Shown here: piece after piece, positions 1 to 64,000 of the stretch
Position numbering within the stretch: position 1 is the first letter of the stretch
Layout: each line of letters begins with the position of its first letter
Assembly (NCBI GenBank): GCA_049322655.1
Contig: JBMORP010000006.1
Location: 256,410 to 320,409 of the forward strand
Direction: 5' to 3'
Origin: Patescibacteria group bacterium
GTDB taxonomy: Bacteria > Patescibacteriota > Microgenomatia > UBA1400 > PJMF01
Length of the DNA stretch: 64,000 bases
Made by a program: the position numbers and the translations under genes
The notes under the pieces: model-generated
Told to the model about the DNA's origin: nothing
Database searches by the model: none
Seen by the model: only the letters and a program-made list of their open reading frames with translations

Positions 1-48
1 CGCTACTTTTTCTAGCTGAGCCACAGCATTTTGATGAGGATCATTCAT
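1..48 (-). CDS. N-terminal fragment of an unidentified CDS (MNDPHQNAVAQLEKVA...) running off the window start
   Basis: ATG at 48..46 on the minus strand, preceded by an AAGGA-like RBS; open to coordinate 1. Only 16 aa are visible, so no product call. Confidence 0.3.
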   Translation of the reverse strand, partial: MNDPHQNAVAQLEKVA

Positions 49-76
49 AAAAATTCCTTTTTTTAAACTAATACTA

Positions 77-1147
77 TTAGTTTCTACTTTCTAGCCACCT
101 CTCGGCATCCAAAGCCGCTTCACAACCCATCCCTGCAGCAGTAATTGCTTGCTTATATCTCACATCAACCACATCACCAGCCGCAAAGACTCCTTCAACC
201 GAGGTCATGGTGGGAAATTTAATCAATTGTTTTTCATCTAAAGCCTCACTAGCTTGCTCTAAACCGGCAGCAGACAAACTTTGTCTGGTAACTAAATAAC
301 CAGCCCTATCCAAATTTAATTGTCCTTGGAAAGCTTGAGTAACTGGTTTATGACCAATCGCTAAAAATACACCATCAGCAGAATAATCTTGTTCTTTACC
401 TTTAGTCTCAATGACAACTTTTTCAACTTTGTTGTCACCTTTAATTTGCTTTAAGTTTGAATTCCACAAGACAGTCACTTTTTTATTGTTTAGAACTCTA
501 TCGGCCATGATTTTACTCGCTCGAAAAGAATCTCGGCGATGAACAACTGTCACTTTGTTAGCAAATTTAGTCAAAGCCAAAGTATCTTCCATCGCACTAT
601 CGCCACCACCAATTACAAAAACGTTTTTATCACGATAAAAAGCCGCATCACAAACTGCACAGGTACTCACCCCTCGACCAAATAATTCTTTTTCCCCAGG
701 AACACCCAACTTAATAGAAGCAGCCCCAGTACTAAGAATGACTGTTTCAGCTTCAAGATCATGAGGTGTTTGTTTTACTGCTTCAATTACGGCAACTATC
801 TCTTCCTGAGAACCATTTTTAAAAACATCAATATTTTTACCATCAGGAAGGTGAGTCCAAAGTTTAAAAGGCCGCTGAGAAAAATCAAAAGCAGTTACAT
901 GAGTATCAATAATCTCTGCTCCAAACCTTAAAGCTTGAGCTCTAAGTCCCATCATAAACTTTGGGCCCATAACACCATCTGGAAAACCAGGAAAATTTTC
1001 TAGTTCAGTGGTATACATTAACTGACCACCACTTTCAACACCTGTATAAACAACTGGCTTGAGTTGAGCTCTAGCAGCATAAATTGCTGCGGTATAACCC
1101 GCTGGACCAGAGCCAACAATGACTAACTTTTCTTTTTTCATACCCAC
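77..1147 (-). CDS. trxB: thioredoxin-disulfide reductase
   Basis: N-terminal FAD-binding GSGPAGYTAA, redox-active CAVCDA, NADPH-binding GGGDSAME, and overall TrxR architecture. Confidence 0.9.
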   Translation of the reverse strand: MGMKKEKLVIVGSGPAGYTAAIYAARAQLKPVVYTGVESGGQLMYTTELENFPGFPDGVMGPKFMMGLRAQALRFGAEIIDTHVTAFDFSQRPFKLWTHLPDGKNIDVFKNGSQEEIVAVIEAVKQTPHDLEAETVILSTGAASIKLGVPGEKELFGRGVSTCAVCDAAFYRDKNVFVIGGGDSAMEDTLALTKFANKVTVVHRRDSFRASKIMADRVLNNKKVTVLWNSNLKQIKGDNKVEKVVIETKGKEQDYSADGVFLAIGHKPVTQAFQGQLNLDRAGYLVTRQSLSAAGLEQASEALDEKQLIKFPTMTSVEGVFAAGDVVDVRYKQAITAAGMGCEAALDAERWLESRN

Positions 1148-1172
1148 CTTCCTTAAAAAGATAAACTCGCTG

Positions 1173-1517
1173 TTATTTTGCTAAAACTTCATCAATCATA
1201 GCTTTGTAGCCAGCTTCTCCAGGAAAACCAATTTGTTTGGCAACAATTTTAACTTCGTCTTCATCTTTCTTAAAAACTAAAACTGTGGGAATACTCATCA
1301 CACCATATTCTTGAGCTGTAGCTGGATTTTCATCTACATTGAGTTTGGTAATCATGATTTTATCTCCATACTCATCGGCCAATTTATCAATCACTGGAGC
1401 AGCCATTTGACATGGACCACACCACTCAGCAAAAAAATCAACAAAAACTGGCTTATCTTGTTGAAGAGCAGTCTTGAAACTTTGATCATCTAAATAAGTT
1501 GCACCTTTATTGCTCAT
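1173..1517 (-). CDS. trxA: thioredoxin
   Basis: WCGPC active site in a roughly 110-aa thioredoxin fold. Lies 25 nt upstream of trxB on the same strand. Confidence 0.9.
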   Translation of the reverse strand: MSNKGATYLDDQSFKTALQQDKPVFVDFFAEWCGPCQMAAPVIDKLADEYGDKIMITKLNVDENPATAQEYGVMSIPTVLVFKKDEDEVKIVAKQIGFPGEAGYKAMIDEVLAK

Positions 1518-1607
1518 AGTTATTATTTTCTCTATTTAAGAGAAATCCTTTCTGTAAGTTTACCTAAAAATTGGTAAAGCTACTTATTACCTATTTAAGT
1601 TTCGCTA

Positions 1608-1850
1608 TTAATAACGAAACACTTCTTTTAAAACATCGTCAAGTGTATCCCACTGTTCTCCACGAGAACATTTTTTAGCCTCAGAAGTTAATAAGTCTCT
1701 AGCGACTCTACCCAATGAACTTCTAACAGCTATAACTTGACGAACAATATCTACACAAGCACGTTCGTCTTGGTACATTCTAGCAATACCCTCAATTTGG
1801 CCGTTTATCCGGTTTAGTTGAGCGACAATGGGATCTTTTTGACTTGTCAT
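1608..1850 (-). CDS. CsoR/RcnR/CstR-family (DUF156) metal- or thiol-sensing transcriptional repressor, two-Cys type
   Basis: 80 aa with the typical helical-bundle pattern (NRINGQIEGIARM...). Cys32 and Cys61 are 29 residues apart, as in the Cys pair of CstR. The position where Cu-CsoR has His (C-4) is Glu here. Confidence 0.8.
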   Translation of the reverse strand: MTSQKDPIVAQLNRINGQIEGIARMYQDERACVDIVRQVIAVRSSLGRVARDLLTSEAKKCSRGEQWDTLDDVLKEVFRY

Positions 1851-1860
1851 ATTTCCAAAT

Positions 1861-1875
1861 ATACCCCTAGGGGGT
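1861..1875. promoter_or_regulatory. CsoR-type operator, inverted repeat TACCCC-TAG-GGGGTA
   Basis: Perfect 6-3-6 palindrome 11-25 nt upstream of the csoR-like start. Nearly identical to the Bacillus subtilis CsoR operator core TACCCTACGGGGGTA. Confidence 0.55.
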
Positions 1876-1883
1876 ATATTGTG

Positions 1884-3722
1884 TCAAGTATTAACTGAAC
1901 GTAAAATTTGTTGATAGTGAGCTATTTTTTTTAATAAGTTATTAAACTCAAGTTCCTCTTGTTCGGTTTTTTCTGCTTTTCGATCAAGTTCTTTAATTTC
2001 TGCTTGGAGTAACTTAATTGATGCTCTAGCACTTTCATTTCTTAAAATCAGCCAAGTATTTAACCACTCTACCTCAAAATCAATCTGTTCTTTTAAAGAA
2101 ATAAATTTGGGATCATAAACAACATCAAAAACTAATTGTTTTAAGTCTTCAGCCAACCCTTGAGTAGCCTTTTTAAGATCCAGCTTGTTTTTAAACTCTG
2201 CTGAGGAAAAATGCTTAATTAATTCAAACAAACCTGGAGTTTGCCAAGCAAAATCATTGATTAACTTAATCTTTTCTGAAAATTTATTACTTTCAAAAAG
2301 TAGAAAAATCAAATATCTCTCTAATGATTGCCTTCTTGATGGAAGGTTTCGCTGAGTAGAAATTGGTTCTCTTGCTGACTCTAGTGGTAAATTTTGCTTA
2401 ATTTTTTGTAAATCTTGTTTAATAAGTTCTGATTTAACTTTCAAAGTTTCTGCCAATTTTTTAATATAGAAATCCTTTTCAACTGCATGAGTTATCTCCG
2501 CAAAAACTGGACCAACCTCTTTAATAATTTCTCGCTTGCCTTCTGGCCTTTCTGGATCATTTTTTCTCAGACTAAATCTTAATAAAAATTCATAGACAGA
2601 GATACTTTGGTTCTCTAATTCTCGCCATACTTTGGGTGTAGATCTAGCCAACTCGTCAACATCCTTTGCCCCACCTTCTAATGAAGACAAGTCAATCACT
2701 CTCAACTCAATATCTGTATCACCCACTACCTCAATAGCTCTCTTGGTAGCTTTAATGCCAGCCTCATCTGCATCCAAACATAACAATATTTTTTTGGCTA
2801 TTCTAGAAATAAGTTTAACTTGTTCTTGAGTCAAAGCAGAGCCCTTAATTGCCACGATATTATTAACGTGGTTCTGTGAAGAAGAAATTACATCAAACTC
2901 ACCTTCAACAACAATCACTGCCTCTTTTTTCTTAATCTCGCTTAACAACTCTTTGTAACCAAATAACATTTTAGATTTATGGTAAAGTTTGGTTTCTGGA
3001 GTGTTAATGTACTTAGCCTCTTTGGCTACTTTATCTAATAATCTACCAGAGAAACCAACCACTCTACCCCGATGATCTTTAAGGGGAAACATTACTCTCC
3101 CTCTAAAACGATCGTAGTAACGGCCACCGCGTCCTTTAATAATTAAACCTGTTTGTTCTATTTCTTCTAAAGGAAATTTTTTCTTGTGATGCAAATACTT
3201 AACTAATCCATCCCAACTAGTCATAGAATAACCCAAATTAAATAACTGAATTGATTCTTGTGAAATAGCTCTCTCTTTAAGGTATTTTCTAGCTTGCTCA
3301 CCAATAGAATGAATGGTTAATAGGTAATGGTAGTACTCTTTAGCTAAATTCAAGATAGCTAGTAAGCGTTCTCTCAACTCATCATCATTAGTTTTTTGAA
3401 ATTCTGCTAACTGAATTCCGGCCTGGTCTGCTAAATATTTAAGAGCTTCAGCAAAACTCATCGCCTCATATTTTTGTAAAAAATCCAGAGCATCGCCAGT
3501 CTCTCCACAACCAAAACAACGATAACGTTGTAACTGTTCACTTACAAAAAAAGATGGAGTTTTTTCACTATGAAAAGGACAAGGTGCTTTATAACTGGAG
3601 CCGGATCTCTGCAACTTGATTCGTTCCCCAATTACCTGAATAATATCGGTAGCATCTTTCACCTGTTGAACTTGGGACATCTTTTGTAGTATACCGTATT
3701 TTACTGAACAAACTGCATACAA
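1884..3722 (-). CDS. dnaG: DNA primase
   Basis: CHC2 zinc finger (CPFHSEKTPSF...CFGCG), Toprim region (EGEFDV...DAD), and a C-terminal helicase-interaction-like domain. Confidence 0.9.
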   Translation of the reverse strand: MYAVCSVKYGILQKMSQVQQVKDATDIIQVIGERIKLQRSGSSYKAPCPFHSEKTPSFFVSEQLQRYRCFGCGETGDALDFLQKYEAMSFAEALKYLADQAGIQLAEFQKTNDDELRERLLAILNLAKEYYHYLLTIHSIGEQARKYLKERAISQESIQLFNLGYSMTSWDGLVKYLHHKKKFPLEEIEQTGLIIKGRGGRYYDRFRGRVMFPLKDHRGRVVGFSGRLLDKVAKEAKYINTPETKLYHKSKMLFGYKELLSEIKKKEAVIVVEGEFDVISSSQNHVNNIVAIKGSALTQEQVKLISRIAKKILLCLDADEAGIKATKRAIEVVGDTDIELRVIDLSSLEGGAKDVDELARSTPKVWRELENQSISVYEFLLRFSLRKNDPERPEGKREIIKEVGPVFAEITHAVEKDFYIKKLAETLKVKSELIKQDLQKIKQNLPLESAREPISTQRNLPSRRQSLERYLIFLLFESNKFSEKIKLINDFAWQTPGLFELIKHFSSAEFKNKLDLKKATQGLAEDLKQLVFDVVYDPKFISLKEQIDFEVEWLNTWLILRNESARASIKLLQAEIKELDRKAEKTEQEELEFNNLLKKIAHYQQILRSVNT

Positions 3723-3742
3723 ACTAATCGATAAGGAAAAAA

Positions 3743-4438
3743 ATGTCTGAAGAAAAAAATCAAGCTTGGAAAAAACTAGAACAAATCACCAAATATTTCA
3801 AAAATCATATCTATAATTTCTATAAAACTCTGAACTTTGAAAATTGGGAGTTTCTACTTATTATCATGATTGGAGCCTTCAGCTTTCTGTTCTGGGAACA
3901 CCTACAACTAAAAAAAGAATTTAATAACACCAAACAAATTGCTGATATTTTACAAAAAAAATCTGGCCTCAGAGTTTACTCCAGAGATGAGCTAGAAATT
4001 AGACAAATAGGTGATGTTTACATTCAAGCACCAAAAGATTGGACTAATGTTATCCAAGACTATTTAACTACTAATGGAGTAAGGAAACACTATATTGCCT
4101 CTTTTGGTGATGGTTTTGGTATTCCCTTTTCTAACGAGTATGCTTTCGTTGTTGGAATTGAAAGAAGGGAAGTAAAAACCAATCTAGAAACTTTTTTGGA
4201 AGAGAATGAGGTTTCTAGTGATCCAGAAAAAACTAAGACTAATTACACAAAAGTTAATGATGAGATGTTTTACATCCCCAGAGATGAAGTTGGACTTGAG
4301 TATTTTAGAAAAGTCGACGATGTAGTTCTCGTTATCTTTGTTTACGATAACGGTGACCGAGAAATTGATGACTTTGAACAAAACTTTATCAATAGTGTCG
4401 GACCAGTGGAAACCAATTCTCTCTTTGATTATAAGTAA
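3743..4438 (+). CDS. hypothetical membrane-anchored protein
   Basis: 231-aa ORF with one predicted TM helix (LLIIMIGAFSFLFW). No recognisable motif. Confidence 0.45.
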   Translation: MSEEKNQAWKKLEQITKYFKNHIYNFYKTLNFENWEFLLIIMIGAFSFLFWEHLQLKKEFNNTKQIADILQKKSGLRVYSRDELEIRQIGDVYIQAPKDWTNVIQDYLTTNGVRKHYIASFGDGFGIPFSNEYAFVVGIERREVKTNLETFLEENEVSSDPEKTKTNYTKVNDEMFYIPRDEVGLEYFRKVDDVVLVIFVYDNGDREIDDFEQNFINSVGPVETNSLFDYK

Positions 4439-4442
4439 AAAA

Positions 4443-4652
4443 TTACTCTGATGCTGGTTCAAACTCTTCTTTAAGAGCAATAAATTTGTTTTCAACCTCA
4501 TTTAGTCTAGTTTTGATTTGTTGAGTTAGTTTTTGAGCTTGTTGAAGTTTCTCTAGGCCTTCATCCAAATCAAGATCTTCATTTTGAAACCAATTATTGA
4601 TTCTTTCTAACTCCTTCATCGCTTCGTTCATCGAAAGTTTTTTAGTTGTCAT
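4443..4652 (-). CDS. xseB: exodeoxyribonuclease VII small subunit
   Basis: 69-aa coiled-coil protein whose start overlaps the xseA stop by 11 nt. Resembles the XseB family. Confidence 0.8.
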   Translation of the reverse strand: MTTKKLSMNEAMKELERINNWFQNEDLDLDEGLEKLQQAQKLTQQIKTRLNEVENKFIALKEEFEPASE

Positions 4653-5856
4653 GTTTTCCTTTCACAACGGTAGCTCCAAACTGGCCATCAGCCACCGTAA
4701 TGGTTAAATCTTGATCTACTAATATTTGTTCAACTGATTTAATAATTTTCCCTTGGTTATTTTTTACCAAACTATAACCTTGCTTTAATTTTAGCTGAGG
4801 ATCGTTAGCCATTAATTGTTTCTCTAAAAGACTCAATTTATCCTTAAAATAAAAAATGTTTTTTTTACCATTACTAAAAATTGATTGAGAAAAATAATCA
4901 ACTCTAGTAAAAAAATACTCAAGTTTCGAAAAAAATTTATTTGTGATTTGGCCCCAGTTATAATTTAAATACTGATCTGCTTGTTTAATTAGTTTTTCCA
5001 TTGCTTGAGTCAGATGTTGAGAAAAATAATCAATTTTTTGTTCAGCTTCTCGCCAATGTTCAGAGAGAATTCTACCAGCATCGGTGGGCGTAGAGGCCCT
5101 GACATCTGCTACTAAATCAGTAATTGAGACATCCCTCTCATGCCCCACCGCTGATAAAACTGGAATTTTTGAGGCAAAAACTGCTTGGGCAACTTCTTCA
5201 GAATTAAAAGCTTGCAAGCTTTCCAAACTACCACCTCCTCTAGTCAAAACCAAAACATCCAAACCACCCTCAACAATGTTGGGATGTTCATTAAACCAGC
5301 GAATACCAGCTACAATTGAATCAATCGCATAAATTCCCTCAACCTTAATATCCCGATGAAAAACTTGAAAACCAAAATTACCCAAGTGTTTTTTTAAATC
5401 ACGAAGTGCATCACCAGTTGCAGAAGTTAGTAAACCAATTTTAATTGGAAATTCTGATAAGGTTCTTTTTCTATCTTCAGTAAAATAGCCCTTGTCAGCC
5501 AATTTTTGCTTCAAAACCTCAAATGCTTTTTGTAGAGCTCCTTCTCCCACTGGCACAATATGTTCAACAACAAAAGTTAATCTACCAGATGGTTTGTAAA
5601 TATTAGTCTTACCAAAAACTTGGACTTCAAGCCCTTCTTCCAAAACAAATGGCAACTGTTGTAACCTAAACTGCCATAAAGCACAAGATAAAACAGCCTG
5701 TTCCTTATTTTTTCCATCACTCAAAGAAAAATAAGCATGCTTTCTAAAACTCACTGAGGTTATTTCTCCTTGAATAACCATCTCAATGTTAGCCAACTGC
5801 TCGTTGAGTAAATCTAAATAATCATTAACAGAATAAACTTTAGGTGTGAGTTTCAC
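4642..5856 (-). CDS. xseA: exodeoxyribonuclease VII large subunit
   Basis: 404 aa with an N-terminal OB-fold region and a central catalytic region (GGGSLE). Paired with xseB. Confidence 0.88.
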   Translation of the reverse strand: MKLTPKVYSVNDYLDLLNEQLANIEMVIQGEITSVSFRKHAYFSLSDGKNKEQAVLSCALWQFRLQQLPFVLEEGLEVQVFGKTNIYKPSGRLTFVVEHIVPVGEGALQKAFEVLKQKLADKGYFTEDRKRTLSEFPIKIGLLTSATGDALRDLKKHLGNFGFQVFHRDIKVEGIYAIDSIVAGIRWFNEHPNIVEGGLDVLVLTRGGGSLESLQAFNSEEVAQAVFASKIPVLSAVGHERDVSITDLVADVRASTPTDAGRILSEHWREAEQKIDYFSQHLTQAMEKLIKQADQYLNYNWGQITNKFFSKLEYFFTRVDYFSQSIFSNGKKNIFYFKDKLSLLEKQLMANDPQLKLKQGYSLVKNNQGKIIKSVEQILVDQDLTITVADGQFGATVVKGKHDN

Positions 5857-6289
5857 TAGTAATCACCATTTTTTTATTAACTAAAAACCAAACAATCCCA
5901 GCTACCAACATGCTGGCAACGGTACCCCAAATAATATCAACAATTACTACTTGTTGTGACCAATTTTTCAAGGTTGCCCAATTACTTAAATCATAGGTAG
6001 CATAAGCCCCAAAACCATACAAGGCTGTATTGAGTAGTAACTCTCTTAAAGATTTGGCTTTAGCAAAACCCCAAAACCATAACATTAGAGGATGAAGGGC
6101 ATAAAATATCAACCCAGGAAATAATAAAAAGTCATCTCTCAATAAATCCCCCAATTCTGCAAAATAAAAATTTTTGGCCACCACACCCAGCCAGATTCCA
6201 TCTATTAAGCCAAAAACAGCCAATAGTAACAAATAAGTAATAATAAAGTTGTGCAAGCTATTAATCTTCATAACCCTATTGTAAACCAA
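5840..6289 (-). CDS. small integral membrane protein (DUF2177-like)
   Basis: 149 aa with four predicted TM helices. Overlaps the xseA start by 17 nt. Confidence 0.45.
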   Translation of the reverse strand: MVYNRVMKINSLHNFIITYLLLLAVFGLIDGIWLGVVAKNFYFAELGDLLRDDFLLFPGLIFYALHPLMLWFWGFAKAKSLRELLLNTALYGFGAYATYDLSNWATLKNWSQQVVIVDIIWGTVASMLVAGIVWFLVNKKMVITSETHT

Positions 6290-6317
6290 GCTAGCAAATC
6301 TCCAACTAACTATTTTT

Positions 6318-8735
6318 TTACCTTAGTTGAGGTTGTAAATGATAGTAAGGTGGAGAATTTTGGTAGCGCTTAATCGCCAAAGAAATAATCTCTTCCAAGA
6401 AGTCACCATAATCCATCCCTGTTAGTTTGGCCACTGAAGGCAGACAATCTGGTTCGTTGATTGAAGGATTAGGATTAAGCTCCAACACGTGAGGATTACC
6501 CTGTTCATCTAGTTTTATTTCCACTCTGCCATAATCATGACAGTCAAGGATAGAGTAAGTATCCATGGCCATTTCTGTAATTAAAGAAATCAATTTTTTA
6601 CTTACTCCTTTAGGTGGTCTCTCCTCTGTAATAAAGTTTTTAAAATCACTATGGTTACCAAACTTAGAATCGAAAGAATAAATATTCCACATTCCTTTTG
6701 GCATTTTATTAAATTGGGTTCTAGATAGAGGCAGGACTCTCAATTCATCACCATTGCCAATAATAGAAACATCATACTCATCTCCTGGTAAATATTCTTC
6801 TATCAAAGCTGGGGATCTTAATTCTTCTAGAACATATTTAATTTGACGTTTCAATTCTTGTTGATTTCTTACGACTGAATCTTGGTTAATCCCAATTGAG
6901 TTATCAGTAGTAGCTGGTTTCACGATTAAAGGAAAAACTAAATCATCTCTAATTTCGTCTTGCAAAGTAAAAGCATAATCCCACTTAGCCGTCGGAATTT
7001 GGTGATAAGTGAGTAGTTTTTTTACTTTAATTTTGTCAATCGCCAAACTCAAAGTAAATGGATTAGAACCGGTATATGGAATTTGATAAGCATCAAAAAA
7101 CGAAGCTACATGAGGCTCTAACAAGCTAGAGCCGTTAATTCTCTCAGCCACATTAAATATCAAATCAATTTTTTGTGACTGCATCATGTTAGAGGCAGTT
7201 TTTAAATCGTTAAAGTCAATAAATGAAGTTTTATAACCTCTTGTTTCCAAGGTGTTTCGAATTTTATTGCCTACTGAAGTCAACTCTGCTTCTATTGCAC
7301 CATCAGCTCCAGAAAAAGTATTGCAAGCAATTGCCAGATGAAGTTTTCTTTGCTCTGAAAGTTTAACTCGTCTAATTTTTTCGATTCTAGCTTGACCAGC
7401 CATAATTCTTTGATCAAACTTAGCCACAGAAAAACGATTAGCTCTCTTGGTTTTCCCTACAGCAGAAACCTCAGAGAAAGGAATAATTTCATAATTAATT
7501 TTTTCTAAAACTTTTTCCAGATTTTCCCTAGAATCATTAGGATTTTCTCCTTTAGTAGTAATCCAACCCAAAAATTCATAAGCAGCCGGAGGAACAAAAA
7601 CAGTATCTCCAACTTCTTTATAGAACTCAAACTCATCTACTTGGTCTTTAGCCGAAAATTTTTCAGGAATATCGAGACTTGAAATTACTCCAGAATTTTC
7701 TGGAATAAAAGAGGTTCCAGTTAAATAAACCGCTGGTTCTTCTGGCTTATCAATTCTTGGAAAATACTCTCCCAACGCAATCTTGACTGCATACTCAATT
7801 AAGTCAACTTTCCAAGCTTGTTTGGAAAAAGAATAAACTTCATCACCACCCATTCTTAGATTAACTTCAATAGGAACTGGACCAGTCGAAGTTTGCTTAG
7901 CTTCAAAATGAATACAACCATTGGTAATCCCCAAATGTTCCAAAACTGATTCTGCCATATCGACCAACTCTTTTTGATCTTCTTCTGGTAAAGCCGAAGG
8001 AATAGCCATTCCACTTTCCATAAAATATGGTTCTTCAGTTTTATAGTTATCAGTAATTGACCAATATTTAATTTTTCCATTCTGCAGTAAGATATCGATG
8101 TCAACTTCATCTCCATCAATATATTCTTCGATCATCACTTCCAAACCATCAGTTAAAGCTGATTCAACTTGAGTGTTAATATTTCTTTTCAAAAACTCAT
8201 AAACTTCAAAAGCCTCTTCTTGATCTTCTGCCTTAATCACAAACGCACTACTGGAACCAAAAGTTGGCTTAAAAACAACAGGTAATTTTAAAGTTTTTAA
8301 GATCTCTTTTAACTCGTCATCTGATTTAACCAAAGAATAATTTGGAGCAGGCAAATTGTGTTTTCTACAAAACTCACGGAAAGCAAATTTATTTCTGGCT
8401 TTAGAGGCAACCTTCCAAGAAATTCCTGGTTTTTTTAAGATTTCACTTAATTTGGCGGTCAACAAGACATCATCTTCCCAAAAAGTGACTACTCCATCAA
8501 CTTGGTTTTTCTTGGCATATTCGGTGATAGCTCTAATCGTAGCATCATGATTGGTGGTATCAACCAAAATCCAGTCATCAACATAGTTCTCTGCCCAGTT
8601 TTTTTGAGCATTAACCACAACTTTTTTTAGATTGGGAATCTTGGCAATTCTTTGGAGAATAAAACGTTTTTTAAGTGAACCAGTATTGACAATAAGGAGA
8701 GTTTTTTGATTTTTTAATGTTGATTTTTCTTGCAT
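6318..8735 (-). CDS. tandem ATP-grasp ligase: N-terminal carboxylate-amine/L-amino-acid-ligase-like domain fused to a C-terminal D-Ala-D-Ala-ligase-like domain
   Basis: One continuous 805-aa ORF. Residues roughly 1-330 carry a pre-ATP-grasp domain plus an ATP-grasp (LPVVFKP..GSSSAFV..MIEEYIDGDEVDID). Residues roughly 480-800 are Ddl-like (LVFPLIVKPATTDNSIGI...LIEEYLPGDEYDVSIIGNG...LELNPNPS). Confidence 0.75.
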   Translation of the reverse strand: MQEKSTLKNQKTLLIVNTGSLKKRFILQRIAKIPNLKKVVVNAQKNWAENYVDDWILVDTTNHDATIRAITEYAKKNQVDGVVTFWEDDVLLTAKLSEILKKPGISWKVASKARNKFAFREFCRKHNLPAPNYSLVKSDDELKEILKTLKLPVVFKPTFGSSSAFVIKAEDQEEAFEVYEFLKRNINTQVESALTDGLEVMIEEYIDGDEVDIDILLQNGKIKYWSITDNYKTEEPYFMESGMAIPSALPEEDQKELVDMAESVLEHLGITNGCIHFEAKQTSTGPVPIEVNLRMGGDEVYSFSKQAWKVDLIEYAVKIALGEYFPRIDKPEEPAVYLTGTSFIPENSGVISSLDIPEKFSAKDQVDEFEFYKEVGDTVFVPPAAYEFLGWITTKGENPNDSRENLEKVLEKINYEIIPFSEVSAVGKTKRANRFSVAKFDQRIMAGQARIEKIRRVKLSEQRKLHLAIACNTFSGADGAIEAELTSVGNKIRNTLETRGYKTSFIDFNDLKTASNMMQSQKIDLIFNVAERINGSSLLEPHVASFFDAYQIPYTGSNPFTLSLAIDKIKVKKLLTYHQIPTAKWDYAFTLQDEIRDDLVFPLIVKPATTDNSIGINQDSVVRNQQELKRQIKYVLEELRSPALIEEYLPGDEYDVSIIGNGDELRVLPLSRTQFNKMPKGMWNIYSFDSKFGNHSDFKNFITEERPPKGVSKKLISLITEMAMDTYSILDCHDYGRVEIKLDEQGNPHVLELNPNPSINEPDCLPSVAKLTGMDYGDFLEEIISLAIKRYQNSPPYYHLQPQLR

Positions 8736-8813
8736 CGATGGGCTTTACCTCAATGCCCACACAGTTACTAATGAGTTATTATTGTATTTAAAGTTTTTAG
8801 AAAATAAATAGAC

Positions 8814-8845
8814 AAAAACCCCTGGCAAAAAGCCAGGGGTTTTTT
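8814..8845. terminator. bidirectional rho-independent terminator (CCCCTGGC-AAAAA-GCCAGGGG flanked by A and T runs)
   Basis: GC-rich 8-bp stem with a T-run. Lies immediately downstream of the minus-strand RRM gene. Confidence 0.6.
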
Positions 8846-8869
8846 AGTTTCAATGATTAGCTAATTTAA

Positions 8870-9259
8870 TTAGCGATCTCTTCTAGATCTATCAAAACCA
8901 CCTGATCTGCCACCGAAACCACCACGACGGTCCCCACCACGGAAACCACCTCTGTCGCCACGATCTTCTCTAGGCTTTGGAGGTTGAGCGATCTTAATAA
9001 ACAACTTACGACCTTGAACATCCTGGTCATTAAGCTGTTCCATAGCTTTGGCTGCATCTTCTGCTGAAGCGAACTTAACAAAGGCGAAACCTTTGGAACG
9101 ACCTGTTCTGAAGTCTGTAATTAATTTACATTCCTCAACTTGGCCATATTGACCAAACATATCGCTAAGCTCTTCTTCTGTCAAAGAATATACAAGATTG
9201 CCAACGTAAAGTTTGCTTGGATCCTGTGCTTGATTAGTACTATCTTGAGAGGTAAACAT
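8870..9259 (-). CDS. RRM-domain RNA-binding protein with C-terminal RGG/Gly-Arg-rich tail
   Basis: RNP2-like LYVGNL and RNP1-like KGFAFVKF motifs. C-terminal tail RGDRGGFRGGDRRGGFGGRSGGF. Confidence 0.85.
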   Translation of the reverse strand: MFTSQDSTNQAQDPSKLYVGNLVYSLTEEELSDMFGQYGQVEECKLITDFRTGRSKGFAFVKFASAEDAAKAMEQLNDQDVQGRKLFIKIAQPPKPREDRGDRGGFRGGDRRGGFGGRSGGFDRSRRDR

Positions 9260-9419
9260 ATTGTCCTCTTTTTTGAGTCACTGTAGCTGACTTAATCCTA
9301 CAGACTCTTTCAAATAAAACCGGACAAAATGCTTAGTGTCTTTTAAAAATCTAAGAACTGCCGTTCAGTCAGAAACACCATTATAACCTATAATTATAAA
9401 TTAGCTACTAGAAAAACAT

Positions 9420-9905
9420 TTAGAGAATTCTTTCCAACTCTAAACCAATTTCTGAAAAACCATTTCTTTTATAAAAACTGATTGCTTTTTTATTTTTCCA
9501 ATAGGCAGCTACGTAAAGTTTTTTGATTTTTTTAACTTTGGCACATTTGGTTGCTTGATTAATTAATAACTGACCAATTCCTTTGGATCGATATTCTGGA
9601 TGAACTCCAATATTCTCTATTTCTAAATAAAGACTATGACGATAACCGAAATCTTTTTCAGCTAAAGCGATATAGCCAACTACTAATTCTTTAATCTTGG
9701 CTAAGTAACATACCCCATAGCTACCAGCTGCCAATTTTTTATAATAAGTAACTCCTTTTTTGGAAAAAGGCCAATTTAAATCAATGTCACTGTCATGGGG
9801 TGCATCATTTAAAAATACAAAGTTATTTAACTCCTGAATTTTTGACCAATCATTTTCTTTGGCCAAAACAATTGACAAATTATTTTTTATTGAGTTTATA
9901 ATCAT
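9420..9905 (-). CDS. GNAT-family N-acetyltransferase
   Basis: 161 aa with the acetyl-CoA-binding motif (RSKGIGQLLIN) typical of GNAT motif A. Confidence 0.75.
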   Translation of the reverse strand: MIINSIKNNLSIVLAKENDWSKIQELNNFVFLNDAPHDSDIDLNWPFSKKGVTYYKKLAAGSYGVCYLAKIKELVVGYIALAEKDFGYRHSLYLEIENIGVHPEYRSKGIGQLLINQATKCAKVKKIKKLYVAAYWKNKKAISFYKRNGFSEIGLELERIL

Positions 9906-9936
9906 GATTCTTAATATAAATATATCTCTTTAAAAT

Positions 9937-11124
9937 ATGAAAAACATCTACCAGGAATCACTTACTTACCACAAACAACACATTGGTAAACTAAAAACTG
10001 ACAGTATAGTCGGTAAATTAACCGACAAACAAAACTTATCTTTAGCTTATACTCCTGGAGTAGCAGAGCCCTGCCGAGTTATTGCCAAAGACAAAAAACT
10101 AGCCTATGACTATACCCTCAAAGGTAGAACCGTTGCTGTCATCTCAGATGGCTCTGCTGTTTTGGGCTTAGGAAACATTGGCGCAGAAGCTGCCTTACCA
10201 GTAATGGAAGGCAAGGCTTTACTAATCAAACAATTTGGTGAAGTTGATGCTTTTCCATTGGTAATTAACACCCAAGACCCAAGAGAAATCATTAGGTTTG
10301 TTAAACAAGTCGCTCCTACTTTCGCTGGTATCAATCTTGAAGATATTGCAGCTCCAGCTTGTTTCCAGGTTGAAGAATCACTCCAAGATATCGGGATTCC
10401 AGTTTTTCATGACGACCAGCATGGAACAGCCATTGTGGTAAGAGCAGCCCTACTCAATGCTGCTAAAGTAGTTAACAAACCATATGAATCATTGAAAGTG
10501 GGTATTATCGGGGCTGGCTCGGCTGGTTTGGCCATTGCCAGAATGATCTTGGGACTAAACTGTAACTCTGACTCTTGTTCACAAGTTAAAGCTGCCAAAC
10601 CAGTTGCAGATGTAATCGTTTTTGACCGTCTAGGAGCTTTAGTTGTAGGAAGAAACAAACAAAACATCTATAAACAAGCTGTCGCTGGTTTGTCTAATAA
10701 AGAAAAAAGGGCTGGTTCACCAGAACAAGCTCTTAAAGGTTTTGATGTAGTGATTGGTGTTTCTGGTCCTGGATCAATTTCAACCACAACTATTAAAAAT
10801 ATGAATGATAAACCAATAGTTTTTGCTTTGGCCAATCCAACTCCAGAGATAATGCCAGCAGAAGCGTTAAAGGCTGGCGCTTTTATTATCGCAACAGGCA
10901 GAAGTGATTTTGCTAATCAAATTAATAATGTCTTAGCTTTCCCTGGAATATTTAAAGCTGTTGTTCAAGGTAAACTTACCAAGATTACTTACGAAATGAA
11001 ACAAGCCGCTTCTGATGAAATTGCCAAACTGATAAAAAATCCAAGTGCAGACCAAATTATTCCAAGTGTCTTCACCGAAAAACTTGCAGAAAAAGTGGCA
11101 ACTGCAGTACTAAGCCAAGCTTAA
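9937..11124 (+). CDS. NAD(P)-dependent malic enzyme (short form, no PTA domain)
   Basis: YTPGVAEPC motif, GxGxxG NAD-binding (GAGSAG), and the ALANPTPE motif. Confidence 0.9.
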   Translation: MKNIYQESLTYHKQHIGKLKTDSIVGKLTDKQNLSLAYTPGVAEPCRVIAKDKKLAYDYTLKGRTVAVISDGSAVLGLGNIGAEAALPVMEGKALLIKQFGEVDAFPLVINTQDPREIIRFVKQVAPTFAGINLEDIAAPACFQVEESLQDIGIPVFHDDQHGTAIVVRAALLNAAKVVNKPYESLKVGIIGAGSAGLAIARMILGLNCNSDSCSQVKAAKPVADVIVFDRLGALVVGRNKQNIYKQAVAGLSNKEKRAGSPEQALKGFDVVIGVSGPGSISTTTIKNMNDKPIVFALANPTPEIMPAEALKAGAFIIATGRSDFANQINNVLAFPGIFKAVVQGKLTKITYEMKQAASDEIAKLIKNPSADQIIPSVFTEKLAEKVATAVLSQA

Positions 11125-11130
11125 AAACAA

Positions 11131-11760
11131 TTAGGTACCAAAATAACGATCTCCATAGTCACCTAGACCTGGAACAATGTATTTTTTATTATTCAATTGC
11201 TCATCAACCGCAGCCACAAAAATCTCTAAATCCAGTCTGGGAAATTCTTTTTTCAAACGATCAATGCCTTCTGGAGCAGCCACTACACTTACGATTCTAA
11301 TTGCTTTTGGTTTCTCTTTAATAACCTTATTAATCAAATGAGCAATTGAGCCACCTGTGGCTAACATCGGATCGGTAATAATCACGACTGAATTAGAAGT
11401 TATTTTGGGCAACTTCCAATAATATTCTCTAGCAACAGCTGTTTCTTCATTTCTTTCCATTCCAACAAAACCAACCTTAATCCTAGGTAAAAGTTTCATG
11501 GCACCAAATAACATTGCTATTCCAGACCTAAGCACCGGAATAATAATAATTTCATCATTGATTTTGGCAACATTAATTTTTGCTAATGGTGTAGAAATTT
11601 GTTCTTTTCTAAAAGTCAAACCAGCTACAGCTTCAGCAAACAAGAAACTACAAATTCGATCAGAATACTCTCTGAATTTTTCTAAAGAAGTTCGTTGATC
11701 TCTTAAATGGCTAAGTGAGTCTACTACAAACGGATGTTCTACCAAATGAAGTTTTTTCAT
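11131..11760 (-). CDS. upp: uracil phosphoribosyltransferase
   Basis: 209 aa with PRPP-binding motif (VIITDPMLATGGS) and the C-terminal YIVPGLGDAGDR-like motif (YIVPGLGDYGDRYFGT). Confidence 0.9.
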   Translation of the reverse strand: MKKLHLVEHPFVVDSLSHLRDQRTSLEKFREYSDRICSFLFAEAVAGLTFRKEQISTPLAKINVAKINDEIIIIPVLRSGIAMLFGAMKLLPRIKVGFVGMERNEETAVAREYYWKLPKITSNSVVIITDPMLATGGSIAHLINKVIKEKPKAIRIVSVVAAPEGIDRLKKEFPRLDLEIFVAAVDEQLNNKKYIVPGLGDYGDRYFGT

Positions 11761-11763
11761 TAA

Positions 11764-13794
11764 TTATTCTCCTTTTACTTTTTCAAGCATACCTAGTTTT
11801 TCCAAACCGACCAGTAACAAAAAAGCATCAAATAAAAGATTGCTTTCTTCTTTATTGGCTGTTGGATATGCTAAATAGTCACTGTTACTTTCCTGAGGAA
11901 ACAAAATCACTCCCTGCCCAGGATCTGCTCCTGAACTAACATTCCCTTTACCCATGGTATCAACATTACCTGCCCACCAACCAGGAGCTACTAAAACTGG
12001 GTATTCAGTTTCATCGTTAAATGGATCATGAAACATCTGCGTACCAGCATTCTGCATATGCCCACCAACCACAATACCTGGTTTGTCATGCATATAAAGA
12101 TCATAATTTCTTTTCAAACCAAAGGTCGGCTTGGAAAACGAACCATGATTACCAAGTTTATCTAAAACCGCCAAAGTATAAGGTAAAGCAGCTTCTGGCC
12201 CAACTGCCAACTCAATTGTAGATAAATGGTGAATGAGTGGAATATCAGCGTGACGAGCTAAGTAACTTCCTGGAGCAATTGGATCATCTCCATTTTTCCA
12301 GTTTTCATCCCTTAAATTAGCATCCAATAATAATGCCAAGCCCTTATCCTCTGATCTTGAAATAAATCTTGCTGTCTTATCTAAAACTTCTCTGCGATTG
12401 GCTAGTTTTCCAACCGTACTATCAATCAAGTTTCTTAAATAGATAACCACAGCGTGAGGATTGTTAATCACAAAATCACGTTGAAATTTATTCGCTCTAT
12501 TAAAACCATCTGTTTGTTCGTTGCTACCAAGCCTAACATTAGAAATAAGTTGTAATAAAATTGGTAATTCTGTTTCAATGTTAAATTTGAGGTGAGAATA
12601 AACGGGCTCTCTCTTCAAGTCATCACCGTTATGACCTTTTTCTTCAAGTCTCTTCAAGGCTTTTTTATTGGGTAGACTTTCCATTTCTTCAGGTGTTTCG
12701 GCTGATGAAAAAACATCCCACTCAATAGTTGGTTCAGTTCCAAACTCAGCCAAAACTAACTCTCTCAGCTCGGCAGTCATGCCTTGCTTTTCAGTACTGT
12801 TTAATAAACCCAAACCTTTCTGAGCTAAATCTGCATGTCTCAAAGTTGGTAATGGAGTATGAACTACTTCTTTTGAACGTTTTTTATATTTACCTACTGG
12901 TCTAGTCATCAGGACACTAGTCATTCCTTTACCAGTTGTATAAGGTCTACCCAATCTCACTCCGAACTGATCAACTGGTAAACTCTTATTAACTGATTTA
13001 ATTGTTCCAGAAGAAACCATATAAATCGGGAAAGATGAACCAGCATGATGTTCTTTGCCCACAGCTAACTGATGAATGTGAGCAGAAGCTGCTCCCTCTG
13101 GTCTATTAGCTTCAGATTTTTTAAGTAATTCTTCTCTATTTCCATGCAAAGCATCATATTTGCTTTTGCTGGTGGGATTATGCCTTGTTTCTAAAACTGA
13201 CTCCTGACCATCAGCAAATATAAAAGTCACTTGACCACCATTCAAAATAGTGTCAACATTACAAGCTTCAGCCAATATAGCCCAGGGATCAATCGTAGTA
13301 GACTCATGAGCCCAACCAGGATGGCCCCAATAATGACTAACCATACCAATCACTTTGCCTGCATCAGCTAGTGGCCTTAAAATTTCATCACGAAAATAAT
13401 TAAGTTGTTCCTGAAGGTGCATATTTAAACCAGTCATATTAGTGGTTAAATATTTACTCTTAACACCCTCGATTTCATCTCCCAAAAAAACAATTTTAAC
13501 ATTACTAGTATCAAAAACGATTGGTTCCCCAGCCTCATCATAGCCAACAATAATCTCATCATCTTCCAACAAAAAATCGCGAAGTTTTTTTAGCTCTTCA
13601 TAATCAGTCGCGGCATGACCAATATGTAAATCTCCAATTAAAAGTACTAACAATGGTTCATCTCCTTCAACCCGATACTCCAGATCCATCGTGGGCTGAA
13701 TATCCATAATTAGTTGTTGTTGGAGCTCAATTAATTCTCTTCTTTTTTCATAATGAGTTTTTCTCTTTTGTTCTTTTTCTGCTGCCAATACCAT
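11764..13794 (-). CDS. large hypothetical protein with N-terminal calcineurin-like metallophosphoesterase motifs
   Basis: GDLHIGH and FLGDEIEG resemble metallophosphatase motifs I and II. The remaining roughly 450 aa have no recognisable family. Start lies 3 nt past the upp stop. Confidence 0.5.
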   Translation of the reverse strand: MVLAAEKEQKRKTHYEKRRELIELQQQLIMDIQPTMDLEYRVEGDEPLLVLLIGDLHIGHAATDYEELKKLRDFLLEDDEIIVGYDEAGEPIVFDTSNVKIVFLGDEIEGVKSKYLTTNMTGLNMHLQEQLNYFRDEILRPLADAGKVIGMVSHYWGHPGWAHESTTIDPWAILAEACNVDTILNGGQVTFIFADGQESVLETRHNPTSKSKYDALHGNREELLKKSEANRPEGAASAHIHQLAVGKEHHAGSSFPIYMVSSGTIKSVNKSLPVDQFGVRLGRPYTTGKGMTSVLMTRPVGKYKKRSKEVVHTPLPTLRHADLAQKGLGLLNSTEKQGMTAELRELVLAEFGTEPTIEWDVFSSAETPEEMESLPNKKALKRLEEKGHNGDDLKREPVYSHLKFNIETELPILLQLISNVRLGSNEQTDGFNRANKFQRDFVINNPHAVVIYLRNLIDSTVGKLANRREVLDKTARFISRSEDKGLALLLDANLRDENWKNGDDPIAPGSYLARHADIPLIHHLSTIELAVGPEAALPYTLAVLDKLGNHGSFSKPTFGLKRNYDLYMHDKPGIVVGGHMQNAGTQMFHDPFNDETEYPVLVAPGWWAGNVDTMGKGNVSSGADPGQGVILFPQESNSDYLAYPTANKEESNLLFDAFLLLVGLEKLGMLEKVKGE

Positions 13795-13825
13795 CAGCGA
13801 ATCCTTTCTAAATTAATTTTTTGCC

Positions 13826-13851
13826 AAAAAAAATCCGCCTAATAGGCGGAA
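13826..13851 (-). terminator. rho-independent terminator (TCCGCCT-AATA-GGCGGA with an 8-nt T-run on the minus strand)
   Basis: Hairpin plus T-run downstream of the minus-strand gene 13963..15063. Confidence 0.5.
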
Positions 13852-13962
13852 GTAACACTTAAAAAATTTTTCTGGTCAAAATAAATAAAAACATAACCAG
13901 GGTTTGAGTATATAGATACTAATGTACTTTTTGCAAGCAGCTAAAAAACTTAAATTATCAAG

Positions 13963-15063
13963 CTAAAATTTTTTATTAAAAACAACTGTTAAAAATATTT
14001 GGGAGATTTTAAAAATATCTTTTTCTTTTAGATGAGGACCTAGTGGCAAATAAATAACTTTTTGTCTTTTAGTCCAACCAAAATTATCTAATTCAAATCG
14101 AACCATCAAACCATTTGATCTCAACTTGTTTAAAATTTCTACAGCATCATCAAGAAATAAACCAACAGGAAAAGCTCTCAGTTTTCCATAATCTCTTTGA
14201 GCAAAATTAATTCTAAAAAATTGTTTAGACTGCCAAAGTGGTTCTAATAGCTTTTGGTAAAGTTCAACTTGGTTGACCTTGGTAACAAAAATATGTTGAT
14301 GGTTAATTTTAAAACTTAGATTTTTAAAAAAATTAAAACCGCTACCAGCCAGCTGACTATCTCCAATATGGTCGTAGCCAACCAGCATTGTCAGTTCAGT
14401 CAACTTGTTCCACCACTGCTGCCATTTTTGAAAAGGTAAAACTAAAACCATTAATAAACAACATTGAAATAAAATCCACCACCATAGAACTTTTAACCTA
14501 TAAATTAATGTCTGATTAATAGGAGTTGGTTTTAATGCTGATAATAAACTCTTTGGACCATAGAGATTGCTACCTTGAAGGGGAACTACTTTCCTCAAAC
14601 TATCAATTATTACATGACGCTCAGTAATTAAAGAAATTTTATTTGAATCAATAACACGATGGACTGAGTCTTCAATTAACAAACTATTTTTAGGTAAAAC
14701 ATCAAGCCATTTTTCTGCCTTATTCAAAAGTTTATTTGTAATACCAACTGCGTGAAAAATTACCACTAAATCTGGTTGGTATTTTTTTAGATATTGTTTA
14801 AAAATTTTTACCGAAGTTTGAAAACCTCGATCAACAGGATAAGTTTTAACAATTAAACCATGAGCGCTCATGTTTTTTACTACATCATCACAATAAAAAT
14901 CAGGCACTAAAATTATTGAACCGGCTTGACAACCAAAATATTTAAGTAAATCCCAAAGAGCATCTTCCCATGAAAGATAAAAAAAATGAGCCAAATTAAC
15001 TGGTGGAAAAGTGGTTTGGTTAGTTAGGTAATACCACCAACCAACTGGTTGAATTGGAGCCAT
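13963..15063 (-). CDS. hypothetical protein; weak resemblance to fold-type-I PLP (DegT-like) aminotransferase core
   Basis: The segment SWEDALWDLL..GSIILVPDFYCDD and then LLIEDSVHRV...DSLRKVVPLQG loosely follow the DegT-family pattern including a candidate Lys. The call is tentative. Confidence 0.35.
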   Translation of the reverse strand: MAPIQPVGWWYYLTNQTTFPPVNLAHFFYLSWEDALWDLLKYFGCQAGSIILVPDFYCDDVVKNMSAHGLIVKTYPVDRGFQTSVKIFKQYLKKYQPDLVVIFHAVGITNKLLNKAEKWLDVLPKNSLLIEDSVHRVIDSNKISLITERHVIIDSLRKVVPLQGSNLYGPKSLLSALKPTPINQTLIYRLKVLWWWILFQCCLLMVLVLPFQKWQQWWNKLTELTMLVGYDHIGDSQLAGSGFNFFKNLSFKINHQHIFVTKVNQVELYQKLLEPLWQSKQFFRINFAQRDYGKLRAFPVGLFLDDAVEILNKLRSNGLMVRFELDNFGWTKRQKVIYLPLGPHLKEKDIFKISQIFLTVVFNKKF

Positions 15064-15084
15064 AAATCTTAAATCTACTAAAAA

Positions 15085-15738
15085 TTAACCTTTTCTAATA
15101 ACCACTCCATAGTGGCCACCATAACCAACATTACACAAGTCACCACCATCTGTTAGTTGCTTTAAAGTAGCATTAATTCCTTTGATTGAATTTAAAGTTT
15201 TGACTATTTGGTTTAAATCAATCCCCTGATATTTAAATGAACCAGAAAGCAAAGCCAACCCACCAGCGTTCAATTTACTGACTAGTAATAGTAAATTTTC
15301 ATAACCCAACTGGTCTGGTAAGTCTGGAATTCGACAAAAAGTAAGAGCATCATAACTCAAATCAGTAAATTGTAAAATTCTCCAAATAGAATCCTGGAGC
15401 GAAACAACTCTACCAAGAGCTATTTCTTGTTCTCCCTCTTCATATAAGATTTGATGGTTAATTTCTTCATCAAGAACCTTAAATCTTGGATAATAGTTCT
15501 CATCACATAACACTAATTTATCTACACCTGGATAAAGGTGCCTATATTTAGATCCTGGAGAACAAATAAAAAATCTTTCTGGAAACATTCCACCCACTCC
15601 AGCCGTCAAAACTGTTCCTCTAAAATCAGTTGTTTTTAAACCAATGTTTTCATAAACATGCCCAAATTGAGCAATATACATTTCTGTATGACTCAAACTA
15701 TCTGCGCTACTATTTGACCAAGTTTCTCTCATTTTCAT
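15085..15738 (-). CDS. hypothetical protein (possible nucleotide-binding or methyltransferase-like Gly-rich loop TAGVGGMF)
   Basis: ORF only; no confident motif. Confidence 0.3.
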   Translation of the reverse strand: MKMRETWSNSSADSLSHTEMYIAQFGHVYENIGLKTTDFRGTVLTAGVGGMFPERFFICSPGSKYRHLYPGVDKLVLCDENYYPRFKVLDEEINHQILYEEGEQEIALGRVVSLQDSIWRILQFTDLSYDALTFCRIPDLPDQLGYENLLLLVSKLNAGGLALLSGSFKYQGIDLNQIVKTLNSIKGINATLKQLTDGGDLCNVGYGGHYGVVIRKG

Positions 15739-15756
15739 TAATTCTAAAAAATATCT

Positions 15757-16149
15757 TCACCATTTTTGTAAATAACTTTCTTCAACTTCCCAACCATCCT
15801 GAAGTTCACTACTCCAATGAACCTTCTCTCTAACTACATAGTAATATTTATAATTTTTATATTCTACAAACTTAACAAGACAGTTTATTTCCCCATTTAG
15901 TCTTACCCCTTCACCAAACTTGAATCTAGGAGCTTTATCTTTAAATTCACTCAACAAAGATTCTTCAACATTGATCTGTTGAGGGGTGATGGTTTCCTGA
16001 TGAAATTCAGCTGGCTCCATATCTCTCTGATAAGCGACCAAAAGCAATTTGTAGTGGTAACCAGGACCATCAGTAGCCAAATCCAAAACTCTATAAATAC
16101 CATCCTGATATACAACAAGAGAGTTATCTGAGAATTTTGGGGTAGTCAT
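15757..16149 (-). CDS. hypothetical protein
   Basis: 130-aa ORF with no motif. Confidence 0.35.
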   Translation of the reverse strand: MTTPKFSDNSLVVYQDGIYRVLDLATDGPGYHYKLLLVAYQRDMEPAEFHQETITPQQINVEESLLSEFKDKAPRFKFGEGVRLNGEINCLVKFVEYKNYKYYYVVREKVHWSSELQDGWEVEESYLQKW

Positions 16150-16230
16150 CTAAAGGATATTATAAGTGATAGATTGAAAATTTTCTTGTATTAGAGTTAG
16201 AGTCAATTTAGAAACAAAACAGCACTATAA

Positions 16231-16788
16231 TTAGGTTAGAGAAGTCATGAAGTACCACTCCATTATAGTTGGTCTCTTTTCACTTAATAAAATTTTTCTT
16301 ACAATCACTTGCTTATCAACTTGATTAACTTTTGCCATTTTTTTGCACAATTTTCTTGCTTCAACATCAATATCATATGCATATATTTTGGAGTTTGGTA
16401 TTTTTAAGGCCAAACCAATTGCGTATTAACCTTCAGCACTGCCAATATTAATTATCTGCTCATATTTTGTACTACAAATTTTTTTTATCAGTGAGTGAAG
16501 TTCTTTTTCGTAAGATCCAAGTAACTTAGGAAAAAATTCGCTCCCTATTGATTTAGGTTCTGTATATTGCATCCCTTTAAAAGGACCATTTTTGACTATT
16601 AAATCAGGAAATAATTTTGAAATAGCTAGTCTAACCACTTTGTTTTCATGAGATTCATCTGGTAATTTAACCTTTTTTCTTGTCTCATGAATGTAGTTTG
16701 CTGCTCTCCATATAGATTTATTAAAAAGAAAGTAAAAAAAATCTATATCAACTAAGCTATCGATAATTATTTTAATTAATTTTTTCAA
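16231..16788 (-). pseudogene. FkbM-like SAM-dependent methyltransferase interrupted by a single in-frame TAA at 16426..16428
   Basis: The two track ORFs (16426..16788 and 16231..16413) are in the same frame. Read through, they give ...NIGSAEG*YAIGLALKIPNSKIYAYDID..., a SAM-binding glycine-rich motif split by one stop codon. Confidence 0.5.
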
Positions 16789-16968
16789 AATAGTTTATAA
16801 CTAATTATTAAAATTAATAGTTTACTTAAATCAACCTTCAATATTTTAAAAAATCAAGTAAAACATCTGATTTTCAATCCTACTTATAATTATATCTGTT
16901 TAAATATTTTTTTGATATTCTTGTAAGCTCTAGTAAAAAAATCATCAATAAGATAAGATCCCCTGCAT

Positions 16969-17436
16969 ATGAACATATTAGAATTAATATCTGTTTTTTT
17001 TGCAGCAACAGAAGGAAAATTTCTTATTGATATTTTATTAGCTACAACTTTTGGATATATTATTGGAGCAGAAAGAGAAAGCAGAGGAAAAGATGCTGGC
17101 ATTAGTACCCATATCATGGTTATTTGTGGAGCAACACTTTTTACTTTTATGTCCTCACTTGTTGATCCAGCTTCAAAATCAAGAATTGCAGCACAAATTG
17201 TTTCAGGGATTGGTTTTTTGGGTGCAGGATTAATTTTAAAAGAGGATGGGACTAAAGTTAGAAATTTAACTACAGCATCAAGTGTGTGGTTCGCAGGAGC
17301 CATTGGTATGGCACTCGGTTTTGACTATCATTTTTTAGGTGCTATTGCTACAGTATTTGCAGTTTTTGTACCACGTATTCCAAAACATAACCAAATCAAA
17401 AAAACAGTCTCATCAAAGATAAAAATTGGGAGATAG
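16969..17436 (+). CDS. mgtC: MgtC/SapB-family membrane protein
   Basis: 155 aa with GAERE and IVSGIGFLGAGLIL motifs typical of the MgtC family. Confidence 0.85.
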   Translation: MNILELISVFFAATEGKFLIDILLATTFGYIIGAERESRGKDAGISTHIMVICGATLFTFMSSLVDPASKSRIAAQIVSGIGFLGAGLILKEDGTKVRNLTTASSVWFAGAIGMALGFDYHFLGAIATVFAVFVPRIPKHNQIKKTVSSKIKIGR

Positions 17437-17521
17437 TTGCTTTAACAATGACATAAATCTATTTATTAGGTGACAGATTTTGCAATAGCAAAAAAAATTG
17501 GCAAAAGCCAATTTTATTATC

Positions 17522-17609
17522 TGGCGGAAGGGGTGGGATTTGAACCCACGAAGCCCTTGCGGGCGCCGGCTTTCGAAACCAGTGCAATAGACCACTATGC
17601 GACCCTTCC
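17522..17609 (-). tRNA. tRNA-Ser (anticodon CGA)
   Basis: Manual fold: acceptor GGAAGGG/CCCTTCC, anticodon loop TTCGAAA, 16-nt variable arm, T-arm GTGGG-TTCAAAT-CCCAC, discriminator G, encoded CCA. Confidence 0.8.
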
Positions 17610-17631
17610 TTACTATGATGGAGATTATACC

Positions 17632-20190
17632 TCAATTACCTTGTTTGGTTGACAAAATTTCTCTTCTTTGTTCAATGAACCACCACTTAATCAACTCAAC
17701 TAAACCTAGTTGCAAGAAACCTAATAAAACTAAAGCCGCCATTACTAAAGGGTGTAAACTCACTGTATCTAAAAATCTTTGTAAAGGAGACCAATAAACA
17801 CTGGCAAACATAATAATGAAACTACTTAGAACTGCCCAATTCATTAATTTATTACTAAATAACTTTTCCTGCCAAATATTTTTTCGTAAACTTTTGACTG
17901 AAAATAAGTAAAGTAAAGAATCAGTCGCCATTACTACAAAAATAATCGTTCTTATTTCTACCAAGGGCATCTCGATTAATCTTAAAAAGTAATATAAACC
18001 TAAAGTTAAAAAATGAACTAGCCCAATAATAATAATCAAGGCTTTCATCTCAGCATCAAAAATAGAGGAATCCTGTCTCCTTGGTTTATCATTCATGACA
18101 TCATCGTCACTTTCTTCGAAAGCCAAAGAAATTCCCGGCAAACCATCCTCAACTAAGTTGATCCATAAAATCTGAACCGCCGTAATCGGTAATGGCCAAC
18201 CCAGAATTAAACTTCCACCCACTATAAATAAACCAGCAAAAACATCAGTTAATAGATAAGTCACGATTTTTTTCATCGTCTCAATAATAATTCTGCCTTC
18301 TTTAATTGCCATTACAATCGATTTAAAATTGCTATCCAAAAGCACCATATCAGCAGTTTCTTTGGATACATCACTAGCCTCATTAACCACCACTCCAATT
18401 TCAGCCGCTTTGAGAGCTGGAGAGTCATTAACACCATCACCAGTCATAGCCACTACTTCATTCATGTCTTGTAAAGCTTGAACAATTTTTAGTTTTTGAT
18501 CAGGAGTTGTCCTCGCAAAGAGTAAAATTTCTGGTAGTTTTTTCTCGATTTCTTTAATCGATAACTTCTTCAACTCTTCTCCAGTCATTACATGATCTTC
18601 AGTTAGTTCTTCAGCCGTAAAACCAAGTTTTTTCAAAACAGTAGCTGCTGTCTCTGCATAATCACCAGTAATCACTTTCACCCCAACCCCTGCCTTTTTG
18701 ACTAGTGCTAGAGCTTCTTTAACTCCAGGACGGACCTTATCTTCAAAAGCAAAAATCCCTTGCCAAACAAATTTTTCAACCTCAGCTAATTTAACTTTTT
18801 TAGAAAAAATCCTGTGGCCGACTGCTACCATTCGATAACCTTCAACTCCAAGTTTTTTTATTGTTGCTAATTCCTTTTTTTGATCTGCTTTTGATAAATT
18901 ACTTTTGGAAAGAATTAATTCTGGAGCTCCAATGATTAAAGCATGAAATTTTTTATCTTTTTCGATTAGACTCGCTGCATATTTTTTTTCTGAAGAAAAA
19001 GGGATATTTTCTATTCTCTTGCATTGTTTCTTTAATTCTTCTACAGAATTAATTCTCGACCAAACCTCACCTTTTTTCAGTTCTTCCTTGGCCCAAGATA
19101 CCAAAGCATCACCCACTTCATCAACCTCATCATTAACTAACACTGCTGCTTTGAGTAAAATTTCTTTATTACCAACTGTCTCTGCAACAGTTAAAACTCC
19201 TTCGGTCAAAGTTCCGGTTTTATCACAACAAATGACTGTCACACTGCCCAAGGTCTCTGCAGAAATTAGTTTTCTTACTAAAGCTTTTTGCTTAAAGATT
19301 TTTTGCATGCCTAAAGATAAAACAACCGTTAAACTCACCACCAAACCTTCAGGTATAGCCGAAACAGCCACTGCAACCGCTGTTTCTAGCATTTCCAAAA
19401 AGTGATTGCCTCGCCACCAACCAAAAGCTAGGATTAGCAAAGAACCAAAACCAACAATAATCGATAAAATTTTTGATAAGCCTGCTAGTTTAATTTGTAA
19501 TGGAGTTGGTTTTTCTTCCAAAGTTTCCAAAGTATGAGCAATTTTACCCACCTCGGTCTCAAAACCAGTTTTAATAACTAACATCCGACCCACCCCAGAC
19601 ATAACAGTTGTCCCCATATAAACAAATTTTTCTGCTTGATCACTTTGAGGACCTGCTACTTTAATCTTTTCCAACTCTTCGAATTTTTTTTCATCAACCA
19701 ATTTTTTGACTGGACGACTTTCTCCAGTCAAAATCGACTCAGAAACTTTTAAGTTTTCTGCTATAACAATTACACCATCAGCTGGAATACTCTGCCCAGC
19801 TGAAACCAAACAAATATCACCAGGAACCACTTCTCCTAAAGGAATGATCTTTTTCTCACCATCACGAATCACCATTGCCTTGGGCTTCAAAAAAGACTTC
19901 AAAGCTTCAAGTGATTTGGCCGCCTTCTTTTCCTGGAAAAAACCCAAGGAAGTATTCAAAATCACTACTAACATGATTACTAGTGCATCAAAATATTCAT
20001 GCATCAGCACTGTAACTAGCCCAGCAAAAAATAAGATATAGATCAAAGGAGAAGTCAGTTGAGAAATGAAAATCTTGAGTAAACTATATTCTTTTTTATG
20101 AGCTAGCTCATTTGGACCAACTTTTTTAAGAATTTTTTTAGCTTCTTCGGTCGTTAAACCAGTTTGAAAAAAATGTTGATCCAACTTCAT
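17632..20190 (-). CDS. cation-transporting P-type ATPase, type II (Ca2+/PMCA-SERCA-like)
   Basis: CDKTGTLT phosphorylation site, TGDGVNDSPAL hinge, PEGL motif in M4, and an 852-aa 10-TM architecture. Confidence 0.9.
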   Translation of the reverse strand: MKLDQHFFQTGLTTEEAKKILKKVGPNELAHKKEYSLLKIFISQLTSPLIYILFFAGLVTVLMHEYFDALVIMLVVILNTSLGFFQEKKAAKSLEALKSFLKPKAMVIRDGEKKIIPLGEVVPGDICLVSAGQSIPADGVIVIAENLKVSESILTGESRPVKKLVDEKKFEELEKIKVAGPQSDQAEKFVYMGTTVMSGVGRMLVIKTGFETEVGKIAHTLETLEEKPTPLQIKLAGLSKILSIIVGFGSLLILAFGWWRGNHFLEMLETAVAVAVSAIPEGLVVSLTVVLSLGMQKIFKQKALVRKLISAETLGSVTVICCDKTGTLTEGVLTVAETVGNKEILLKAAVLVNDEVDEVGDALVSWAKEELKKGEVWSRINSVEELKKQCKRIENIPFSSEKKYAASLIEKDKKFHALIIGAPELILSKSNLSKADQKKELATIKKLGVEGYRMVAVGHRIFSKKVKLAEVEKFVWQGIFAFEDKVRPGVKEALALVKKAGVGVKVITGDYAETAATVLKKLGFTAEELTEDHVMTGEELKKLSIKEIEKKLPEILLFARTTPDQKLKIVQALQDMNEVVAMTGDGVNDSPALKAAEIGVVVNEASDVSKETADMVLLDSNFKSIVMAIKEGRIIIETMKKIVTYLLTDVFAGLFIVGGSLILGWPLPITAVQILWINLVEDGLPGISLAFEESDDDVMNDKPRRQDSSIFDAEMKALIIIIGLVHFLTLGLYYFLRLIEMPLVEIRTIIFVVMATDSLLYLFSVKSLRKNIWQEKLFSNKLMNWAVLSSFIIMFASVYWSPLQRFLDTVSLHPLVMAALVLLGFLQLGLVELIKWWFIEQRREILSTKQGN

Positions 20191-20418
20191 TATTATTCCA
20201 GTCTAGCAGATTTAAAACCAGGACTCCAGGATTCCCCTTGTTGAGGATTACTCCACAAAGTACTTGCTATAAAAACTTTGTTTTCTTAGCGAGTATATTA
20301 GACGCATACTATTGCACTCGCCGATGACACAGCTTCACTTCGTAGACTAGGCGGTGAACCACGCACTGCATACTAACTTATGTAGCGCAATCTTTTCCCT
20401 TTGAACAAATGCATAAAA
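20191..20418 (-). promoter_or_regulatory. roughly 230-nt 5' leader of the P-type ATPase; GC-enriched, structured, possible cis-regulatory RNA
   Basis: Locally high GC and several hairpins (for example GCGAGT...ACTCGC). Lies between the tRNA-Arg terminator and the ATPase start. Class not identified. Confidence 0.25.
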
Positions 20419-20449
20419 CAAAAAAAACAGACTTTAGTCTGTTTTATTT
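20419..20449. terminator. bidirectional rho-independent terminator (CAGAC-TTTA-GTCTG with an A8 run on one side and a T-run on the other)
   Basis: On the minus strand the hairpin is followed by eight Ts, directly downstream of tRNA-Arg. Confidence 0.65.
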
Positions 20450-20454
20450 GTTTG

Positions 20455-20526
20455 TGCACCCACCAGGACTCGAACCTGGATTAATGGTTCCGCAAACCAT
20501 TGTTCTATCCCTTAAACTATGGGTGC
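20455..20526 (-). tRNA. tRNA-Arg (anticodon GCG by manual fold), CCA not encoded
   Basis: 72 nt with acceptor GCACCCA/TGGGTGC, D-arm GTTT/GAAC, anticodon stem ATGGT/ACCAT with loop TTGCGGA, and T-arm CCAGG-TTCGAGT-CCTGG. Confidence 0.65.
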
Positions 20527-20603
20527 TTGAACTCTGGTATTGTACGCTGAATCAAGAAATTCGGCAAGAAATACTAATTGAGTTATAGTATTACTAATAA
20601 AAT

Positions 20604-20846
20604 ATGAAAAGAACCGACCTTAAACTCGAACCAAACCAACTTAGCCAATTACTAAAAATGAATCGTATACCAACCTCTTTCAAAGAAAAATTAGAACATT
20701 GTCACTCTGACCAAGCTCAATTTATTTCTACCAATGAAGAAGAACTAGAGAAAATTCTAGACCTACTTCCTCCTCCACATTTGGCTAATGGCCAAGAGCA
20801 ACAACTCAGAGAGTTATTAACCATTACTTTGCAAAAAATGAGTTAG
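20604..20846 (+). CDS. hypothetical protein
   Basis: 80-aa ORF with no motif. Confidence 0.35.
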   Translation: MKRTDLKLEPNQLSQLLKMNRIPTSFKEKLEHCHSDQAQFISTNEEELEKILDLLPPPHLANGQEQQLRELLTITLQKMS

Positions 20847-22048
20847 ATTTTTTCTGGAAAATATTTTTTCTTTTTAAGTTTTTCTGGTAACAAACTCTTT
20901 TTTTGAGGATACATCTCATAACCTTGACCATAGCCTTGTTTTTTCATCAAAGCTGTCACTGGGTTTCTTAACTCCATAGGAATTGGCAAATTAGCAAAGC
21001 TTTGCACATCAGCCTGAGCTGATCTAAGGGCATCATATACTCGACGATCTTTTTTGGCTTTAGCTAAATAAATAGCTCCATGAGAAAGATTGATGGCACA
21101 CTCTGGATAACCAATCACTTTACAAGCTTTAAAAACCTCATTAGCCACAACTAAAGCAGTAGGTTGGGCCATACCAATATCTTCACTAGCAAAAATTACC
21201 ATTCTTCTGGCAATAAAAAGCGGATCTTCACCGGCCGCCACCATTCTAGCCAAATAATAAACAGCAGCATCTGGATCACTAGCTCTCATGCTCTTGATAA
21301 AAGCACTGATAGTGTTGTGATGTTCTTCACCATGTTGGTCATAACGAAGATGTTGAGACTGCAAAGCATTTTTAAGGTGCCCCAAAGTTAAATCTCCATA
21401 AAGAGCAAAAGTATGTTCAATTATCGTTAAAAGTTGCCTGGCATCACCATCAGCAAACCTCAGCAACCACTCTTTAGCCTCCTTGTTAATCGTTAACTTT
21501 AGGCTTTTGGGTTCTTTTTTGAGCAGTTTGATCGCTCGGTCAATCACAGCCAACATTTCTTTTTCAGTTAATGAATTGAGAACATAAACTCTAGCTCTAG
21601 AAAGTAGTGGAGAAATTACTTGAAAACTAGGATTTTCTGTGGTTGCTCCAATTAAAATCAATGTTCCATCCTCAACATAAGGTAATAAAAAATCTTGCTG
21701 AGCTTTATTAAAACGATGAATCTCATCCAAAAATAAAACTGGAGCCGTATAACTTTCAGTAAGCTGACGTTGTTTTTTAGTTTCTTCAACTATTTTTCTA
21801 ATGTCAGCTTTACCAGCGCTTACCGCTGACAACTCAACAAAATCATGGCCAGTTTTACTAGCTAAAATTCTGGCTAAAGTGGTTTTTCCAACCCCAGGCG
21901 GACCCCAAAAAATCATGCTAGAAATTATGCCTAATTCGAGCATTACCCTCAGCGGTTTACCTTCTCCAACTAAATGAGTCTGACCTATAAAATCAGTTAA
22001 AGAGGCTGGTCTTAAACGAGCAGCTAAGGGCATAGAAACATTCACCAC
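20843..22048 (-). CDS. rarA: replication-associated recombination protein A (AAA+ ATPase)
   Basis: Walker A GPPGVGKTT, Walker B LFLDEIHR, and a C-terminal MgsA-specific helical domain. Confidence 0.9.
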   Translation of the reverse strand: MVNVSMPLAARLRPASLTDFIGQTHLVGEGKPLRVMLELGIISSMIFWGPPGVGKTTLARILASKTGHDFVELSAVSAGKADIRKIVEETKKQRQLTESYTAPVLFLDEIHRFNKAQQDFLLPYVEDGTLILIGATTENPSFQVISPLLSRARVYVLNSLTEKEMLAVIDRAIKLLKKEPKSLKLTINKEAKEWLLRFADGDARQLLTIIEHTFALYGDLTLGHLKNALQSQHLRYDQHGEEHHNTISAFIKSMRASDPDAAVYYLARMVAAGEDPLFIARRMVIFASEDIGMAQPTALVVANEVFKACKVIGYPECAINLSHGAIYLAKAKKDRRVYDALRSAQADVQSFANLPIPMELRNPVTALMKKQGYGQGYEMYPQKKSLLPEKLKKKKYFPEKI

Positions 22049-22094
22049 AACCTAGAGCTTACACCTTTTCGAAACACGAAAAAAGAGCGAAATT

Positions 22095-23819
22095 TTATTC
22101 GATCCTAATCAATACTCTTCCAGTCATTTCCTCTGGTTTTTTTAAACCTAATAAATCAATCATTGTCGGGGCCAAATCAGCCAAGATTCCCTGATCTAAT
22201 TGAGTAGGATTATGTTCGAGTTTTTTGGCTACAAAAATGCAGGGCACAGGGTAAGTAGAGTGAGCGGTATCTATTTCTCCTGTCTCATTGTCAATCATTT
22301 CTTCGATATTGCCATGATCAGCAGTAATAATCAGCATGCCATTAGTTTTGTTAATTGCTTCTACAATTTTACCAACCTGAAGATCAACTACTTCGCAGGC
22401 TTTGATACCAGCTTCCAAATTACCAGTATGACCAACCATGTCACCATTACAAATGTTAACTACGGCCGCATCAAAACTTTGGTGCTCGATTTCTTCGACT
22501 AAAGCATCAGCAATTTCTTTGGCTGTCATTTCTGGCGCCTCCTGATAAGAACTGACTTTTTTGGAAGGAAAAATCAGGACATGTTCTCCAGGTAAATATG
22601 TTTCTACTTTGCCATCAATATAATAAGTCACCATTTTTTCTTTTTCTGTCTCGGTTAACCTTAGCTGCCTGACACCTTGTTCAGATAAAAATCTACCGAG
22701 ATTAACCTGAATATCCTCCCTGGGAAAAACAACCGGCACCACCATATCACTATCATAATCTGTCATGGTAACAAAAAATAAATCTTGATATCGCTTATTT
22801 CTAATAAATGTTTTGACTGTGGCTCCTTTTAGTTGATCTTCTGTTAAAGGCTTGCCACAACTCCCACCACTCAAATCACGATATTCAAAGTCAGCCAAAA
22901 CAAAGGCCCAACTTAGTTGCCTGGGTCGATCTACTCTAAAATTAAAAAACACAACTACATCACCCTCATCAATTGTTGGTAAACTTCCGTCTTCTCTTTT
23001 AATAATGATCGGCTCCACAAATTCATCTGTTATTTGACGATCATAAGAGTTTTGCAAAGCTCTTTGCCAATCATCAGTTAAAATTCCCTTGCCTTCAGTC
23101 AAAGCCTCATAAGCTTTTTGGGTCCGATCCCAATTGCGATCACGATCCATCGCATAAAATCTCCCCATAATTGAAGCTATTCTGCCAACCCCAAGGTCAG
23201 CCATCAACACCTCTAAATTTTGTAGTGTAGACAAACCAATTGTCACTTGAGAGTCCCTGCCATCGGTAAAAGCGTGAACTTCAACCTTAGTAAGCTGATG
23301 CTCTTTGGCCATTTTAAGCAATGCCTCTAAATGCTTAACACTAGAGTGAACGAGACCGGGTCCAACTAAACCCATAAAATGAAGCTTGCCACCGGTTTGT
23401 TTGACTTGGTTAAAGGCTTTTTGCAACATCTCGTTAACAAAAAAAGTGCCATCCTCAATAGCCTGACTAACTCTTGGCAAGTTTTGGCGCACAATTCTAC
23501 CAGCCCCAATATTCATGTGACCTGTCTCAGAATTACCATCCACTCCTTTTGGTAAACCGACATATTCTCCGCTTGCTCCCAATTGGGTATGTGGGTATTT
23601 TAACCAGAGAGCATCCATTACTGGTGTTTTGGCTAACTCAATGGCATTGCCAGCCGTCTTAGGACCAATTCCCCAGCCATCAAGAATCAGTAACACCACC
23701 GGACCATTTTTAAGCTCATACCTGGTCTGATTAGCAACAAAGGGAATTTCTCTATCTATTTTTGGTTCCAAAACACGTTGGTTTTTGACTAATTGTGGAC
23801 CAGTTAAATTGTCATTCAT
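22095..23819 (-). CDS. gpmI: 2,3-bisphosphoglycerate-independent phosphoglycerate mutase
   Basis: 574 aa with iPGM metal-binding and catalytic motifs (ILDGWG, TADHGN) along the full length. Confidence 0.9.
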   Translation of the reverse strand: MNDNLTGPQLVKNQRVLEPKIDREIPFVANQTRYELKNGPVVLLILDGWGIGPKTAGNAIELAKTPVMDALWLKYPHTQLGASGEYVGLPKGVDGNSETGHMNIGAGRIVRQNLPRVSQAIEDGTFFVNEMLQKAFNQVKQTGGKLHFMGLVGPGLVHSSVKHLEALLKMAKEHQLTKVEVHAFTDGRDSQVTIGLSTLQNLEVLMADLGVGRIASIMGRFYAMDRDRNWDRTQKAYEALTEGKGILTDDWQRALQNSYDRQITDEFVEPIIIKREDGSLPTIDEGDVVVFFNFRVDRPRQLSWAFVLADFEYRDLSGGSCGKPLTEDQLKGATVKTFIRNKRYQDLFFVTMTDYDSDMVVPVVFPREDIQVNLGRFLSEQGVRQLRLTETEKEKMVTYYIDGKVETYLPGEHVLIFPSKKVSSYQEAPEMTAKEIADALVEEIEHQSFDAAVVNICNGDMVGHTGNLEAGIKACEVVDLQVGKIVEAINKTNGMLIITADHGNIEEMIDNETGEIDTAHSTYPVPCIFVAKKLEHNPTQLDQGILADLAPTMIDLLGLKKPEEMTGRVLIRIE

Positions 23820-23885
23820 GACTATTCCTTGTTATGATTGTTAAAAGTTACAGCTATGCTAATAATAATACCTGACTAAGGGTTT

Positions 23886-24929
23886 ATGCAAAGTACTAAA
23901 GAAGCCACCATTACTAGAATCATCGAAACCGGTAAAATTTCCGATAACGATCAAACAAAAGAATTTCAAAAATTGGAGTTAACAATCAAAGATACTGGTG
24001 AAACTGTCGAAATTCTCCATACCCAAGAACCATATACTCGCTGGGAACCTTATCAGTTAAACCAACAAGTAGTTGTTCAACAACCAGAAGGATTAACAAG
24101 CTGGATCATTACTGATTTTTTCAGGATTCCGGCTTTGGCTCAATTATCGTTGATTTTTATTACTCTAGTAATTTTAATTGGCAAATGGTGGGGAGTCAGA
24201 TCTCTAATTTCTTTAGCCTCTTCATTTGTGGTAATTTTTGGTCTAGTTTTACCATTAATTATCCAAGGATTTAATCCCCTCCTAATTACCTTGATCGGAT
24301 CATTAATTATTGTCCCTACTACTTTTTATCTTTCCCATGGTTGGAAAGTAAAAACTCACATCGCCATCGCCGGCACTTTAATTGCCTTGTTTTCTGCTGG
24401 CCTGCTGGCTACTATCTTTATGGATAATACTTATTTAACTGGTTTTGCTAGCGAAGAAGCAGGTTTTTTAAGTGTTATGACTAAAAATCAGCTCGATATT
24501 AGAGGCCTTCTTTTAGCTGGCATTATCATCAGTTTACTGGGAACACTAGATGACGTCGCTATCTCCCAAGCTTCATTTGTTCAACAACTTAAAGAAGCTG
24601 ATCCCCAAATGTCCTTCAGAGAGTTGTTTATTAGAGCCATGAGAGTTGGCCAAGACCATATCTCTTCAATGGTTAATACTTTAGTCCTGGTCTACGCTGG
24701 AGCTTCTTTACCACTACTATTACTTTTTCTAACTTCAGATACTAGCATCAGCCAAGTCTTAAATTTGGAAATTGTTGCCGAAGAAATCGTCAGGACTCTT
24801 TCAGGATCAATTGGCATTGTCCTAGCCGCCCCAATCACAACCTTAATCGCGGCTTCTGTTTTCACTAATAAAAAAGATATCCCTAAAGAACCAATTCCTA
24901 GAAAGAAAAAAGAGAAATTTCATCTTTAA
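23886..24929 (+). CDS. YibE/F-family multi-pass membrane protein
   Basis: 347 aa with an N-terminal soluble segment followed by about seven TM helices. Confidence 0.55.
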   Translation: MQSTKEATITRIIETGKISDNDQTKEFQKLELTIKDTGETVEILHTQEPYTRWEPYQLNQQVVVQQPEGLTSWIITDFFRIPALAQLSLIFITLVILIGKWWGVRSLISLASSFVVIFGLVLPLIIQGFNPLLITLIGSLIIVPTTFYLSHGWKVKTHIAIAGTLIALFSAGLLATIFMDNTYLTGFASEEAGFLSVMTKNQLDIRGLLLAGIIISLLGTLDDVAISQASFVQQLKEADPQMSFRELFIRAMRVGQDHISSMVNTLVLVYAGASLPLLLLFLTSDTSISQVLNLEIVAEEIVRTLSGSIGIVLAAPITTLIAASVFTNKKDIPKEPIPRKKKEKFHL

Positions 24930-24946
24930 ACCCTGCTATACTAGCA

Positions 24947-25579
24947 ATGACTATGAAACAGTTAATTTTATTTGATATTGATGACACTATCTTTAACACC
25001 ATCCTCTTTAGAAAAATCCAGGATGAAACTTTGGCTAAATACCTGGAAATCACTGACCTAGAAATCAAAAAAATCAGAAGTGAATATTATTACCAACTTG
25101 AAAGAGGTAGTGATTTTTCTATTGATGAATTTCTCAAAATAATTGCTGAAAAATATCAGCATGATTTTTTAGAAATAAAAAAAGTTTTCCTTAATAAAAA
25201 AAATGTTGAGTTATGCCTATACACAGAAATCCCTGAGGTTTTGGCTAAATTAAAAAAACAAAATTATTCTTTAGGGGTTTTTTCTGAAGGACATAAAAGC
25301 TTCCAACTTCACAAACTTAAGGCTAAAAATATAATTAGTTTTTTTTCTCAAAGTCATCTTTATATTTTAAGAAGAAAAATCGATCCAGCTATTTTAAAAA
25401 ACCTACCCAAAGATACGATCATTATCGATGATAAACCAGATATTCTCGAGGAACTAAAAAAGTTCGACAACATTAGACCAATCCAAATAATAAGAGAAAA
25501 CAAAAAACATGAACCAATTGTCTGTGATAACATCATTAACAGTACTGAGCAGTTATTAAGATTGCTCCAGCTTGACTAA
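24947..25579 (+). CDS. HAD-superfamily hydrolase
   Basis: N-terminal ILFDIDDTIF (DxD motif I) and a later IIIDD motif. Confidence 0.6.
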   Translation: MTMKQLILFDIDDTIFNTILFRKIQDETLAKYLEITDLEIKKIRSEYYYQLERGSDFSIDEFLKIIAEKYQHDFLEIKKVFLNKKNVELCLYTEIPEVLAKLKKQNYSLGVFSEGHKSFQLHKLKAKNIISFFSQSHLYILRRKIDPAILKNLPKDTIIIDDKPDILEELKKFDNIRPIQIIRENKKHEPIVCDNIINSTEQLLRLLQLD

Positions 25580-26446
25580 TTTTGACAAAGCAAATAGCAG
25601 TACCAAAGCAAAAATATACTGGACTGGCACTAAATAAGTTTTATAAACAACAGCATCTATCACAATAGCTAAAACAGGAAAAACCAATTCTAGTAATGTG
25701 GATAATCTTACTGGAGTTGTCTTCAAACCTTTGTAATAGATATAAAGAGCCACCATTCCAGTAGATAAAGCAATGAAAGTCAAACTTGCCCACTGACTAA
25801 AGTCAGGCAATAAAAAGTTGTTTCTTTGAAAAACAATTAAAGACAAACCAGCAAAAAAAGTAGTTGCCAAAAACCTCAAGCCGGTAGCCTGCTTTGAGTC
25901 TACTTTGTTTAAAATCTTTTTGGAAAAAGTTGTGCCAGTCCCCCAAAAAAAAGCTGCTCCAAGCGCGTACAACGCCGCCAAAATATTATTACCATCCTGA
26001 CTAAGAGAAACACTGCCTGTGGGGAAAGTAATATAAAAAGCAGCAATCAAAGCCACTGCCGCCCATAACCAATAATAAGATGAAAATTTTTCCTGCAAAA
26101 TTATTTTTGCTGAACCAATTGCAAAAATAGGTTGGAGTTTTTGTAATAAAAAAACCACACTAAAAGAAATAAAAAATACTTGCTGCAAAGCAGCTGTAAA
26201 TAAAATCGTTCCTAACAAACCACTAAAAAGCGCCACTAACAAAACCTCTTTCCAAACTTGTTTGAAATCTTTAAATTTTAGTTTCCAAATAATCGGTAAT
26301 AAAAAAACCACCCCAACTAAATGCTCAAGAAAAACTATTTGCAAAGGTGACAAAACAAATAAATTTCTTCTAATCACCCCATCAAAAGCCCACAAACCTG
26401 CAGCTAAAACTATATATAGTGGTCCAAAATTAAATTTATTCAACAT
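25556..26446 (-). CDS. EamA/DMT-family transporter
   Basis: 296 aa, 10 TM helices with two EamA-like repeats. Confidence 0.7.
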   Translation of the reverse strand: MLNKFNFGPLYIVLAAGLWAFDGVIRRNLFVLSPLQIVFLEHLVGVVFLLPIIWKLKFKDFKQVWKEVLLVALFSGLLGTILFTAALQQVFFISFSVVFLLQKLQPIFAIGSAKIILQEKFSSYYWLWAAVALIAAFYITFPTGSVSLSQDGNNILAALYALGAAFFWGTGTTFSKKILNKVDSKQATGLRFLATTFFAGLSLIVFQRNNFLLPDFSQWASLTFIALSTGMVALYIYYKGLKTTPVRLSTLLELVFPVLAIVIDAVVYKTYLVPVQYIFALVLLFALSKLVKLEQS

Positions 26447-26804
26447 TTAGGCTTTGTTTTATATCTCTTATATCCTTACTAATCTGTTCTTTTAGTAAAG
26501 AAAAATCTGTAAAATCCATTACACCTCTTATATATTGCTCTAAAGAAAACTCAACTTCTCGTCCATAAATCTGAGCTGAAAAATCTAGAACAAAGATCTC
26601 CAACACATCAAAATGCTCATTCTTAACCAACCTCGGACCAAAGTAGGCAGCTCCAGGAAAAACCTTGTTATCGATTTTTACCCAACTAGCATAAACCCCT
26701 TTTTTCAAATTAGTTGGCAAAACTTGTGGATCCAAGTTAATGGTTGGATAAGCCTTCTTTGTTCCTTCTTTTGCCCCATGGAAAACCTGTGATTTATAAA
26801 ACAT
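26436..26804 (-). CDS. monofunctional riboflavin kinase
   Basis: YPTINL, GVYA, a FGPRLVKNEH-like flavin-site segment and FDxxIYG; 122 aa with no FAD-synthetase domain. Confidence 0.7.
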   Translation of the reverse strand: MFYKSQVFHGAKEGTKKAYPTINLDPQVLPTNLKKGVYASWVKIDNKVFPGAAYFGPRLVKNEHFDVLEIFVLDFSAQIYGREVEFSLEQYIRGVMDFTDFSLLKEQISKDIRDIKQSLNVE

Positions 26805-27833
26805 CTAATCTTTCTTTTCTGTAGCTGAAACAGTGGCTTCTGGTTTTTTTTCTTGAGCCTTGTTTAAATCTTCAAGCTTAATATCCCAGACTACACCATC
26901 CTCTTCATGTAAAGCTGCCCAACAAAACCATAACTGAGGGTAACCACCAACCCGCTGACCATCTTGTGTGACAATCACTTCAGAACCTACCCGACCAGCT
27001 CTAATCTCGGTTCCTTCAAAATTTCTTACTCTAACCTCTTCTGGTGGTAAATCATTAAAAGAAAAAGTTAGTGATTTTTCTCCTAATGGAACTACATACA
27101 TCATTTCTTTTTTGGAAAAACGTTTATTTTGATAAGAAACGTAATCAGGAATTTCTTCTGTTGCTAAATAACCACTATAAGGATTAAAACTATAGTTATT
27201 AAAATAACCAGTGTCTTGACTCAAAACCTCAGCATCATAGTGATTAATTCTGACATCTTTGAAAGTTAACACTTGTGTAGTTCGAACCAAATCTAAAGTT
27301 ACTTTATTAAAATCTCCAGCAATAGCTCTACCCAATCCCTGTGACCAGAGACTTTCTGTTTTAGTGTCATAGAACACCAAATTAGCTTTGTAAAGCAAGC
27401 CACTCGCTCTAAATTTAAGCCCTTGATCTTCAGCACTAGCTCGATAAACAGCAATTGATTCACAAAAAGGACTATAAGTTACAGCAAAAGGAACTCCTTC
27501 CATAAAATCATTAATTACTTCATGCCAAACTAAAATATTTGCAGGATAAAATCTCTTCTTGCCCGTAATATCTACTAACACTCCTTTAGTGGAATCTTTA
27601 AGTTGTTTCTGAGCTTCTTTAACAGAAATAAATTTAGGCTCGTAAATCTCTGGGATGTCATCTTTACCCACTTTTCCTAAAATTAAATCATCAGTTTCAA
27701 TACTCTTTTCTTGCCAATTAGTCCTAAATGAATTAAAACGCTGGTAACGATAAAACAAATTGTAGCCATAACTTCCAACCAACCAGCCCGCTAGCAACAG
27801 TAATCCCCCAAAAATAACTTTTTTATTCTTCAT
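26805..27833 (-). CDS. secreted or membrane-anchored protein, possibly DUF3179 family
   Basis: N-terminal signal anchor, conserved TYSPFCES segment, and length about 340 aa. Confidence 0.4.
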   Translation of the reverse strand: MKNKKVIFGGLLLLAGWLVGSYGYNLFYRYQRFNSFRTNWQEKSIETDDLILGKVGKDDIPEIYEPKFISVKEAQKQLKDSTKGVLVDITGKKRFYPANILVWHEVINDFMEGVPFAVTYSPFCESIAVYRASAEDQGLKFRASGLLYKANLVFYDTKTESLWSQGLGRAIAGDFNKVTLDLVRTTQVLTFKDVRINHYDAEVLSQDTGYFNNYSFNPYSGYLATEEIPDYVSYQNKRFSKKEMMYVVPLGEKSLTFSFNDLPPEEVRVRNFEGTEIRAGRVGSEVIVTQDGQRVGGYPQLWFCWAALHEEDGVVWDIKLEDLNKAQEKKPEATVSATEKKD

Positions 27834-27855
27834 AATACTTTTTATCTTAACTGAT

Positions 27856-28581
27856 TTAAGCTTTTGATTCTAGAAAAATTTTGTCAATTTCTTGTTTAGT
27901 TAATAGCCTTGCTTCTCCTGGCTTTAACTTGCCCAATACTAGCCCTCCGACGGCAACTCTCACCAGTTTTTTTACTTCCAAATTAATAGCTTTCATCATT
28001 CTTCTAATCTGTCTATTTAATCCTTGGTATAAAGTTATTTCCAAAATCGCAATCCCATCATCTTTATCCAAAACTCTAATTTCAGCTGGAGAGAACTTGC
28101 CTCTCTTCATTTTTATTCCCTTACGAATCTGCAATAGACCATTGCTACTAATTTTTCCAACCACTGAAACATGATAAATTTTGGGTAAATGATGGCTGGG
28201 ATGAGTCAACCTATTGGTAAACTTACCATCATTAGTGAGAATAATTAAGCCTTCAGAATCAACATCCAATCTTCCCACAGGATAAACTCTTTGTTTAGTT
28301 TCAACCAATGAAGTTACCACTGGTTTTCCTTCTGGATCATGAGTTGAACTAACATAACCAACTGGTTTATAAACTAACCAATATTCGAAATGCTTAGGCG
28401 CTGAAGTTGGTGGGTAAATTTTTTTCCCAACTTGAACTGTATCCTGGTAATCATCAACTTTGTCACCTAATCTAGCAACTTGATGATTAATTAAAACTTT
28501 TTTCTTCTCGATTAATTCATCGATTTTTCTTCTGGAAGCAACTCCTAAACTAGCCAAATATTTATTGATTCTTTGCAACAT
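27856..28581 (-). CDS. pseudouridine synthase, RsuA/RluB family
   Basis: N-terminal S4 domain (LQRINKYLASLGVASRR) and catalytic VGRLDVDSEGL. Confidence 0.85.
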   Translation of the reverse strand: MLQRINKYLASLGVASRRKIDELIEKKKVLINHQVARLGDKVDDYQDTVQVGKKIYPPTSAPKHFEYWLVYKPVGYVSSTHDPEGKPVVTSLVETKQRVYPVGRLDVDSEGLIILTNDGKFTNRLTHPSHHLPKIYHVSVVGKISSNGLLQIRKGIKMKRGKFSPAEIRVLDKDDGIAILEITLYQGLNRQIRRMMKAINLEVKKLVRVAVGGLVLGKLKPGEARLLTKQEIDKIFLESKA

Positions 28582-28694
28582 AACTACCCATCTAAGATAC
28601 TTTTAACAAGATAACTAAAGATGTATTATACCTTTGTTTTGTAACTAACAAAAAATAAAATTGTCTTCTCTAGAAGACTAGAATCAGGAACAAA

Positions 28695-29942
28695 ATGAAA
28701 ATCACTGATATTTACGGCAGACAAGTTTTAGATTCCAGAGGTAATCCAACTATAGAAGTTGAAGTTACTGTTGAGGGTAACTTTATGGGCAGAGCAACTA
28801 TTCCAAGTGGGGCATCTACTGGGGCTCACGAGGCTTTGGAGTTAAGAGATGGTGGTGATTTATACCTTGGTCAAAGTGTGCTCAAAGCAGTTGAAAATGT
28901 TAATACTACTCTCAAAAAAGCCATTGTTGGTAATGATTATGAACAAATAACTTTAGACAGATTCATGATCGAATTAGATGGCACTGAAAAAAAAGAAAAG
29001 CTTGGTGCTAATGCTATTTTAGGAATCTCTCTTGCTTTTGCTTGGGCCTGTAGTCACGCTCAACACCGCCCTCTATACGAATATATTGGCGAACTTTATG
29101 AAAATAAAAACTTTGTTTTGCCAAGACCAATGTTAAATATTATGAATGGTGGCAAACACGCAGGTTGGGCTACTGATATCCAAGAATATATGGTCATACC
29201 CATGACGGCTCCTACTTGGAATGAAAAAATTAGAACTGGAGTAGAGATTTTTCAACATTTACAAAAAATTATCAAAGCCAAAGGTTACTCAACCAATGTT
29301 GGCAATGAAGGTGGCTTTGCCCCAGAAGTAAAATCTAATACCGAAGCTTTAGACTTAATTGTCGCAGCAATCGAAAAAGCTGGTTACTCACTCGGAGATG
29401 AAGTGATGATTGGTTTTGATGCTGCCGCCACCGAGTTTTATAACACCACCACGGGCAACTATGAGCTAAAGAAAGATAAACAAACGCTCACTCCAGATCA
29501 AATGGTTGATTGGGTCATTAACCTATCCCAAAAATATCCAGTCGCTTCTTTTGAAGATATGCTGGCTGAAGATGATTGGACTACCTGGTCAAAATTGACC
29601 GAAAAAGTTGGTAACAAAATTCAGATTGTCGGTGATGATTTATTAGTTACTAATAAAAAACGAATTGCTGAGGCTATTAATAAAAAATCTTGTAACGCTT
29701 TACTCGTCAAACTCAACCAAATTGGCACCCTGACAGAAACTTTAGAAGCCATGAAAACTAGTGAACAAGCTGGTTGGAAAAATGTGGTATCTCACCGCAG
29801 TGGTGAAACTGAAGATGTCACAATTTCTCACTTGGTTGTTGGTACTGGGGCTGGTCAAATCAAAACTGGAGCTCCTAGTAGAAGTGAGCGAACAGCCAAG
29901 TATAATGAATTGACCAGAATTGCTGAAAAACTAGAAAAATAA
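28695..29942 (+). CDS. eno: enolase (phosphopyruvate hydratase)
   Basis: 415 aa; GASTGxHEALELRDG and SHRSGETED motifs conserved throughout. Confidence 0.95.
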   Translation: MKITDIYGRQVLDSRGNPTIEVEVTVEGNFMGRATIPSGASTGAHEALELRDGGDLYLGQSVLKAVENVNTTLKKAIVGNDYEQITLDRFMIELDGTEKKEKLGANAILGISLAFAWACSHAQHRPLYEYIGELYENKNFVLPRPMLNIMNGGKHAGWATDIQEYMVIPMTAPTWNEKIRTGVEIFQHLQKIIKAKGYSTNVGNEGGFAPEVKSNTEALDLIVAAIEKAGYSLGDEVMIGFDAAATEFYNTTTGNYELKKDKQTLTPDQMVDWVINLSQKYPVASFEDMLAEDDWTTWSKLTEKVGNKIQIVGDDLLVTNKKRIAEAINKKSCNALLVKLNQIGTLTETLEAMKTSEQAGWKNVVSHRSGETEDVTISHLVVGTGAGQIKTGAPSRSERTAKYNELTRIAEKLEK

Positions 29943-29958
29943 AAACTAACAAAAGACC

Positions 29959-30582
29959 ATGAAGTTGTTTACCAATCCACTAGTTTGGCTGCAAAAGTTT
30001 GTTGCCACCAACCAAAAAGCAGTCATTAGATTTAGCTATCTATTGATGATCACCCTAATTGGGCTGGTCGTGACGACCTATTTGGTAAAAGACTACCGAG
30101 TTTATTGGTCTGAACTAGGTAAAAAGGCCGCTACGCTGAGTTTGATCTTGTTTTGGGTGACACTCATTCCAGGAATATTAAAAAGATTTCAATTAACTGG
30201 TATTTTTATGCCCATTAGAGTGATCATCATGCTTTTTAGAAAAGAAATCGGGATTTTAATGTTTCTTTTGGCCTTTGCTCATTACTTTTGGTCCAGATTT
30301 CTACCCATCTTGGTAATAAAAGGTGATCTGCTTGCTTTTAGCCTCTTTGAAATTTTTGGCTTGGGAGCTCTAGTCTTAGCTTTCCCAATGTTTATCACTT
30401 CTAATGATTTATCGATTCAAAAACTTGGCAAAGTCTGGAAATTAATTCATTCGGCCACTTATATAATAATTTGGCTTTTGTTTCTTCATGTTGTTTTGAG
30501 AAACCCAGACATTAAAGCCTTAATCACTTTAATTTTGGGTTGTCTAACTTTGGCCTCATTGGCTAAAGAAAAAACTAGTTAA
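29959..30582 (+). CDS. ferric-reductase-like transmembrane domain protein (MsrQ/YedZ-like, putative b-heme membrane protein)
   Basis: 207 aa, six TM helices with His residues inside helices (AFAHYFW, IHSATY, FLHVV). Confidence 0.5.
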   Translation: MKLFTNPLVWLQKFVATNQKAVIRFSYLLMITLIGLVVTTYLVKDYRVYWSELGKKAATLSLILFWVTLIPGILKRFQLTGIFMPIRVIIMLFRKEIGILMFLLAFAHYFWSRFLPILVIKGDLLAFSLFEIFGLGALVLAFPMFITSNDLSIQKLGKVWKLIHSATYIIIWLLFLHVVLRNPDIKALITLILGCLTLASLAKEKTS

Positions 30583-30997
30583 GATCACCAATATAAAAAT
30601 TCTGTAATAAAGACATAGCCTCAGCAGAATGAGGTCGTTTAGTCTCCTTGCCAATATTGTTCCACATCTCTGTAGCATCTTTCCCACAACCCTTATTCAT
30701 AGCCTTACCTCCTGGGTGAACTTGCTCTGCAATATAAAGAGTCACATCATAAACTCTGCCCTCAATGGCCATCCAACAATCTTCTGCAGTAGCATGCTGA
30801 GCCACTTCTTCCAAAGAAAAACTATTAGTTTCAACTGGTTGTTGTTTTTGTCTCTGGTAGTAATTAAAAAATAAAAAACTCGCACCAAAAATAATCACTA
30901 ACAAACTAATAATCAAAGATTTAAAACGAGGATTTCTAGTTATTTTTTTTCTTGGCTTAGCTTTTTTGTTAATTTTCGAGGGTAGTTTTTTGGGCAT
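30575..30997 (-). CDS. membrane-anchored cytochrome b5-like heme-binding domain protein
   Basis: N-terminal basic segment plus TM helix, then a b5 fold: EDCWMAIEGRVYDVT...HPGG...RPHSAEA (both axial His present). Confidence 0.75.
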   Translation of the reverse strand: MPKKLPSKINKKAKPRKKITRNPRFKSLIISLLVIIFGASFLFFNYYQRQKQQPVETNSFSLEEVAQHATAEDCWMAIEGRVYDVTLYIAEQVHPGGKAMNKGCGKDATEMWNNIGKETKRPHSAEAMSLLQNFYIGDLN

Positions 30998-31069
30998 GAC
31001 TAAAAAAATAGATAATTACTAACAGCTATCCATTCTAATTTAAATCTTAACTGGCTTAAAGCAGGAAAA

Positions 31070-31495
31070 TTACTCTAGATCACCAATATAAAAATTTGCT
31101 AAATAACCTTCAGCTTTCTCAGAGTGAGAACCGCTCCCATTGGGTCTATTTCTAAATAATTCACTAGCATCAGAACCACACCCCAACAAGATTGCTTCAC
31201 CTCCCGGATGAATGCCTTGTTTGATATAGGCAGTTACATCATAAACCTTACCCTCGATAACAAGCCAGCAATCACTAGCTGAGGAATGTTCTTTAACATC
31301 AGCTAAAGTATATGTTTCCATTTCATTTTGGTTGTCACCAGTCGGCTGGTTGTCAACCCCAACAAGTTGTTGCTCCTGAACAGGCAAGTCAGTGACAGCT
31401 GGTATTGGCTTATCCTGGCTAGAAACTAGATAATTATTAAGTAAAAAACCAACAGCTACTAACAATAACAAAATTAAAAAAAAATTTTTAGTCAT
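31070..31495 (-). CDS. membrane-anchored cytochrome b5-like heme-binding domain protein (paralog)
   Basis: Signal anchor, then SDCWLVIEGKVYDVT...HPGG...SHSEKA. The C-terminal FYIGDL motif is shared with the upstream paralog. Confidence 0.75.
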   Translation of the reverse strand: MTKNFFLILLLLVAVGFLLNNYLVSSQDKPIPAVTDLPVQEQQLVGVDNQPTGDNQNEMETYTLADVKEHSSASDCWLVIEGKVYDVTAYIKQGIHPGGEAILLGCGSDASELFRNRPNGSGSHSEKAEGYLANFYIGDLE

Positions 31496-31632
31496 AAAAA
31501 ATCTCGGTTACTTAATAACTCAATTTCAGATTACAGTATAACTAATAACTAAGCATGAATGAGTGAAAAAAATTACAAAAAATGTGAGCTGAATTACTAA
31601 GTTTTTATTTAGAAAGAAAGTATAATGATGAT

Positions 31633-32379
31633 ATGAGTTTTTCATTAGATGGTTCTCAAGTCGGTTTTATCACGGCTTACTTAGCTGGTTTGTTAACTTT
31701 TTTTGCTTCTTGTATCTTACCTTTAGTTCCTACTTACTTGGGTTATTTATCAGGAATTGCTTTCAGAGATTTAGATAAAAAAGAAAATAGTCTTAAAATC
31801 TTTAAAACAGCCAGTATTTTTGTTTTTGGCTTTGTCCTGAGTTTTGTTTTGATGGGCTTATTACTTCAAAGATTGGCTGGTTTATTGATTGTTTATCGGC
31901 CAATGATTGAAAAAGTAAGCGGAGTTTTCTTTATAGTTTTTGGTCTTTATCTCTTGGGCATTTTCAAATCAAGATTTTTAGCCAAAGAAAAACAAACTAA
32001 TTTAAATAATTTTTTTGAAAAAAATATCTACCTTCATGCGTTGTTTACAGGGCTAGGCTTTGGTTTTAGCTGGACACCTTGTATTGGGCCAGTCCTAGCA
32101 GTAATTCTTTACTGGTCTGCCCAAGCAGAAACAACAATAATCGGCTCCTTACTACTAGTTAGCTTTGGTTTTGGAATTGGCACACCATTCTTGCTCGTCT
32201 CGTTAGCTTTTGAAAAACTTGTCCCCTTATTAAAAAGATACAAACACATCAGTAAGTATATTACTTATATATCAGGAGCAATTGTTTTATTATTCGGTTT
32301 ACTTTTATTTTTAGGTCAATATCAAACTTTGGCTATTGGTCTAGTAAATTTTTTATCGATTTCTGCTAAATCATTTTAG
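31633..32379 (+). CDS. ccdA: cytochrome c-type biogenesis / thiol-disulfide transporter CcdA (DsbD TM-core family)
   Basis: Conserved Cys in TM1 (FASCILPLVPTYLGY) and TM4 (WTPCIGPVLA). Confidence 0.8.
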   Translation: MSFSLDGSQVGFITAYLAGLLTFFASCILPLVPTYLGYLSGIAFRDLDKKENSLKIFKTASIFVFGFVLSFVLMGLLLQRLAGLLIVYRPMIEKVSGVFFIVFGLYLLGIFKSRFLAKEKQTNLNNFFEKNIYLHALFTGLGFGFSWTPCIGPVLAVILYWSAQAETTIIGSLLLVSFGFGIGTPFLLVSLAFEKLVPLLKRYKHISKYITYISGAIVLLFGLLLFLGQYQTLAIGLVNFLSISAKSF

Positions 32380-32380
32380 T

Positions 32381-33436
32381 TTACTCAATCCACATTGCAT
32401 CACCAAAACTAAAAAATCGATAGTTTTTCTTGATTGCTTCCAGATAAGCTTTGCCAATTAAACAACTAGTAAAATCACTAAACTTAATAGAAGTATTGGG
32501 AAAAGACACCAAAGAACTAACCAACATTAATAGACTAGATTTTGGCAAATGAAAGTTGGTAATTAAAGAATCAACAAACTCAAATTTATATGGAGGAAAA
32601 ATAAATAAGTCGGTAGAACCTGTGCCTGGCTTGATTTGACCATTCTCAACCACACTTTCCAAAGTTCTAGCCGAAGTAGTGCCAACCGCAATAATTCTCT
32701 TACCAACTTTTTTAGCTTGGTTAAGTCTTTCTGCTACTTTTTTTTCTACCTCATAAAACTCTTGATGGAGTTTTTTAGTTTTAAGATTTTCTGGTCTTAA
32801 ATTTTGAAAAGTGCCCAAACCAACATGAAGTGTTATTTTTTCTATCTGAACACCTCTTGCCTGCAGTTTTTTTAATAAATTATCAGTAAAATGTAAACCA
32901 GCTGTTGGCGCTGCCGCAGATCCACGATTCTTGGCATAAACAGTTTGATATTTTTTCCTTAAATCATTTTCTGATAATTCACTTTCAATATATGGAGGAA
33001 TTGGTGTGTGGCCATGTTTATCTAATAACTTATCAATATTTTCATTACTTATAATCTCTACTTGTAACTCCCCAGAGACTGATTTTTCCAAGACCTTAGC
33101 AAAACTAGTTGAATTAAAAATAATTTTTTGCTGAATTTTTAAATTTGGTTTACCAATAGCTGTCCATTTGTTTTCACCTAAAGGTCTTAGTAAAAGTAAT
33201 TCTGCCGCCTTTCCAGACTCTTTTTCCCCAAATAACCTAGCTGGAAAAACCTTACTTTCATTGATTACCAAAACATCGTTAACCGTTAATAATTCACTAA
33301 TATCACTAAAAACTAAATGCTGAAATTTGGTTGTTTGTCGATTAATTACTAATAGTTTAGCTGAATCTCTAGGCTCAGCTGGGAACTGGGCAATGCTAGG
33401 TTTGGGTAAAAAATAATCAAATAAATTAATATTCAT
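32381..33436 (-). CDS. queA: S-adenosylmethionine:tRNA ribosyltransferase-isomerase
   Basis: N-terminal FDYFLP..IAQFP and overall QueA similarity; 351 aa. Confidence 0.88.
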   Translation of the reverse strand: MNINLFDYFLPKPSIAQFPAEPRDSAKLLVINRQTTKFQHLVFSDISELLTVNDVLVINESKVFPARLFGEKESGKAAELLLLRPLGENKWTAIGKPNLKIQQKIIFNSTSFAKVLEKSVSGELQVEIISNENIDKLLDKHGHTPIPPYIESELSENDLRKKYQTVYAKNRGSAAAPTAGLHFTDNLLKKLQARGVQIEKITLHVGLGTFQNLRPENLKTKKLHQEFYEVEKKVAERLNQAKKVGKRIIAVGTTSARTLESVVENGQIKPGTGSTDLFIFPPYKFEFVDSLITNFHLPKSSLLMLVSSLVSFPNTSIKFSDFTSCLIGKAYLEAIKKNYRFFSFGDAMWIE

Positions 33437-33590
33437 AGGCCCACTATTATAACCTTAAACATCAAGTCATTAAGACTTGGAAACTATACTCATTACCAAT
33501 TAAAACCATAATGATAAAACCTAAAAATAAATATTATTGATCTTTCATCTTTATTTAATCCAATAAACAAGCTATTCTGATGCAAGGTTT

Positions 33591-34664
33591 ATGCTGAGTT
33601 TTTTTCAACAATTAATAATAATTATTAAACAAAAAAAATGGCTTTGGGGAGTTTTTTTAGGCATTATTACTTCAACTGCTATTACTACTTACCTACTAGG
33701 TAAAAACCAACTAACCACTAACAAAATAAACTCATTTATTCCCCAATTTAACCAAGAACAAACCACAAATATAGAAGATAAAGAATCTTTAACTGTGTTA
33801 TTGCTTGGTTATGGTGGTGCTGGACATCAAGGAGGATTTTTATCTGATGTCGTTCAAGTTATTCACTTTGATTTTATCCAAGCAAAAACCGTCATGATCT
33901 CAATCCCCAGAGATTTGTGGGTTTCTTTGCCCAATGGAACAGAAAATAAAATCAACGCTGCTTATAACTTAGATAGACAAAAGAATGATAATCAGGCCAC
34001 CACCACTAAAAAAATGGCTGAAGTAGTCACTGGTTTACCAATCGATTACTATTTAGCAGTTGATTTCGTTGGTTTTCAAAGAATTATTGGTGAAGAATTA
34101 GGAGGAATCGATGTCGAGATTAGCGAGCCACTAGATGACCCCTGGTATCCAATAAAAGGAGAAGAACTAAATACCTGTGGCAAAACCCCAGAAGAAGTAG
34201 CCGCTTTATCTACCCAATATTCTGGTTTTGAACTTGAAAAACAATTTGTTTGTCGCTATGAACACCTCTACTATCCAGCAGGAATAGTGCACATGGAAGG
34301 TGGAGACGCCCTAAAATTTGTCCGATCCAGACATGGCTCTGCTGGGGGAGATTTTTCTAGAGCAAAAAGACAACATGAAGTGTTATTAGCGATTAAAGAA
34401 AAACTTTTTTCACTGGAAGGAATAGATAATATTCCTGCTGTTTTCAAACAATTTGTTGAACATACTCAAACAGATCTAGATGCTAATTTAGCCGAAAAAT
34501 TATGGCCACTACTCAAAAGTACTAAAACCCATCAAACTATAAAAATTAACCTATCCACAGAAAACGTCTTTACTAGCGGGCATTCTTCTCAAGGAGCCTA
34601 TGTAATTCAACCAAAATCATCTTGGCAAAATGTTCATGATTACATTTATAATTTAATTAATTAA
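33591..34664 (+). CDS. LytR-CpsA-Psr (LCP) family cell-envelope phosphotransferase
   Basis: TM anchor followed by the LCP core (LLLGYGGAG...ISIPRDLWV). Confidence 0.85.
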   Translation: MLSFFQQLIIIIKQKKWLWGVFLGIITSTAITTYLLGKNQLTTNKINSFIPQFNQEQTTNIEDKESLTVLLLGYGGAGHQGGFLSDVVQVIHFDFIQAKTVMISIPRDLWVSLPNGTENKINAAYNLDRQKNDNQATTTKKMAEVVTGLPIDYYLAVDFVGFQRIIGEELGGIDVEISEPLDDPWYPIKGEELNTCGKTPEEVAALSTQYSGFELEKQFVCRYEHLYYPAGIVHMEGGDALKFVRSRHGSAGGDFSRAKRQHEVLLAIKEKLFSLEGIDNIPAVFKQFVEHTQTDLDANLAEKLWPLLKSTKTHQTIKINLSTENVFTSGHSSQGAYVIQPKSSWQNVHDYIYNLIN

Positions 34665-34667
34665 AAA

Positions 34668-35921
34668 ATGCTCAAACATACTTTTTTCTTAGCCAAAAAT
34701 CAAAGTAGTCAAAAACTGCTCCATTATATTTTGATTGTTACAATCGTGTTTTTTGCAGATGCAATTTTAGCTTTTTGGCTACCCACTTATCTTGATTTGA
34801 CTTTTTCTAGCTCAATGATCATGGGTTTAATTATTTCTTTTTCATCCGTAGTTGGTCTTGCTACAGATTTTTTGTTTCCTCAGCTATTTCCTAGTATTAG
34901 TGAGAAAAAGACACTAAATTTTACTTTATTTTTCCTAGCAGGTTTTATTGGTTTACTAATGTTGTCTTTGCAGTTCCCTTACTGGTGGATCTTTATTTTG
35001 GCGGTTTCTTCTTGGGGAATTTATTATGAATTCTTGACTTTTGCTAGTAAAATGTATGTTTCAGAACATGTCAATAAAAAACTTTATACTAACGCCTGGG
35101 CAGAAATAGATCTAGGTAAAAGTTTTGCTTACCTACTAGGACCTATTGTTGCTAGTATTTTACTAGTAAGAGGTAATTTTTCAGTGATTATTGCTAGTTT
35201 GATAGCTTTAATTTTAGCCCAGCTACTACTAAGTTTTTTCAAAGAGAACAACAAGGAAACTAAAGAACCAGATAAAACTCAACCCATTGCCATACAACCG
35301 GCTATGGAGTTAAGTCACTGGGTTTCCCTTGGAAAAAAAGTCTGGCCTGTCATTTTGCTGAATTTTTTAACAACCTCGATCGATGCTACTTTTTGGACAA
35401 CTGGAGCAGTTTTTGCTGAAAAAACGGTAGCAAGCTATCCATTAGCTATTTTTATCATGCCCCTTTATATGGCTCCAATGCTGATTGCTCAGGTTATTTT
35501 GATCAAAAAAGGCATAAATATAAACAAAGAAAAAAAGGCAACTTTGTTATTAATCATCAACGCTCTACTTCTAATAATTTTAGGTAGTATTCAAGTTGGT
35601 CATGGAGTTTTGTTAACAACTTTTGCGATAGGCTTATTAGTCTCATTCGCCTACCCATTAATAGAATCTAGCTACTCCGATCTGGAAGAAAGAATGGGTA
35701 TTCACAAAAAACACCTAATTGCCTTATCTTCTTCTATTTATAGTCTTGCCTACATTATTGCCCCAATTACTGCTGGCTTTATCGGCGATCTTTTTGGTGA
35801 ACAAAAATCATTCAGTTATTTAGGAATAATGGTCGGCTTTTTTGCAGTTATAACTTTGATTTTAAATAGAAAAAAAATCACTATTCCTCAAAAAGAAATC
35901 ACTACCTGGGATACAAAGTAA
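34668..35921 (+). CDS. MFS transporter
   Basis: 417 aa, 12 TM helices; start lies 4 nt after the LCP stop. Confidence 0.7.
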   Translation: MLKHTFFLAKNQSSQKLLHYILIVTIVFFADAILAFWLPTYLDLTFSSSMIMGLIISFSSVVGLATDFLFPQLFPSISEKKTLNFTLFFLAGFIGLLMLSLQFPYWWIFILAVSSWGIYYEFLTFASKMYVSEHVNKKLYTNAWAEIDLGKSFAYLLGPIVASILLVRGNFSVIIASLIALILAQLLLSFFKENNKETKEPDKTQPIAIQPAMELSHWVSLGKKVWPVILLNFLTTSIDATFWTTGAVFAEKTVASYPLAIFIMPLYMAPMLIAQVILIKKGININKEKKATLLLIINALLLIILGSIQVGHGVLLTTFAIGLLVSFAYPLIESSYSDLEERMGIHKKHLIALSSSIYSLAYIIAPITAGFIGDLFGEQKSFSYLGIMVGFFAVITLILNRKKITIPQKEITTWDTK

Positions 35922-36002
35922 ACTTTGCTCTATTGACTTTGTTAATAAATCAGTTAAATTTTAGCTACGAAAGAAACAATCCGCTTTTCAATTATTGTAG
36001 TT

Positions 36003-36920
36003 TTGTTTATAGCCATTTTTATTGGTATTAAAAATGGTTATCTTAGCTTTGCTGTAACTGAAAATAAAGAAATTGAACAAAATAATAAACAAAAATCAAA
36101 ATATCAATTTTTATCTAAATACGTTTCAGATAACCAAATCTCCCAAACTAAAACTAATGAATTTCAAAATAAAATTAATACTATAAAACAACAAAATCAA
36201 GAAATAGATTTTTCTGTCTATTTTAGAGACTTTAATAATGGCCCTTGGTTGAGTTACAATTCTTTGGTTTTTTTTGATGGGGCTAGCTTACTAAAATTAC
36301 CAATCTTAGTAACTTATCTAAAAGCTGCAGAAAAAAATGAATCATTGCTGCAACAAAAAGTTTTTTATGAATCAGCTTACTCATCCGATAGAAATCCAGA
36401 CGAAAAATTTGATCAAACTCTTAATGTTGGAGAAACATATACTATTGGTTACTTATTAGAGGTCATGACCACTAAATCTGACAATGTTGCTAAAAATATG
36501 CTTCAAGATTTGATCAATGAACTTGATATCAGACCAAACTTAGAAGAAACAAAAGAAATCCTTGGCGTTTATGATGAGACAACTAATTCAATTAGTAGTG
36601 AAAAATATGCTGGAATTTTCAGAATTTTATATAATGCAGAATACTTAACCCCACAAATGTCAGAAAAAGCTTTAGAAATTCTTTCTAGAGCAGAATATAA
36701 AGATGGCCTAGTTAATAAACTTCCAGATAATATCAAGGTTAGCCACAAATTCGGGGTAAGATATTCAAGTCAAAACAGCAACTATCAACTTCATGATTGT
36801 GGCATAATCTATGCAACTAATCCATATTCATTGTGTGTTATGACCATTGGCAACAATCCAGAAAAACAAAAGCAAATCATTTCAGAAATATCAAAAATAA
36901 GCTTCGAACTATTTAATTAA
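36003..36920 (+). CDS. class A beta-lactamase-like serine hydrolase (penicillin-binding-protein-like fold)
   Basis: SxxK (DGASLLK), an SDN-like SDNVAKN segment, and a KFG triad-like HKFGVR. TTG start; hydrophobic N-terminus. Confidence 0.6.
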   Translation: MFIAIFIGIKNGYLSFAVTENKEIEQNNKQKSKYQFLSKYVSDNQISQTKTNEFQNKINTIKQQNQEIDFSVYFRDFNNGPWLSYNSLVFFDGASLLKLPILVTYLKAAEKNESLLQQKVFYESAYSSDRNPDEKFDQTLNVGETYTIGYLLEVMTTKSDNVAKNMLQDLINELDIRPNLEETKEILGVYDETTNSISSEKYAGIFRILYNAEYLTPQMSEKALEILSRAEYKDGLVNKLPDNIKVSHKFGVRYSSQNSNYQLHDCGIIYATNPYSLCVMTIGNNPEKQKQIISEISKISFELFN

Positions 36921-38994
36921 GTGGCTGTTGTAACTGATTTTCTTCAATTACTGGCAAAGAACTTTGATTGGCCCCACGTAGTCTACTTTTAGATCGATAC
37001 AAATATATTGCCAACCCCACCAATATGACCAAACTAACAATTCCTCCTAAAGTATAAAGCATGTTTTTCTTCATGCCAAAAATTAGATCAACATCTTTAC
37101 CTTCAGCAATTAACTCTGTTGCTTCTTTTTCAATTTGTTCAACTGTTGGATGAACTGGATATGACTGTTCAACTTTAGTCAAAAACTCTAACGACTTACT
37201 AAATCTATTCTGCCAATAGTAAGCCAAAGCTGTCTCCCAATTTTGATAGGTTTCACTAGCATCATTTTGAAGCTGCTGAGATTCATCTATGGCCAAATTT
37301 CTTAAATCTTCAATGTCTCTTAAAAAATTAAAACTGCCAACTTCATCCAAAATGCCAAAAGTAGCAATACCAATCACTTCACCTCGGTCGTTAAAGGCTG
37401 GCCCGCCACTATTCCCATGACCAATACTAGCATCTGTCTGAATTAGTTTATTGCCCTGGTTATCTTTCTTAATTGAGCTCACAATCCCTCGAGTAATTGT
37501 TGCCTGAGTACTTGAAGAAGTATAATCAATCAAACCTGGACCACTGTCAGAGCCACTTACCACTCCAGGAAAACCAACAACTAAAACCGCATCTCCCTCT
37601 TTTAAATCATCGACTGACCCTAGTTTTAAACTAGGATAAGTGTAGTTTTTATCGGTACTTATTTTGAGTAATGCCACATCAGAGCCCATTGGTTTTTCCT
37701 GACCCATTACTACCGCTTTAGCAAACAAATTGGCATAGTCAGCTCCAACTAAACTAGCCGAAAAAATTGCTTCTTTGGGATTAACAAAACTATCAATATT
37801 ATCTAAGGTTAACTTTTTGACATTGAAGTCAAAAGGTTCTTTACCAAGGTTAACCAAATATTTCTCGGCAACTGGGACAACATCAATGGCTTTCGTTTCG
37901 AGTAAATCATAGATGGAGTTAACCAACACTTGCACTCCAGATGGATTTTCCAACATCTGTCTAGTGAAATTGACTCCTTCAGCCGGTGTAGTTTGCAAAC
38001 CTTTCGTTGCCAAGGCTTCCCTAACGAAATCAACCAAAAAACTAGCTATAGCTTGATCTCCTTGGTTCAAACCACCAATTAAATCTTCTTCTGGGTAAGT
38101 AGTTACCACATGACCATTGGTCGCCAACAAACCAGAACCATCAACTAAAAATCCTGAACCAAAATTACCATTACAAAATTGATAACTGGGCCGTAAATAC
38201 ACTGCAGGAATTTCTTTGGAAACCCTGATTTCTTTACAATATAAGTGAAGAATATTGGCCACCGAAGGCTTGACTAGTTCTGCAATTTCAGACTCAGCAA
38301 AAACAAACTCATCTGTGGTAACGCCCTTAACCAAACCCCCATTCTCCTCAATAAAAGCCACTGCATTAAAAAACTCTGTTAATTTACTATCCACTACTGT
38401 TGATGGAGTTAATCTAACCTCTGCTTCTAAATAATGATCTTTCCCTGGAATGACAAATTCATAATAAACCGCTTTTTCACCCATAATTTCTTCAGTAAAC
38501 TGATATCTAATCACTGTTCTTTCACCCAAATCAACTAAATCCATTGCTAAATAGTCGTCACCTTTTTCAATTGCCAATTTTTCTGAAAAAGCAGTTGCTA
38601 GCTGATCAATTGTTAACTGTTTTTCTTCCTCAGTTAATTCATAAATATCCAAATAAACAGACGCAAAACCGAATTCATTCCGGAAAATAAATAAACTCGG
38701 ATCATTGCCTGGCAAATCTTGGTCTGTTGCTTGTTGCCACCCAGTATTGCCAGAAAGAGCTAACCTATAGTTATTTTGAGAAGAAATAAATACTTCAGAT
38801 AAATCTTGGCTATCACATTCACCATTTAAACAATTGCTACCAACATCATTATTCCCCAACCAGGCTTGTTGCCTAAGATCTTGATTATCATTCAAAAAAA
38901 TTAAAGCCGATAATCCGGCAGTCAAAACAAACAAAATTAACAATAAACTCAACAAAAAAGAGTTTCTCTTTTTTCTATAAATGAGATTAGACAT
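36913..38994 (-). CDS. trypsin-like (S1C/DegP-type) serine protease with N-terminal membrane anchor and C-terminal helical domain plus TM
   Basis: Catalytic-triad context motifs (LATNGHVV, GNSGGPAFN) and an N-terminal TM helix; 693 aa. Confidence 0.8.
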   Translation of the reverse strand: MSNLIYRKKRNSFLLSLLLILFVLTAGLSALIFLNDNQDLRQQAWLGNNDVGSNCLNGECDSQDLSEVFISSQNNYRLALSGNTGWQQATDQDLPGNDPSLFIFRNEFGFASVYLDIYELTEEEKQLTIDQLATAFSEKLAIEKGDDYLAMDLVDLGERTVIRYQFTEEIMGEKAVYYEFVIPGKDHYLEAEVRLTPSTVVDSKLTEFFNAVAFIEENGGLVKGVTTDEFVFAESEIAELVKPSVANILHLYCKEIRVSKEIPAVYLRPSYQFCNGNFGSGFLVDGSGLLATNGHVVTTYPEEDLIGGLNQGDQAIASFLVDFVREALATKGLQTTPAEGVNFTRQMLENPSGVQVLVNSIYDLLETKAIDVVPVAEKYLVNLGKEPFDFNVKKLTLDNIDSFVNPKEAIFSASLVGADYANLFAKAVVMGQEKPMGSDVALLKISTDKNYTYPSLKLGSVDDLKEGDAVLVVGFPGVVSGSDSGPGLIDYTSSSTQATITRGIVSSIKKDNQGNKLIQTDASIGHGNSGGPAFNDRGEVIGIATFGILDEVGSFNFLRDIEDLRNLAIDESQQLQNDASETYQNWETALAYYWQNRFSKSLEFLTKVEQSYPVHPTVEQIEKEATELIAEGKDVDLIFGMKKNMLYTLGGIVSLVILVGLAIYLYRSKSRLRGANQSSLPVIEENQLQQPLN

Positions 38995-39047
38995 ATCATC
39001 TAGTATGATGAGCTTCTCAACAAATTACAAGCGAAAAAATTAAAAAT

Positions 39048-39620
39048 TTAAAAAAGTGGTTTAGCTATTATTACTAGTCTTTTGCTATCCAAAAAACCAG
39101 TACAAGTATAAATAATCAAAGTTTCTTTATTGCTTTCAAGCAGCCCCACTTCATCTGGATCTACTACTTTTTTGGCTGTAACTAAATAATAAAATTTTTG
39201 ACCGCTGGCTGTTTTGACTATGATATCTTGACCAACTACTAATTGAGTTAGTTGACCAAAAACAGCTGGAGTGTTATGACCATAAATTATAACTGGCCCA
39301 ACATCTCCAGGCCTAGCAGACTCATAAACATAGTTAGCAGCAGCATCAACCAATAACCATTCTCCATTTTTGACATGAGTAGTTACAACATCTCTATTAA
39401 TATTTAAACTTGGAAAACTAACCTCTGTAACAAAAGAATCTTCATTCTGTAAAACCTTAACCCTGGTATAACTTTGCCAAAAAAACTTGCGAACAAAGTA
39501 AAAACTACCCCACAGAATTAAGATCCAAGCTACAAAAACAGCAAATGAAAAATTCATTTGCTGTTTACTAGTTCGATTAGATTGAGAAAACTTGTTAGTT
39601 TTTCTTTTTGCTTTTGGCAT
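39048..39620 (-). CDS. sortase family transpeptidase
   Basis: Catalytic TLxTC (LIIYTCTG), conserved His (IIYGHN), and an N-terminal TM anchor. Confidence 0.75.
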   Translation of the reverse strand: MPKAKRKTNKFSQSNRTSKQQMNFSFAVFVAWILILWGSFYFVRKFFWQSYTRVKVLQNEDSFVTEVSFPSLNINRDVVTTHVKNGEWLLVDAAANYVYESARPGDVGPVIIYGHNTPAVFGQLTQLVVGQDIIVKTASGQKFYYLVTAKKVVDPDEVGLLESNKETLIIYTCTGFLDSKRLVIIAKPLF

Positions 39621-40611
39621 GACTCAACAATACTATACCATAAGCAATCGAGCTTAAAGCCATTAAGTCTTCGCTAATCCCAGTGTTAGCCATAGTGGAG
39701 ACACCCAGGACTTGACCATTAGTCGTGGCAGTGGAAACACCCAAAACTAGACCACCAACACCTGGAGTTGGTTCTTCACCAGCTGCACAGTTTTCTGGCA
39801 TGTTAACTTTCATACTTTGAGATGGATAACCATTATCTGGAGTAGCCTTGAGATCATAATTGCCTTGTTGAGGGAAAGTAACACTAGCTCGACCATCAAC
39901 ATTAGTCATAACTTGTTTAGCAAGACCATTATAGGTAAAGTTTACTGAGATATTGGCCTGAGCAACACCATTATCTTTTAGATCAAAGGTTGCCAAAAAG
40001 TCACCCTCATTACAACTAATGTCATAACCTAGTACTGAGGTTTTACCTGCTTGTGGCTCTTCGGTTGGGGTAGGAGTTGGATCCTGGTTTGGAATTTCAG
40101 TTGGAGTTGGGGTGGGTATTTCAGTAGGTGTTGGAGTGGGAGTAGGTTCAGTGGTTGGAGTAGGAGTAGGATCAACTTCACCTGGAATTTGACAGTCATT
40201 TGCCAAAATATCCAAACCTTCAGTCGTTAGATTTTTACCTTGATAAGTAAAATTACCTTTGTCAGCATATTTTTTATCATTGCCTTGACCAGTAGAACAA
40301 TCTTTCTTGTTATCGTCACTGGTATATAAAGATTGATCTAAAGGACAACCATAATAATCAAATGAAGGAATAATATCTCCCCAAGAATGATCAGCAATAC
40401 CTTCATACCATACGTCACCATTATGATAGTGATGGCCATTAGGAAGATTAATTATAGAATCAGCATCAACAGAATTTTGAGTATAGGGATTACTATGAGA
40501 ATCAGTAGCATGACAAAGAGTTATATTTTCATCTGCTGAAACCTGTAAATTGGGTAAAATTATCCAAAACAAACCTAACACTAGAAAAATAATTGAAATA
40601 CTTTTTTTCAT
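39595..40611 (-). CDS. secreted surface protein with Pro-Thr tandem repeats and a C-terminal sorting-signal-like tail
   Basis: Signal peptide, (PTPT)n repeat linker, and a C-terminus with ...STMANTG, a hydrophobic stretch, then a KSKKKN positive tail. Overlaps the sortase gene by 26 nt. Confidence 0.65.
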   Translation of the reverse strand: MKKSISIIFLVLGLFWIILPNLQVSADENITLCHATDSHSNPYTQNSVDADSIINLPNGHHYHNGDVWYEGIADHSWGDIIPSFDYYGCPLDQSLYTSDDNKKDCSTGQGNDKKYADKGNFTYQGKNLTTEGLDILANDCQIPGEVDPTPTPTTEPTPTPTPTEIPTPTPTEIPNQDPTPTPTEEPQAGKTSVLGYDISCNEGDFLATFDLKDNGVAQANISVNFTYNGLAKQVMTNVDGRASVTFPQQGNYDLKATPDNGYPSQSMKVNMPENCAAGEEPTPGVGGLVLGVSTATTNGQVLGVSTMANTGISEDLMALSSIAYGIVLLSHAKSKKKN

Positions 40612-40722
40612 AAAAACCTGCCTTTTTTTATGATTAATTTAATTTCACAAAAAAATTATAATAATTGACGTTATTATAACATAATATATCAAAATATAGT
40701 AAAAATATATGAGATAACTTAA

Positions 40723-41430
40723 CTAGATATTTTTTTGCACCAACAACACTTGGCCATCAGCTAGAGTTACTTCCACAATCTCTTCTAACAAAGCACCAGT
40801 CATTGGATCTTTCTTGAGAAAGACAGTGTATTGTTCTCTAATAGCCTCTTCATCTGCTTTTTCTCCCAAAACTTTACCAGAAAAATTAAATTGCTCAGCA
40901 AACTGTCTTTGCCATCTATCAACCATTAAAGATTCATAGGCCATAATACCCATAGAAGAGATATCAGCGTCTTGCACTTCTGTACCGCCACTGAAACTAG
41001 CTGCTATTCTACGAGCAATCAATGAGCCCCTGGCTTGAGACTCGCCCCTTCTTACTGGTTGCTTGTTCTGAGAGTTTTCTCCAGTTCGAAGACTATAAAA
41101 TAATTTACCAGTAGCAAAAGCTCCATAACTAGTACCCTCATCATCGGGCCCTCGATTTTCTTTATCTGGTCGGCGCTCAATTTTCCCAATCACATCAAGT
41201 AGCACCATTGAGATAAGTGGGACTGTTTCACTATCACTAATCAACTCTTTAATTAATTCAAATAGGGATAAATCGGTAAACTCTTCATCACTAATTTCTG
41301 AAAGTTGTCTGACTAAGTCCAAAGTAATCACCTCAGCAACACCTGTAGTTTCAAGTTCTTTAGCTCTTTCTCTCATGGCAGCAAGTACAACTTTGGCATC
41401 AGCTATGGCTTGGGCTAACTTTTCAGACAT
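40723..41430 (-). CDS. hypothetical protein (Ala/Glu/Arg-rich, no recognised domain)
   Basis: 235-aa ORF whose composition differs from neighbouring genes. Confidence 0.45.
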   Translation of the reverse strand: MSEKLAQAIADAKVVLAAMRERAKELETTGVAEVITLDLVRQLSEISDEEFTDLSLFELIKELISDSETVPLISMVLLDVIGKIERRPDKENRGPDDEGTSYGAFATGKLFYSLRTGENSQNKQPVRRGESQARGSLIARRIAASFSGGTEVQDADISSMGIMAYESLMVDRWQRQFAEQFNFSGKVLGEKADEEAIREQYTVFLKKDPMTGALLEEIVEVTLADGQVLLVQKNI

Positions 41431-41524
41431 AAATTTAACATCCTAGTAATTACTATGACTATAATAAGTACATCAAATTATATCATTAAATTTAAGGAAA
41501 AATAAAAAGATTGCAAAAAAGTTG

Positions 41525-42139
41525 CTAAGTTTTTTCGGCCAAAATAAATAAATGTTTTTCCTGGCCACTTTGATCTATTTCACTCAATAAAATCTCAAAA
41601 CCAGCATTTTTAACCATTTCTAGATTGGTTCTAGCATCATAATGGCTAGACCAAACTTTTTGACCATATAAATCATGTTCAGCCTCAAAGTTATCCTCGC
41701 CCATGGAAATTAATAATTTGCCACCAACTGGTAAAAATGAGGCAATTTTTTCCAAAAAATCTAAATGCATTTTTCTGGGTAAGTGAAAAATCGTATAAAG
41801 AGAAACTACGGCATCTACCTGATATTCATTTTCTTTTAACTCCATTATGTCCTTAACAAAAAAAGCACCCCCCTTACAACGTTGTTTAGCCATATTAATT
41901 TGTGTCTCGGAAATATCAAGACCAGTCACCAAATGGCCTTTTTTTATCAAGTAATCATCGACCGGCACTCCAGCGCCACAGCCCAAATCCAAAATACTAG
42001 CCTGTCTAGGTAGAATCTCCTCAAATCTCGTCACATAGCGATGGCTCCGCAATCTACTTCTGTCTTGTAAATATGCTCCAGCCATTTGGTTGTAAGCTTG
42101 TTTATTCAATAACAATTTCTCGGTCATGTTGCACATCAC
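41525..42139 (-). CDS. class I SAM-dependent methyltransferase
   Basis: Motif I ILDLGCGAGV, post-I acidic residue (LDIS), and motif II/III spacing; 204 aa. Confidence 0.8.
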   Translation of the reverse strand: MMCNMTEKLLLNKQAYNQMAGAYLQDRSRLRSHRYVTRFEEILPRQASILDLGCGAGVPVDDYLIKKGHLVTGLDISETQINMAKQRCKGGAFFVKDIMELKENEYQVDAVVSLYTIFHLPRKMHLDFLEKIASFLPVGGKLLISMGEDNFEAEHDLYGQKVWSSHYDARTNLEMVKNAGFEILLSEIDQSGQEKHLFILAEKT

Positions 42140-43046
42140 TAATTAATTCTTTTAATGAATCAACTAAAGGATGGTTTTTCACTTCTCTTTGATCAAAAAT
42201 AGTCACTGTTTGGTTAGCAAATCTTTGCATTTCATTATGACCGCCACCAATAATATTCCTGGCAATCTGCACATTCCATTTAACCAATCCTCCAAGCAAC
42301 ATTTCCTGTTCAGCAGCTACGTTGCCTCTCTCAGTTAAAAATGCTTCTAGCTTATTAACTGGTAAAGAGACTTGAAAAGCTAAAGCGTGACTATTTCTTA
42401 ACTTGCTTCTCTTATTCTCATCAATGACTGCTTCATCACCATGAAAATCAACATAGATGCTGATCGGATCATGATTAGGCATAGAGTGATAAATTCTTTG
42501 CTTACCCAAGATTTCTTCGCCCAATTCCTTTAATAATAAATCCTCAACATTCTCTCCATCGAGATGTGCTCCAATGACAGCATGTGAAGCGGCGCAAGCC
42601 CCACAATGTTCATGAACTTGTTTTGCTTCATTACCCAAATTATCTTCTAATCTTTCATCAATACAATGCAAAGAATAACCATCTTGTTTGAGAAAACGAT
42701 AAAAATCACCCATTAAACTCAATTCTCTTAAAGAAAAGTTCACCCCGGCGATATTAATCCTACCGCCTGTTTCACTGGCTACTTTTTCAATTGCTGCCCA
42801 AATTTGTGAATCTTCACTAGCAAAAGTCAAAGGTAAACCCCCACCAGCTACAAAAACTATTTGTCCAGGAATATCAGTTAACCACTCTTGTGGCTGAGCC
42901 TGAACTTGCTCCCATAACTGATAAACAGTCTTAACTTCGTTGGGCAAGGTTTGTTCTTTTAACATTGGTTTTCCTTCTGATTTAGCTGCCATTGGTCCCT
43001 TTCTAACTGAAAAACCCAGTTTATATTTTTCAAAAATAAAAAGCAA
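42102..43046 (-). CDS. hypothetical protein with Cys/His cluster (LHCIDER...HEHCGACAASH)
   Basis: ORF only. Likely true start at internal Met (MAAKSEGK, near 42991), which avoids the overlap with the MTase gene. Possible metal-binding site. Confidence 0.4.
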   Translation of the reverse strand: MLFIFEKYKLGFSVRKGPMAAKSEGKPMLKEQTLPNEVKTVYQLWEQVQAQPQEWLTDIPGQIVFVAGGGLPLTFASEDSQIWAAIEKVASETGGRINIAGVNFSLRELSLMGDFYRFLKQDGYSLHCIDERLEDNLGNEAKQVHEHCGACAASHAVIGAHLDGENVEDLLLKELGEEILGKQRIYHSMPNHDPISIYVDFHGDEAVIDENKRSKLRNSHALAFQVSLPVNKLEAFLTERGNVAAEQEMLLGGLVKWNVQIARNIIGGGHNEMQRFANQTVTIFDQREVKNHPLVDSLKELISDVQHDREIVIE

Positions 43047-43079
43047 TTATAACTCCAAAATATATTTTTCAACTGCCAA

Positions 43080-43110
43080 CTAAAAGGCACCTCCTTTGGG
43101 GGTGCCTTAA
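43080..43110 (-). terminator. rho-independent terminator (AAGGCACC-loop-GGTGCCTT followed by TTTT on the minus strand)
   Basis: Hairpin directly downstream of the CpxP-like gene. Confidence 0.45.
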
Positions 43111-43136
43111 CTATTTAATGATAGCTGCAAAAAAAT

Positions 43137-43589
43137 TTAGCGGCCCATTCTACCCATACCTCTACTTTCACCTCGACCAAAACCCATTTCAGCTAAAAAA
43201 CTCATGTCGATACCATTTGCTTCAGACCAAGCTTGGAGCTCTTGTCGGTGAGTCTCTCTTTGTTGTTTGGCTTGATCAAATTGAGCTCTTAGCTCTTCAT
43301 GTTTGGTCAATAACAACTGCTTTTGTTCTTCGGTAATTTCACCATTTTGCACAGCTTCAGTTAGCCTGTTTGCAAAAGATGTTTCAGCTTGTTGACGGTG
43401 CTCTTCTCTAAGTGAGTTGAAAGCTGTTTGCACCTCTGCCTCACTTTTACCCAGCTTTTTGGCTAAATATGCTACCATGTTTTGTTGACTGCCATTACCA
43501 AAAGCAAAAGCTTGAACTTGGGTAGTAGTGTAAACTAAGCCACCAGCCACCGCTAATGCTCCTAAAGATAAAGCTAGTTTATTTTTCAT
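43137..43589 (-). CDS. secreted CpxP/Spy-like (LTxxQ-motif) periplasmic stress protein
   Basis: Signal peptide and a helical Gln/Glu-rich body with an LTxxQ-like motif (LTEAVQ) and a related LTKHEE segment. Sits immediately downstream of a two-component system, as cpxP sits next to cpxRA. Confidence 0.5.
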   Translation of the reverse strand: MKNKLALSLGALAVAGGLVYTTTQVQAFAFGNGSQQNMVAYLAKKLGKSEAEVQTAFNSLREEHRQQAETSFANRLTEAVQNGEITEEQKQLLLTKHEELRAQFDQAKQQRETHRQELQAWSEANGIDMSFLAEMGFGRGESRGMGRMGR

Positions 43590-43668
43590 AAAAATCTCCT
43601 TTCAGTGAGATGATTAATACTAACCATGAACTATATAAAAGAAACTTGAGAAAACTTTGAGAATAGTT

Positions 43669-44685
43669 TTAAAAAATAAGGGTAAAAACTGAACCCCTAC
43701 CTAGTTCACTTGTAACCTTAATTTTTGCTCCATGTTGATCAATAATTTTTTTAGCTAGAGCCAAACCAAGACCATAACCATGACGTTCTCCTTTGGTTCT
43801 AGCTTCATCAACCCGATAAAAACGAGCAAAAATTTGTGCTAAATGTTTTTTATCAATGCCAATACCTTGATCAATTATTTGCAAAATTAAATTATTTTTT
43901 TGAGTTTTAACTTTAATTTTGATTTCTGATTTTTTATTACTATATTTAATGGCATTATCAACTAAAACCATGACGGCCTCTACCAAAGCATTTTCATTAC
44001 CTAAAACTGTCTGATTATTTAAACCACTAACTTTGATTTTAATTTTCTTTTGCTCTGACAAAGGTTTTAAATGTTGAAGAACTCTATTAATAATTTTTTC
44101 TAACTCAATCACAGTAAAACTAAAAACAAAATCTTCACTATCCAATCTAGCCAAAGAGAGTAAATTTTCGGTTAAAGCCGTTAGGCTATTAACATCTGCC
44201 AAATTTGATTTTAATAATTTCTTTGCAACACTATTTATTTTTTTATCCATTAATCCAACCTCCAAAGATGTCTTTAAAGCCGTTAAAGGTGTTCTGAGCT
44301 CATGAGCTGCATCCCCGATAAACTGTTTTTGCTGCTCCAAAGAAACTTGAATTGGTTTCAAAGTTTTTCCAGCCAAAAAATAACTCACTGCCCCACCAAT
44401 AACAAATACCATTGCATTAATAAACAATAGTTGTCTAACCAAAAAACTTCTAATTAATTCTAAGTCTTCTGTTAATAATTCCAATCTTTGAGGCAGGTTG
44501 CGTCTTTGCTGAGAAAATGGTGAAATCCTTTGATCGTTCAACCTGATCTCTATTTGTTTATACTGAACCTCAATCATGGCAACTGTTTTTTGATAATAAA
44601 TAGTACTCAAGAATAAACTTACTACCATCAAAGTTAGGGTGTACCAAAAAGTTAATCTCAATTTAGCTGTTAAAAGCTGATTCAT
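43669..44685 (-). CDS. sensor histidine kinase (two TM helices, HisKA, HATPase_c)
   Basis: H-box AAHELRTPL, N-box LVDNAIKY, and G-boxes DQGIGI and GYGLGLA. Confidence 0.85.
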   Translation of the reverse strand: MNQLLTAKLRLTFWYTLTLMVVSLFLSTIYYQKTVAMIEVQYKQIEIRLNDQRISPFSQQRRNLPQRLELLTEDLELIRSFLVRQLLFINAMVFVIGGAVSYFLAGKTLKPIQVSLEQQKQFIGDAAHELRTPLTALKTSLEVGLMDKKINSVAKKLLKSNLADVNSLTALTENLLSLARLDSEDFVFSFTVIELEKIINRVLQHLKPLSEQKKIKIKVSGLNNQTVLGNENALVEAVMVLVDNAIKYSNKKSEIKIKVKTQKNNLILQIIDQGIGIDKKHLAQIFARFYRVDEARTKGERHGYGLGLALAKKIIDQHGAKIKVTSELGRGSVFTLIF

Positions 44686-45365
44686 GATTGCTTTTCTCCT
44701 AATCTGTAACCAAAACCTCTAACTGTTTGAATTAGTTGTTTCTCTGTGGGAAAAGCTCTATCAATTTTATTTCTTAGATAACCTAAATAAACCTGAGCTG
44801 TATTAGGTAAAACATCACTTGCAAACTCCCAAACTCTTTCAGTTAATTGCTCTTTAGTAAAAACCGAGCCTTCGTTCTTCATTAAAAACTCCAATAAAGC
44901 AAATTCTTTTTTGGATAAATTAATGATTTCTCCGGCTCTAACTACTTCATAGTTTTTCGTGTCCAAAACCAAATTATCTACAGACAACTTAGTCGAAACC
45001 AACCGACTTGGCCTTCTAGCTAAAGCTTTCACTCTAGCCAAGAGCTCCACAAAAGCAAAGGGTTTACCCAAATAGTCATCAGCTCCAGCATCTAAACCGT
45101 CAACTCTATCACTAAGTTCTATTTTGGCGGTAAGTAACAAAACCGGAGTATGATTACCTTCACGTCTTAATCTCTGACAAACCTGTATGCCATCTAAATC
45201 AGGCAACATTCTATCCAAAATAATCACATCATATGTTTCATTCAAAGCAAAATCCAAACCAGCTAAACCGTCATGAGCAACATCAACAATATTGGCTTTC
45301 AATTCCAAGCCCTTTTTTATAGAAGCTGCAATTTTTTGTTCATCTTCAATTACTAGAATTTTCAT
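44682..45365 (-). CDS. OmpR-family response regulator
   Basis: Receiver domain (DVIILDRMLPDLDG, K at LLLTAK) plus a winged-helix trans_reg_C domain. Overlaps the HK start by 4 nt. Confidence 0.9.
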   Translation of the reverse strand: MKILVIEDEQKIAASIKKGLELKANIVDVAHDGLAGLDFALNETYDVIILDRMLPDLDGIQVCQRLRREGNHTPVLLLTAKIELSDRVDGLDAGADDYLGKPFAFVELLARVKALARRPSRLVSTKLSVDNLVLDTKNYEVVRAGEIINLSKKEFALLEFLMKNEGSVFTKEQLTERVWEFASDVLPNTAQVYLGYLRNKIDRAFPTEKQLIQTVRGFGYRLGEKQS

Positions 45366-45421
45366 TGACAGTTAATTATAAACTTTTTCTTGAGAAATTA
45401 TTGAGAGTTAACTAAATATAA

Positions 45422-46483
45422 TTACGATAAAACAAAATTATTTTTTTCTCTTAACTCTGGAAAAATTAAAAACAAAAACTCTTTAGCAGCATGTCTATTT
45501 TTACCCTGATAAGGATAATCATGAATATCAAATCCTGGTGAGTCATTGATTTCAATAATCACATAACTATCTCTAGTTTGTGGCTTAGTAATATCCTTAG
45601 TCATAAAATCTATCCCGGTAAAAGAAAGACCAGGAATAGTGCTAATCGTTTTTAAAGCAATCTCTTTTACAGACTGGTGAACTTTATCTGTGTAGTCAAT
45701 AGCATCACCCCCCTGAGAAACATTAGAAACCATTCTCAAAAAAATCTGTTCGCCTTTTTGTGGAACAAATTTAAAGGATAGTTTTTGTGCTAGCAAAAAC
45801 TCCTGTAATTTTTTATCCATTCTAATCTTAAAATGAGATTTATTGCTTCCTTTATTACCTCGATTTAAGTTTTTAAGATTAATTAATTTTTCTATAGTAT
45901 TGATACCGTCACCAATAATATTTGCTGGGACTCTTTTCAAAACTCCAATAACTTTTTCTCTACTAACCAAAATTCTAAATTCATCACCTTTGAACATTTC
46001 TTCAACCATCACTGTTGTGTTTTCACTTCCAGAATAGTTAAAAGCCAACTTAATTGCCGTTAAATATTGCTGGTAAGAATTAATACTAGTCGTAACGTTT
46101 TCCCCCCAAGTTCCACTATTGGGTTTTACAACAATTGGCTTTTTTAAACTAACAAATATTTCCTTCAAATATGAAGCATCATATGTTCGTCTAATTCTAA
46201 AACCATTGGGAACACTGATTCCATTTCTTTTTAGCAAACGGCTAGTAATTTGTTTGTTATTACAAACATATTTAGCTAAGGCAGTAGTAGAACAAGGAAT
46301 TTGATGATAATAAAATCTTTCCTTTTTGTTATAAGTTAATTTAACAATTTGAGTTCCGGGAATAATTTCCCAATCTATGCCAAATTTTTCTGCTTCTTTT
46401 ATTGCCAATCTAGAGCTATTACTAATATTTTTATTTTTCTGTAAACCACAAGGAGCATAATCCTGATAAATCAATTTTGTCAC
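45422..46483 (-). CDS. stand-alone ATP-grasp ligase resembling the cyanophycin-synthetase (CphA) G-domain
   Basis: Segments VPANIIGDGINTIEKLI, VSQGGDAIDYTDKVHQ, GIDFMTKDITKPQ and IIEINDSPG match the CphA ATP-grasp core. No Mur-ligase-like M-domain; 353 aa. Confidence 0.65.
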   Translation of the reverse strand: MTKLIYQDYAPCGLQKNKNISNSSRLAIKEAEKFGIDWEIIPGTQIVKLTYNKKERFYYHQIPCSTTALAKYVCNNKQITSRLLKRNGISVPNGFRIRRTYDASYLKEIFVSLKKPIVVKPNSGTWGENVTTSINSYQQYLTAIKLAFNYSGSENTTVMVEEMFKGDEFRILVSREKVIGVLKRVPANIIGDGINTIEKLINLKNLNRGNKGSNKSHFKIRMDKKLQEFLLAQKLSFKFVPQKGEQIFLRMVSNVSQGGDAIDYTDKVHQSVKEIALKTISTIPGLSFTGIDFMTKDITKPQTRDSYVIIEINDSPGFDIHDYPYQGKNRHAAKEFLFLIFPELREKNNFVLS

Positions 46484-46624
46484 ACAATCTTTCCAATTGA
46501 ATAAAAATTACAAACAAGAAACCAACTTCATTCAATCACCAACTAATAAAAACTAAGCAAAGTAACAAGAAACCAAAGCTTCAGAAATCATTATACCAGA
46601 CTAATTGAGTTAATATTTATGAGA

Positions 46625-47422
46625 CTATTCATCAATATGAAGTTCCTCTTCTAGGTAGACCGACTCTTCTTGACCATGTTCGTCGTGACTATGTGGAACC
46701 AAAGCCAAAGTCATATACATCAAAATCACTCCTAACAACAATAAACCAACTGATTTAAATCTATCGACCCCTTTACTTGCTTTGGGTAAAAAGTCGCTGG
46801 CTCCCAAATAAACAAACATACCAGTAGCTATTGCCATTAAAATTCCTTGAGTTGTTTCACCCACAGCGTAGTAATAAACATAAACAGCTCCTACTACAGT
46901 CGATAGTGAAGATAAGAAATTAAGCCAGAAAACTTTTCTTTTAGAAAAACCATTTTTTAACAAAATACCGAAATCACCAATTTCATGAGGAATTTCATGA
47001 AGTAAAGAAGAAACAGCTGTCGCTAAACCCAAGCCAGGATTGATTAAATAAGCGGCTGCAATTGCTACCCCATCAATAAAGTTGTGAACTGTATCGCCAA
47101 TAATAACTAAAAAAGAAGACGAGTGATGATGGCCATGGTCATCATCTTGGTGATGATGTAAATCAAAAATAAAGTTTTCAAACAGATACGAACCAATAAA
47201 ACTCACAAAAACTATTAAAAAAGCTTGTTCACCAATCATATAAACAGCTTCTGGAAGTAAACCTAGAAAAGACACTGTCAATAAAACACCGGCTGCAAAA
47301 GGAGTTGAGTACTTAGACAAAGCTTTGCTCCAACTATTAATTTTCAAAAAAAGAGAAGCTACAACAATACCAGCTACCCCTCCCAATAAAGATAATAAAA
47401 AAATGTTACTTAAATCTGACAT
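46625..47422 (-). CDS. ZIP-family divalent metal (zinc) transporter
   Basis: HEIPHEIGDF signature, His-rich loop (HHHQDDDHGHHHSS), and 8 TM helices. Confidence 0.85.
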   Translation of the reverse strand: MSDLSNIFLLSLLGGVAGIVVASLFLKINSWSKALSKYSTPFAAGVLLTVSFLGLLPEAVYMIGEQAFLIVFVSFIGSYLFENFIFDLHHHQDDDHGHHHSSSFLVIIGDTVHNFIDGVAIAAAYLINPGLGLATAVSSLLHEIPHEIGDFGILLKNGFSKRKVFWLNFLSSLSTVVGAVYVYYYAVGETTQGILMAIATGMFVYLGASDFLPKASKGVDRFKSVGLLLLGVILMYMTLALVPHSHDEHGQEESVYLEEELHIDE

Positions 47423-47571
47423 AAAAAACCCTCTCTACATTTAATTATATAGAAGCTGTAAAGTAGCAAAAAATAAAAATTCAAAAAAATTAACTCAATT
47501 TAAGTTTTTTTATGTTTTAACTCCATTTTAGTAACTAATTTTGTTATAGAATATCTAGTCTCATTTTTATT

Positions 47572-49284
47572 TTAACCAAAAGTAAAAGCATAAATTTCAA
47601 CGTTACCATCAAACTCTATTCTCAGCTCATGTCTACCGGGCTCATCTAGTTTAATTAGTTTATATAAAGTATTTTTCTTAACTTCAACAATTCCATTATC
47701 ATTATCTTCACCCATCCCAGCTATAGCATCATCTAAATAAACTTTCATCTCACCTGCTTTTTCGTCAGTGGGTCTAGCCACTAGAAAAACTTCTCTGGCT
47801 TCAAAATTAAGATACAACTTAGAACCTACCGTTGGATAAGCAAACTCACCATTCACCACCCAGCTGCCTTCATAAGCAAAACCATTAGTTGGCAATAATC
47901 CGGGGACAGTAAAAACTGTTGGTTCTCCTGGTTCAAAACTTTGCGGTGAAACTAAGTTACTAATTCTATCACTTCCCAAATATAACTCTGGAGTTTTGCT
48001 ATAAGTTTGATAATCTGGGTTATCTATGTTGACACTCACTTCAACTCCTGTCTCCTTTAATAAATCTTGAATAATCTGTTCTGTTTCATCATAATCACCC
48101 TCGCCAAAGTGGGTGTAACGAATAACGCCATCCTTATCAACCAAGTATTTGGCTGGCCAATATCTATTTTTATATGCGCGCCAGGTAGAAAAGTTATTAT
48201 CTTGCATAATTGGATACTCTAGACCAAAATCATCAATGGCTTGTTGCAGATTGGCTGGCTCTTTTTCAAAGGCAAATTCTGGACTATGAACGCCAATAAT
48301 CACTAAACCTTGGTCTTGATATTTGGTCCACCAGTTTCTGAGGTAAGGGAATGTTCTTTGACAGTTAATACAAGAATAGGTCCAAAAATCTACCAATATC
48401 ACTTTGCCTTTTAAATCAGCCAAAGTGAGTGGCTCTGAATTGAACCACTCACCACCAGCAACTAATTCTGGAGCTGAGTTTATTTTTTTCATTACATCTG
48501 ACATCGGTTGTCCTTTCTCAAAATCGTCAAGAGATCTAGAGTTAATTTGTTCTAATTCTTGTTTGACCTGTTCGTTATCTTCAAACTTAGTCAAGCCAAC
48601 TCCATAGTTTGGAAATTTTTCTAAAATATATGATTGAAACTGACGATCAACATTAAAATAAATAGCTATCGCAGTCAGAATCATTAACATGCCAAATAAT
48701 TTTTGAATATTACCAGTATTTTTAACCAACCAAGGCACTCTTTGTAATGCCGTTACGCCAACTTTCATGATCAACAACATTGGTAAAGCCGTACCGAGTG
48801 CATAAAATAAAGTAATTAAAAAGGCTTGAGTGTTAACTGAACCAGTCAACGCCAAACTGATAACCGAAGCCAAAATTGGACCAACGCACGGTGTCCATAA
48901 TAGCCCTAAAGATAAACCTACAACAAAACCACCACCAAAGCCAGTTTTTCTTTCAGCAGTTGGGGTTGAGCTAGCCAACTTACTAAAAAGTATTTCTAAT
49001 AAGGCCTGAACTTTGGGAATCAATAAACTCAAACCAAAAGTTGCCAAAATAAAAATTGATATAAATCTTAATGAGCTAGCAGAAATCCCCAAAAATGTAA
49101 CAATCGTCGATAGAAAAAGTGTGAAAAAAGTAAAACTGGCAATAAAACCAACCACTACTCCCAATGGACGTTGTTTGTTGTCTGCGTCAGCAGAAGCCAA
49201 GATAATTGGCAATAAGGGTAGGATGCATGGGGATAAAACAGTGACTATCCCAGCTAAAAAAGCAAAAGCTATTAATAAAATCAT
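47572..49284 (-). CDS. DsbD-like fusion: CcdA-type transmembrane electron transporter plus periplasmic thioredoxin-like (TlpA/ResA) domain plus C-terminal beta-rich domain
   Basis: CcdA Cys pair in TM helices (LSPCILPLLP, WTPCVGPILAS) and a thioredoxin CxxC (WTYSCINCQ); 570 aa. Confidence 0.8.
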   Translation of the reverse strand: MILLIAFAFLAGIVTVLSPCILPLLPIILASADADNKQRPLGVVVGFIASFTFFTLFLSTIVTFLGISASSLRFISIFILATFGLSLLIPKVQALLEILFSKLASSTPTAERKTGFGGGFVVGLSLGLLWTPCVGPILASVISLALTGSVNTQAFLITLFYALGTALPMLLIMKVGVTALQRVPWLVKNTGNIQKLFGMLMILTAIAIYFNVDRQFQSYILEKFPNYGVGLTKFEDNEQVKQELEQINSRSLDDFEKGQPMSDVMKKINSAPELVAGGEWFNSEPLTLADLKGKVILVDFWTYSCINCQRTFPYLRNWWTKYQDQGLVIIGVHSPEFAFEKEPANLQQAIDDFGLEYPIMQDNNFSTWRAYKNRYWPAKYLVDKDGVIRYTHFGEGDYDETEQIIQDLLKETGVEVSVNIDNPDYQTYSKTPELYLGSDRISNLVSPQSFEPGEPTVFTVPGLLPTNGFAYEGSWVVNGEFAYPTVGSKLYLNFEAREVFLVARPTDEKAGEMKVYLDDAIAGMGEDNDNGIVEVKKNTLYKLIKLDEPGRHELRIEFDGNVEIYAFTFG

Positions 49285-49305
49285 AAGTTTTATCCCAAAA
49301 ATTTA

Positions 49306-49848
49306 TTATTTAATGTTCTTTAGTAACTCCTCAACCGAGCCACCATTCCATTTTTTAATTACTTCGCCATTTGCATCAATTTGTACAAAAGTATGTTGGT
49401 AAATAACTCCATATTTATTGGCCAAAGCCTTTTCAGTATTATCAGTGTCAGTATCATTATAGTTAACTTTAATCACAGTTAAATCTGCTGGTAAATCAGC
49501 TTTAATCAAAGCAGCGTCAACTGGCTGACAAGTTGGACACCAATTGGCATAAAAAAATAACACTCTTTTTCCATCATCCTTGGTCATCAAATCTTCTCCA
49601 CCATAAACAACATATTTGCCTGATCCTTCCATCATGGCGCTTTCATCATCTTTTACCATCGTCTCATCTTCTTTCACCATAGCATCAATATCATCTTCCA
49701 TCTTAGTTTCAGCTTCGTCTTTCATCATGGTTACTTCTTCATTCTCCATCATTTTTGAGTCAGTTTCATTTTTTTGCAAAATAAAATAACCAATAACTCC
49801 AACTAAGGCTAAGCCCAATATCAAGACCAATGTATTATTATTTTTCAT
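49306..49848 (-). CDS. membrane-anchored thioredoxin-like protein with Met/Glu-rich low-complexity region
   Basis: WCPTC active site in a thioredoxin fold, preceded by MMENEEVTMMKDEAETKMEDDIDAMVKEDETMVKDDESAMMEG. Confidence 0.7.
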   Translation of the reverse strand: MKNNNTLVLILGLALVGVIGYFILQKNETDSKMMENEEVTMMKDEAETKMEDDIDAMVKEDETMVKDDESAMMEGSGKYVVYGGEDLMTKDDGKRVLFFYANWCPTCQPVDAALIKADLPADLTVIKVNYNDTDTDNTEKALANKYGVIYQHTFVQIDANGEVIKKWNGGSVEELLKNIK

Positions 49849-49921
49849 TGTTAAGTTTCCTTTACAAAAATAATAAACACTTTAACAATAAATGTCAAAC
49901 ATACTTTACATTTTTGTAAGA

Positions 49922-50281
49922 TTAATTACGAAAATAGTGAAAGATTCTAGAAATTAGCTTAACTAACACCATACTAGCTAGAGAATAAATCAGCCATGGA
50001 TCAATATCATGCATCAAAGCTTGGTTAGCAATTCCTACTACCAAAATAAAAGCTCCAACAAAAAAAGAAATTCTGCCAGACTTTAAAATATGGACATCAT
50101 CACGTTCATCAACTGCCTTTTCTTTCCAAACCAAACCAACAAAAGCCAAAAAACCAATAATCAAACCAACAATTAACATCATGTTGGTTGAGTTCGGCAT
50201 CAATAAGTCTTTAGCATTTAAAAAAGTAGCTAAAATAAATAAAATAATCAAACTAACAATAAATTCTAATTTTATTTTCAT
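49922..50281 (-). CDS. small membrane protein (DUF2178-like partner of an XRE regulator)
   Basis: 119 aa, 3-4 TM helices; overlaps the upstream HTH gene by 4 nt. Confidence 0.45.
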   Translation of the reverse strand: MKIKLEFIVSLIILFILATFLNAKDLLMPNSTNMMLIVGLIIGFLAFVGLVWKEKAVDERDDVHILKSGRISFFVGAFILVVGIANQALMHDIDPWLIYSLASMVLVKLISRIFHYFRN

Positions 50282-50484
50282 AGTTTTATTTTAAAGATTT
50301 CCTCTACTGGTTTCGCAAAAAAACGAGCTATTTTTAATACTAGTAACACAGATGGTGTATAGTTGCCTTTTTCAATAGCAATAATCGTTTGACGAGTTAC
50401 ACCAACCTCATCAGCCAATTGCTCCTGGGTGAGTTTTCTCTGTTTTCTAAAATCAGCTAATTTATTAGTTACCTTCTCTGACAT
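50278..50484 (-). CDS. XRE-family helix-turn-helix transcriptional regulator
   Basis: 68 aa with a classic HTH_3 motif (LTQEQLADEVGVTRQTIIAIEKG). Confidence 0.8.
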   Translation of the reverse strand: MSEKVTNKLADFRKQRKLTQEQLADEVGVTRQTIIAIEKGNYTPSVLLVLKIARFFAKPVEEIFKIKL

Positions 50485-50550
50485 ATCAATTTCAAAAAAT
50501 TATAAACCATAAAAAATTAATGAATGCTAGTTAAAAATAAATAAAAACCA

Positions 50551-51600
50551 TCACTTATCAATATGTGCCACACCTTCTCCTTGAGCCGCTAAAGACACCA
50601 AAGTAAATTGAGCATTCTTTTGAAATTGCTCGATATTCTTTGCCCCGGTATAAGACATCGCGCTGCGCAAACCACCTACCAAATCATTAATAATAATTTC
50701 TGCCGATCCTTTATATGGAACCATCGTCGTTACTCCCTCTGCACTTCTGAATTCCCCCATTTGTGAACCATTATCTTTCATGTAATCTTCTGAAGCTTGG
50801 CCTCGAGCTTTTTTAACTCCACCGACCACCTCACCAGGAGCTTCTTCTGTCCCAGCCAGCATTGAACCAACCATAATTACTTTAGCTCCAGCAGCGATTG
50901 CTTTAGCAAAATCTGCTGGCTTACGAATTCCTCCATCAGCAATAATCTCTAAACCAGAAGAAACAGTTTCAAAAACAGCTGATAGTTGAGGAAAACCAGC
51001 TCCAGCCACTAATCTAGTAATACACATTCCACCCCCACCAACCCCAACTCTAGCAATCTTTAAACCAGCACTTTTATAAGACATAGCTTGGTCATAACTG
51101 ACAATATTGCCAGCAATCACCGTTAAGTTTAGTTTGGCTTGAATCTCGGCTGCTATTTCAACAATATTCTTCATCCCACCATGAGCCACATCCAACAACA
51201 ACATTTCAGCACCAAGCTTTTTAAATTTTTTAGCATCTTCCATTGCATTTTTAAATCCAATCGAATAGACAGCCTTAATGTTATTTTTTTGCAAACGAGC
51301 ACAAGCATCAAGTGCCTCATCAATAAAAACCCTTGGCATGAAAGTCAGGCCACCTAGCTTGTGCATTAACTTGGCCATTTTTTCACCACTCACAGTATCC
51401 ATTGGGGCTGTCACAATTGGCTTTTTGAGTTTGAATGGACCAAAATTAACTAAGACATCAGTCTCTTTTCTAGAGCTTATTTTCGTTAATGATTGGGGAA
51501 CTAACAAAACGTCGTCATAAGTTAAACTGGCTGGGTGAGTAGTAGTAAGATTCGGCCAGACCTCAGTCTTGCCTAGGGAGTGGTAGAAATTAAAGGACAC
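50551..51600 (-). CDS. IMP dehydrogenase/GMP reductase family protein without CBS subdomain (GuaC-like)
   Basis: LTYDDVLLVP N-terminus, catalytic-loop Cys (GGGGMCITR), and a length of 349 aa typical of GMP reductase. Confidence 0.7.
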   Translation of the reverse strand: MSFNFYHSLGKTEVWPNLTTTHPASLTYDDVLLVPQSLTKISSRKETDVLVNFGPFKLKKPIVTAPMDTVSGEKMAKLMHKLGGLTFMPRVFIDEALDACARLQKNNIKAVYSIGFKNAMEDAKKFKKLGAEMLLLDVAHGGMKNIVEIAAEIQAKLNLTVIAGNIVSYDQAMSYKSAGLKIARVGVGGGGMCITRLVAGAGFPQLSAVFETVSSGLEIIADGGIRKPADFAKAIAAGAKVIMVGSMLAGTEEAPGEVVGGVKKARGQASEDYMKDNGSQMGEFRSAEGVTTMVPYKGSAEIIINDLVGGLRSAMSYTGAKNIEQFQKNAQFTLVSLAAQGEGVAHIDK

Positions 51601-51821
51601 ATTTAACAGTATACTTGAAAAAATAATAAAAAAATAATCTTAAAATAAGGTATGATAAACTCACAAATGGAAAAACAAGAAAAAACCATTCAAGAACTTT
51701 GGCTAGAGAGTGATAAAAAAAATAAAGAAATTCTCAAAAATCCATTAAAAGATCCACTTCACTTTTTAAGATTAATTTTGTTTCTAGGCATAACCAAAAA
51801 AAATTTTTCTGAAAAATAATC

Positions 51822-52493
51822 TTAATTAATAACTTCCAATAAAAACTCGTTATGGCCACAGATCACCACAATATCTTCTGCTTGAAAAGTAAAATTAGCT
51901 TCTTCTTTATTAAGTAAAATTTTATTGTCTCTTTTGACTGCTACTAACATTGAATGCTCAGTCATAAAAAATTCTATTTCTGAGACTTTCTTTCCAACCC
52001 AATCAGTTAAAACCTTTAGCTCAACAAACTTAAAATCATTTGATAACTCCATCGAGTCAATAATGTTGGAATATAAACTAAGGGCTACTTTTTTACCTGT
52101 TTCTTTTTCTGGAGAAATTACCCAATCAGCTCCAATTCTTTTTAAAATCTTTTCATGGAGTTCTTGTGAAGCTTTAGCAGCCACAAACTTAGCCCCTAAT
52201 TCCTTAACTAGAGTCGTAATTAACACACTAGATTCGATATCATAACCAATCGCTACCACCACCGCATCAAAATCCTCAATACCCAATGATCTTAAAAAGT
52301 CTTCATCATGGATGTCCCCAGAAAGTGCCTCAGTAACTTCATCAACCAACATTGCTGCTTTATGCTCTTCATCATCAACCGCTACTACTTCACAACCCAG
52401 CTGACTGGCATTTCTAGCAAAACTCGAACCAAATCGACCTAAACCAATTACTAAAAATGATTTACTTTTATTTTTGGGTTTTTTTATAAACAT
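51822..52493 (-). CDS. trkA: Trk/Ktr potassium-uptake regulatory subunit (RCK N- and C-domains)
   Basis: GxGxxG Rossmann motif (IGLGRFGSS) and a TrkA_C-like C-terminus. Overlaps the TrkH-type gene by 10 nt. Confidence 0.85.
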   Translation of the reverse strand: MFIKKPKNKSKSFLVIGLGRFGSSFARNASQLGCEVVAVDDEEHKAAMLVDEVTEALSGDIHDEDFLRSLGIEDFDAVVVAIGYDIESSVLITTLVKELGAKFVAAKASQELHEKILKRIGADWVISPEKETGKKVALSLYSNIIDSMELSNDFKFVELKVLTDWVGKKVSEIEFFMTEHSMLVAVKRDNKILLNKEEANFTFQAEDIVVICGHNEFLLEVIN

Positions 52494-53824
52494 ATTTTCG
52501 CCTTTGGATATTGTTTATTTACTATTTTCTTTTTCTTACTAAAAATATAACCATACAATAAAACATATAAACCAACTCGACCAATAAACATTAATAAAAT
52601 CAAAATTATCTTACTAAACATTGAGAGTTTACCCGTTAAACCTAATGACAAACCAACTGTTCCCATAGCTGAAAATGTCTCAAACAAAACATCTAAAAAT
52701 CCTGGATCATCACTAAATTCTAACAAAGTAGTAGCCACCACCACCAAAATTAAACTAATGATAGCCGTACTCATTGCTCTAATTACTGTTTGAAAATCAA
52801 TACTTCTTTTACTAAACTGAATATTTAAGTTACCTCTGATTAAACCAATAATCATCAACACTAAAATAAAAGCAGAAATCACCTTAATTCCACCCGCCGT
52901 TGATGCTGGTGAACCACCAATAAACATTAGCCACATCATCACTATGATTGATGGTTTATCCATTTCAGATAAATCAAAAACACTAAAGCCAGCAGTTCTC
53001 GCACTAACACTATGAAACAAAGATTCTCTAAAATGAGTAATTTCACCGACTAAATTAGCCCTATTTTGGTATTCCAAAAACCAAAAGCTAACTGTTCCTA
53101 AAATAATAAGAACGATATTTAAACCAATAATTAATTTACTGTAATAACTTAATCTATGAGCATGAGGATTTTTTAGCTTCTGCAGAAGATCTAGCCAAAC
53201 AGGATAACCCAAACCACCCAGGACAATTAAGAGCATAATAATCTCTGCTGCAAAACTAACTTCGATAAAAGTCTTACCGCTATCTCCTAAAGCAAAAATA
53301 TCAAAGCCAGCATTAGCAAAAGCAGAAATGGCATGAAAAAAGCCAAATTTAAATGATTCAAAAAAGCTAAAACCATGATTGAGAAAAGCCAAACTCAGTA
53401 AAATAGCCCCAAAAAACTCCAATAGTAATACATAAAACATGACATTTTTTAGAATTTTTAAAACTTCACCTTTGTTTTCTGCTCCTAGATCATCACTCAA
53501 TAATTGTTTATCAGTGTAAAAAAGTCTTTTACCAAAAAGATAAGCGGCATAACCACCAATCGTAACTACACCCAAAGCACCAACTTGAATCAAGAGCAAA
53601 ATCACTAATTGGCCCCAACCAGACCAATAGCTGCCAGTCTCGACTACTGCTAAACCGGTCACAAACAAAGCTGAAGCCGAAGTAAAAACGGCATCAACAG
53701 GGTGAGTAATTTCTCCAGTTTGAGTTGCCCATGGGTGCATCAGTAAAAATCCACCCAAAAACATCACTGAAATAAAAGACAAAGCCACCATCAAAAATGG
53801 GTTAGTAATCTTTTTTTGATACAT
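52484..53824 (-). CDS. trkH: TrkH/KtrB-family potassium transporter membrane subunit
   Basis: 446 aa with repeated M1-P-M2 units carrying selectivity-filter-like Gly (TAGFS, GGSPASTAGG, GTVGLSLG). Confidence 0.85.
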   Translation of the reverse strand: MYQKKITNPFLMVALSFISVMFLGGFLLMHPWATQTGEITHPVDAVFTSASALFVTGLAVVETGSYWSGWGQLVILLLIQVGALGVVTIGGYAAYLFGKRLFYTDKQLLSDDLGAENKGEVLKILKNVMFYVLLLEFFGAILLSLAFLNHGFSFFESFKFGFFHAISAFANAGFDIFALGDSGKTFIEVSFAAEIIMLLIVLGGLGYPVWLDLLQKLKNPHAHRLSYYSKLIIGLNIVLIILGTVSFWFLEYQNRANLVGEITHFRESLFHSVSARTAGFSVFDLSEMDKPSIIVMMWLMFIGGSPASTAGGIKVISAFILVLMIIGLIRGNLNIQFSKRSIDFQTVIRAMSTAIISLILVVVATTLLEFSDDPGFLDVLFETFSAMGTVGLSLGLTGKLSMFSKIILILLMFIGRVGLYVLLYGYIFSKKKKIVNKQYPKAKICL

Positions 53825-53977
53825 AGAAGATCTTGTTCAACATTATGGCAAGAAAAAACTAAACTGTGAAGAATTAACTCCTTAACACAAAAGTTTTTTG
53901 TAATTAAAATTACTTAAAGCTATTATTTAGTTCTTAAACCAGCTATATTATTTTTGTAATTAAACTAACAAACTAAT

Positions 53978-54514
53978 ATGAAAATACAAGCTATAGCTTT
54001 GCCTATTAATAAAATTTTAACCAAACAAACTCTATTCTATTTGACGATCTTTACTCTGCCATTACTTAGCCATGCCAACCAACTCTTGGTTGGAACTGCC
54101 GTTAACTTAATGCTGTTCTTGGGAGCCAAAAACCTCACCCACAAAGAACTGATTCTGTTGGCCATCCTGCCCAGTCTTGGAGCAATCAGTAACGGCGTTT
54201 TATTTGGCTCATTTACCATGTTGCTGATTTATTTTGCTCCAGCTATTTGGTTGGGAAACTATTTGATGATGAGAGTCTTTAACCAAACCAAAAACTTACC
54301 TACCTTAATCAGTATCATTAGCGCAGCCCTAGTTAAAACAGCTTTATTATTTGGAGTAGCCTTAAGTTTAGTCAAACTAAGTTTGGTGCCAACAATTTTT
54401 CTCACAGCAATGGGAACAGTTCAGTTTATTACAGCTACAACTGGGGGAATCTTAGCTAATTTGCTTAGTCAAAGCAAACTTTTTACCGAAACCAAGGAGC
54501 CTGCCAATGACTGA
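53978..54514 (+). CDS. small polytopic membrane protein (5-6 TM helices; ECF S-component-like size), unknown function
   Basis: 178 aa, hydrophobic. Its stop overlaps the downstream hydrogenase-like gene by 8 nt. Confidence 0.5.
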   Translation: MKIQAIALPINKILTKQTLFYLTIFTLPLLSHANQLLVGTAVNLMLFLGAKNLTHKELILLAILPSLGAISNGVLFGSFTMLLIYFAPAIWLGNYLMMRVFNQTKNLPTLISIISAALVKTALLFGVALSLVKLSLVPTIFLTAMGTVQFITATTGGILANLLSQSKLFTETKEPAND

Positions 54515-55415
54515 CCAGCTACCAGTTAAACCAAAAACAGAACCTGAAATCTTAATTGACTTACTAAAAAAAAATCAACCACTAGTGGCAATGCTTGCCC
54601 CATCATTCCCCATTGTTTATGAATTTGCTAACATTGTTGGAAAATTAAAAAGACTTGGTTTTAGCTATGTAGTTGAAGTCACTGCTGGTGCAATGCATAC
54701 CAATGCTGCAGCCATTGAACTACTAAAAAATAATCCTCAAGCTAGAGTTATCACTAGCCCTTGCGCCAGTTTTGTTAGAATGATTAGAACTAAATATCCA
54801 CATTTAGAAAAATATTTAGGCTTTGCTGCAGATTCACCAATGGTCGCTACAGCTAGAATTGTTAAAAAAAAATACCCAAATCACAAACCTGTTTTTATTG
54901 GCCCATGTAATGCCAAAAAACTTGAAGCTAATGAAGATTACCCAGAATTAGAGATTCTGTCAGTAACCTACAAACAAATGCAAACTGTTTTTGACCATTT
55001 TCAACTTCAAGATGACCCAACTGATGAACAGGCAAAACTAGATCTTGAAGAAACTCATACCAGACTCTATCCAATCTCTGGAGGTTTAGCTCAAAGCAGT
55101 GCTGTCAAAGATTTATTAGCAGATGAAGAAATAGAAGTTGTTTCTGGCTGGCAAAATTGTGAGCAAGCTCTCAAAAGATTTGAAACCAGTGACCGAATTA
55201 GACTATTAGATATTCTCTTTTGTGAGGGTGGTTGTATCAATGGACCAGGAATTAATAGCCCTCTTTCTCTGGCTGAACGTAGAGAAAAAATAGTTCAATT
55301 TTGGGAACTGGGTAATAAACAACCAATTCCCATTGTAGAGTTAAATAAAGCTACTCAATTTAAAAAAATTTTTCCAGCTATAAGAAAAGCCCTCACGGGC
55401 TTATTCCATTTTTAA
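54507..55415 (+). CDS. [FeFe]-hydrogenase H-cluster-domain-like protein (minimal, 302 aa) with variant L1 motif TSPC
   Basis: Aligns by eye to the CpI H-domain: APSFPIVYEF..LKRLGFSYVVEV, L1 ITSPCASFV (vs FTSCCPGW), L2 IGPCNAKKLEA (vs MPCTSKKFEA), L3 FCEGGCINGPG (vs MACPGGCVNGGG). All four [4Fe-4S]H Cys ligands and the Lys/Glu of L2 are present. Confidence 0.65.
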   Translation: MTDQLPVKPKTEPEILIDLLKKNQPLVAMLAPSFPIVYEFANIVGKLKRLGFSYVVEVTAGAMHTNAAAIELLKNNPQARVITSPCASFVRMIRTKYPHLEKYLGFAADSPMVATARIVKKKYPNHKPVFIGPCNAKKLEANEDYPELEILSVTYKQMQTVFDHFQLQDDPTDEQAKLDLEETHTRLYPISGGLAQSSAVKDLLADEEIEVVSGWQNCEQALKRFETSDRIRLLDILFCEGGCINGPGINSPLSLAERREKIVQFWELGNKQPIPIVELNKATQFKKIFPAIRKALTGLFHF

Positions 55416-55928
55416 AGTTTCTTGACGTAACCAAGCAATTAAATAAAAAATGTGTTCTCGACTATACTGGTAATTTTTTAAATCAGTTATTTTTACCCAC
55501 TCAGCTTGATGAGTGTGAGTCGGTTTTGTTGGCATAAACTCAGTATCATCAGGAATAATAGCCGTATAACAAGCCACTATGTCACTATTAGCCTGAGTTT
55601 CTTGATCATTTGTTTTAACTCTGTAAACACCAAATAACTCCAATGACGCCTCTAAATTTTTAACTCCAGCATCCCAACGTAACTCTCTAAGAGCCGCATC
55701 CTCAACATTAATGGCATCAGCAAAGGCCCCCTTACCACTAGCCAAAGCCATTTTGCCCCTTATCGGTTTTAACATTACTGCCGTTCGATCGTGATTAAAA
55801 GCCAACACTACCACTACTTCGGCTTTGGCCAACTCACTTTCAGCCAATCTTTCGACTAAATAGCCACTACCAGTGACCTCCTTAGTCAAAAAACCCAACA
55901 ACTCATTGTCTTTATTGATACCAGTCAT
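55401..55928 (-). CDS. NUDIX-like hydrolase (degenerate Nudix box)
   Basis: Partial Nudix-box match: GKGAFADAINVEDAALRELRWDAGV. Confidence 0.4.
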   Translation of the reverse strand: MTGINKDNELLGFLTKEVTGSGYLVERLAESELAKAEVVVVLAFNHDRTAVMLKPIRGKMALASGKGAFADAINVEDAALRELRWDAGVKNLEASLELFGVYRVKTNDQETQANSDIVACYTAIIPDDTEFMPTKPTHTHQAEWVKITDLKNYQYSREHIFYLIAWLRQETLKME

Positions 55929-55965
55929 AAACTTAGCTTAGATTATATGATAAATCGATAAAAAA

Positions 55966-57045
55966 CTATCTAGTGAAAGCTTCAACAGATCTGGCCATTG
56001 CCTGATTAAAAACACTTCCTTCTAGATCATGGCCACCACTAGGATACTCAAATAATTTTAAATTAACAGAAGAGTCTTGGAGAAGTGCTACTAAATTTCG
56101 ACTATAAGCGATTGATACTGTTTGATCATCAACTGCGTGATGTAACTGAATTTCTCCAGGATAATTTTTTAACCAAGATATTGGAGAAACCAATTGCCAA
56201 AACTTACTGCCAGAATCTAATTCACCAACTTTGGCAAAAAGGTCTGCTCTACTTGGTTGATGTTCTCTAGGTAAATCTTCCCTACGAAAACTACTATCAT
56301 TAATACCATACTCACGCATATCTGAGTAACTATAAACAGCCCCAGCCCAAATTACGCCTGCTTTAATATTGGGATTAACCGCAATAGATCTAGCAACTAT
56401 GTTGCCAGCCATACTGTGACCCCACAAACTAATTTTTTCTGCAGCCACTTCGGGCAAAGTCTTAATGCTTTCAACTGCATTTAAAACATCTAACACATAG
56501 TCATTAGAAAAATAGGCGCCAGCAGCTTCTCCCTCTGATTGATCATGACCTCTCAGATCTAACTTAAAAACTATCAAACCACTACTGGCCAAATAATCAA
56601 CATAATCTAAATAGCGTTGATTGGTTTTATAAATCTGGGGAGGAATATAGCCATGAATAAAAATTACTGCAGGAGTCGAACTCAGTTGTGCACCATCAGG
56701 TATCGTTAACAAACCATAAATCCTATAACCCTCAGCAAGATACGAAGCCCGATATTCGGTGTAATTACTTTTTTTAGCCACAGTTTCTTCAATTTTCAAA
56801 GGACTACGATCCAAAGGGATCGTTTTAATAACAGGAATAGTTAGTTCAGCAAACTCACCATATTCAGCTGTTATTTTTTCAGCTGCTGTAGTTAATTCTG
56901 CTGGTTGGTTTTCTATCAAAGTAGAGTTTTTAGTTAATAAAGCGGTTTGGTATTGAGCAACAAAAAATCTATAACTTAAAAATGAGGAACCAAAAAATAA
57001 AAAAACAATCAACCAATTTTTTTTCTGGAAAAAGAACTGCACCAA
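55966..57045 (-). CDS. alpha/beta-hydrolase (S9/dienelactone-hydrolase-like esterase or peptidase) with N-terminal membrane anchor
   Basis: GxSxG nucleophile elbow (GHSMAG), downstream Asp/His candidates, and an N-terminal TM helix. Confidence 0.75.
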   Translation of the reverse strand: MVQFFFQKKNWLIVFLFFGSSFLSYRFFVAQYQTALLTKNSTLIENQPAELTTAAEKITAEYGEFAELTIPVIKTIPLDRSPLKIEETVAKKSNYTEYRASYLAEGYRIYGLLTIPDGAQLSSTPAVIFIHGYIPPQIYKTNQRYLDYVDYLASSGLIVFKLDLRGHDQSEGEAAGAYFSNDYVLDVLNAVESIKTLPEVAAEKISLWGHSMAGNIVARSIAVNPNIKAGVIWAGAVYSYSDMREYGINDSSFRREDLPREHQPSRADLFAKVGELDSGSKFWQLVSPISWLKNYPGEIQLHHAVDDQTVSIAYSRNLVALLQDSSVNLKLFEYPSGGHDLEGSVFNQAMARSVEAFTR

Positions 57046-57430
57046 AATAGTCTAACAAAAAAGAAACAATTAGTTATTAAGATATCTAACAAATAGTTAT
57101 GTTTACTAAAAAAAATCTTTTTTCAAGTTAATTTAAAGTAATCTAGATTAGCAATTAAATAAATTTTTGTTATAAAATAGAAATTAATTATGCGAAAAAA
57201 GAAAGCTAGAAAAGCCAACGAACCAAATCAAAGTAAAATATCTAGTAATAACAACCCTGGAATATTGCCCCAATTTAAACAAAAAATTAATCAAAGAAAC
57301 TTTAGAGCAGCTAGTATCTTCATGCCTAGAAGACCTAAATAAAAATTTTAACTCTTTTAATTCATGCGACGGCTTTTTTTTGAGAAGTAATAAATGTACA
57401 ATGAGTTTAAAGTAATATTAGGAGGAAAAA

Positions 57431-58240
57431 ATGGAACTTCAGCCAAATAGTAATCTGTTAAACTTATCAGGTAAAACTGCAATCGTTACTGGAGGAGCTT
57501 TGGGAATTGGGTTTGGAATTGCTTACCGGTTAGCTGAAGCAGGCGCTAATGTTGTCATCGCCAACCGCAACCAAGAGGACGCTCAACAAGCTGTGCAAAC
57601 CTTAAAAAATAATGGTTGGTCAGCCGAAGCAGTTACTACTGATGTCTCAGTTGAAGATCAGGTCAAAAACTTAGTACAAAAAACAGTAGCATTATTTGGG
57701 AGCATAGATATCTTGGTCAATAATGCAGGAATTTTCCCTTCTATTCCCTTGGCTAAAATGACCAATGCAGACTTTTCCAAAGTAATTGAGATTAATCTCA
57801 AGGGTGTATTTTTGTGCACCAAATATGCCTCAGAGCAAATGATTCAACAAGGCAAAGGAGGAAAAATCATTAACATTACTTCCATTGATGCTCTTCACCC
57901 ATCAAGCATCGGTTTAGCTCATTATGATGCTTCAAAACATGGTGTTTGGGGATTCACCAAAAATGTTGCCTTAGAACTTGCTCAACACCAAATCTGGGTA
58001 AATGCTATTGCTCCTGGTGGAGTAGCTACTCCAGGTGTACAAAAAATGCAGGCCCAAGCACCTGTCGATCCAGCAATCGATATGACCAAAGTTATGGAAG
58101 CTTTCTTAGCCAAAATTCCAATGCATCGCATGGGCGAACCTGACGATATTGGGAAAGTGGCTTTATTTTTAGCTTCAGAGATGTCCTCTTACATGACTGG
58201 CGAACAAATTGTCGTCGATGGAGGCGCGCTGTTGTCCTAA
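57431..58240 (+). CDS. SDR-family oxidoreductase (FabG-like)
   Basis: TGGALGIGFGIA Rossmann motif, NNAG, catalytic YDASK; 269 aa. Strong RBS AGGAGG. Confidence 0.9.
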   Translation: MELQPNSNLLNLSGKTAIVTGGALGIGFGIAYRLAEAGANVVIANRNQEDAQQAVQTLKNNGWSAEAVTTDVSVEDQVKNLVQKTVALFGSIDILVNNAGIFPSIPLAKMTNADFSKVIEINLKGVFLCTKYASEQMIQQGKGGKIINITSIDALHPSSIGLAHYDASKHGVWGFTKNVALELAQHQIWVNAIAPGGVATPGVQKMQAQAPVDPAIDMTKVMEAFLAKIPMHRMGEPDDIGKVALFLASEMSSYMTGEQIVVDGGALLS

Positions 58241-58284
58241 AAACAGAATTTAAAAATAATCTGCAAAAGCTTTTAACACTAAAT

Positions 58285-58512
58285 TTAAAATTTTTTCAAC
58301 CTAAAAAGACCTTTTTTAGGTTTATAAACTTGGTCTGGATATTTTTCTAAAAGCTTCCACACACAACCATTAATAGTTTTGGGGTGAAAGGCTGGATAGG
58401 TTTCTTCTAACTTAGTTTTCAAATCTGTCCAACTCAAACCGGCTGGATACTGTTCTAACAATTCCAAAGCTTTAGCATTAATCTGACCAGTAATAGTAAG
58501 TTTCTTAATCAT
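58285..58512 (-). CDS. hypothetical small protein (75 aa)
   Basis: ORF only, immediately downstream of copZ in the same direction. Confidence 0.35.
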   Translation of the reverse strand: MIKKLTITGQINAKALELLEQYPAGLSWTDLKTKLEETYPAFHPKTINGCVWKLLEKYPDQVYKPKKGLFRLKKF

Positions 58513-58536
58513 ATAGCTAAAAAACCTTTTTAATAA

Positions 58537-58782
58537 TTACTCTTCCACTTTATAGCCCAAAGCCTCAATCGTTTTTTTAATTTTTTCTAAATTAACTTTT
58601 TCTGAATCATATTCCACTTTAGTCTCTGCTTTGGCATAGCTAGTAGTGGCACTGTTTACTCCCGTTAAATCTTCAAGCTCACCATCAATACTCATACTAC
58701 AGCTAGTACAATGCATGCCATTAATCCTCAAAGTAGCTACTGTTCCAGCTTGATTTTTATTTTTTTTAAAAAAATTTAACAT
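58537..58782 (-). CDS. copZ: heavy-metal-associated (HMA) copper chaperone
   Basis: GMHCTSCS MxCxxC motif in an 81-aa ferredoxin-like fold. Confidence 0.8.
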   Translation of the reverse strand: MLNFFKKNKNQAGTVATLRINGMHCTSCSMSIDGELEDLTGVNSATTSYAKAETKVEYDSEKVNLEKIKKTIEALGYKVEE

Positions 58783-58786
58783 ATAG

Positions 58787-59899
58787 TTAGATAACCTCCA
58801 TAATACCTGTGTACATTCCCATCGAACAAGAAAAAGTAAATTTACCTTTTCTGGTTGGGGTAAAAGTGAAACTTTGCGTATCAGTAGATTTTAAATAAGT
58901 ATTAATACCAAATTCCCTAAAAACAAAAGCCAAAGCACAAGAGTAAGTATTGTTACTTTGTAGGGTCATTTCTACTGGTACACCACTTTTCACTTTAATA
59001 TAGTTAGGTTGATAACCACGACTCAAAACATCTATTTTTATTTGTTGAACACCATTTTTTACACCAACACTATTGCCAGCCTGTTCAAATCTATCTGCAG
59101 AAAAAAAATAAGTAATTGGTTGAACAATTTTATTGAGTGTAAGCGGTGAATCAACTACTAATAAAACTCCATTAACACTATAAACAGCCATACCAATGAG
59201 AACGGTTGCCGCAAGCTTAGTAAATTTTTGATACCAACCCTCACTAAGCTTAGCTGTGGCTACACCCAAAATAGCAAATAATGGAGAAGTCCCCAAAATG
59301 AAAGTAAACATAATTGCTGCGCCAACAAAAGGATTGCCAGAGTTAATGGCTAATACCTCCATCGCTTGAGTTACTCCACAAGGAATAAAAATCGTCATCA
59401 AGCCCAATACGGCTGGAGCAAATAAAGCCTGACTTTTACTTGTTCCCCTAATTAATCTTTGAAGAAACTTGGGTGGTTGAAAAGCTAAATGACGAAAAAT
59501 AGGGTGAACATCCAATAAGTTCATGGCTGTGGCAAACATAAAAACAGCAGTGAAAACTTGAAAAGTTAATCTCATGCCTAAACTTAAAGTTATGGTTGAA
59601 CCAAGCAAACCTAGTAAAAAACCCAAAATGGTGTGAGCAACTAACTTAGCCAATAAAAACATCAAGACTGGCAACCAGTCTAATTGATCGAAAGACTGTA
59701 AAGAAAAACTATTTTCTTGTAAAGATTTTAAATATTTTTCTTTCCTCTTGGCTTTTTCTTTAACTTTGTTGTCATCAACTTCATCACGTTCTTGTTCTTT
59801 TTGGTTGGCAACCACACTAGCCAACAAGCCACCTTGCATCGCTAAACAAGATAACCCTCCTGTAGTTAAACCTGTTAGAAAAATAACTAATAAATCCAT
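58787..59899 (-). CDS. membrane protein with N-terminal DsbD/UreH-like transmembrane domain and C-terminal cupredoxin-like soluble domain (putative Cu-handling permease)
   Basis: GLTTGGLSCLAMQGGLL motif in TM1, a second Cys-containing TM segment (IFIPCGVTQAM), and a C-terminal beta-rich domain with a Cys/Met cluster (FSCSMGMYTG). Confidence 0.5.
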   Translation of the reverse strand: MDLLVIFLTGLTTGGLSCLAMQGGLLASVVANQKEQERDEVDDNKVKEKAKRKEKYLKSLQENSFSLQSFDQLDWLPVLMFLLAKLVAHTILGFLLGLLGSTITLSLGMRLTFQVFTAVFMFATAMNLLDVHPIFRHLAFQPPKFLQRLIRGTSKSQALFAPAVLGLMTIFIPCGVTQAMEVLAINSGNPFVGAAIMFTFILGTSPLFAILGVATAKLSEGWYQKFTKLAATVLIGMAVYSVNGVLLVVDSPLTLNKIVQPITYFFSADRFEQAGNSVGVKNGVQQIKIDVLSRGYQPNYIKVKSGVPVEMTLQSNNTYSCALAFVFREFGINTYLKSTDTQSFTFTPTRKGKFTFSCSMGMYTGIMEVI

Positions 59900-59912
59900 A
59901 ATTTTCTCCTTG

Positions 59913-62129
59913 TTATAATTTAATGCTCTTTAACCTCAAAGCATTTAATACCACACTTACACTTGAAAAAGCCATAGCTGCCCCAGCCATCATTGGATTC
60001 AACAGTACCCCAAAAGGCCAATACAATACTCCCATCGCCACTGGAATTAATAACACGTTGTAACCAAAAGCCCAAAACAGGTTTTGGCTGATATTCCTCA
60101 TCGTCGCTTTGGAAAGTTTGATGGCGGTTGGTACCAAACCGATATCACTTCGTAACAAAGTTACTCCAGCTGACTCAATCGCCACATCGGTGCCTCCACC
60201 CATTGCAATCCCCACATCAGCCGCAGCTAGTGCCGGAGCATCATTAATACCATCACCAACCATTGCGACCACTCCAAAATCTTTTCTTAATTGTCGCACC
60301 ACTCGTTCCTTATCTTTTGGCAAAACTTCAGCCACCACTTCATCTATGCCCAATTTATCAGCAATAATTTTGGCAGTTGTTTGGTTATCACCGGTTAACA
60401 TCACGGTTCTAATATTTTCCTCTTTTAATGAATCAATTACTGTAACAGAATTAACTTTTTCTTTATCAGCAATACCCAATATTGCTACTAGTTTTTTAGC
60501 TATCACCACCAGCACTAAAGTCTGGCCATTATTTTTTAATGAATCCACTTTTTCTTGCTCAGCAACAGTCAATTTAACTTTCAACTCTGTCAATAATTTT
60601 TCATTACCCACAGCCACTTGCTTACCATCAACTTGAGCAATCACTCCTTTACCGCCAATATCTTTAAAATCAGTCACTTCACTAAGCTTAACTTTTGGTT
60701 TGAGTAGTTTATCTGCATACTCAGTCAGGGCCGTAGCTAATGGATGATGAGATAATTCTTCAACTTTTTTAATCACTGCCAAAACTTGTTGCTGATTAGT
60801 TGTCATAAAATCAGCTTGCTGAACACGAGGTTTACCTTCTGTTAAGGTGCCGGTTTTATCAAATACAACTGTCTTAACCTTATTAGCCACTTCTAAAGCC
60901 TGAGCATCTTTAATTAAAACTCCCAATTTTGCTCCTTTACCAATCCCCACCATTAATGAAGTCGGTGTTGCTAAACCCAAAGCACATGGACAAGCAATAA
61001 TTAACACATTAATCATGCTCACCAAAGCAAATAATAACCTTGGCTCTGGACCAAAGATCAGCCACCCTACAAAAGTCAAAATTGCTAAAATAATCACTGT
61101 AGGCACAAAATAAGAAGAAATTTTGTCAACTAAAGCCTGAATTTGTGGTCTAGAACCTTGAGCTTCTTTGACCAAACGAATAATACTAGCCAACATGGTT
61201 TCATTGCCCACTTTGGTTGCCTTGATTTCAATACTACCTGATTGGTTGATAGTAGCGCCTACTACTTCATCCTTAACCATTTTCGTAACAGGCAAACTTT
61301 CTCCAGTAACCATACTTTCATCTAATGAAGTTTCACCTTTGATAATCACCCCATCAACTGGAACTTTTTGACCAGGTTTAACTAATAACACATCACCAAT
61401 TTGCACTTGATCAATTGGTACTTCCACCCATTGATTTTTTTTCTTCAACCAAGCAGTTTTGGCCTGTAAATTAAGTAACTCTTTAATCGCTGCTGAAGTT
61501 TTGGCTTTAGCTCTAATTTCCAGAAATTTACCCAATAAAATAAAAGTAATAATGGCAGCCGCTGCCTCAAAATAAACATGAGTATCAAGCCCATGACTCA
61601 TAAACCATTCTTCCCAAAGAGTCACGATTACTGAATAAAAATAAGCCACTGAAGTGCCTAGTACCACTAAAGTATCCATATTAGTAGTTTTATTTTTTAA
61701 ACTAGACCAAGCTCCTTGGTAAAATCTACTACCAGCCCAAAATTGAACTGGGGTAGCTATCAACCATTGGAACCAAGGGTTATAAAAAATAGCAGGTAGA
61801 TTGGGCAACATCCCAGAAAGCAAAACAGTAGAGAATACCCCACCTACTAGCAACTTATTTTTCATCAACTTTAACTCTTTAGCTCGCTCTTGTTCTTGAA
61901 TATCTTCATCTACTTCCAAATGTGCCATGTAGCCCAAAGAATTAACGGCTGCAACTAAATCGGTTGTCGCAGCTTGATTATCATCAAACACTACAGTCGC
62001 CTGCTCATTAGCATAATTAACATTAGCTTCAATCACCCCTTTAGTTTTGGTTAACTTTCTGGTGGTGTTACTAGCACAACTGACACAATGCATCCCAGAA
62101 ACATGAAAAGATATGGTTTGCTTAGACAT
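59913..62129 (-). CDS. copA: copper-translocating P1B-type ATPase
   Basis: N-terminal HMA domain (GMHCVSCA), CPC in TM6 ([12 protein letters not shown]), [17 protein letters not shown]. Confidence 0.9.
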
Positions 62130-62661
62130 ACTTAGTTGGATCCTGTTGAAATAACTTCATACAACCACTGGCACAAAAATAATAAGTTTGATGATCATGA
62201 TCACAACTAAAGCCAGCCGTTTTGGGAGAAATTCTCATCCGACAAACAGGATCATGAACTAAAGGCACTAAGTCGTTGATTTTCATCATCGCCTCCTTAG
62301 TAGATTGACCACTTTCGACTAATTGCTGAATAGTAATCTCTCGCATTAAATCACTGGCTTGAATAAACTTTTTATCAGCTAAGGAATAAAAGACCTGTTT
62401 ACCATCACGACGAGTTTTAACAATGCCAGTATCACGCAATAACATCAGATGTTGGCTAATGTTAGCCTGTGGTAAATCAAGCATTTGGTGAATATCACTG
62501 ACTGATAACTCTTGGTCTCTAATCAGATGAATAATTTCTAAACGCTTGGGATGAGCCAAAGCTTTTAATAACTGTGCATGTAATGCAAATACTTCAGAAT
62601 ACATATTCGATATTATGAATATGTTTTTAAATGATGCAAGTGGGAAAATCATGTTTGACAA
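62122..62661 (-). CDS. ArsR/SmtB-family metalloregulator fused to a C-terminal YHS/TRASH-like metal-binding domain
   Basis: ArsR HTH ([16 protein letters not shown]...[16 protein letters not shown]) and a C-terminal DPVCRM...FCASGC segment. The track start is a TTG; the true start is more likely ATG at 62652 or 62604. Confidence 0.8.
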
Positions 62662-62683
62662 ATCAACTCAATAGTTATATTAT
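62655..62683 (+). promoter_or_regulatory. sigma70-type promoter TTGACA-N17-TATTAT driving the DUF5320-like and DUF134 genes
   Basis: Consensus -35 at 62655..62660, 17-nt spacer, and -10 at 62678..62683. A good RBS (AAGGAG) precedes the ATG at 62718. Confidence 0.5.
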
Positions 62684-62701
62684 GAATATATATTCATAAT
62701 A
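62678..62701. promoter_or_regulatory. perfect 24-nt palindromic operator TATTATGAATAT|ATATTCATAATA (ArsR/SmtB-type 12-12 site)
   Basis: Perfect inverted repeat overlapping the -10 element. The 12-mer TATTATGAATAT recurs at 62611..62622 as part of an imperfect palindrome near the likely arsR start. Confidence 0.55.
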
Positions 62702-62717
62702 ATAAGAAAGGAGAACC

Positions 62718-62826
62718 TATGCCAAATAGAGATGGTACCGGCCCAAATGGTAAAGGACCTAGGACTGGTCGTAAAATGGGGAGCTGTAAACCAAAAATAA
62801 ATTCACCTAAAAAAAGTAAAAAATAA
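62718..62826 (+). CDS. small DUF5320-like ORF (MPNRDGTGPNGKGP...) with an apparent +1 frameshift near 62758
   Basis: N-terminal MPxxDGTGPxGxGP motif as recalled for small proteins encoded beside DUF134 genes. Frame 1 stops after 18 codons (…GPKDWS*). Dropping one A in CCTAAGG restores ...RTGRKMGSCKPKINSPKKSKK*, ending at 62826. Confidence 0.35.
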
Positions 62827-62843
62827 TTTTTAAATAGATTTTT

Positions 62844-63119
62844 ATGCCAAGACCTAAAAAGCTTCGTAGATTGAGATTTGATCCAAATGTTATTTACTTC
62901 AAACCAAGAGGTGTTCCCTTAAGCGAACTTGAAGAAGTGATTTTGGAGACAGATGAAATAGAGGCCTTAAAATTGCATGATGTTAATCAACTCAATCAAA
63001 ATAAAGCTGCTAAAGAAATGAAAATTTCTCAACCAACTTTTACCAGAATTTTAAACTCTGCTTATAAAAAATTGGCTGACGGGATTATTAATGGCAAAGC
63101 CATTAGAATTAAAAAATAA
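62844..63119 (+). CDS. DUF134-family predicted DNA-binding protein (sigma-70 region-4-like HTH)
   Basis: MPRPKK.RR..F.P.V.YFKP.G N-terminus and a C-terminal HTH (AAKEMKISQPTFTRILNSA); 91 aa. Confidence 0.75.
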   Translation: MPRPKKLRRLRFDPNVIYFKPRGVPLSELEEVILETDEIEALKLHDVNQLNQNKAAKEMKISQPTFTRILNSAYKKLADGIINGKAIRIKK

Positions 63120-63126
63120 GAAAAAT

Positions 63127-64000
63127 TTATTTTGTTAAAGGAAGCGAAAAAGCAAAAACACTTCCCTTTCCTAGTTTTGATTCAACTAACTTTAAATCAC
63201 CCCTCATATTTTGACAAATTTGCTTAGAAATATATAAACCAAGACCTGTTCCAGCTTGTCTCATCTTACCAGTATCAAATTGTTTAAATTTTTCAAAAAG
63301 CTTATCCTTATCTGAATCTTTAATTCCAACTCCAGTATCAGCAACATAAACAAAAGCATGAGTATCGTCTTTCTTAGTAGTAATCGTAATCTTACCTTTA
63401 GTTGTAAATTTCAAAGCATTACCTAATAAATTATTAAGTATTTGAGAGACTTTATCTCTATCTGCTTCTACTACCAAATCTGTCAACGCTATAAATTCTA
63501 AAGAAAGATTCTTTTCTTGAGCCACTATGTTTAACAACTTAGCTTGTTCTTGAATAAGTTCTTTTAAGTTAAATTTAGAAAAATTATATTCCAGCTTACC
63601 AGCTTCAATTCTAGAAACGTTCAACATATCATTTACTAAATTAATTAATCTTTTACTTGAACTTTTAACATCCTTAAGTGGCTCTTGGATATTTTTAGCA
63701 ACTTTTCCATAGTCTCCATCAATGATCATACTAATCAAACCATCAATTGCTGTTAATGGAGTTCTCAACTCATGAGAAGCTACAGAAACAAACTCATCTT
63801 TCATCCTAGCTAGATCTTTTTCTTGAGTGATATCTCTTTCTATACCAACAAAAAATAGAATTTTTCCTCGGTCATCAAAAACTGGGGCAATTTTAATCTC
63901 TGCTTCATAAATAGTTCCATTCTTACGCTTATTAACCAATTGACCTGAATAATTTTGTTTCTTATTTTTGATAATATCCCACATGTTCTGATAAAAAGAA
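63127..64000 (-). CDS. sensor histidine kinase (PAS-HisKA-HATPase_c), N-terminus truncated by the window end
   Basis: H-box ASHELRTPL, N-box LLGNALKFT, G-boxes DTGVGI and GTGLGL. The reading frame stays open upstream of the first Met to coordinate 64000. Confidence 0.8.
   Translation of the reverse strand, partial: SFYQNMWDIIKNKKQNYSGQLVNKRKNGTIYEAEIKIAPVFDDRGKILFFVGIERDITQEKDLARMKDEFVSVASHELRTPLTAIDGLISMIIDGDYGKVAKNIQEPLKDVKSSSKRLINLVNDMLNVSRIEAGKLEYNFSKFNLKELIQEQAKLLNIVAQEKNLSLEFIALTDLVVEADRDKVSQILNNLLGNALKFTTKGKITITTKKDDTHAFVYVADTGVGIKDSDKDKLFEKFKQFDTGKMRQAGTGLGLYISKQICQNMRGDLKLVESKLGKGSVFAFSLPLTK

Follow-up and report, generated by a model that had tools for sequence, protein, structure and literature searches.

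What does a protein do that keeps the catalytic domain of an [FeFe] hydrogenase and little else, and that is encoded in overlap with a small membrane protein in a CPR bacterium? The question arises from two forward-strand genes in the window analysed here, which is the whole stretch of DNA of 64,000 nucleotides. As read from the open reading frames, the first gene (53978..54514, +) encodes a six-helix membrane protein of 178 aa from an orphan sequence family. The second (54507..55415, +) encodes a single-domain [FeFe]-hydrogenase H-cluster-domain protein of 302 aa, identified by PF02906, by AlphaFold2 and Foldseek, by its 838 homologues and by its clade placement. The start of the H-domain gene overlaps the stop of the membrane gene by 8 nt (ATGACTGA, 54507..54514, +), as an earlier note on this DNA had pointed out, and a Shine-Dalgarno sequence, AAGGAG (54494..54499, +), lies 7 nt 5' of the H-domain ATG, within the membrane gene. 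The overlap implies translational coupling of the two genes, and similar overlaps or abutments of membrane and H-domain genes are present in related loci. A sigma-70-like promoter candidate, TTAACA-17-TAAAAT (53882..53910, +), was found 68 nt 5' of the membrane-protein start and matches 10 of the 12 consensus positions; it can be taken as tentative, because the eight sigma-70-like sites in the region are not above the shuffled expectation of 5.7 +/- 2.5. The palindromic hairpin AAGCCC-TCAC-GGGCTT (55387..55402, unstranded) lies at the convergent overlap of the H-domain gene with a NUDIX gene and is a possible bidirectional terminator; the number of hairpin-type terminator sites in the scanned region was not above chance. 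Thiol-redox and metal-homeostasis genes are abundant around the locus, histidine kinases are encoded elsewhere in the 64-kb window, and a thioredoxin or AhpC gene lies immediately 3' in two relatives.

The 302-aa protein was matched by PF02906 (Fe_hyd_lg_C) with an E-value of 7.8e-32 and a score of 111 bits (cut-off 22.1); the match spans positions 4-245 of the 245 in the profile, and the Pfam profile search detected no second domain in the protein. The motifs were mapped in CpI numbering from a MAFFT table and from HMMER alignments with CpI and further hydrogenases of solved structure. The L1 motif T83-S84-P85-C86-A87 (54753..54767, +) places TSPCA on TSCCP, so that P85 corresponds to C299 and C86 to C300, a cubane ligand. 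The L2 motif GPCNAKKLE (G132-E140; 54900..54926, +) falls on MPCTSKKFE, with G132, C134, K137 and E140 at the positions of M353, C355, K358 and E361, and the L3 motif FCEGGCINGPG, starting from F238 (55218..55250, +), falls on ACHGGCVNGGG, with C239 at C499 and C243 at the bridging C503. Just before L3, L237 occupies the position of M497 and D235 that of E289 in TamHydS (group D mapping via PMC10407848). The protein contains five cysteines in total: the four ligands C86, C134, C239 and C243 are invariant in the family, and the fifth, C218, is kept in 91 of 120 family members. The [2Fe]-pocket residues A31, P32, S33, P111 and K137, together with E140, are likewise invariant among 37 family sequences with a mean column identity of 59%; A31-P32-S33 correspond to A230, P231 and S232 in CpI, and P111 to P324.

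The AlphaFold2 model of the protein has a pLDDT of 88.3, and a Foldseek search of the PDB returned [FeFe]-hydrogenase H-domains, with CbA5H, HydABC and CpI at the top (E about 1e-14, TMq about 0.7). The C-terminal amphipathic tail (residues 286-302, KKIFPAIRKALTGLFHF, 55362..55412, +), with a hydrophobic moment of 0.58, has low pLDDT in this model; it is restricted to the closest subclade, where it is conserved in P0001-P0005 and P0014, and it is possibly a helix that touches the membrane or the partner. The homology to the H-domain, the alignment of the four Cys ligands, Lys358 and Glu361, the Pro at the relay Cys299 and the lack of accessory domains had all been proposed in the earlier note and are borne out by these searches, alignments and models. 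Judged from its sequence, this is a minimal H-cluster-domain protein that keeps every cluster ligand, has Pro at the relay position and lacks accessory domains.

The Nar1-like identity that the earlier note had considered fails, because the protein has no N-terminal cysteine-cluster domain, it comes from a bacterial host, and the residues in contact with the [2Fe] subsite alone are invariant. It is like Nar1, NARF and IOP in the Fe_hyd_lg_C scaffold, in the four retained Cys ligands and in the lost relay Cys. Those proteins are eukaryotic CIA proteins with an extra Cys-cluster domain at the N-terminus, and we know of no H2 activity for any of them. The CPR family, unlike them, is nested among the prokaryotic hydrogenase groups.

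A view of the TSPC motif as a singular oddity has to be given up: 105 of 120 family members carry TSPC[PA], TSPC being near-universal in the family, and Pro299 also occurs in 26 of 111 multidomain representatives of the sensory type. The active-site shell is of the non-group-A kind, with Gly, Leu, Met and Pro at the positions of M353, M497, Q325 and C299, respectively, and matches the shell type of the sensory groups B, C and D. As for the proton route of group A, the S319 position is Gly or Ala in the alignment, the R286 position falls on a non-basic residue (by hand mapping from the HMMER alignment), and E279 and E282 were sought at the family positions aligned to 278-282, where no conserved Glu was found. 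The relay of group D was also sought and is absent: the position of TamHydS E252 (the 'GGV' Val position) is an invariant Leu194 and that of E289 is Asp235. Since the group A and group D proton pathways are both missing, a slow hydrogenase is expected, if the protein is matured. Group C and D enzymes without Cys299 still turn over H2 (PMC11803613, PMC10407848).

A total of 838 homologues define a large family in Patescibacteria (Microgenomates), with Pacebacteria, Roizmanbacteria, Beckwithbacteria, Shapirobacteria and Microgenomates as the named hosts, and the exact 302-aa protein is annotated from a Patescibacteria MAG. Family members are mostly about 260 aa long, and all are within 240-320 aa. 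In an exhaustive profile search, the next ranks were a second tier of minimal proteins of 256-316 aa, followed by multidomain proteins; sensory-type proteins were the best non-minimal matches to the CPR protein (33-36% identity), and in these multidomain relatives the H-domain begins near residue 62 of proteins of 560-900 aa. The second-tier locus L091 looks bacterial and L090 possibly archaeal. The NCBIfam models of groups A and B scored the 302-aa protein far under their cut-offs. Based on a neighbour-joining tree, 33 of 36 minimal proteins form one clade with a bootstrap of 0.94 under a tolerant definition, and the CPR family and the other minimal proteins (about 286 aa) stand beside multidomain C/D-like proteins in this tree, which was built without the published group E sequences Fm and Na. 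A profile scan of the genome collection for H-domains gave at least 600 matches, mostly non-CPR relatives, and served for comparison and not for CPR statistics. One candidate, P0159 (4122 aa, 14 H-domain stretches), was rejected as unrelated, being a eukaryote-like polyprotein made up of group A hydrogenases in tandem.

The 178-aa partner was modelled as six transmembrane helices with a pLDDT of 84.1, and the model predicts the six-helix fold of an ECF S-component, with no sequence match to known S-component families in Pfam, NCBIfam or PDB sequences. The conserved polar residues Q35, N43, S66, T80, W91, N94, K120, Q149 and T152 are located, according to helix topology, in the outer half and the centre of the bundle, and the partner family has no conserved Cys or His ligands. 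No ABC ATPase is encoded in the 64-kb window, and no recurrent EcfA or EcfT genes were found in 52 flanks. Missing linkage does not exclude such a module, since group II ECF systems have theirs at a separate genomic site. The partner resembles the solitary S-components BtuM, BioY, RibU and ThiT in its size, in the polar residues of the outer half and in having no adjacent energising module; unlike CbiM and NikM, it has no N-terminal metal-binding motif, and unlike known S-components, its family is linked to hydrogenase genes and not to vitamin-salvage genes. Homologues of the partner in Nanoarchaeota and Woesearchaeota are 40-47% identical to it.

The pairing of the two genes is kept in 11 of 12 CPR loci and in two of three second-tier minimal loci. 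The partner adjoins the H-domain gene in L001-L003, L005 and L084-L089 and, in the second tier, in L091 and L130; an adjacent partner is missing in L004 (CPR-type) and L090 (second-tier). In the Woesearchaeota locus L092, a partner homologue adjoins a hydC-hydB-hydA cluster. When loci were picked by the membrane gene alone, in a metagenome scan for the partner family that used the narrower alignment A4, 15 of the 18 loci flanked on each side by 3.5 kb or more had an H-domain gene at most 3.5 kb away. HydA, HydB and HydC are the only recurrent neighbours of the partner family; no ferredoxin or other electron-partner gene is linked to the pair, and no conserved regulator gene adjoins it in any locus. 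Of 78 hydrogenase loci in ordinary bacteria, 77 have no member of the partner family, a comparison confounded by phylogeny (small symbionts versus other bacteria). In CPR and DPANN, members of the partner family are found with several groups of [FeFe] hydrogenases; because the groups differ and nothing else recurs nearby, a hydrogenase-specific accessory factor is suggested. The membrane-associated complex that had been proposed from the overlap stands as far as the tight coupling of the two genes is concerned; the predicted S-component fold and the link of the family to hydrogenases point to more than a generic anchor.

Maturation of such a protein is a question of its own. In agreement with the earlier claim that HydE, HydF and HydG are absent from the window, no radical-SAM CX3CX2C motif and no HydF-like motif was found in window ORFs of at least 100 aa, and a P-loop was found in one only; none of the three maturases was found in about 60 flanks of related loci either. 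The window covers about 64 kb, whereas its contig is at least 652 kb long, so that the absence of maturases there says little about the genome. Full maturase sets were reported in 5 of 130 hydrogenase-bearing archaeal genomes, and an alternative pathway was proposed (PMC11216029).

Taken as a whole, the pair is best read, at a rough probability of 0.55, as a CPR two-gene operon for a low-turnover minimal hydrogenase and a hydrogenase-specific accessory membrane protein. The sequences and models themselves show the homology, the ligands, the predicted folds, the family distribution and the gene linkage. The cytoplasmic H-domain protein would bind a [4Fe-4S] cubane via C86, C134, C239 and C243, and A31-P32-S33, S110-P111, K137, Y188 and the bridging C243 would form the pocket of the [2Fe] subsite, the binding of which we infer, as we do H2 turnover. 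If matured, the protein would act as a slow hydrogenase, most plausibly venting fermentative reductant as H2. Translational coupling would keep the synthesis of the membrane protein in step with that of the hydrogenase, and the membrane partner, through a presumed physical interaction of the two proteins, may dock the enzyme at the membrane, or it may capture a putative substrate and deliver something needed by the H-cluster.

The alternative that survives best, although unlikely, is a protein that carries the [4Fe-4S] cluster alone and performs no H2 chemistry, serving on the membrane protein to carry electrons, to deliver Fe-S clusters or to sense redox state or O2. The absence of maturases from the window and flanks, the loss of the relay Cys and of a recognisable proton pathway, and the thiol-redox and metal-homeostasis neighbourhood, with thioredoxin or AhpC downstream in two relatives, are in favour of it. 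However, it is hard to explain on these terms why A230, P231, S232, P324 and K358, which contact the [2Fe] subsite only, are invariant along with C503. The nearest characterised relatives that share the active-site shell bind [2Fe] and turn over H2, the partner family is also found beside canonical catalytic HydABC clusters, and the N-terminal cluster domain of Nar1 is missing from the protein.

A rather improbable reading, and an entirely inferential one, gives the partner a role in cofactor salvage: it would import a building block of the H-cluster, such as a pre-formed [2Fe] precursor or an Fe(CO)2(CN) synthon of the HydG type, scavenged from the host or neighbouring cells, and hand it to the apo-hydrogenase, the direct acceptor, at the cytoplasmic face. 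The S-component fold is typical of high-affinity cofactor-capture proteins, including the solitary BtuM and BioY, and the polar residues of the partner sit where S-components bind their substrates. The few archaeal genomes with full maturase sets (PMC11216029) and the lack of maturases in every flank would fit this reading, as would the linkage of the partner to hydrogenases of different groups whose sole common trait is the H-cluster. Its absence from 77 of 78 loci of ordinary bacteria is a further point in favour, but this distribution, set between small symbionts and other bacteria, is phylogenetically confounded, and the partner has no conserved Cys or His ligands. To our knowledge, there is no free natural pool of such labile organometallic species, which counts against salvage.

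It is highly improbable that the pair consists of a transporter and a processing subunit, in which the membrane protein would import a vitamin-like compound and the H-domain protein would be an Fe-S reductase of that substrate and no hydrogenase. S-component genes often cluster with salvage enzymes for their own substrate, and the two genes are tightly coupled in translation, as this reading would have it. However, the partner family stands beside complete HydABC clusters in archaea and is therefore tied to hydrogenases as such, and we know of no Fe_hyd_lg_C protein that is a small-molecule reductase. Least probable is a stand-alone H2 sensor that signals via the membrane protein: the sensory role raised in the earlier note keeps in its favour an active-site shell (G353, L497, non-Cys 299) like that of groups C and D, which are putatively sensory, and the histidine kinases elsewhere in the window, but it is unlikely because the protein has no signalling domain, be it PAS, kinase, phosphatase or another output domain, no conserved regulator is adjacent, and no signalling role of the S-component fold is known to us.

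CPR bacteria are usually portrayed with very little redox metabolism, and with the family described here the ultraminimal clade would extend to a large bacterial radiation. The Pro at the relay position is a fixed and recurrent solution, which makes it a useful natural variant in work on how protons reach the H-cluster. A widely conserved accessory gene with a predicted cofactor-transporter fold tracks [FeFe] hydrogenases in lineages that were reported to lack HydEFG, and it makes maturase-independent assembly of the H-cluster testable with two genes. If salvage by the partner were true, CPR and DPANN without HydEFG would have in it their missing 'alternative maturation route'. The novelty is smaller than the earlier note had assumed, because both a '6TM' neighbour and minimal hydrogenases of this size had been published before for DPANN (PMC11216029); literature searches for the CPR [FeFe] family, hyd6TM and CPR maturases returned nothing beyond that paper.

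Compared with the group A enzymes (CpI, CrHydA1 and DdHydAB), the CPR protein shares the H-domain fold, the four Cys ligands, K358, E361, A230-P231-S232 and P324. Unlike them, it has Pro for C299, Gly for M353, Leu for M497, Met for Q325 and Tyr for F417, lacks the proton pathway of E279, E282, S319 and R286, and has no F-cluster domains. The resemblance to group C (TmHydS) and group D (TamHydS) is found in the active site: residue 299 is not Cys, residues 353 and 497 are not Met, SPM takes the place of SPQ, and 'GP' follows Cys503 (PMC11803613). What these proteins have and the CPR protein lacks are an N-terminal [4Fe-4S] domain, a C-terminal cluster and, in group C, a PAS or signalling domain. 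The CPR protein also differs in that its gene does not adjoin one for a catalytic hydrogenase, and from group D in having Leu194 in place of the relay residue E252.

For the membrane partner, the closest published description is that of hyd6TM, which in the sections of PMC11216029 drawn on here is an uncharacterised membrane protein of 4 to 6 helices found beside archaeal group A [FeFe] hydrogenases and not beside group E. Members of both are membrane proteins about 180 aa long whose genes adjoin those of [FeFe] hydrogenases in DPANN archaea, and the partner family is likely the same as hyd6TM, being matched by description and not by the sequences of that paper. Unlike hyd6TM, the partner gene is located in bacteria, upstream of a minimal non-group-A hydrogenase gene that it overlaps. 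Relative to the account of hyd6TM in those same sections, the S-component fold assignment is new.

The closest known system for the H-domain protein is group E, the 'ultraminimal' [FeFe] hydrogenases, which were defined on DPANN archaeal genomes with a mean length of 286 aa and placed beside group C (Greening et al. 2024, Cell; PMC11216029). Fm, the group E enzyme of 'Ca. Forterrea multitransposorum', is about 33 kDa, contains one [4Fe-4S] cluster, binds [2Fe]adt and evolves H2 (PMC11216029). Like group E, the CPR protein consists of the H-domain only, is of similar size (302 aa), has one [4Fe-4S] site with accessory clusters lacking, has non-canonical proton-transfer residues and comes from an ultra-small, genome-reduced host. 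The published position of group E is next to group C; in the neighbour-joining tree, the CPR family stands with the other minimal proteins next to multidomain sensory-type proteins. Unlike group E, it is hosted by a CPR bacterium and not by a DPANN archaeon, its family has invariant Thr65-Asn66 and Asp235 and a near-universal Pro299, and an upstream membrane gene is obligatory and translationally coupled. Comparison by description and not by sequence makes the CPR clade the probable counterpart, in bacteria, of the DPANN 'group E'.

A conserved, translationally coupled pair joins a minimal H-cluster-domain protein to a membrane protein for which an S-component fold is predicted. The two ORFs described in the earlier note, together with their overlap, are both present: the partner gene (53978-54514, plus strand) encodes the 178-aa membrane protein and the H-domain gene (54507-55415, plus strand) encodes the 302-aa protein, which is identical to a database protein annotated from a 652-kb contig of a Patescibacteria MAG. 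The H-domain ATG is located inside the final codons of the partner gene, giving an 8-nt overlap (ATGACTGA), and AAGGAG is found 7 nt 5' of this ATG. A NUDIX hydrolase gene (55401-55928, minus strand) converges on the 3' end of the H-domain gene with a 15-nt overlap. The G+C content of the window is ~35%.

PF02906, covered over its entire profile (E=7.8e-32), is the sole Pfam domain of the 302-aa protein; the NCBIfam group A and group B models match it via the H-domain only, far under their cut-offs. Residues were mapped by HMMER alignments to solved hydrogenases, using the single sequence and a 37-member family profile, and by a MAFFT table, all of which agree. In the numbering of CpI, a prototypical group A hydrogenase, A31-P32-S33 corresponds to A230-P231-S232, P85 to C299, C86 to C300, S110-P111-M112 to S323-P324-Q325, G132 to M353, C134 to C355, K137 to K358, E140 to E361, Y188 to F417, L237 to M497, C239 to C499, and C243 to C503. 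The top PDB matches of the confident AlphaFold2 model (pLDDT 88.3) are all [FeFe] hydrogenases. What the gene encodes is a genuine H-cluster domain, without anything else. The H-domain assignment of the earlier note is thus borne out by the significant full-profile match, and its placement of Cys, Lys and Glu in the L1, L2 and L3 motifs by both alignment methods; every element it had observed is correct, with the correction that a fifth cysteine, C218 (window 55158-55160, motif SGW.NC), is also there, kept in 91 of 120 family members and without counterpart in CpI.

The 302-aa protein belongs to a large CPR family with 838 homologues. None of the best 120 has anything beyond the H-domain; their lengths are 240-320 aa (260-279 aa in 87), and TSPC[PA] occurs in 105; the named homologues belong to Pacebacteria, Roizmanbacteria, Beckwithbacteria, Shapirobacteria and Microgenomates. 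The mapped residues are invariant in the 37-sequence alignment, the mean column identity of which is only 59%. Since several of them contact only the [2Fe] subsite in characterised enzymes, this pattern is expected if the subsite is present. Set beside it, the main conservative rival, that the 302-aa protein is a cubane-only redox protein, appears unlikely.

As read from the alignments, the protein has a sensory-type active site, without a recognisable proton route. G353, L497, SPM and 'GP' are common to the CPR family and group B/C/D-like proteins, and the CPR family lacks C299, S319 and the glutamates E279 and E282; the R286 position, hand-mapped from the HMMER alignment, holds a non-basic residue in the 302-aa protein. 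According to mapping via PMC10407848, the group D relay residue E252 falls at the 'GGV' valine position, an invariant Leu in the CPR family, and E289 corresponds to Asp235 of the 302-aa protein. Tyr188 and Asp235, both invariant, are candidate proton carriers. Pro299 is not unique to the CPR family: at this position the nearest multidomain representatives carry Ala (42), Pro (26), Thr (16), Ser (15) or Cys (9), and minimal proteins carry Pro (7), Ala (6), Asn (5) or Val (4). Slow H2 turnover persists with Ala at this position (PMC11803613, PMC10407848), so a slow hydrogenase is a reasonable expectation for the CPR family. We infer that the H-domain protein holds the full H-cluster and would work in this way. 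Many canonical hydrogenases whose genes adjoin those of sensory-type proteins (genome-scan loci L006-L083) have 'TSCSP', not 'TSCCP', as L1.

Of the two proteins, the partner is the more informative. S-components are cofactor-capture proteins, which hold substrates in the outer half and centre of their helix bundle. The fold predicted for the partner is of this kind, and by helix topology its conserved polar residues (Q35, N43, S66, T80, W91, N94, K120, Q149, T152) would occupy that same region. A profile search found 311 homologues, including Nanoarchaeota and Woesearchaeota proteins with 40-47% identity.

In CPR and DPANN, this membrane family shows a specific linkage to genes for [FeFe] hydrogenases belonging to several groups. 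The partner is directly upstream, overlapping or abutting, in loci L001-L003, L005 and L084-L089; the sole exception among CPR loci with upstream sequence is L004, a short contig, where it is absent. Of three second-tier minimal loci, two (L091, L130) likewise have the partner next to the H-domain gene. Unlike in the CPR operon, the L130 pair is divergent: the partner homologue (2385-2939) is 52 nt from a minus-strand 301-aa minimal H-domain ORF whose L1 reads 'STTCP' and whose L2, 'APCPAKREE', is unusual. The partner homologue of a Woesearchaeota genome is transcribed divergently from a hydC-hydB-hydA cluster, which is complete. Eighty metagenome loci were chosen by the membrane gene alone, and 18 of them have flanks of 3.5 kb or more on both sides; in 15 of these 18, an H-domain gene was within 3.5 kb of the membrane gene. 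Where a hydrogenase gene was nearby (29 metagenome loci), it was immediately adjacent on the same strand in 12 and at 1-3.2 kb in 15, a spacing that fits a divergent hydCBA cluster; most of these hydrogenases are group A proteins of ~560-640 aa with canonical TTCCP/MPCTAKKFE motifs. When all neighbours were clustered, only HydA, HydC-like and HydB-like genes were recurrent; no ECF A/T module, radical-SAM maturase or HydF was present among the neighbours. Among 78 loci of ordinary bacteria, a partner homologue was near a hydrogenase in only one, L059 of Spirochaetota (13187-13855, minus strand; E=1e-12), diverged but retaining the signature motifs; 1.4 kb away, a multidomain H-domain protein of the sensory type (688 aa) is encoded.

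The membrane protein is probably an accessory factor of the hydrogenase, which it would either dock or supply with something that the cofactor needs. That it specifically provides something the H-cluster needs is a tempting reading, since cofactor capture is the S-component role, the accompanied hydrogenase groups have only the H-cluster in common, and a full HydEFG set is present in only 5 of 130 hydrogenase-bearing archaeal genomes (PMC11216029). We nevertheless hold this narrower role to be quite improbable. The Nar1-like and sensory readings raised in the earlier note found no support.

Metal and thiol-redox homeostasis genes dominate the surroundings of the pair. The genes of a copper or heavy-metal homeostasis cluster (58537-62661, minus strand) encode a metallochaperone with an HMA domain (58537-58782), a membrane protein in which DsbD_2 and cupredoxin are fused (58787-59899), an HMA-domain P1B-type ATPase (59913-62129) and a fusion of an ArsR-family regulator with a YHS domain (62122-62661). 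Also on the minus strand (46625-49848) are genes for a ZIP metal transporter (46625-47422), a fusion of DsbD_TM, AhpC/TSA and Thioredoxin_10 that is 570 aa long (47572-49284) and a protein with a thioredoxin domain (49306-49848). NUDIX and short-chain dehydrogenase genes (the latter at 57431-58240, plus strand, in the window) lie no more than a few kb from the pair in the window and in the unrelated CPR loci L084, L086, L088 and L089, in varying order and strand, and thioredoxin or AhpC genes are directly 3' of it in L087 and L089; these recurring neighbours may reflect a loose functional neighbourhood or chance. A 349-aa IMPDH/GMP-reductase-domain protein (50551-51600, minus strand), matched end to end by its Pfam profile with no separate CBS match listed, could be either a GMP reductase or an IMPDH that lacks CBS. 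The minus strand carries most of the window's genes, and GC skew is negative in 32 of 32 2-kb windows (1-64000; cumulative -5.25). An unusual strand compositional disparity was reported for a Microgenomates genome (PMC7143001).

Three layers emerged when 1.8 billion cluster representatives were searched exhaustively with the profile: the CPR family itself; a second tier of minimal proteins of 256-316 aa, typically 286-290 aa, lysine-rich and with a conserved C-terminal G[IL]DF.RKF; and multidomain proteins of 480-900 aa, with the H-domain from near residue 62. P0159 (4122 aa), which surfaced via summed scores alone, is unrelated to the CPR family; in this giant eukaryote-like polyprotein, about seven group A H-domains (TSCCA), nearly identical to one another, stand in tandem ahead of flavodoxin-like and CysJ/FNR-like modules. 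In a neighbour-joining tree of HMM-aligned columns, one clade holds 33 of 36 minimal proteins (bootstrap 0.94, tolerant definition). The multidomain set is next to this clade, group B is more distant and group A is the outermost.

The literature searched held no description of the CPR family. The 'novel membrane-tethered hydrogenase module' of the earlier note was right in part, but DPANN archaea had already provided examples of this kind. The features that appear to be new are a branch in bacteria (CPR), a Pro299 that is fixed, an H-domain gene obligately coupled to the membrane gene, and the S-component fold predicted for the latter's product. Group E was described from a survey of archaeal genomes as 'ultraminimal' DPANN enzymes with a mean length of 286 aa, sister to group C; one of them, Fm, evolves H2 and binds [2Fe]adt as well as one [4Fe-4S] cluster (Greening et al., 2024, PMC11216029); no mention of Patescibacteria was found in that paper. 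The tree position described there matches that of the CPR family, which, compared with group E through this published description, may belong in it.

Follow-up and report, generated by a model that had tools for sequence, protein, structure and literature searches.

A perfect 24 nt palindrome in the 64 kb stretch of DNA analysed here (the window) is most readily understood as the operator of a small helix-turn-helix (HTH) protein that controls its own gene. It overlies the promoter of a two-gene operon encoding a DUF5320 peptide and a DUF134/UPF0251 protein, and comparative evidence suggests, with a probability of roughly 65%, that DUF134 uses this palindrome to repress the operon that encodes it, and that the insertion of a cassette has left two independent repressor-operator units, this one and that of the divergent cop operon, lying back to back. 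The adjacency of the cassette to the cop operon is, on the best reading of the sequences compared, incidental. The features of both units are listed in Table 1.

Table 1. Positions of the elements of the two divergent units and their genes in the window.
Feature	Position	Strand	Details
Self-contained cassette: promoter, predicted operator, DUF5320, DUF134	62647..63119	+	~460 bp; in the window and relative L001, absent from relative L002
Sigma-70-type cassette promoter	62655..62683	+	TTGACA (62655-62660), N17, TATTAT (62678-62683)
Perfect palindrome, TATTATGAATAT-ATATTCATAATA	62678-62701		12+12 inverted repeat, spacer 0; read directly and recovered by an independent repeat search
Conserved 16 nt core, ATGAATA-TA-TATTCAT	62682-62697		Inside the palindrome; predicted operator of the DUF5320-DUF134 promoter
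Promoter-like TTGGCA-N18-TATTAT	62696..62725	-	TATTAT supplied by the palindrome
Shine-Dalgarno sequence AAAGGAG	62707..62713	+	5 nt ahead of the DUF5320 ATG
DUF5320 gene, short form, 35 aa	62719..62826	+	Pfam PF17253, 39.5 bits (cut-off 27)
DUF134/UPF0251 gene, 91 aa, HTH protein	62844..63119	+	Pfam PF02001, 83.1 bits (cut-off 27)
Predicted ArsR-YHS operator, ACATATTC-ATAATATC-GAATATGT (minus-strand reading; N8 spacer)	62601..62624	-	Conserved inverted repeat
arsR-copA promoter	62610..62639	-	-35-like TTGCAT (62639..62634); -10 is CATAAT (62617..62612) or TAATAT (62615..62610)
arsR-YHS, 160 aa	62122..62604	-	ArsR/SmtB winged helix (HTH_5) and C-terminal YHS/TRASH domain
CopA P1B-ATPase	59913-62129	-	cop operon
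DsbD_2 and cupredoxin membrane protein	58787-59899	-	cop operon
HMA chaperone	58537-58782	-	cop operon, the remainder of which after arsR spans 58537..62129

The palindrome is present as originally noted, and it does lie over the -10 hexamer of a strong plus-strand promoter, which was found by a promoter scan to match the consensus at 11 of 12 positions. When the window was simulated 300 times with a first-order Markov model, perfect arms of at least 12 nt arose by chance in 1% of the runs, and a chance origin was ruled out by these simulations, by shuffles and by conservation across loci. Transcription from the cassette promoter is inferred to start at around 62690, the dyad centre of the palindrome, such that the 16 nt core, which begins inside the -10 hexamer, would also cover the +1 position of the DUF134-encoding operon. 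A known RNA element was ruled out by a search of the region against Rfam, in which no family matched at E <= 1, and membership of a defence system by the absence of any PADLOC match.

The core of the palindrome accompanies DUF134 genes in other genomes. In a comparison set of 80 metagenomic DUF134 loci with flanks of ±2.5-3 kb, ATGAATA-NN-TATTCAT was found with no more than one mismatch in 56, against one of 80 loci encoding ArsR-YHS, and none of the 80 DUF134 loci is next to ArsR-YHS or copA. Those DUF134 loci lacking the motif mostly lie on truncated contigs or in long operons with a promoter beyond the flank; DUF134 is preceded by a DUF5320 gene in about 50 of the 80, and where the region upstream of this gene was readable the motif was found in ~45 of 49 cases, a clear site being missing from the other ~4. 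Within an alignment of 54 non-redundant DUF134 promoters, the arrangement TTGACA-N16/17-TAT[A/T]AT is present in 40, and the arms of the core carry ~1.8-2 bits per position while the central two nucleotides vary freely. The core most often starts 35-48 nt ahead of the DUF5320 ATG and 2 nt before the end of TAT[A/T]AT, and most related loci have GGAGG-type Shine-Dalgarno sites before DUF5320. The exact 24-mer recurs at L109, a locus with neither arsR nor copA, and at some loci (L128, L147 and L148) an additional site lies 17 nt ahead of the DUF134 start.

Such symmetry might arise without any repressor, from a core promoter that is symmetric or works in both directions, from a cruciform or from a stem-loop at the 5' end of the mRNA, particularly as the palindrome lies at the extreme start of the transcript and provides each strand with a -10 hexamer. 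This is very improbable, however, since arms that keep their sequence instead of covarying, arranged around a free centre, are the signature of a protein-binding site and not of a stem; a start near the dyad centre would leave just one arm in the RNA, and the lack of an Rfam match counts against a structured RNA. Furthermore, most DUF134 loci have no divergent gene or conserved spacing to a minus-strand -35 sequence. The palindrome is 41-48 nt from the ATG in most other DUF134 loci, rather than 37 nt as in the window, and hence the spacing of the promoter-like sequence on the minus strand is not conserved; this sequence is probably a by-product of the symmetry of the palindrome combined with the conserved ATGCCAA start of DUF5320.

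It is likewise unlikely, though less so, that the palindrome serves a regulator whose gene lies elsewhere in the genome, whether ArgR-like, another ArsR/SmtB paralogue or a global regulator, with DUF5320-DUF134 being one member of its regulon. ARG boxes have the consensus wnTGAATwwwwATTCAnw, with a TGAAT-N4-ATTCA core, and usually form tandem pairs at arginine metabolism genes, while the 12-2-12 operators of SmtB and CzrA are imperfect dyads with a TGAA-N6-TTCA core. The core of the palindrome fits both as a simple consensus match, and small ArsR-like genes flank DUF134 in six of the 80 loci. The ARG box was nevertheless rejected: although the sequence of a single box fits, the sites are single rather than tandem, have C/G at the central positions in 23 of the 54 cases and have no arginine genes nearby. 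Nor are sites with up to one mismatch found outside DUF5320/DUF134 operons in ~760 kb of CPR DNA (160 loci) and the 64 kb window. DUF134 is the sole DNA-binding gene always accompanying the site, and the motif changes along with the DUF134 recognition helix in other phyla.

This switch between clades involves just two specificity classes. CPR DUF134 proteins, with the helix ISQPTFxRIL, are found with the ATGAATAnnTATTCAT motif, and proteobacterial and clostridial proteins, with the helix VSRQT[L/F]xN, are found with (T/G)GCA[T/A]ATGCCA at their own promoters or those of neighbouring NifX/MinD genes; the latter motif is short, its 8-mer core having ~0.3 chance matches per 5 kb. Covariation of operator variants with the helix within the CPR was uninformative, as both are too invariant. 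A candidate site for the clostridial/enterobacterial DUF134 protein is TGGCATATGCCA. Together, the observed conservation and position of the motifs and the co-occurrence of the genes favour DUF134 as the protein that uses the palindrome, a reading originally put forward as a fallback.

The divergent unit has a conserved site of its own. The arsR-YHS gene starts at the ATG at 62604 rather than the TTG at 62661, as confirmed by homologue lengths of 159-161 aa. Pfam bears out the earlier identification of its product as an ArsR (HTH_5) and YHS protein, as it does those of DUF5320 and DUF134; the YHS domain scores 41.9 bits against a cut-off of 30.3, and residues C121, C144 and C148 of this YHS/TRASH domain are invariant in 18 sequences. 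Among the 80 genomes with ArsR-YHS homologues, copA is directly downstream of the regulator in ~64, and the exact sequence ATATTC-N8-GAATAT is present in 76, but in none of the 80 DUF134 loci. The last ATG within this repeat (+18) is the arsR start codon in 68 of 77 non-redundant loci. The repeat in the window, with its ATTC-N8-GAAT core, similarly overlaps the -10 and start codon of arsR, the ATG (62604..62602) being inside the promoter-distal arm and both -10 candidates in the operator spacer. There is no Shine-Dalgarno sequence, and the mRNA is predicted to be leaderless, as the A of the ATG is only 6-8 nt past the -10. At 42 related loci TTGACA ends 11-12 nt ahead of ATATTC, indicating that TAATAT is the -10 and that the ATG follows 6 nt on; most ArsR-YHS loci have a TTGACA-N17/18-TAATAT-N6-ATG geometry, as judged from their sequences.

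According to the original prediction, the palindrome was an operator of the ArsR/SmtB type through which ArsR-YHS would regulate, in response to metal, both its own cop operon and the divergent genes for DUF5320 and DUF134. In a fuller version of this model, the protein would bind the palindrome in addition to its own site, with copper co-regulating the two transcription units. Several features of the locus fit this proposal. The 12-mer TATTATGAATAT does recur at 62611-62622, 7 nt upstream of the arsR ATG, and a search for it allowing one mismatch found four matches, a number reached in none of 100 shuffles; the palindrome and the arsR operator of this clade have the 12/13-mer ATATTCATAATA(T) in common. 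Each arm of the palindrome also contains ATATATTC, a good half-site for ArsR-YHS, around a TGAA-N6-TTCA core like that of SmtB/CzrA operators, and the -35 hexamers of the two back-to-back promoters are separated by 15 bp. Regulation in trans might be envisaged as well, because ArsR-YHS and DUF134 are both encoded, far apart, in many CPR genomes, as suggested by examples of contigs, 315 kb and 1.08 Mb long, that appear to encode both.

The recurring 12-mer, however, falls within another inverted repeat of a different arrangement, ACATATTC-N8-GAATATGT. The family-wide site has its arms outward and their centres 14 bp apart, whereas the palindrome has the geometry GAATAT-N0-ATATTC and contains isolated half-sites without an N8 partner: the sequences 8 nt past its two copies of ATATTC, AAGAAA and ACTATT, match GAATAT at two and one of six positions, respectively. 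Moreover, the palindrome is absent from 79 of the 80 ArsR-YHS loci, the exception being the 96% identical relative L001, which is also the only one adjoining DUF5320/DUF134, yet it occurs at DUF134 promoters with no arsR or copA nearby, and L002 retains the same arsR operator without it. Binding of the palindrome by ArsR-YHS is therefore most improbable, and the 12-mer common to the two sites is a coincidence, each motif joining ATATTC to an AT-rich, -10-like stretch. Neither the DUF134-type nor the ArsR-type motif recurs convincingly elsewhere in the 64 kb window, and hence no extra regulon members were found.

Comparison with the two close relatives explains how the units came to be neighbours. 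The homology of L002 to the window ends at 62646 and that of L001 at 63110, and the L001 DNA past DUF134 matches the L002 DNA immediately upstream of arsR; as far as these alignments indicate, the cassette is a clean indel. The link between DUF5320/DUF134 and metal homeostasis that had been drawn from the geometry of the locus does not follow from it, because the juxtaposition with arsR-copA, seen in the window, one of 80 ArsR-YHS loci and none of 80 DUF134 loci, results from this indel. The metal theme itself may still be right for a different reason, namely the neighbourhoods of DUF134 elsewhere, which contain metal and cofactor genes: NifX-like proteins, MinD-type Fe-S ATPases, CDF exporters, small ArsR proteins and Fur. 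For instance, Nitro_FeMo-Co (NifX-like) and CbiA/MinD-Fer4 genes repeatedly accompany DUF134 and DUF5320 in the CPR, Clostridia and enterobacterial plasmids.

The DUF5320 peptide in the window matches its Pfam profile over the N-terminal 26 aa only (profile positions 1-26 of 99), and has the conserved N-terminal motif MPxxDGTGPxGxGPxTGR..C and a Lys-rich tail. An AF2 model of DUF134 has a pLDDT of 85, and its HTH can be superposed on region 4 of sigma-70, on the N-terminal domain of DeoR and on GerE. No solved structure of DUF134 was found, a PDB sequence search returning weak HTH matches only, the best of which was the DeoR DNA-binding domain (7bhy; E = 0.006). A literature search on DUF134, UPF0251, DUF5320 and ArsR+YHS found no functional study.

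In the proposed mechanism, a DUF134 dimer would bind the 7-2-7 core ATGAATA-NN-TATTCAT over the -10 and the probable start site, blocking RNA polymerase and resulting in negative autoregulation; the mode of DNA binding and dimerisation are assumed, as the family has no characterised member. DUF5320, a co-encoded, Gly-rich peptide with one conserved Cys, is a candidate modulator of DUF134. The arsR-YHS-copA unit would be governed from the separate ATATTC-N8-GAATAT site at 62601-62624, to which ArsR-YHS would bind until released by the binding of Cu(I) to its TRASH/YHS domain. Cu(I) is the probable effector, in preference to sulfide, given that the gene is upstream of copA.

Both units resemble characterised systems. 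Autoregulated small HTH repressors, such as Bacillus subtilis DeoR (SorC family, with an N-terminal HTH and a palindromic operator), GerE/LuxR-type proteins and plasmid KorA, likewise have a dyad over the -10/+1 of the promoter of their own operon. DUF134 differs in having two short strands and, at its N-terminus, a conserved basic segment, MPRPKKxRRLRFxPNVYYFKPRGIP, which they lack, while the CPR proteins have no sensor domain, and the repressor role of this uncharacterised family is a prediction. With regard to SmtB/CzrA, the palindrome is an AT-rich dyad of similar length to their 12-2-12 operators, and ATGAATATATATTCAT fits the TGAA-N6-TTCA consensus, but it tracks no ArsR gene across genomes and the adjacent ArsR has a different conserved site.

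In the SqrR/BigR/YgaV subgroup of ArsR/SmtB repressors the operator overlies the -10/+1. The ArsR-YHS site has the same core over its promoter as the reported SqrR/BigR/YgaV recognition motif, ATTC-N8-GAAT (PMC9774250). BigR is the top PDB sequence match to the HTH of ArsR-YHS and the second-best NCBIfam match, although at 78 bits against a cut-off of 155 the protein is related to, rather than an equivalog of, BigR. In place of the persulfide-sensing Cys pair of SqrR/BigR it has a C-terminal Cys motif of the YHS/TRASH type, and unlike the SqrR/BigR/YgaV genes it has a start codon embedded in the operator and a putatively leaderless mRNA. The archaeal CopR/CopT regulators follow the same logic, with an HTH fused to a metal-sensing TRASH-type domain and encoded beside a CopA ATPase and chaperone (PMC7830388). 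Their HTH is of the Lrp type, however, and they are octameric activators of divergent genes. By contrast, the CPR protein binds DNA with an ArsR winged helix, its gene is transcribed together with copA, and the position of its operator implies repression.

Elsewhere, DUF134 and DUF5320 recur with the same types of protein as those of the Orp complex encoded by the ORP clusters of Desulfovibrio, a NifX-like orange protein plus MinD/Mrp Fe-S ATPases (PMC6345978); of these clusters, the D. vulgaris orp operons are under the control of sigma-54 and OrpR (PMC8359166). Neither paper assigns Orp5 or Orp7 to the DUF134 or DUF5320 family. Compared to these clusters, the cassette in the window has lost all NifX-like and MinD-type partner genes. 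A speculative extension, itself distinctly unlikely, is that DUF5320-DUF134 constitutes, in anaerobes and the CPR, a portable sensor module of two genes that represses itself and in which DUF5320 would report metal or Fe-S/Mo-Cu cofactor status to DUF134. The ancestral regulon would be the NifX-like/MinD-Fe-S/CDF cluster, with an orphaned cassette having landed against the cop promoter, where the outward promoter created by the symmetric operator (62725..62696) could feed DUF134-controlled transcription into arsR-copA.

The DUF134/UPF0251 and DUF5320 families are widespread, occurring in archaea and on enterobacterial plasmids as well as in CPR bacteria and Clostridia. The conserved 16 bp operator and the motif of the second clade turn a 'predicted DNA-binding protein' into one half of a testable repressor-operator pair, and nominate DUF134 as a local regulator of NifX-like/MinD-Fe-S clusters. 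Similarly, the ArsR-YHS site provides the predicted copper regulator that dominates in CPR genomes with its first operator model, including a conserved start codon embedded in the operator and an mRNA that is probably leaderless. The locus also illustrates that a 12-mer common to neighbouring promoters can be coincidental.

Direct reading and a repeat search confirmed the palindrome, the promoter it overlaps and the recurrence of one of its halves, all noted in the original prediction. The plus-strand promoter has a 17 nt spacer and agrees with the sigma-70 consensus in 11 of its 12 hexamer positions. Perfect arms of ≥12 nt arose in ~1% of simulated windows with the same composition, and the 12-mer half has four matches at ≤1 mismatch, a number reached in none of 100 shuffles. 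The arsR start was fixed by homologue lengths of 159-161 aa, and the names attached to the homologues place the organism among the Patescibacteria (CPR). DUF5320 has a strong Shine-Dalgarno sequence; DUF134 starts 17 nt past the DUF5320 stop with no recognisable one, and may be translated through coupling or re-initiation.

Features of the window and of compared loci (window positions unless a locus is named)
Feature	Position	Strand	Basis or remark
Perfect 12+12 palindrome, TATTATGAATATATATTCATAATA	62678-62701		direct reading, repeat search
-35, TTGACA	62655-62660	plus	
-10, TATTAT	62678-62683	plus	
12-mer half, second copy	62611-62622		
ArsR-YHS upstream element	62601-62624	minus	around 2980-3003 in L003-L080
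ArsR HTH_5 + YHS gene	62604..62122	minus	Pfam
arsR start codon, ATG	62604..62602	minus	
CopA, DsbD_2-cupredoxin protein, HMA chaperone	cop operon	minus	Pfam
DsbD_2 transmembrane domain fused to C-terminal cupredoxin-like domain, then HMA chaperone	58787-59899	minus	
75-aa ORF	58285-58512		no match in Pfam search
DUF5320 (35 aa), DUF134 (91 aa)		plus	Pfam
DUF5320-DUF134 junction	62826-62844	plus	
Promoter-like TTGGCA-N18-TATTAT	62696-62725	minus	directed at arsR
Further ArsR-YHS-type sites	L044 2021-2040; L039 443-462		end in ATG
Twin plasmid DUF134 elements	L166 3949-3991; L170, L171, L172 about 1448-1491; L168 3455; L169		
DUF5320/DUF134-bracketed genes	L150/L151 393-2779		

The palindrome was originally assigned to ArsR-YHS, the ArsR/SmtB-type regulator heading the cop operon. 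Among 80 genome loci encoding homologues 51-96% identical, copA directly follows arsR-YHS in ~64, but DUF5320/DUF134 lie upstream in L001 only (ArsR 96% identical). The palindrome core, ATGAATA-NN-TATTCAT, occurs at ≤1 mismatch in that same single locus, whereas it is present in 56 of 80 metagenomic DUF134 loci, whose proteins are 60-73% identical to that of the window and none of which has ArsR-YHS or copA nearby. As ArsR-YHS loci also possess a different predicted operator of their own, binding of ArsR-YHS to the palindrome is highly improbable.

DUF5320 lies immediately 5' of DUF134, on the same strand, in ~50 of the 80 DUF134 loci, and ~45 of 49 readable DUF5320 upstream regions consist of TTGACA-N16/17-TAT[A/T]AT fused to the core, with a GGAGG ribosome-binding sequence and ATGCCA following. 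The core usually starts 35-48 nt 5' of the DUF5320 ATG (37 nt in the window). A role for the symmetry other than in repression, for instance as an RNA stem, is very unlikely, given nearly invariant arms and a free central dinucleotide (TA 31, CA 7, TG 5, AG 4, GG 4, CC 2, CG 1), the signature of a putative protein-binding dyad rather than of an RNA stem. The site might instead be recognised by a regulator encoded elsewhere, for example ArgR or a second ArsR, since it resembles the ARG box and SmtB/CzrA operators, likenesses serving as leads only; this is unlikely, as no site at ≤1 mismatch was found outside DUF5320/DUF134 operons in ~820 kb examined.

DUF134 is the sole DNA-binding protein that always accompanies the site. 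Its model (pLDDT 85) is a three-helix HTH superposing on sigma-70 region 4, the DeoR (SorC-family) DNA-binding domain and GerE. The site covers a near-consensus promoter from about -8 to +8, so binding would repress by occlusion. Outside CPR, the family appears to behave similarly with a different motif. In plasmid DUF134-NifB/NifX modules of enterobacteria, Aeromonas and Salinivibrio, twin (T/G)GCATATGCCA elements ~29 nt apart flank the -10 (the Salinivibrio form being GCATAAGC), while TGGCA[A/T]ATGCCAAT-like sites precede the first genes of clostridial clusters, in which DUF134 accompanies NifX, MinD-Fe-S and C_GCAxxG_C_C genes. The recognition helix reads VSRQT[L/F]xN in plasmid and clostridial proteins versus ISQPTFxRIL in CPR. 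This clade-level covariation of motif and helix, comprising two classes only and a short second motif, supports DUF134 as the probable binder and, with the distribution of the core, favours what had been offered as the fallback reading. The plasmid module, sometimes extended by PaaI thioesterase and Dps, is present in 185 plasmid records, most of them from Klebsiella, Citrobacter and E. coli. Clostridial DUF134 proteins of ~145 aa (L173-L177, L167) carry a Cys-rich, zinc-ribbon-like C-terminal extension (CxxC...CxxC) absent from the 91-aa CPR proteins; this may be a built-in sensor, perhaps supplied in trans in CPR.

ArsR-YHS loci share the upstream element TTGACA, 11-12 nt, ACATATTC-N8-GAATATGt, the arsR start codon being the ATG within GAATATG, the promoter-distal operator arm. 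An exact ATATTC-N8-GAATAT is carried by 76 of the 80 loci, and among 77 non-redundant ones 68 have the start codon at +18; no DUF134 locus (0/80) has an exact copy. The first six bases of the spacer, mostly TAATAT, lie at -10 distance from TTGACA, with the A of the ATG 6 nt later; overall, only 6-8 nt separate the -10 from the start codon. As no Shine-Dalgarno sequence was seen in these upstream regions, the operon is most simply read as leaderless, implying leaderless arsR-copA mRNA across CPR. The predicted operator most simply covers the -10, +1 and first two codons, which would account for the invariant Met-Tyr N-terminus, coinciding with the operator flank ATGTAT. ATTC-N8-GAAT, carried at the ArsR-YHS start site, is the reported recognition motif of the ArsR-family repressors SqrR and YgaV (PMC9774250). 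Among solved structures, BigR matches the HTH sequence best; among NCBIfam families it ranks second. In L044 and L039, the same site precedes other first genes of cop-like operons, whose products are a Cys-rich protein of ~320 aa with a CCDN..CNHG motif, a membrane-anchored one of ~169 aa and a DsbD-like membrane protein, which suggests a small ArsR-YHS regulon beyond copA. Many of the related genome records bear the title 'uncultured Pseudomonadales' or 'Gammaproteobacteria', labels that look unreliable because their ArsR-YHS and CopA are closest to proteins named Patescibacteria in other sources.

The 'recurring half-site' is thus part of the window's arsR element, which spans it. The 12-mer is shared because in both motifs an AT-rich, -10-like stretch comes after ATATTC, but the geometries are incompatible: arsR half-sites face outward, with centres 14 bp apart and the -10 inside the spacer, whereas DUF134 half-sites abut and face inward, an outer arm mirroring the TAT[A/T]AT hexamer. 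L002 (ArsR 89% identical) has the window's arsR operator without the palindrome or DUF5320/DUF134, and L109 has the window's exact 24-mer without arsR or a linked cop gene. Homology between L002 and the window ends at 62646, and L001 DNA past DUF134 matches L002 DNA directly upstream of arsR; hence promoter, operator, DUF5320 and DUF134 together form a clean ~460-bp indel, located between the upstream gene's stop codon and the promoter of arsR. The -35 hexamers of the two promoters stand back to back, 15 bp apart, each predicted operator lying over its own promoter's -10/+1. In the window and L001, the arsR -35 is degenerate (TTGCAT); the spacing of the minus-strand promoter-like site, whose -35 is the reverse complement of DUF5320's conserved ATGCCAA start, is peculiar to these two.

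That the cassette lies beside cop genes is incidental. Recurring neighbours elsewhere, rather than this locus, nonetheless make it plausible that the family has a cofactor- or metal-related role. The order in L150 is DUF5320-NifX-NifX-MinD(2x[4Fe-4S])-DUF134, and in the CPR loci L151, L088, L107, L146, L108, L105 and L127 DUF5320 and DUF134 likewise bracket two NifX-like genes plus a MinD-type ATPase bearing a pair of 4Fe-4S motifs, a CDF cation exporter, or both, with the palindrome heading the long operon. The exporter is directly 5' of DUF134 in L088, L107, L108, L127 and L146. A small ArsR-like gene adjoins DUF5320/DUF134 in six of 80 loci (L106, L137, L142, L152, L143, L108), that of L108, directly upstream of the palindrome, encoding ~97 aa ending in CCCS. 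Fur neighbours DUF134 in L176, and Dps and ArsR lie near it on Klebsiella plasmids. The NifX-like and MinD-type proteins are of the kinds that occur in the ORP complex of Desulfovibrio (PMC6345978).

No publication describing the DUF134 motif turned up in a literature search. The window holds two predicted repressor-operator units of ordinary kinds, one belonging to an uncharacterised family, DUF134, for which the palindrome is the first concrete predicted operator.
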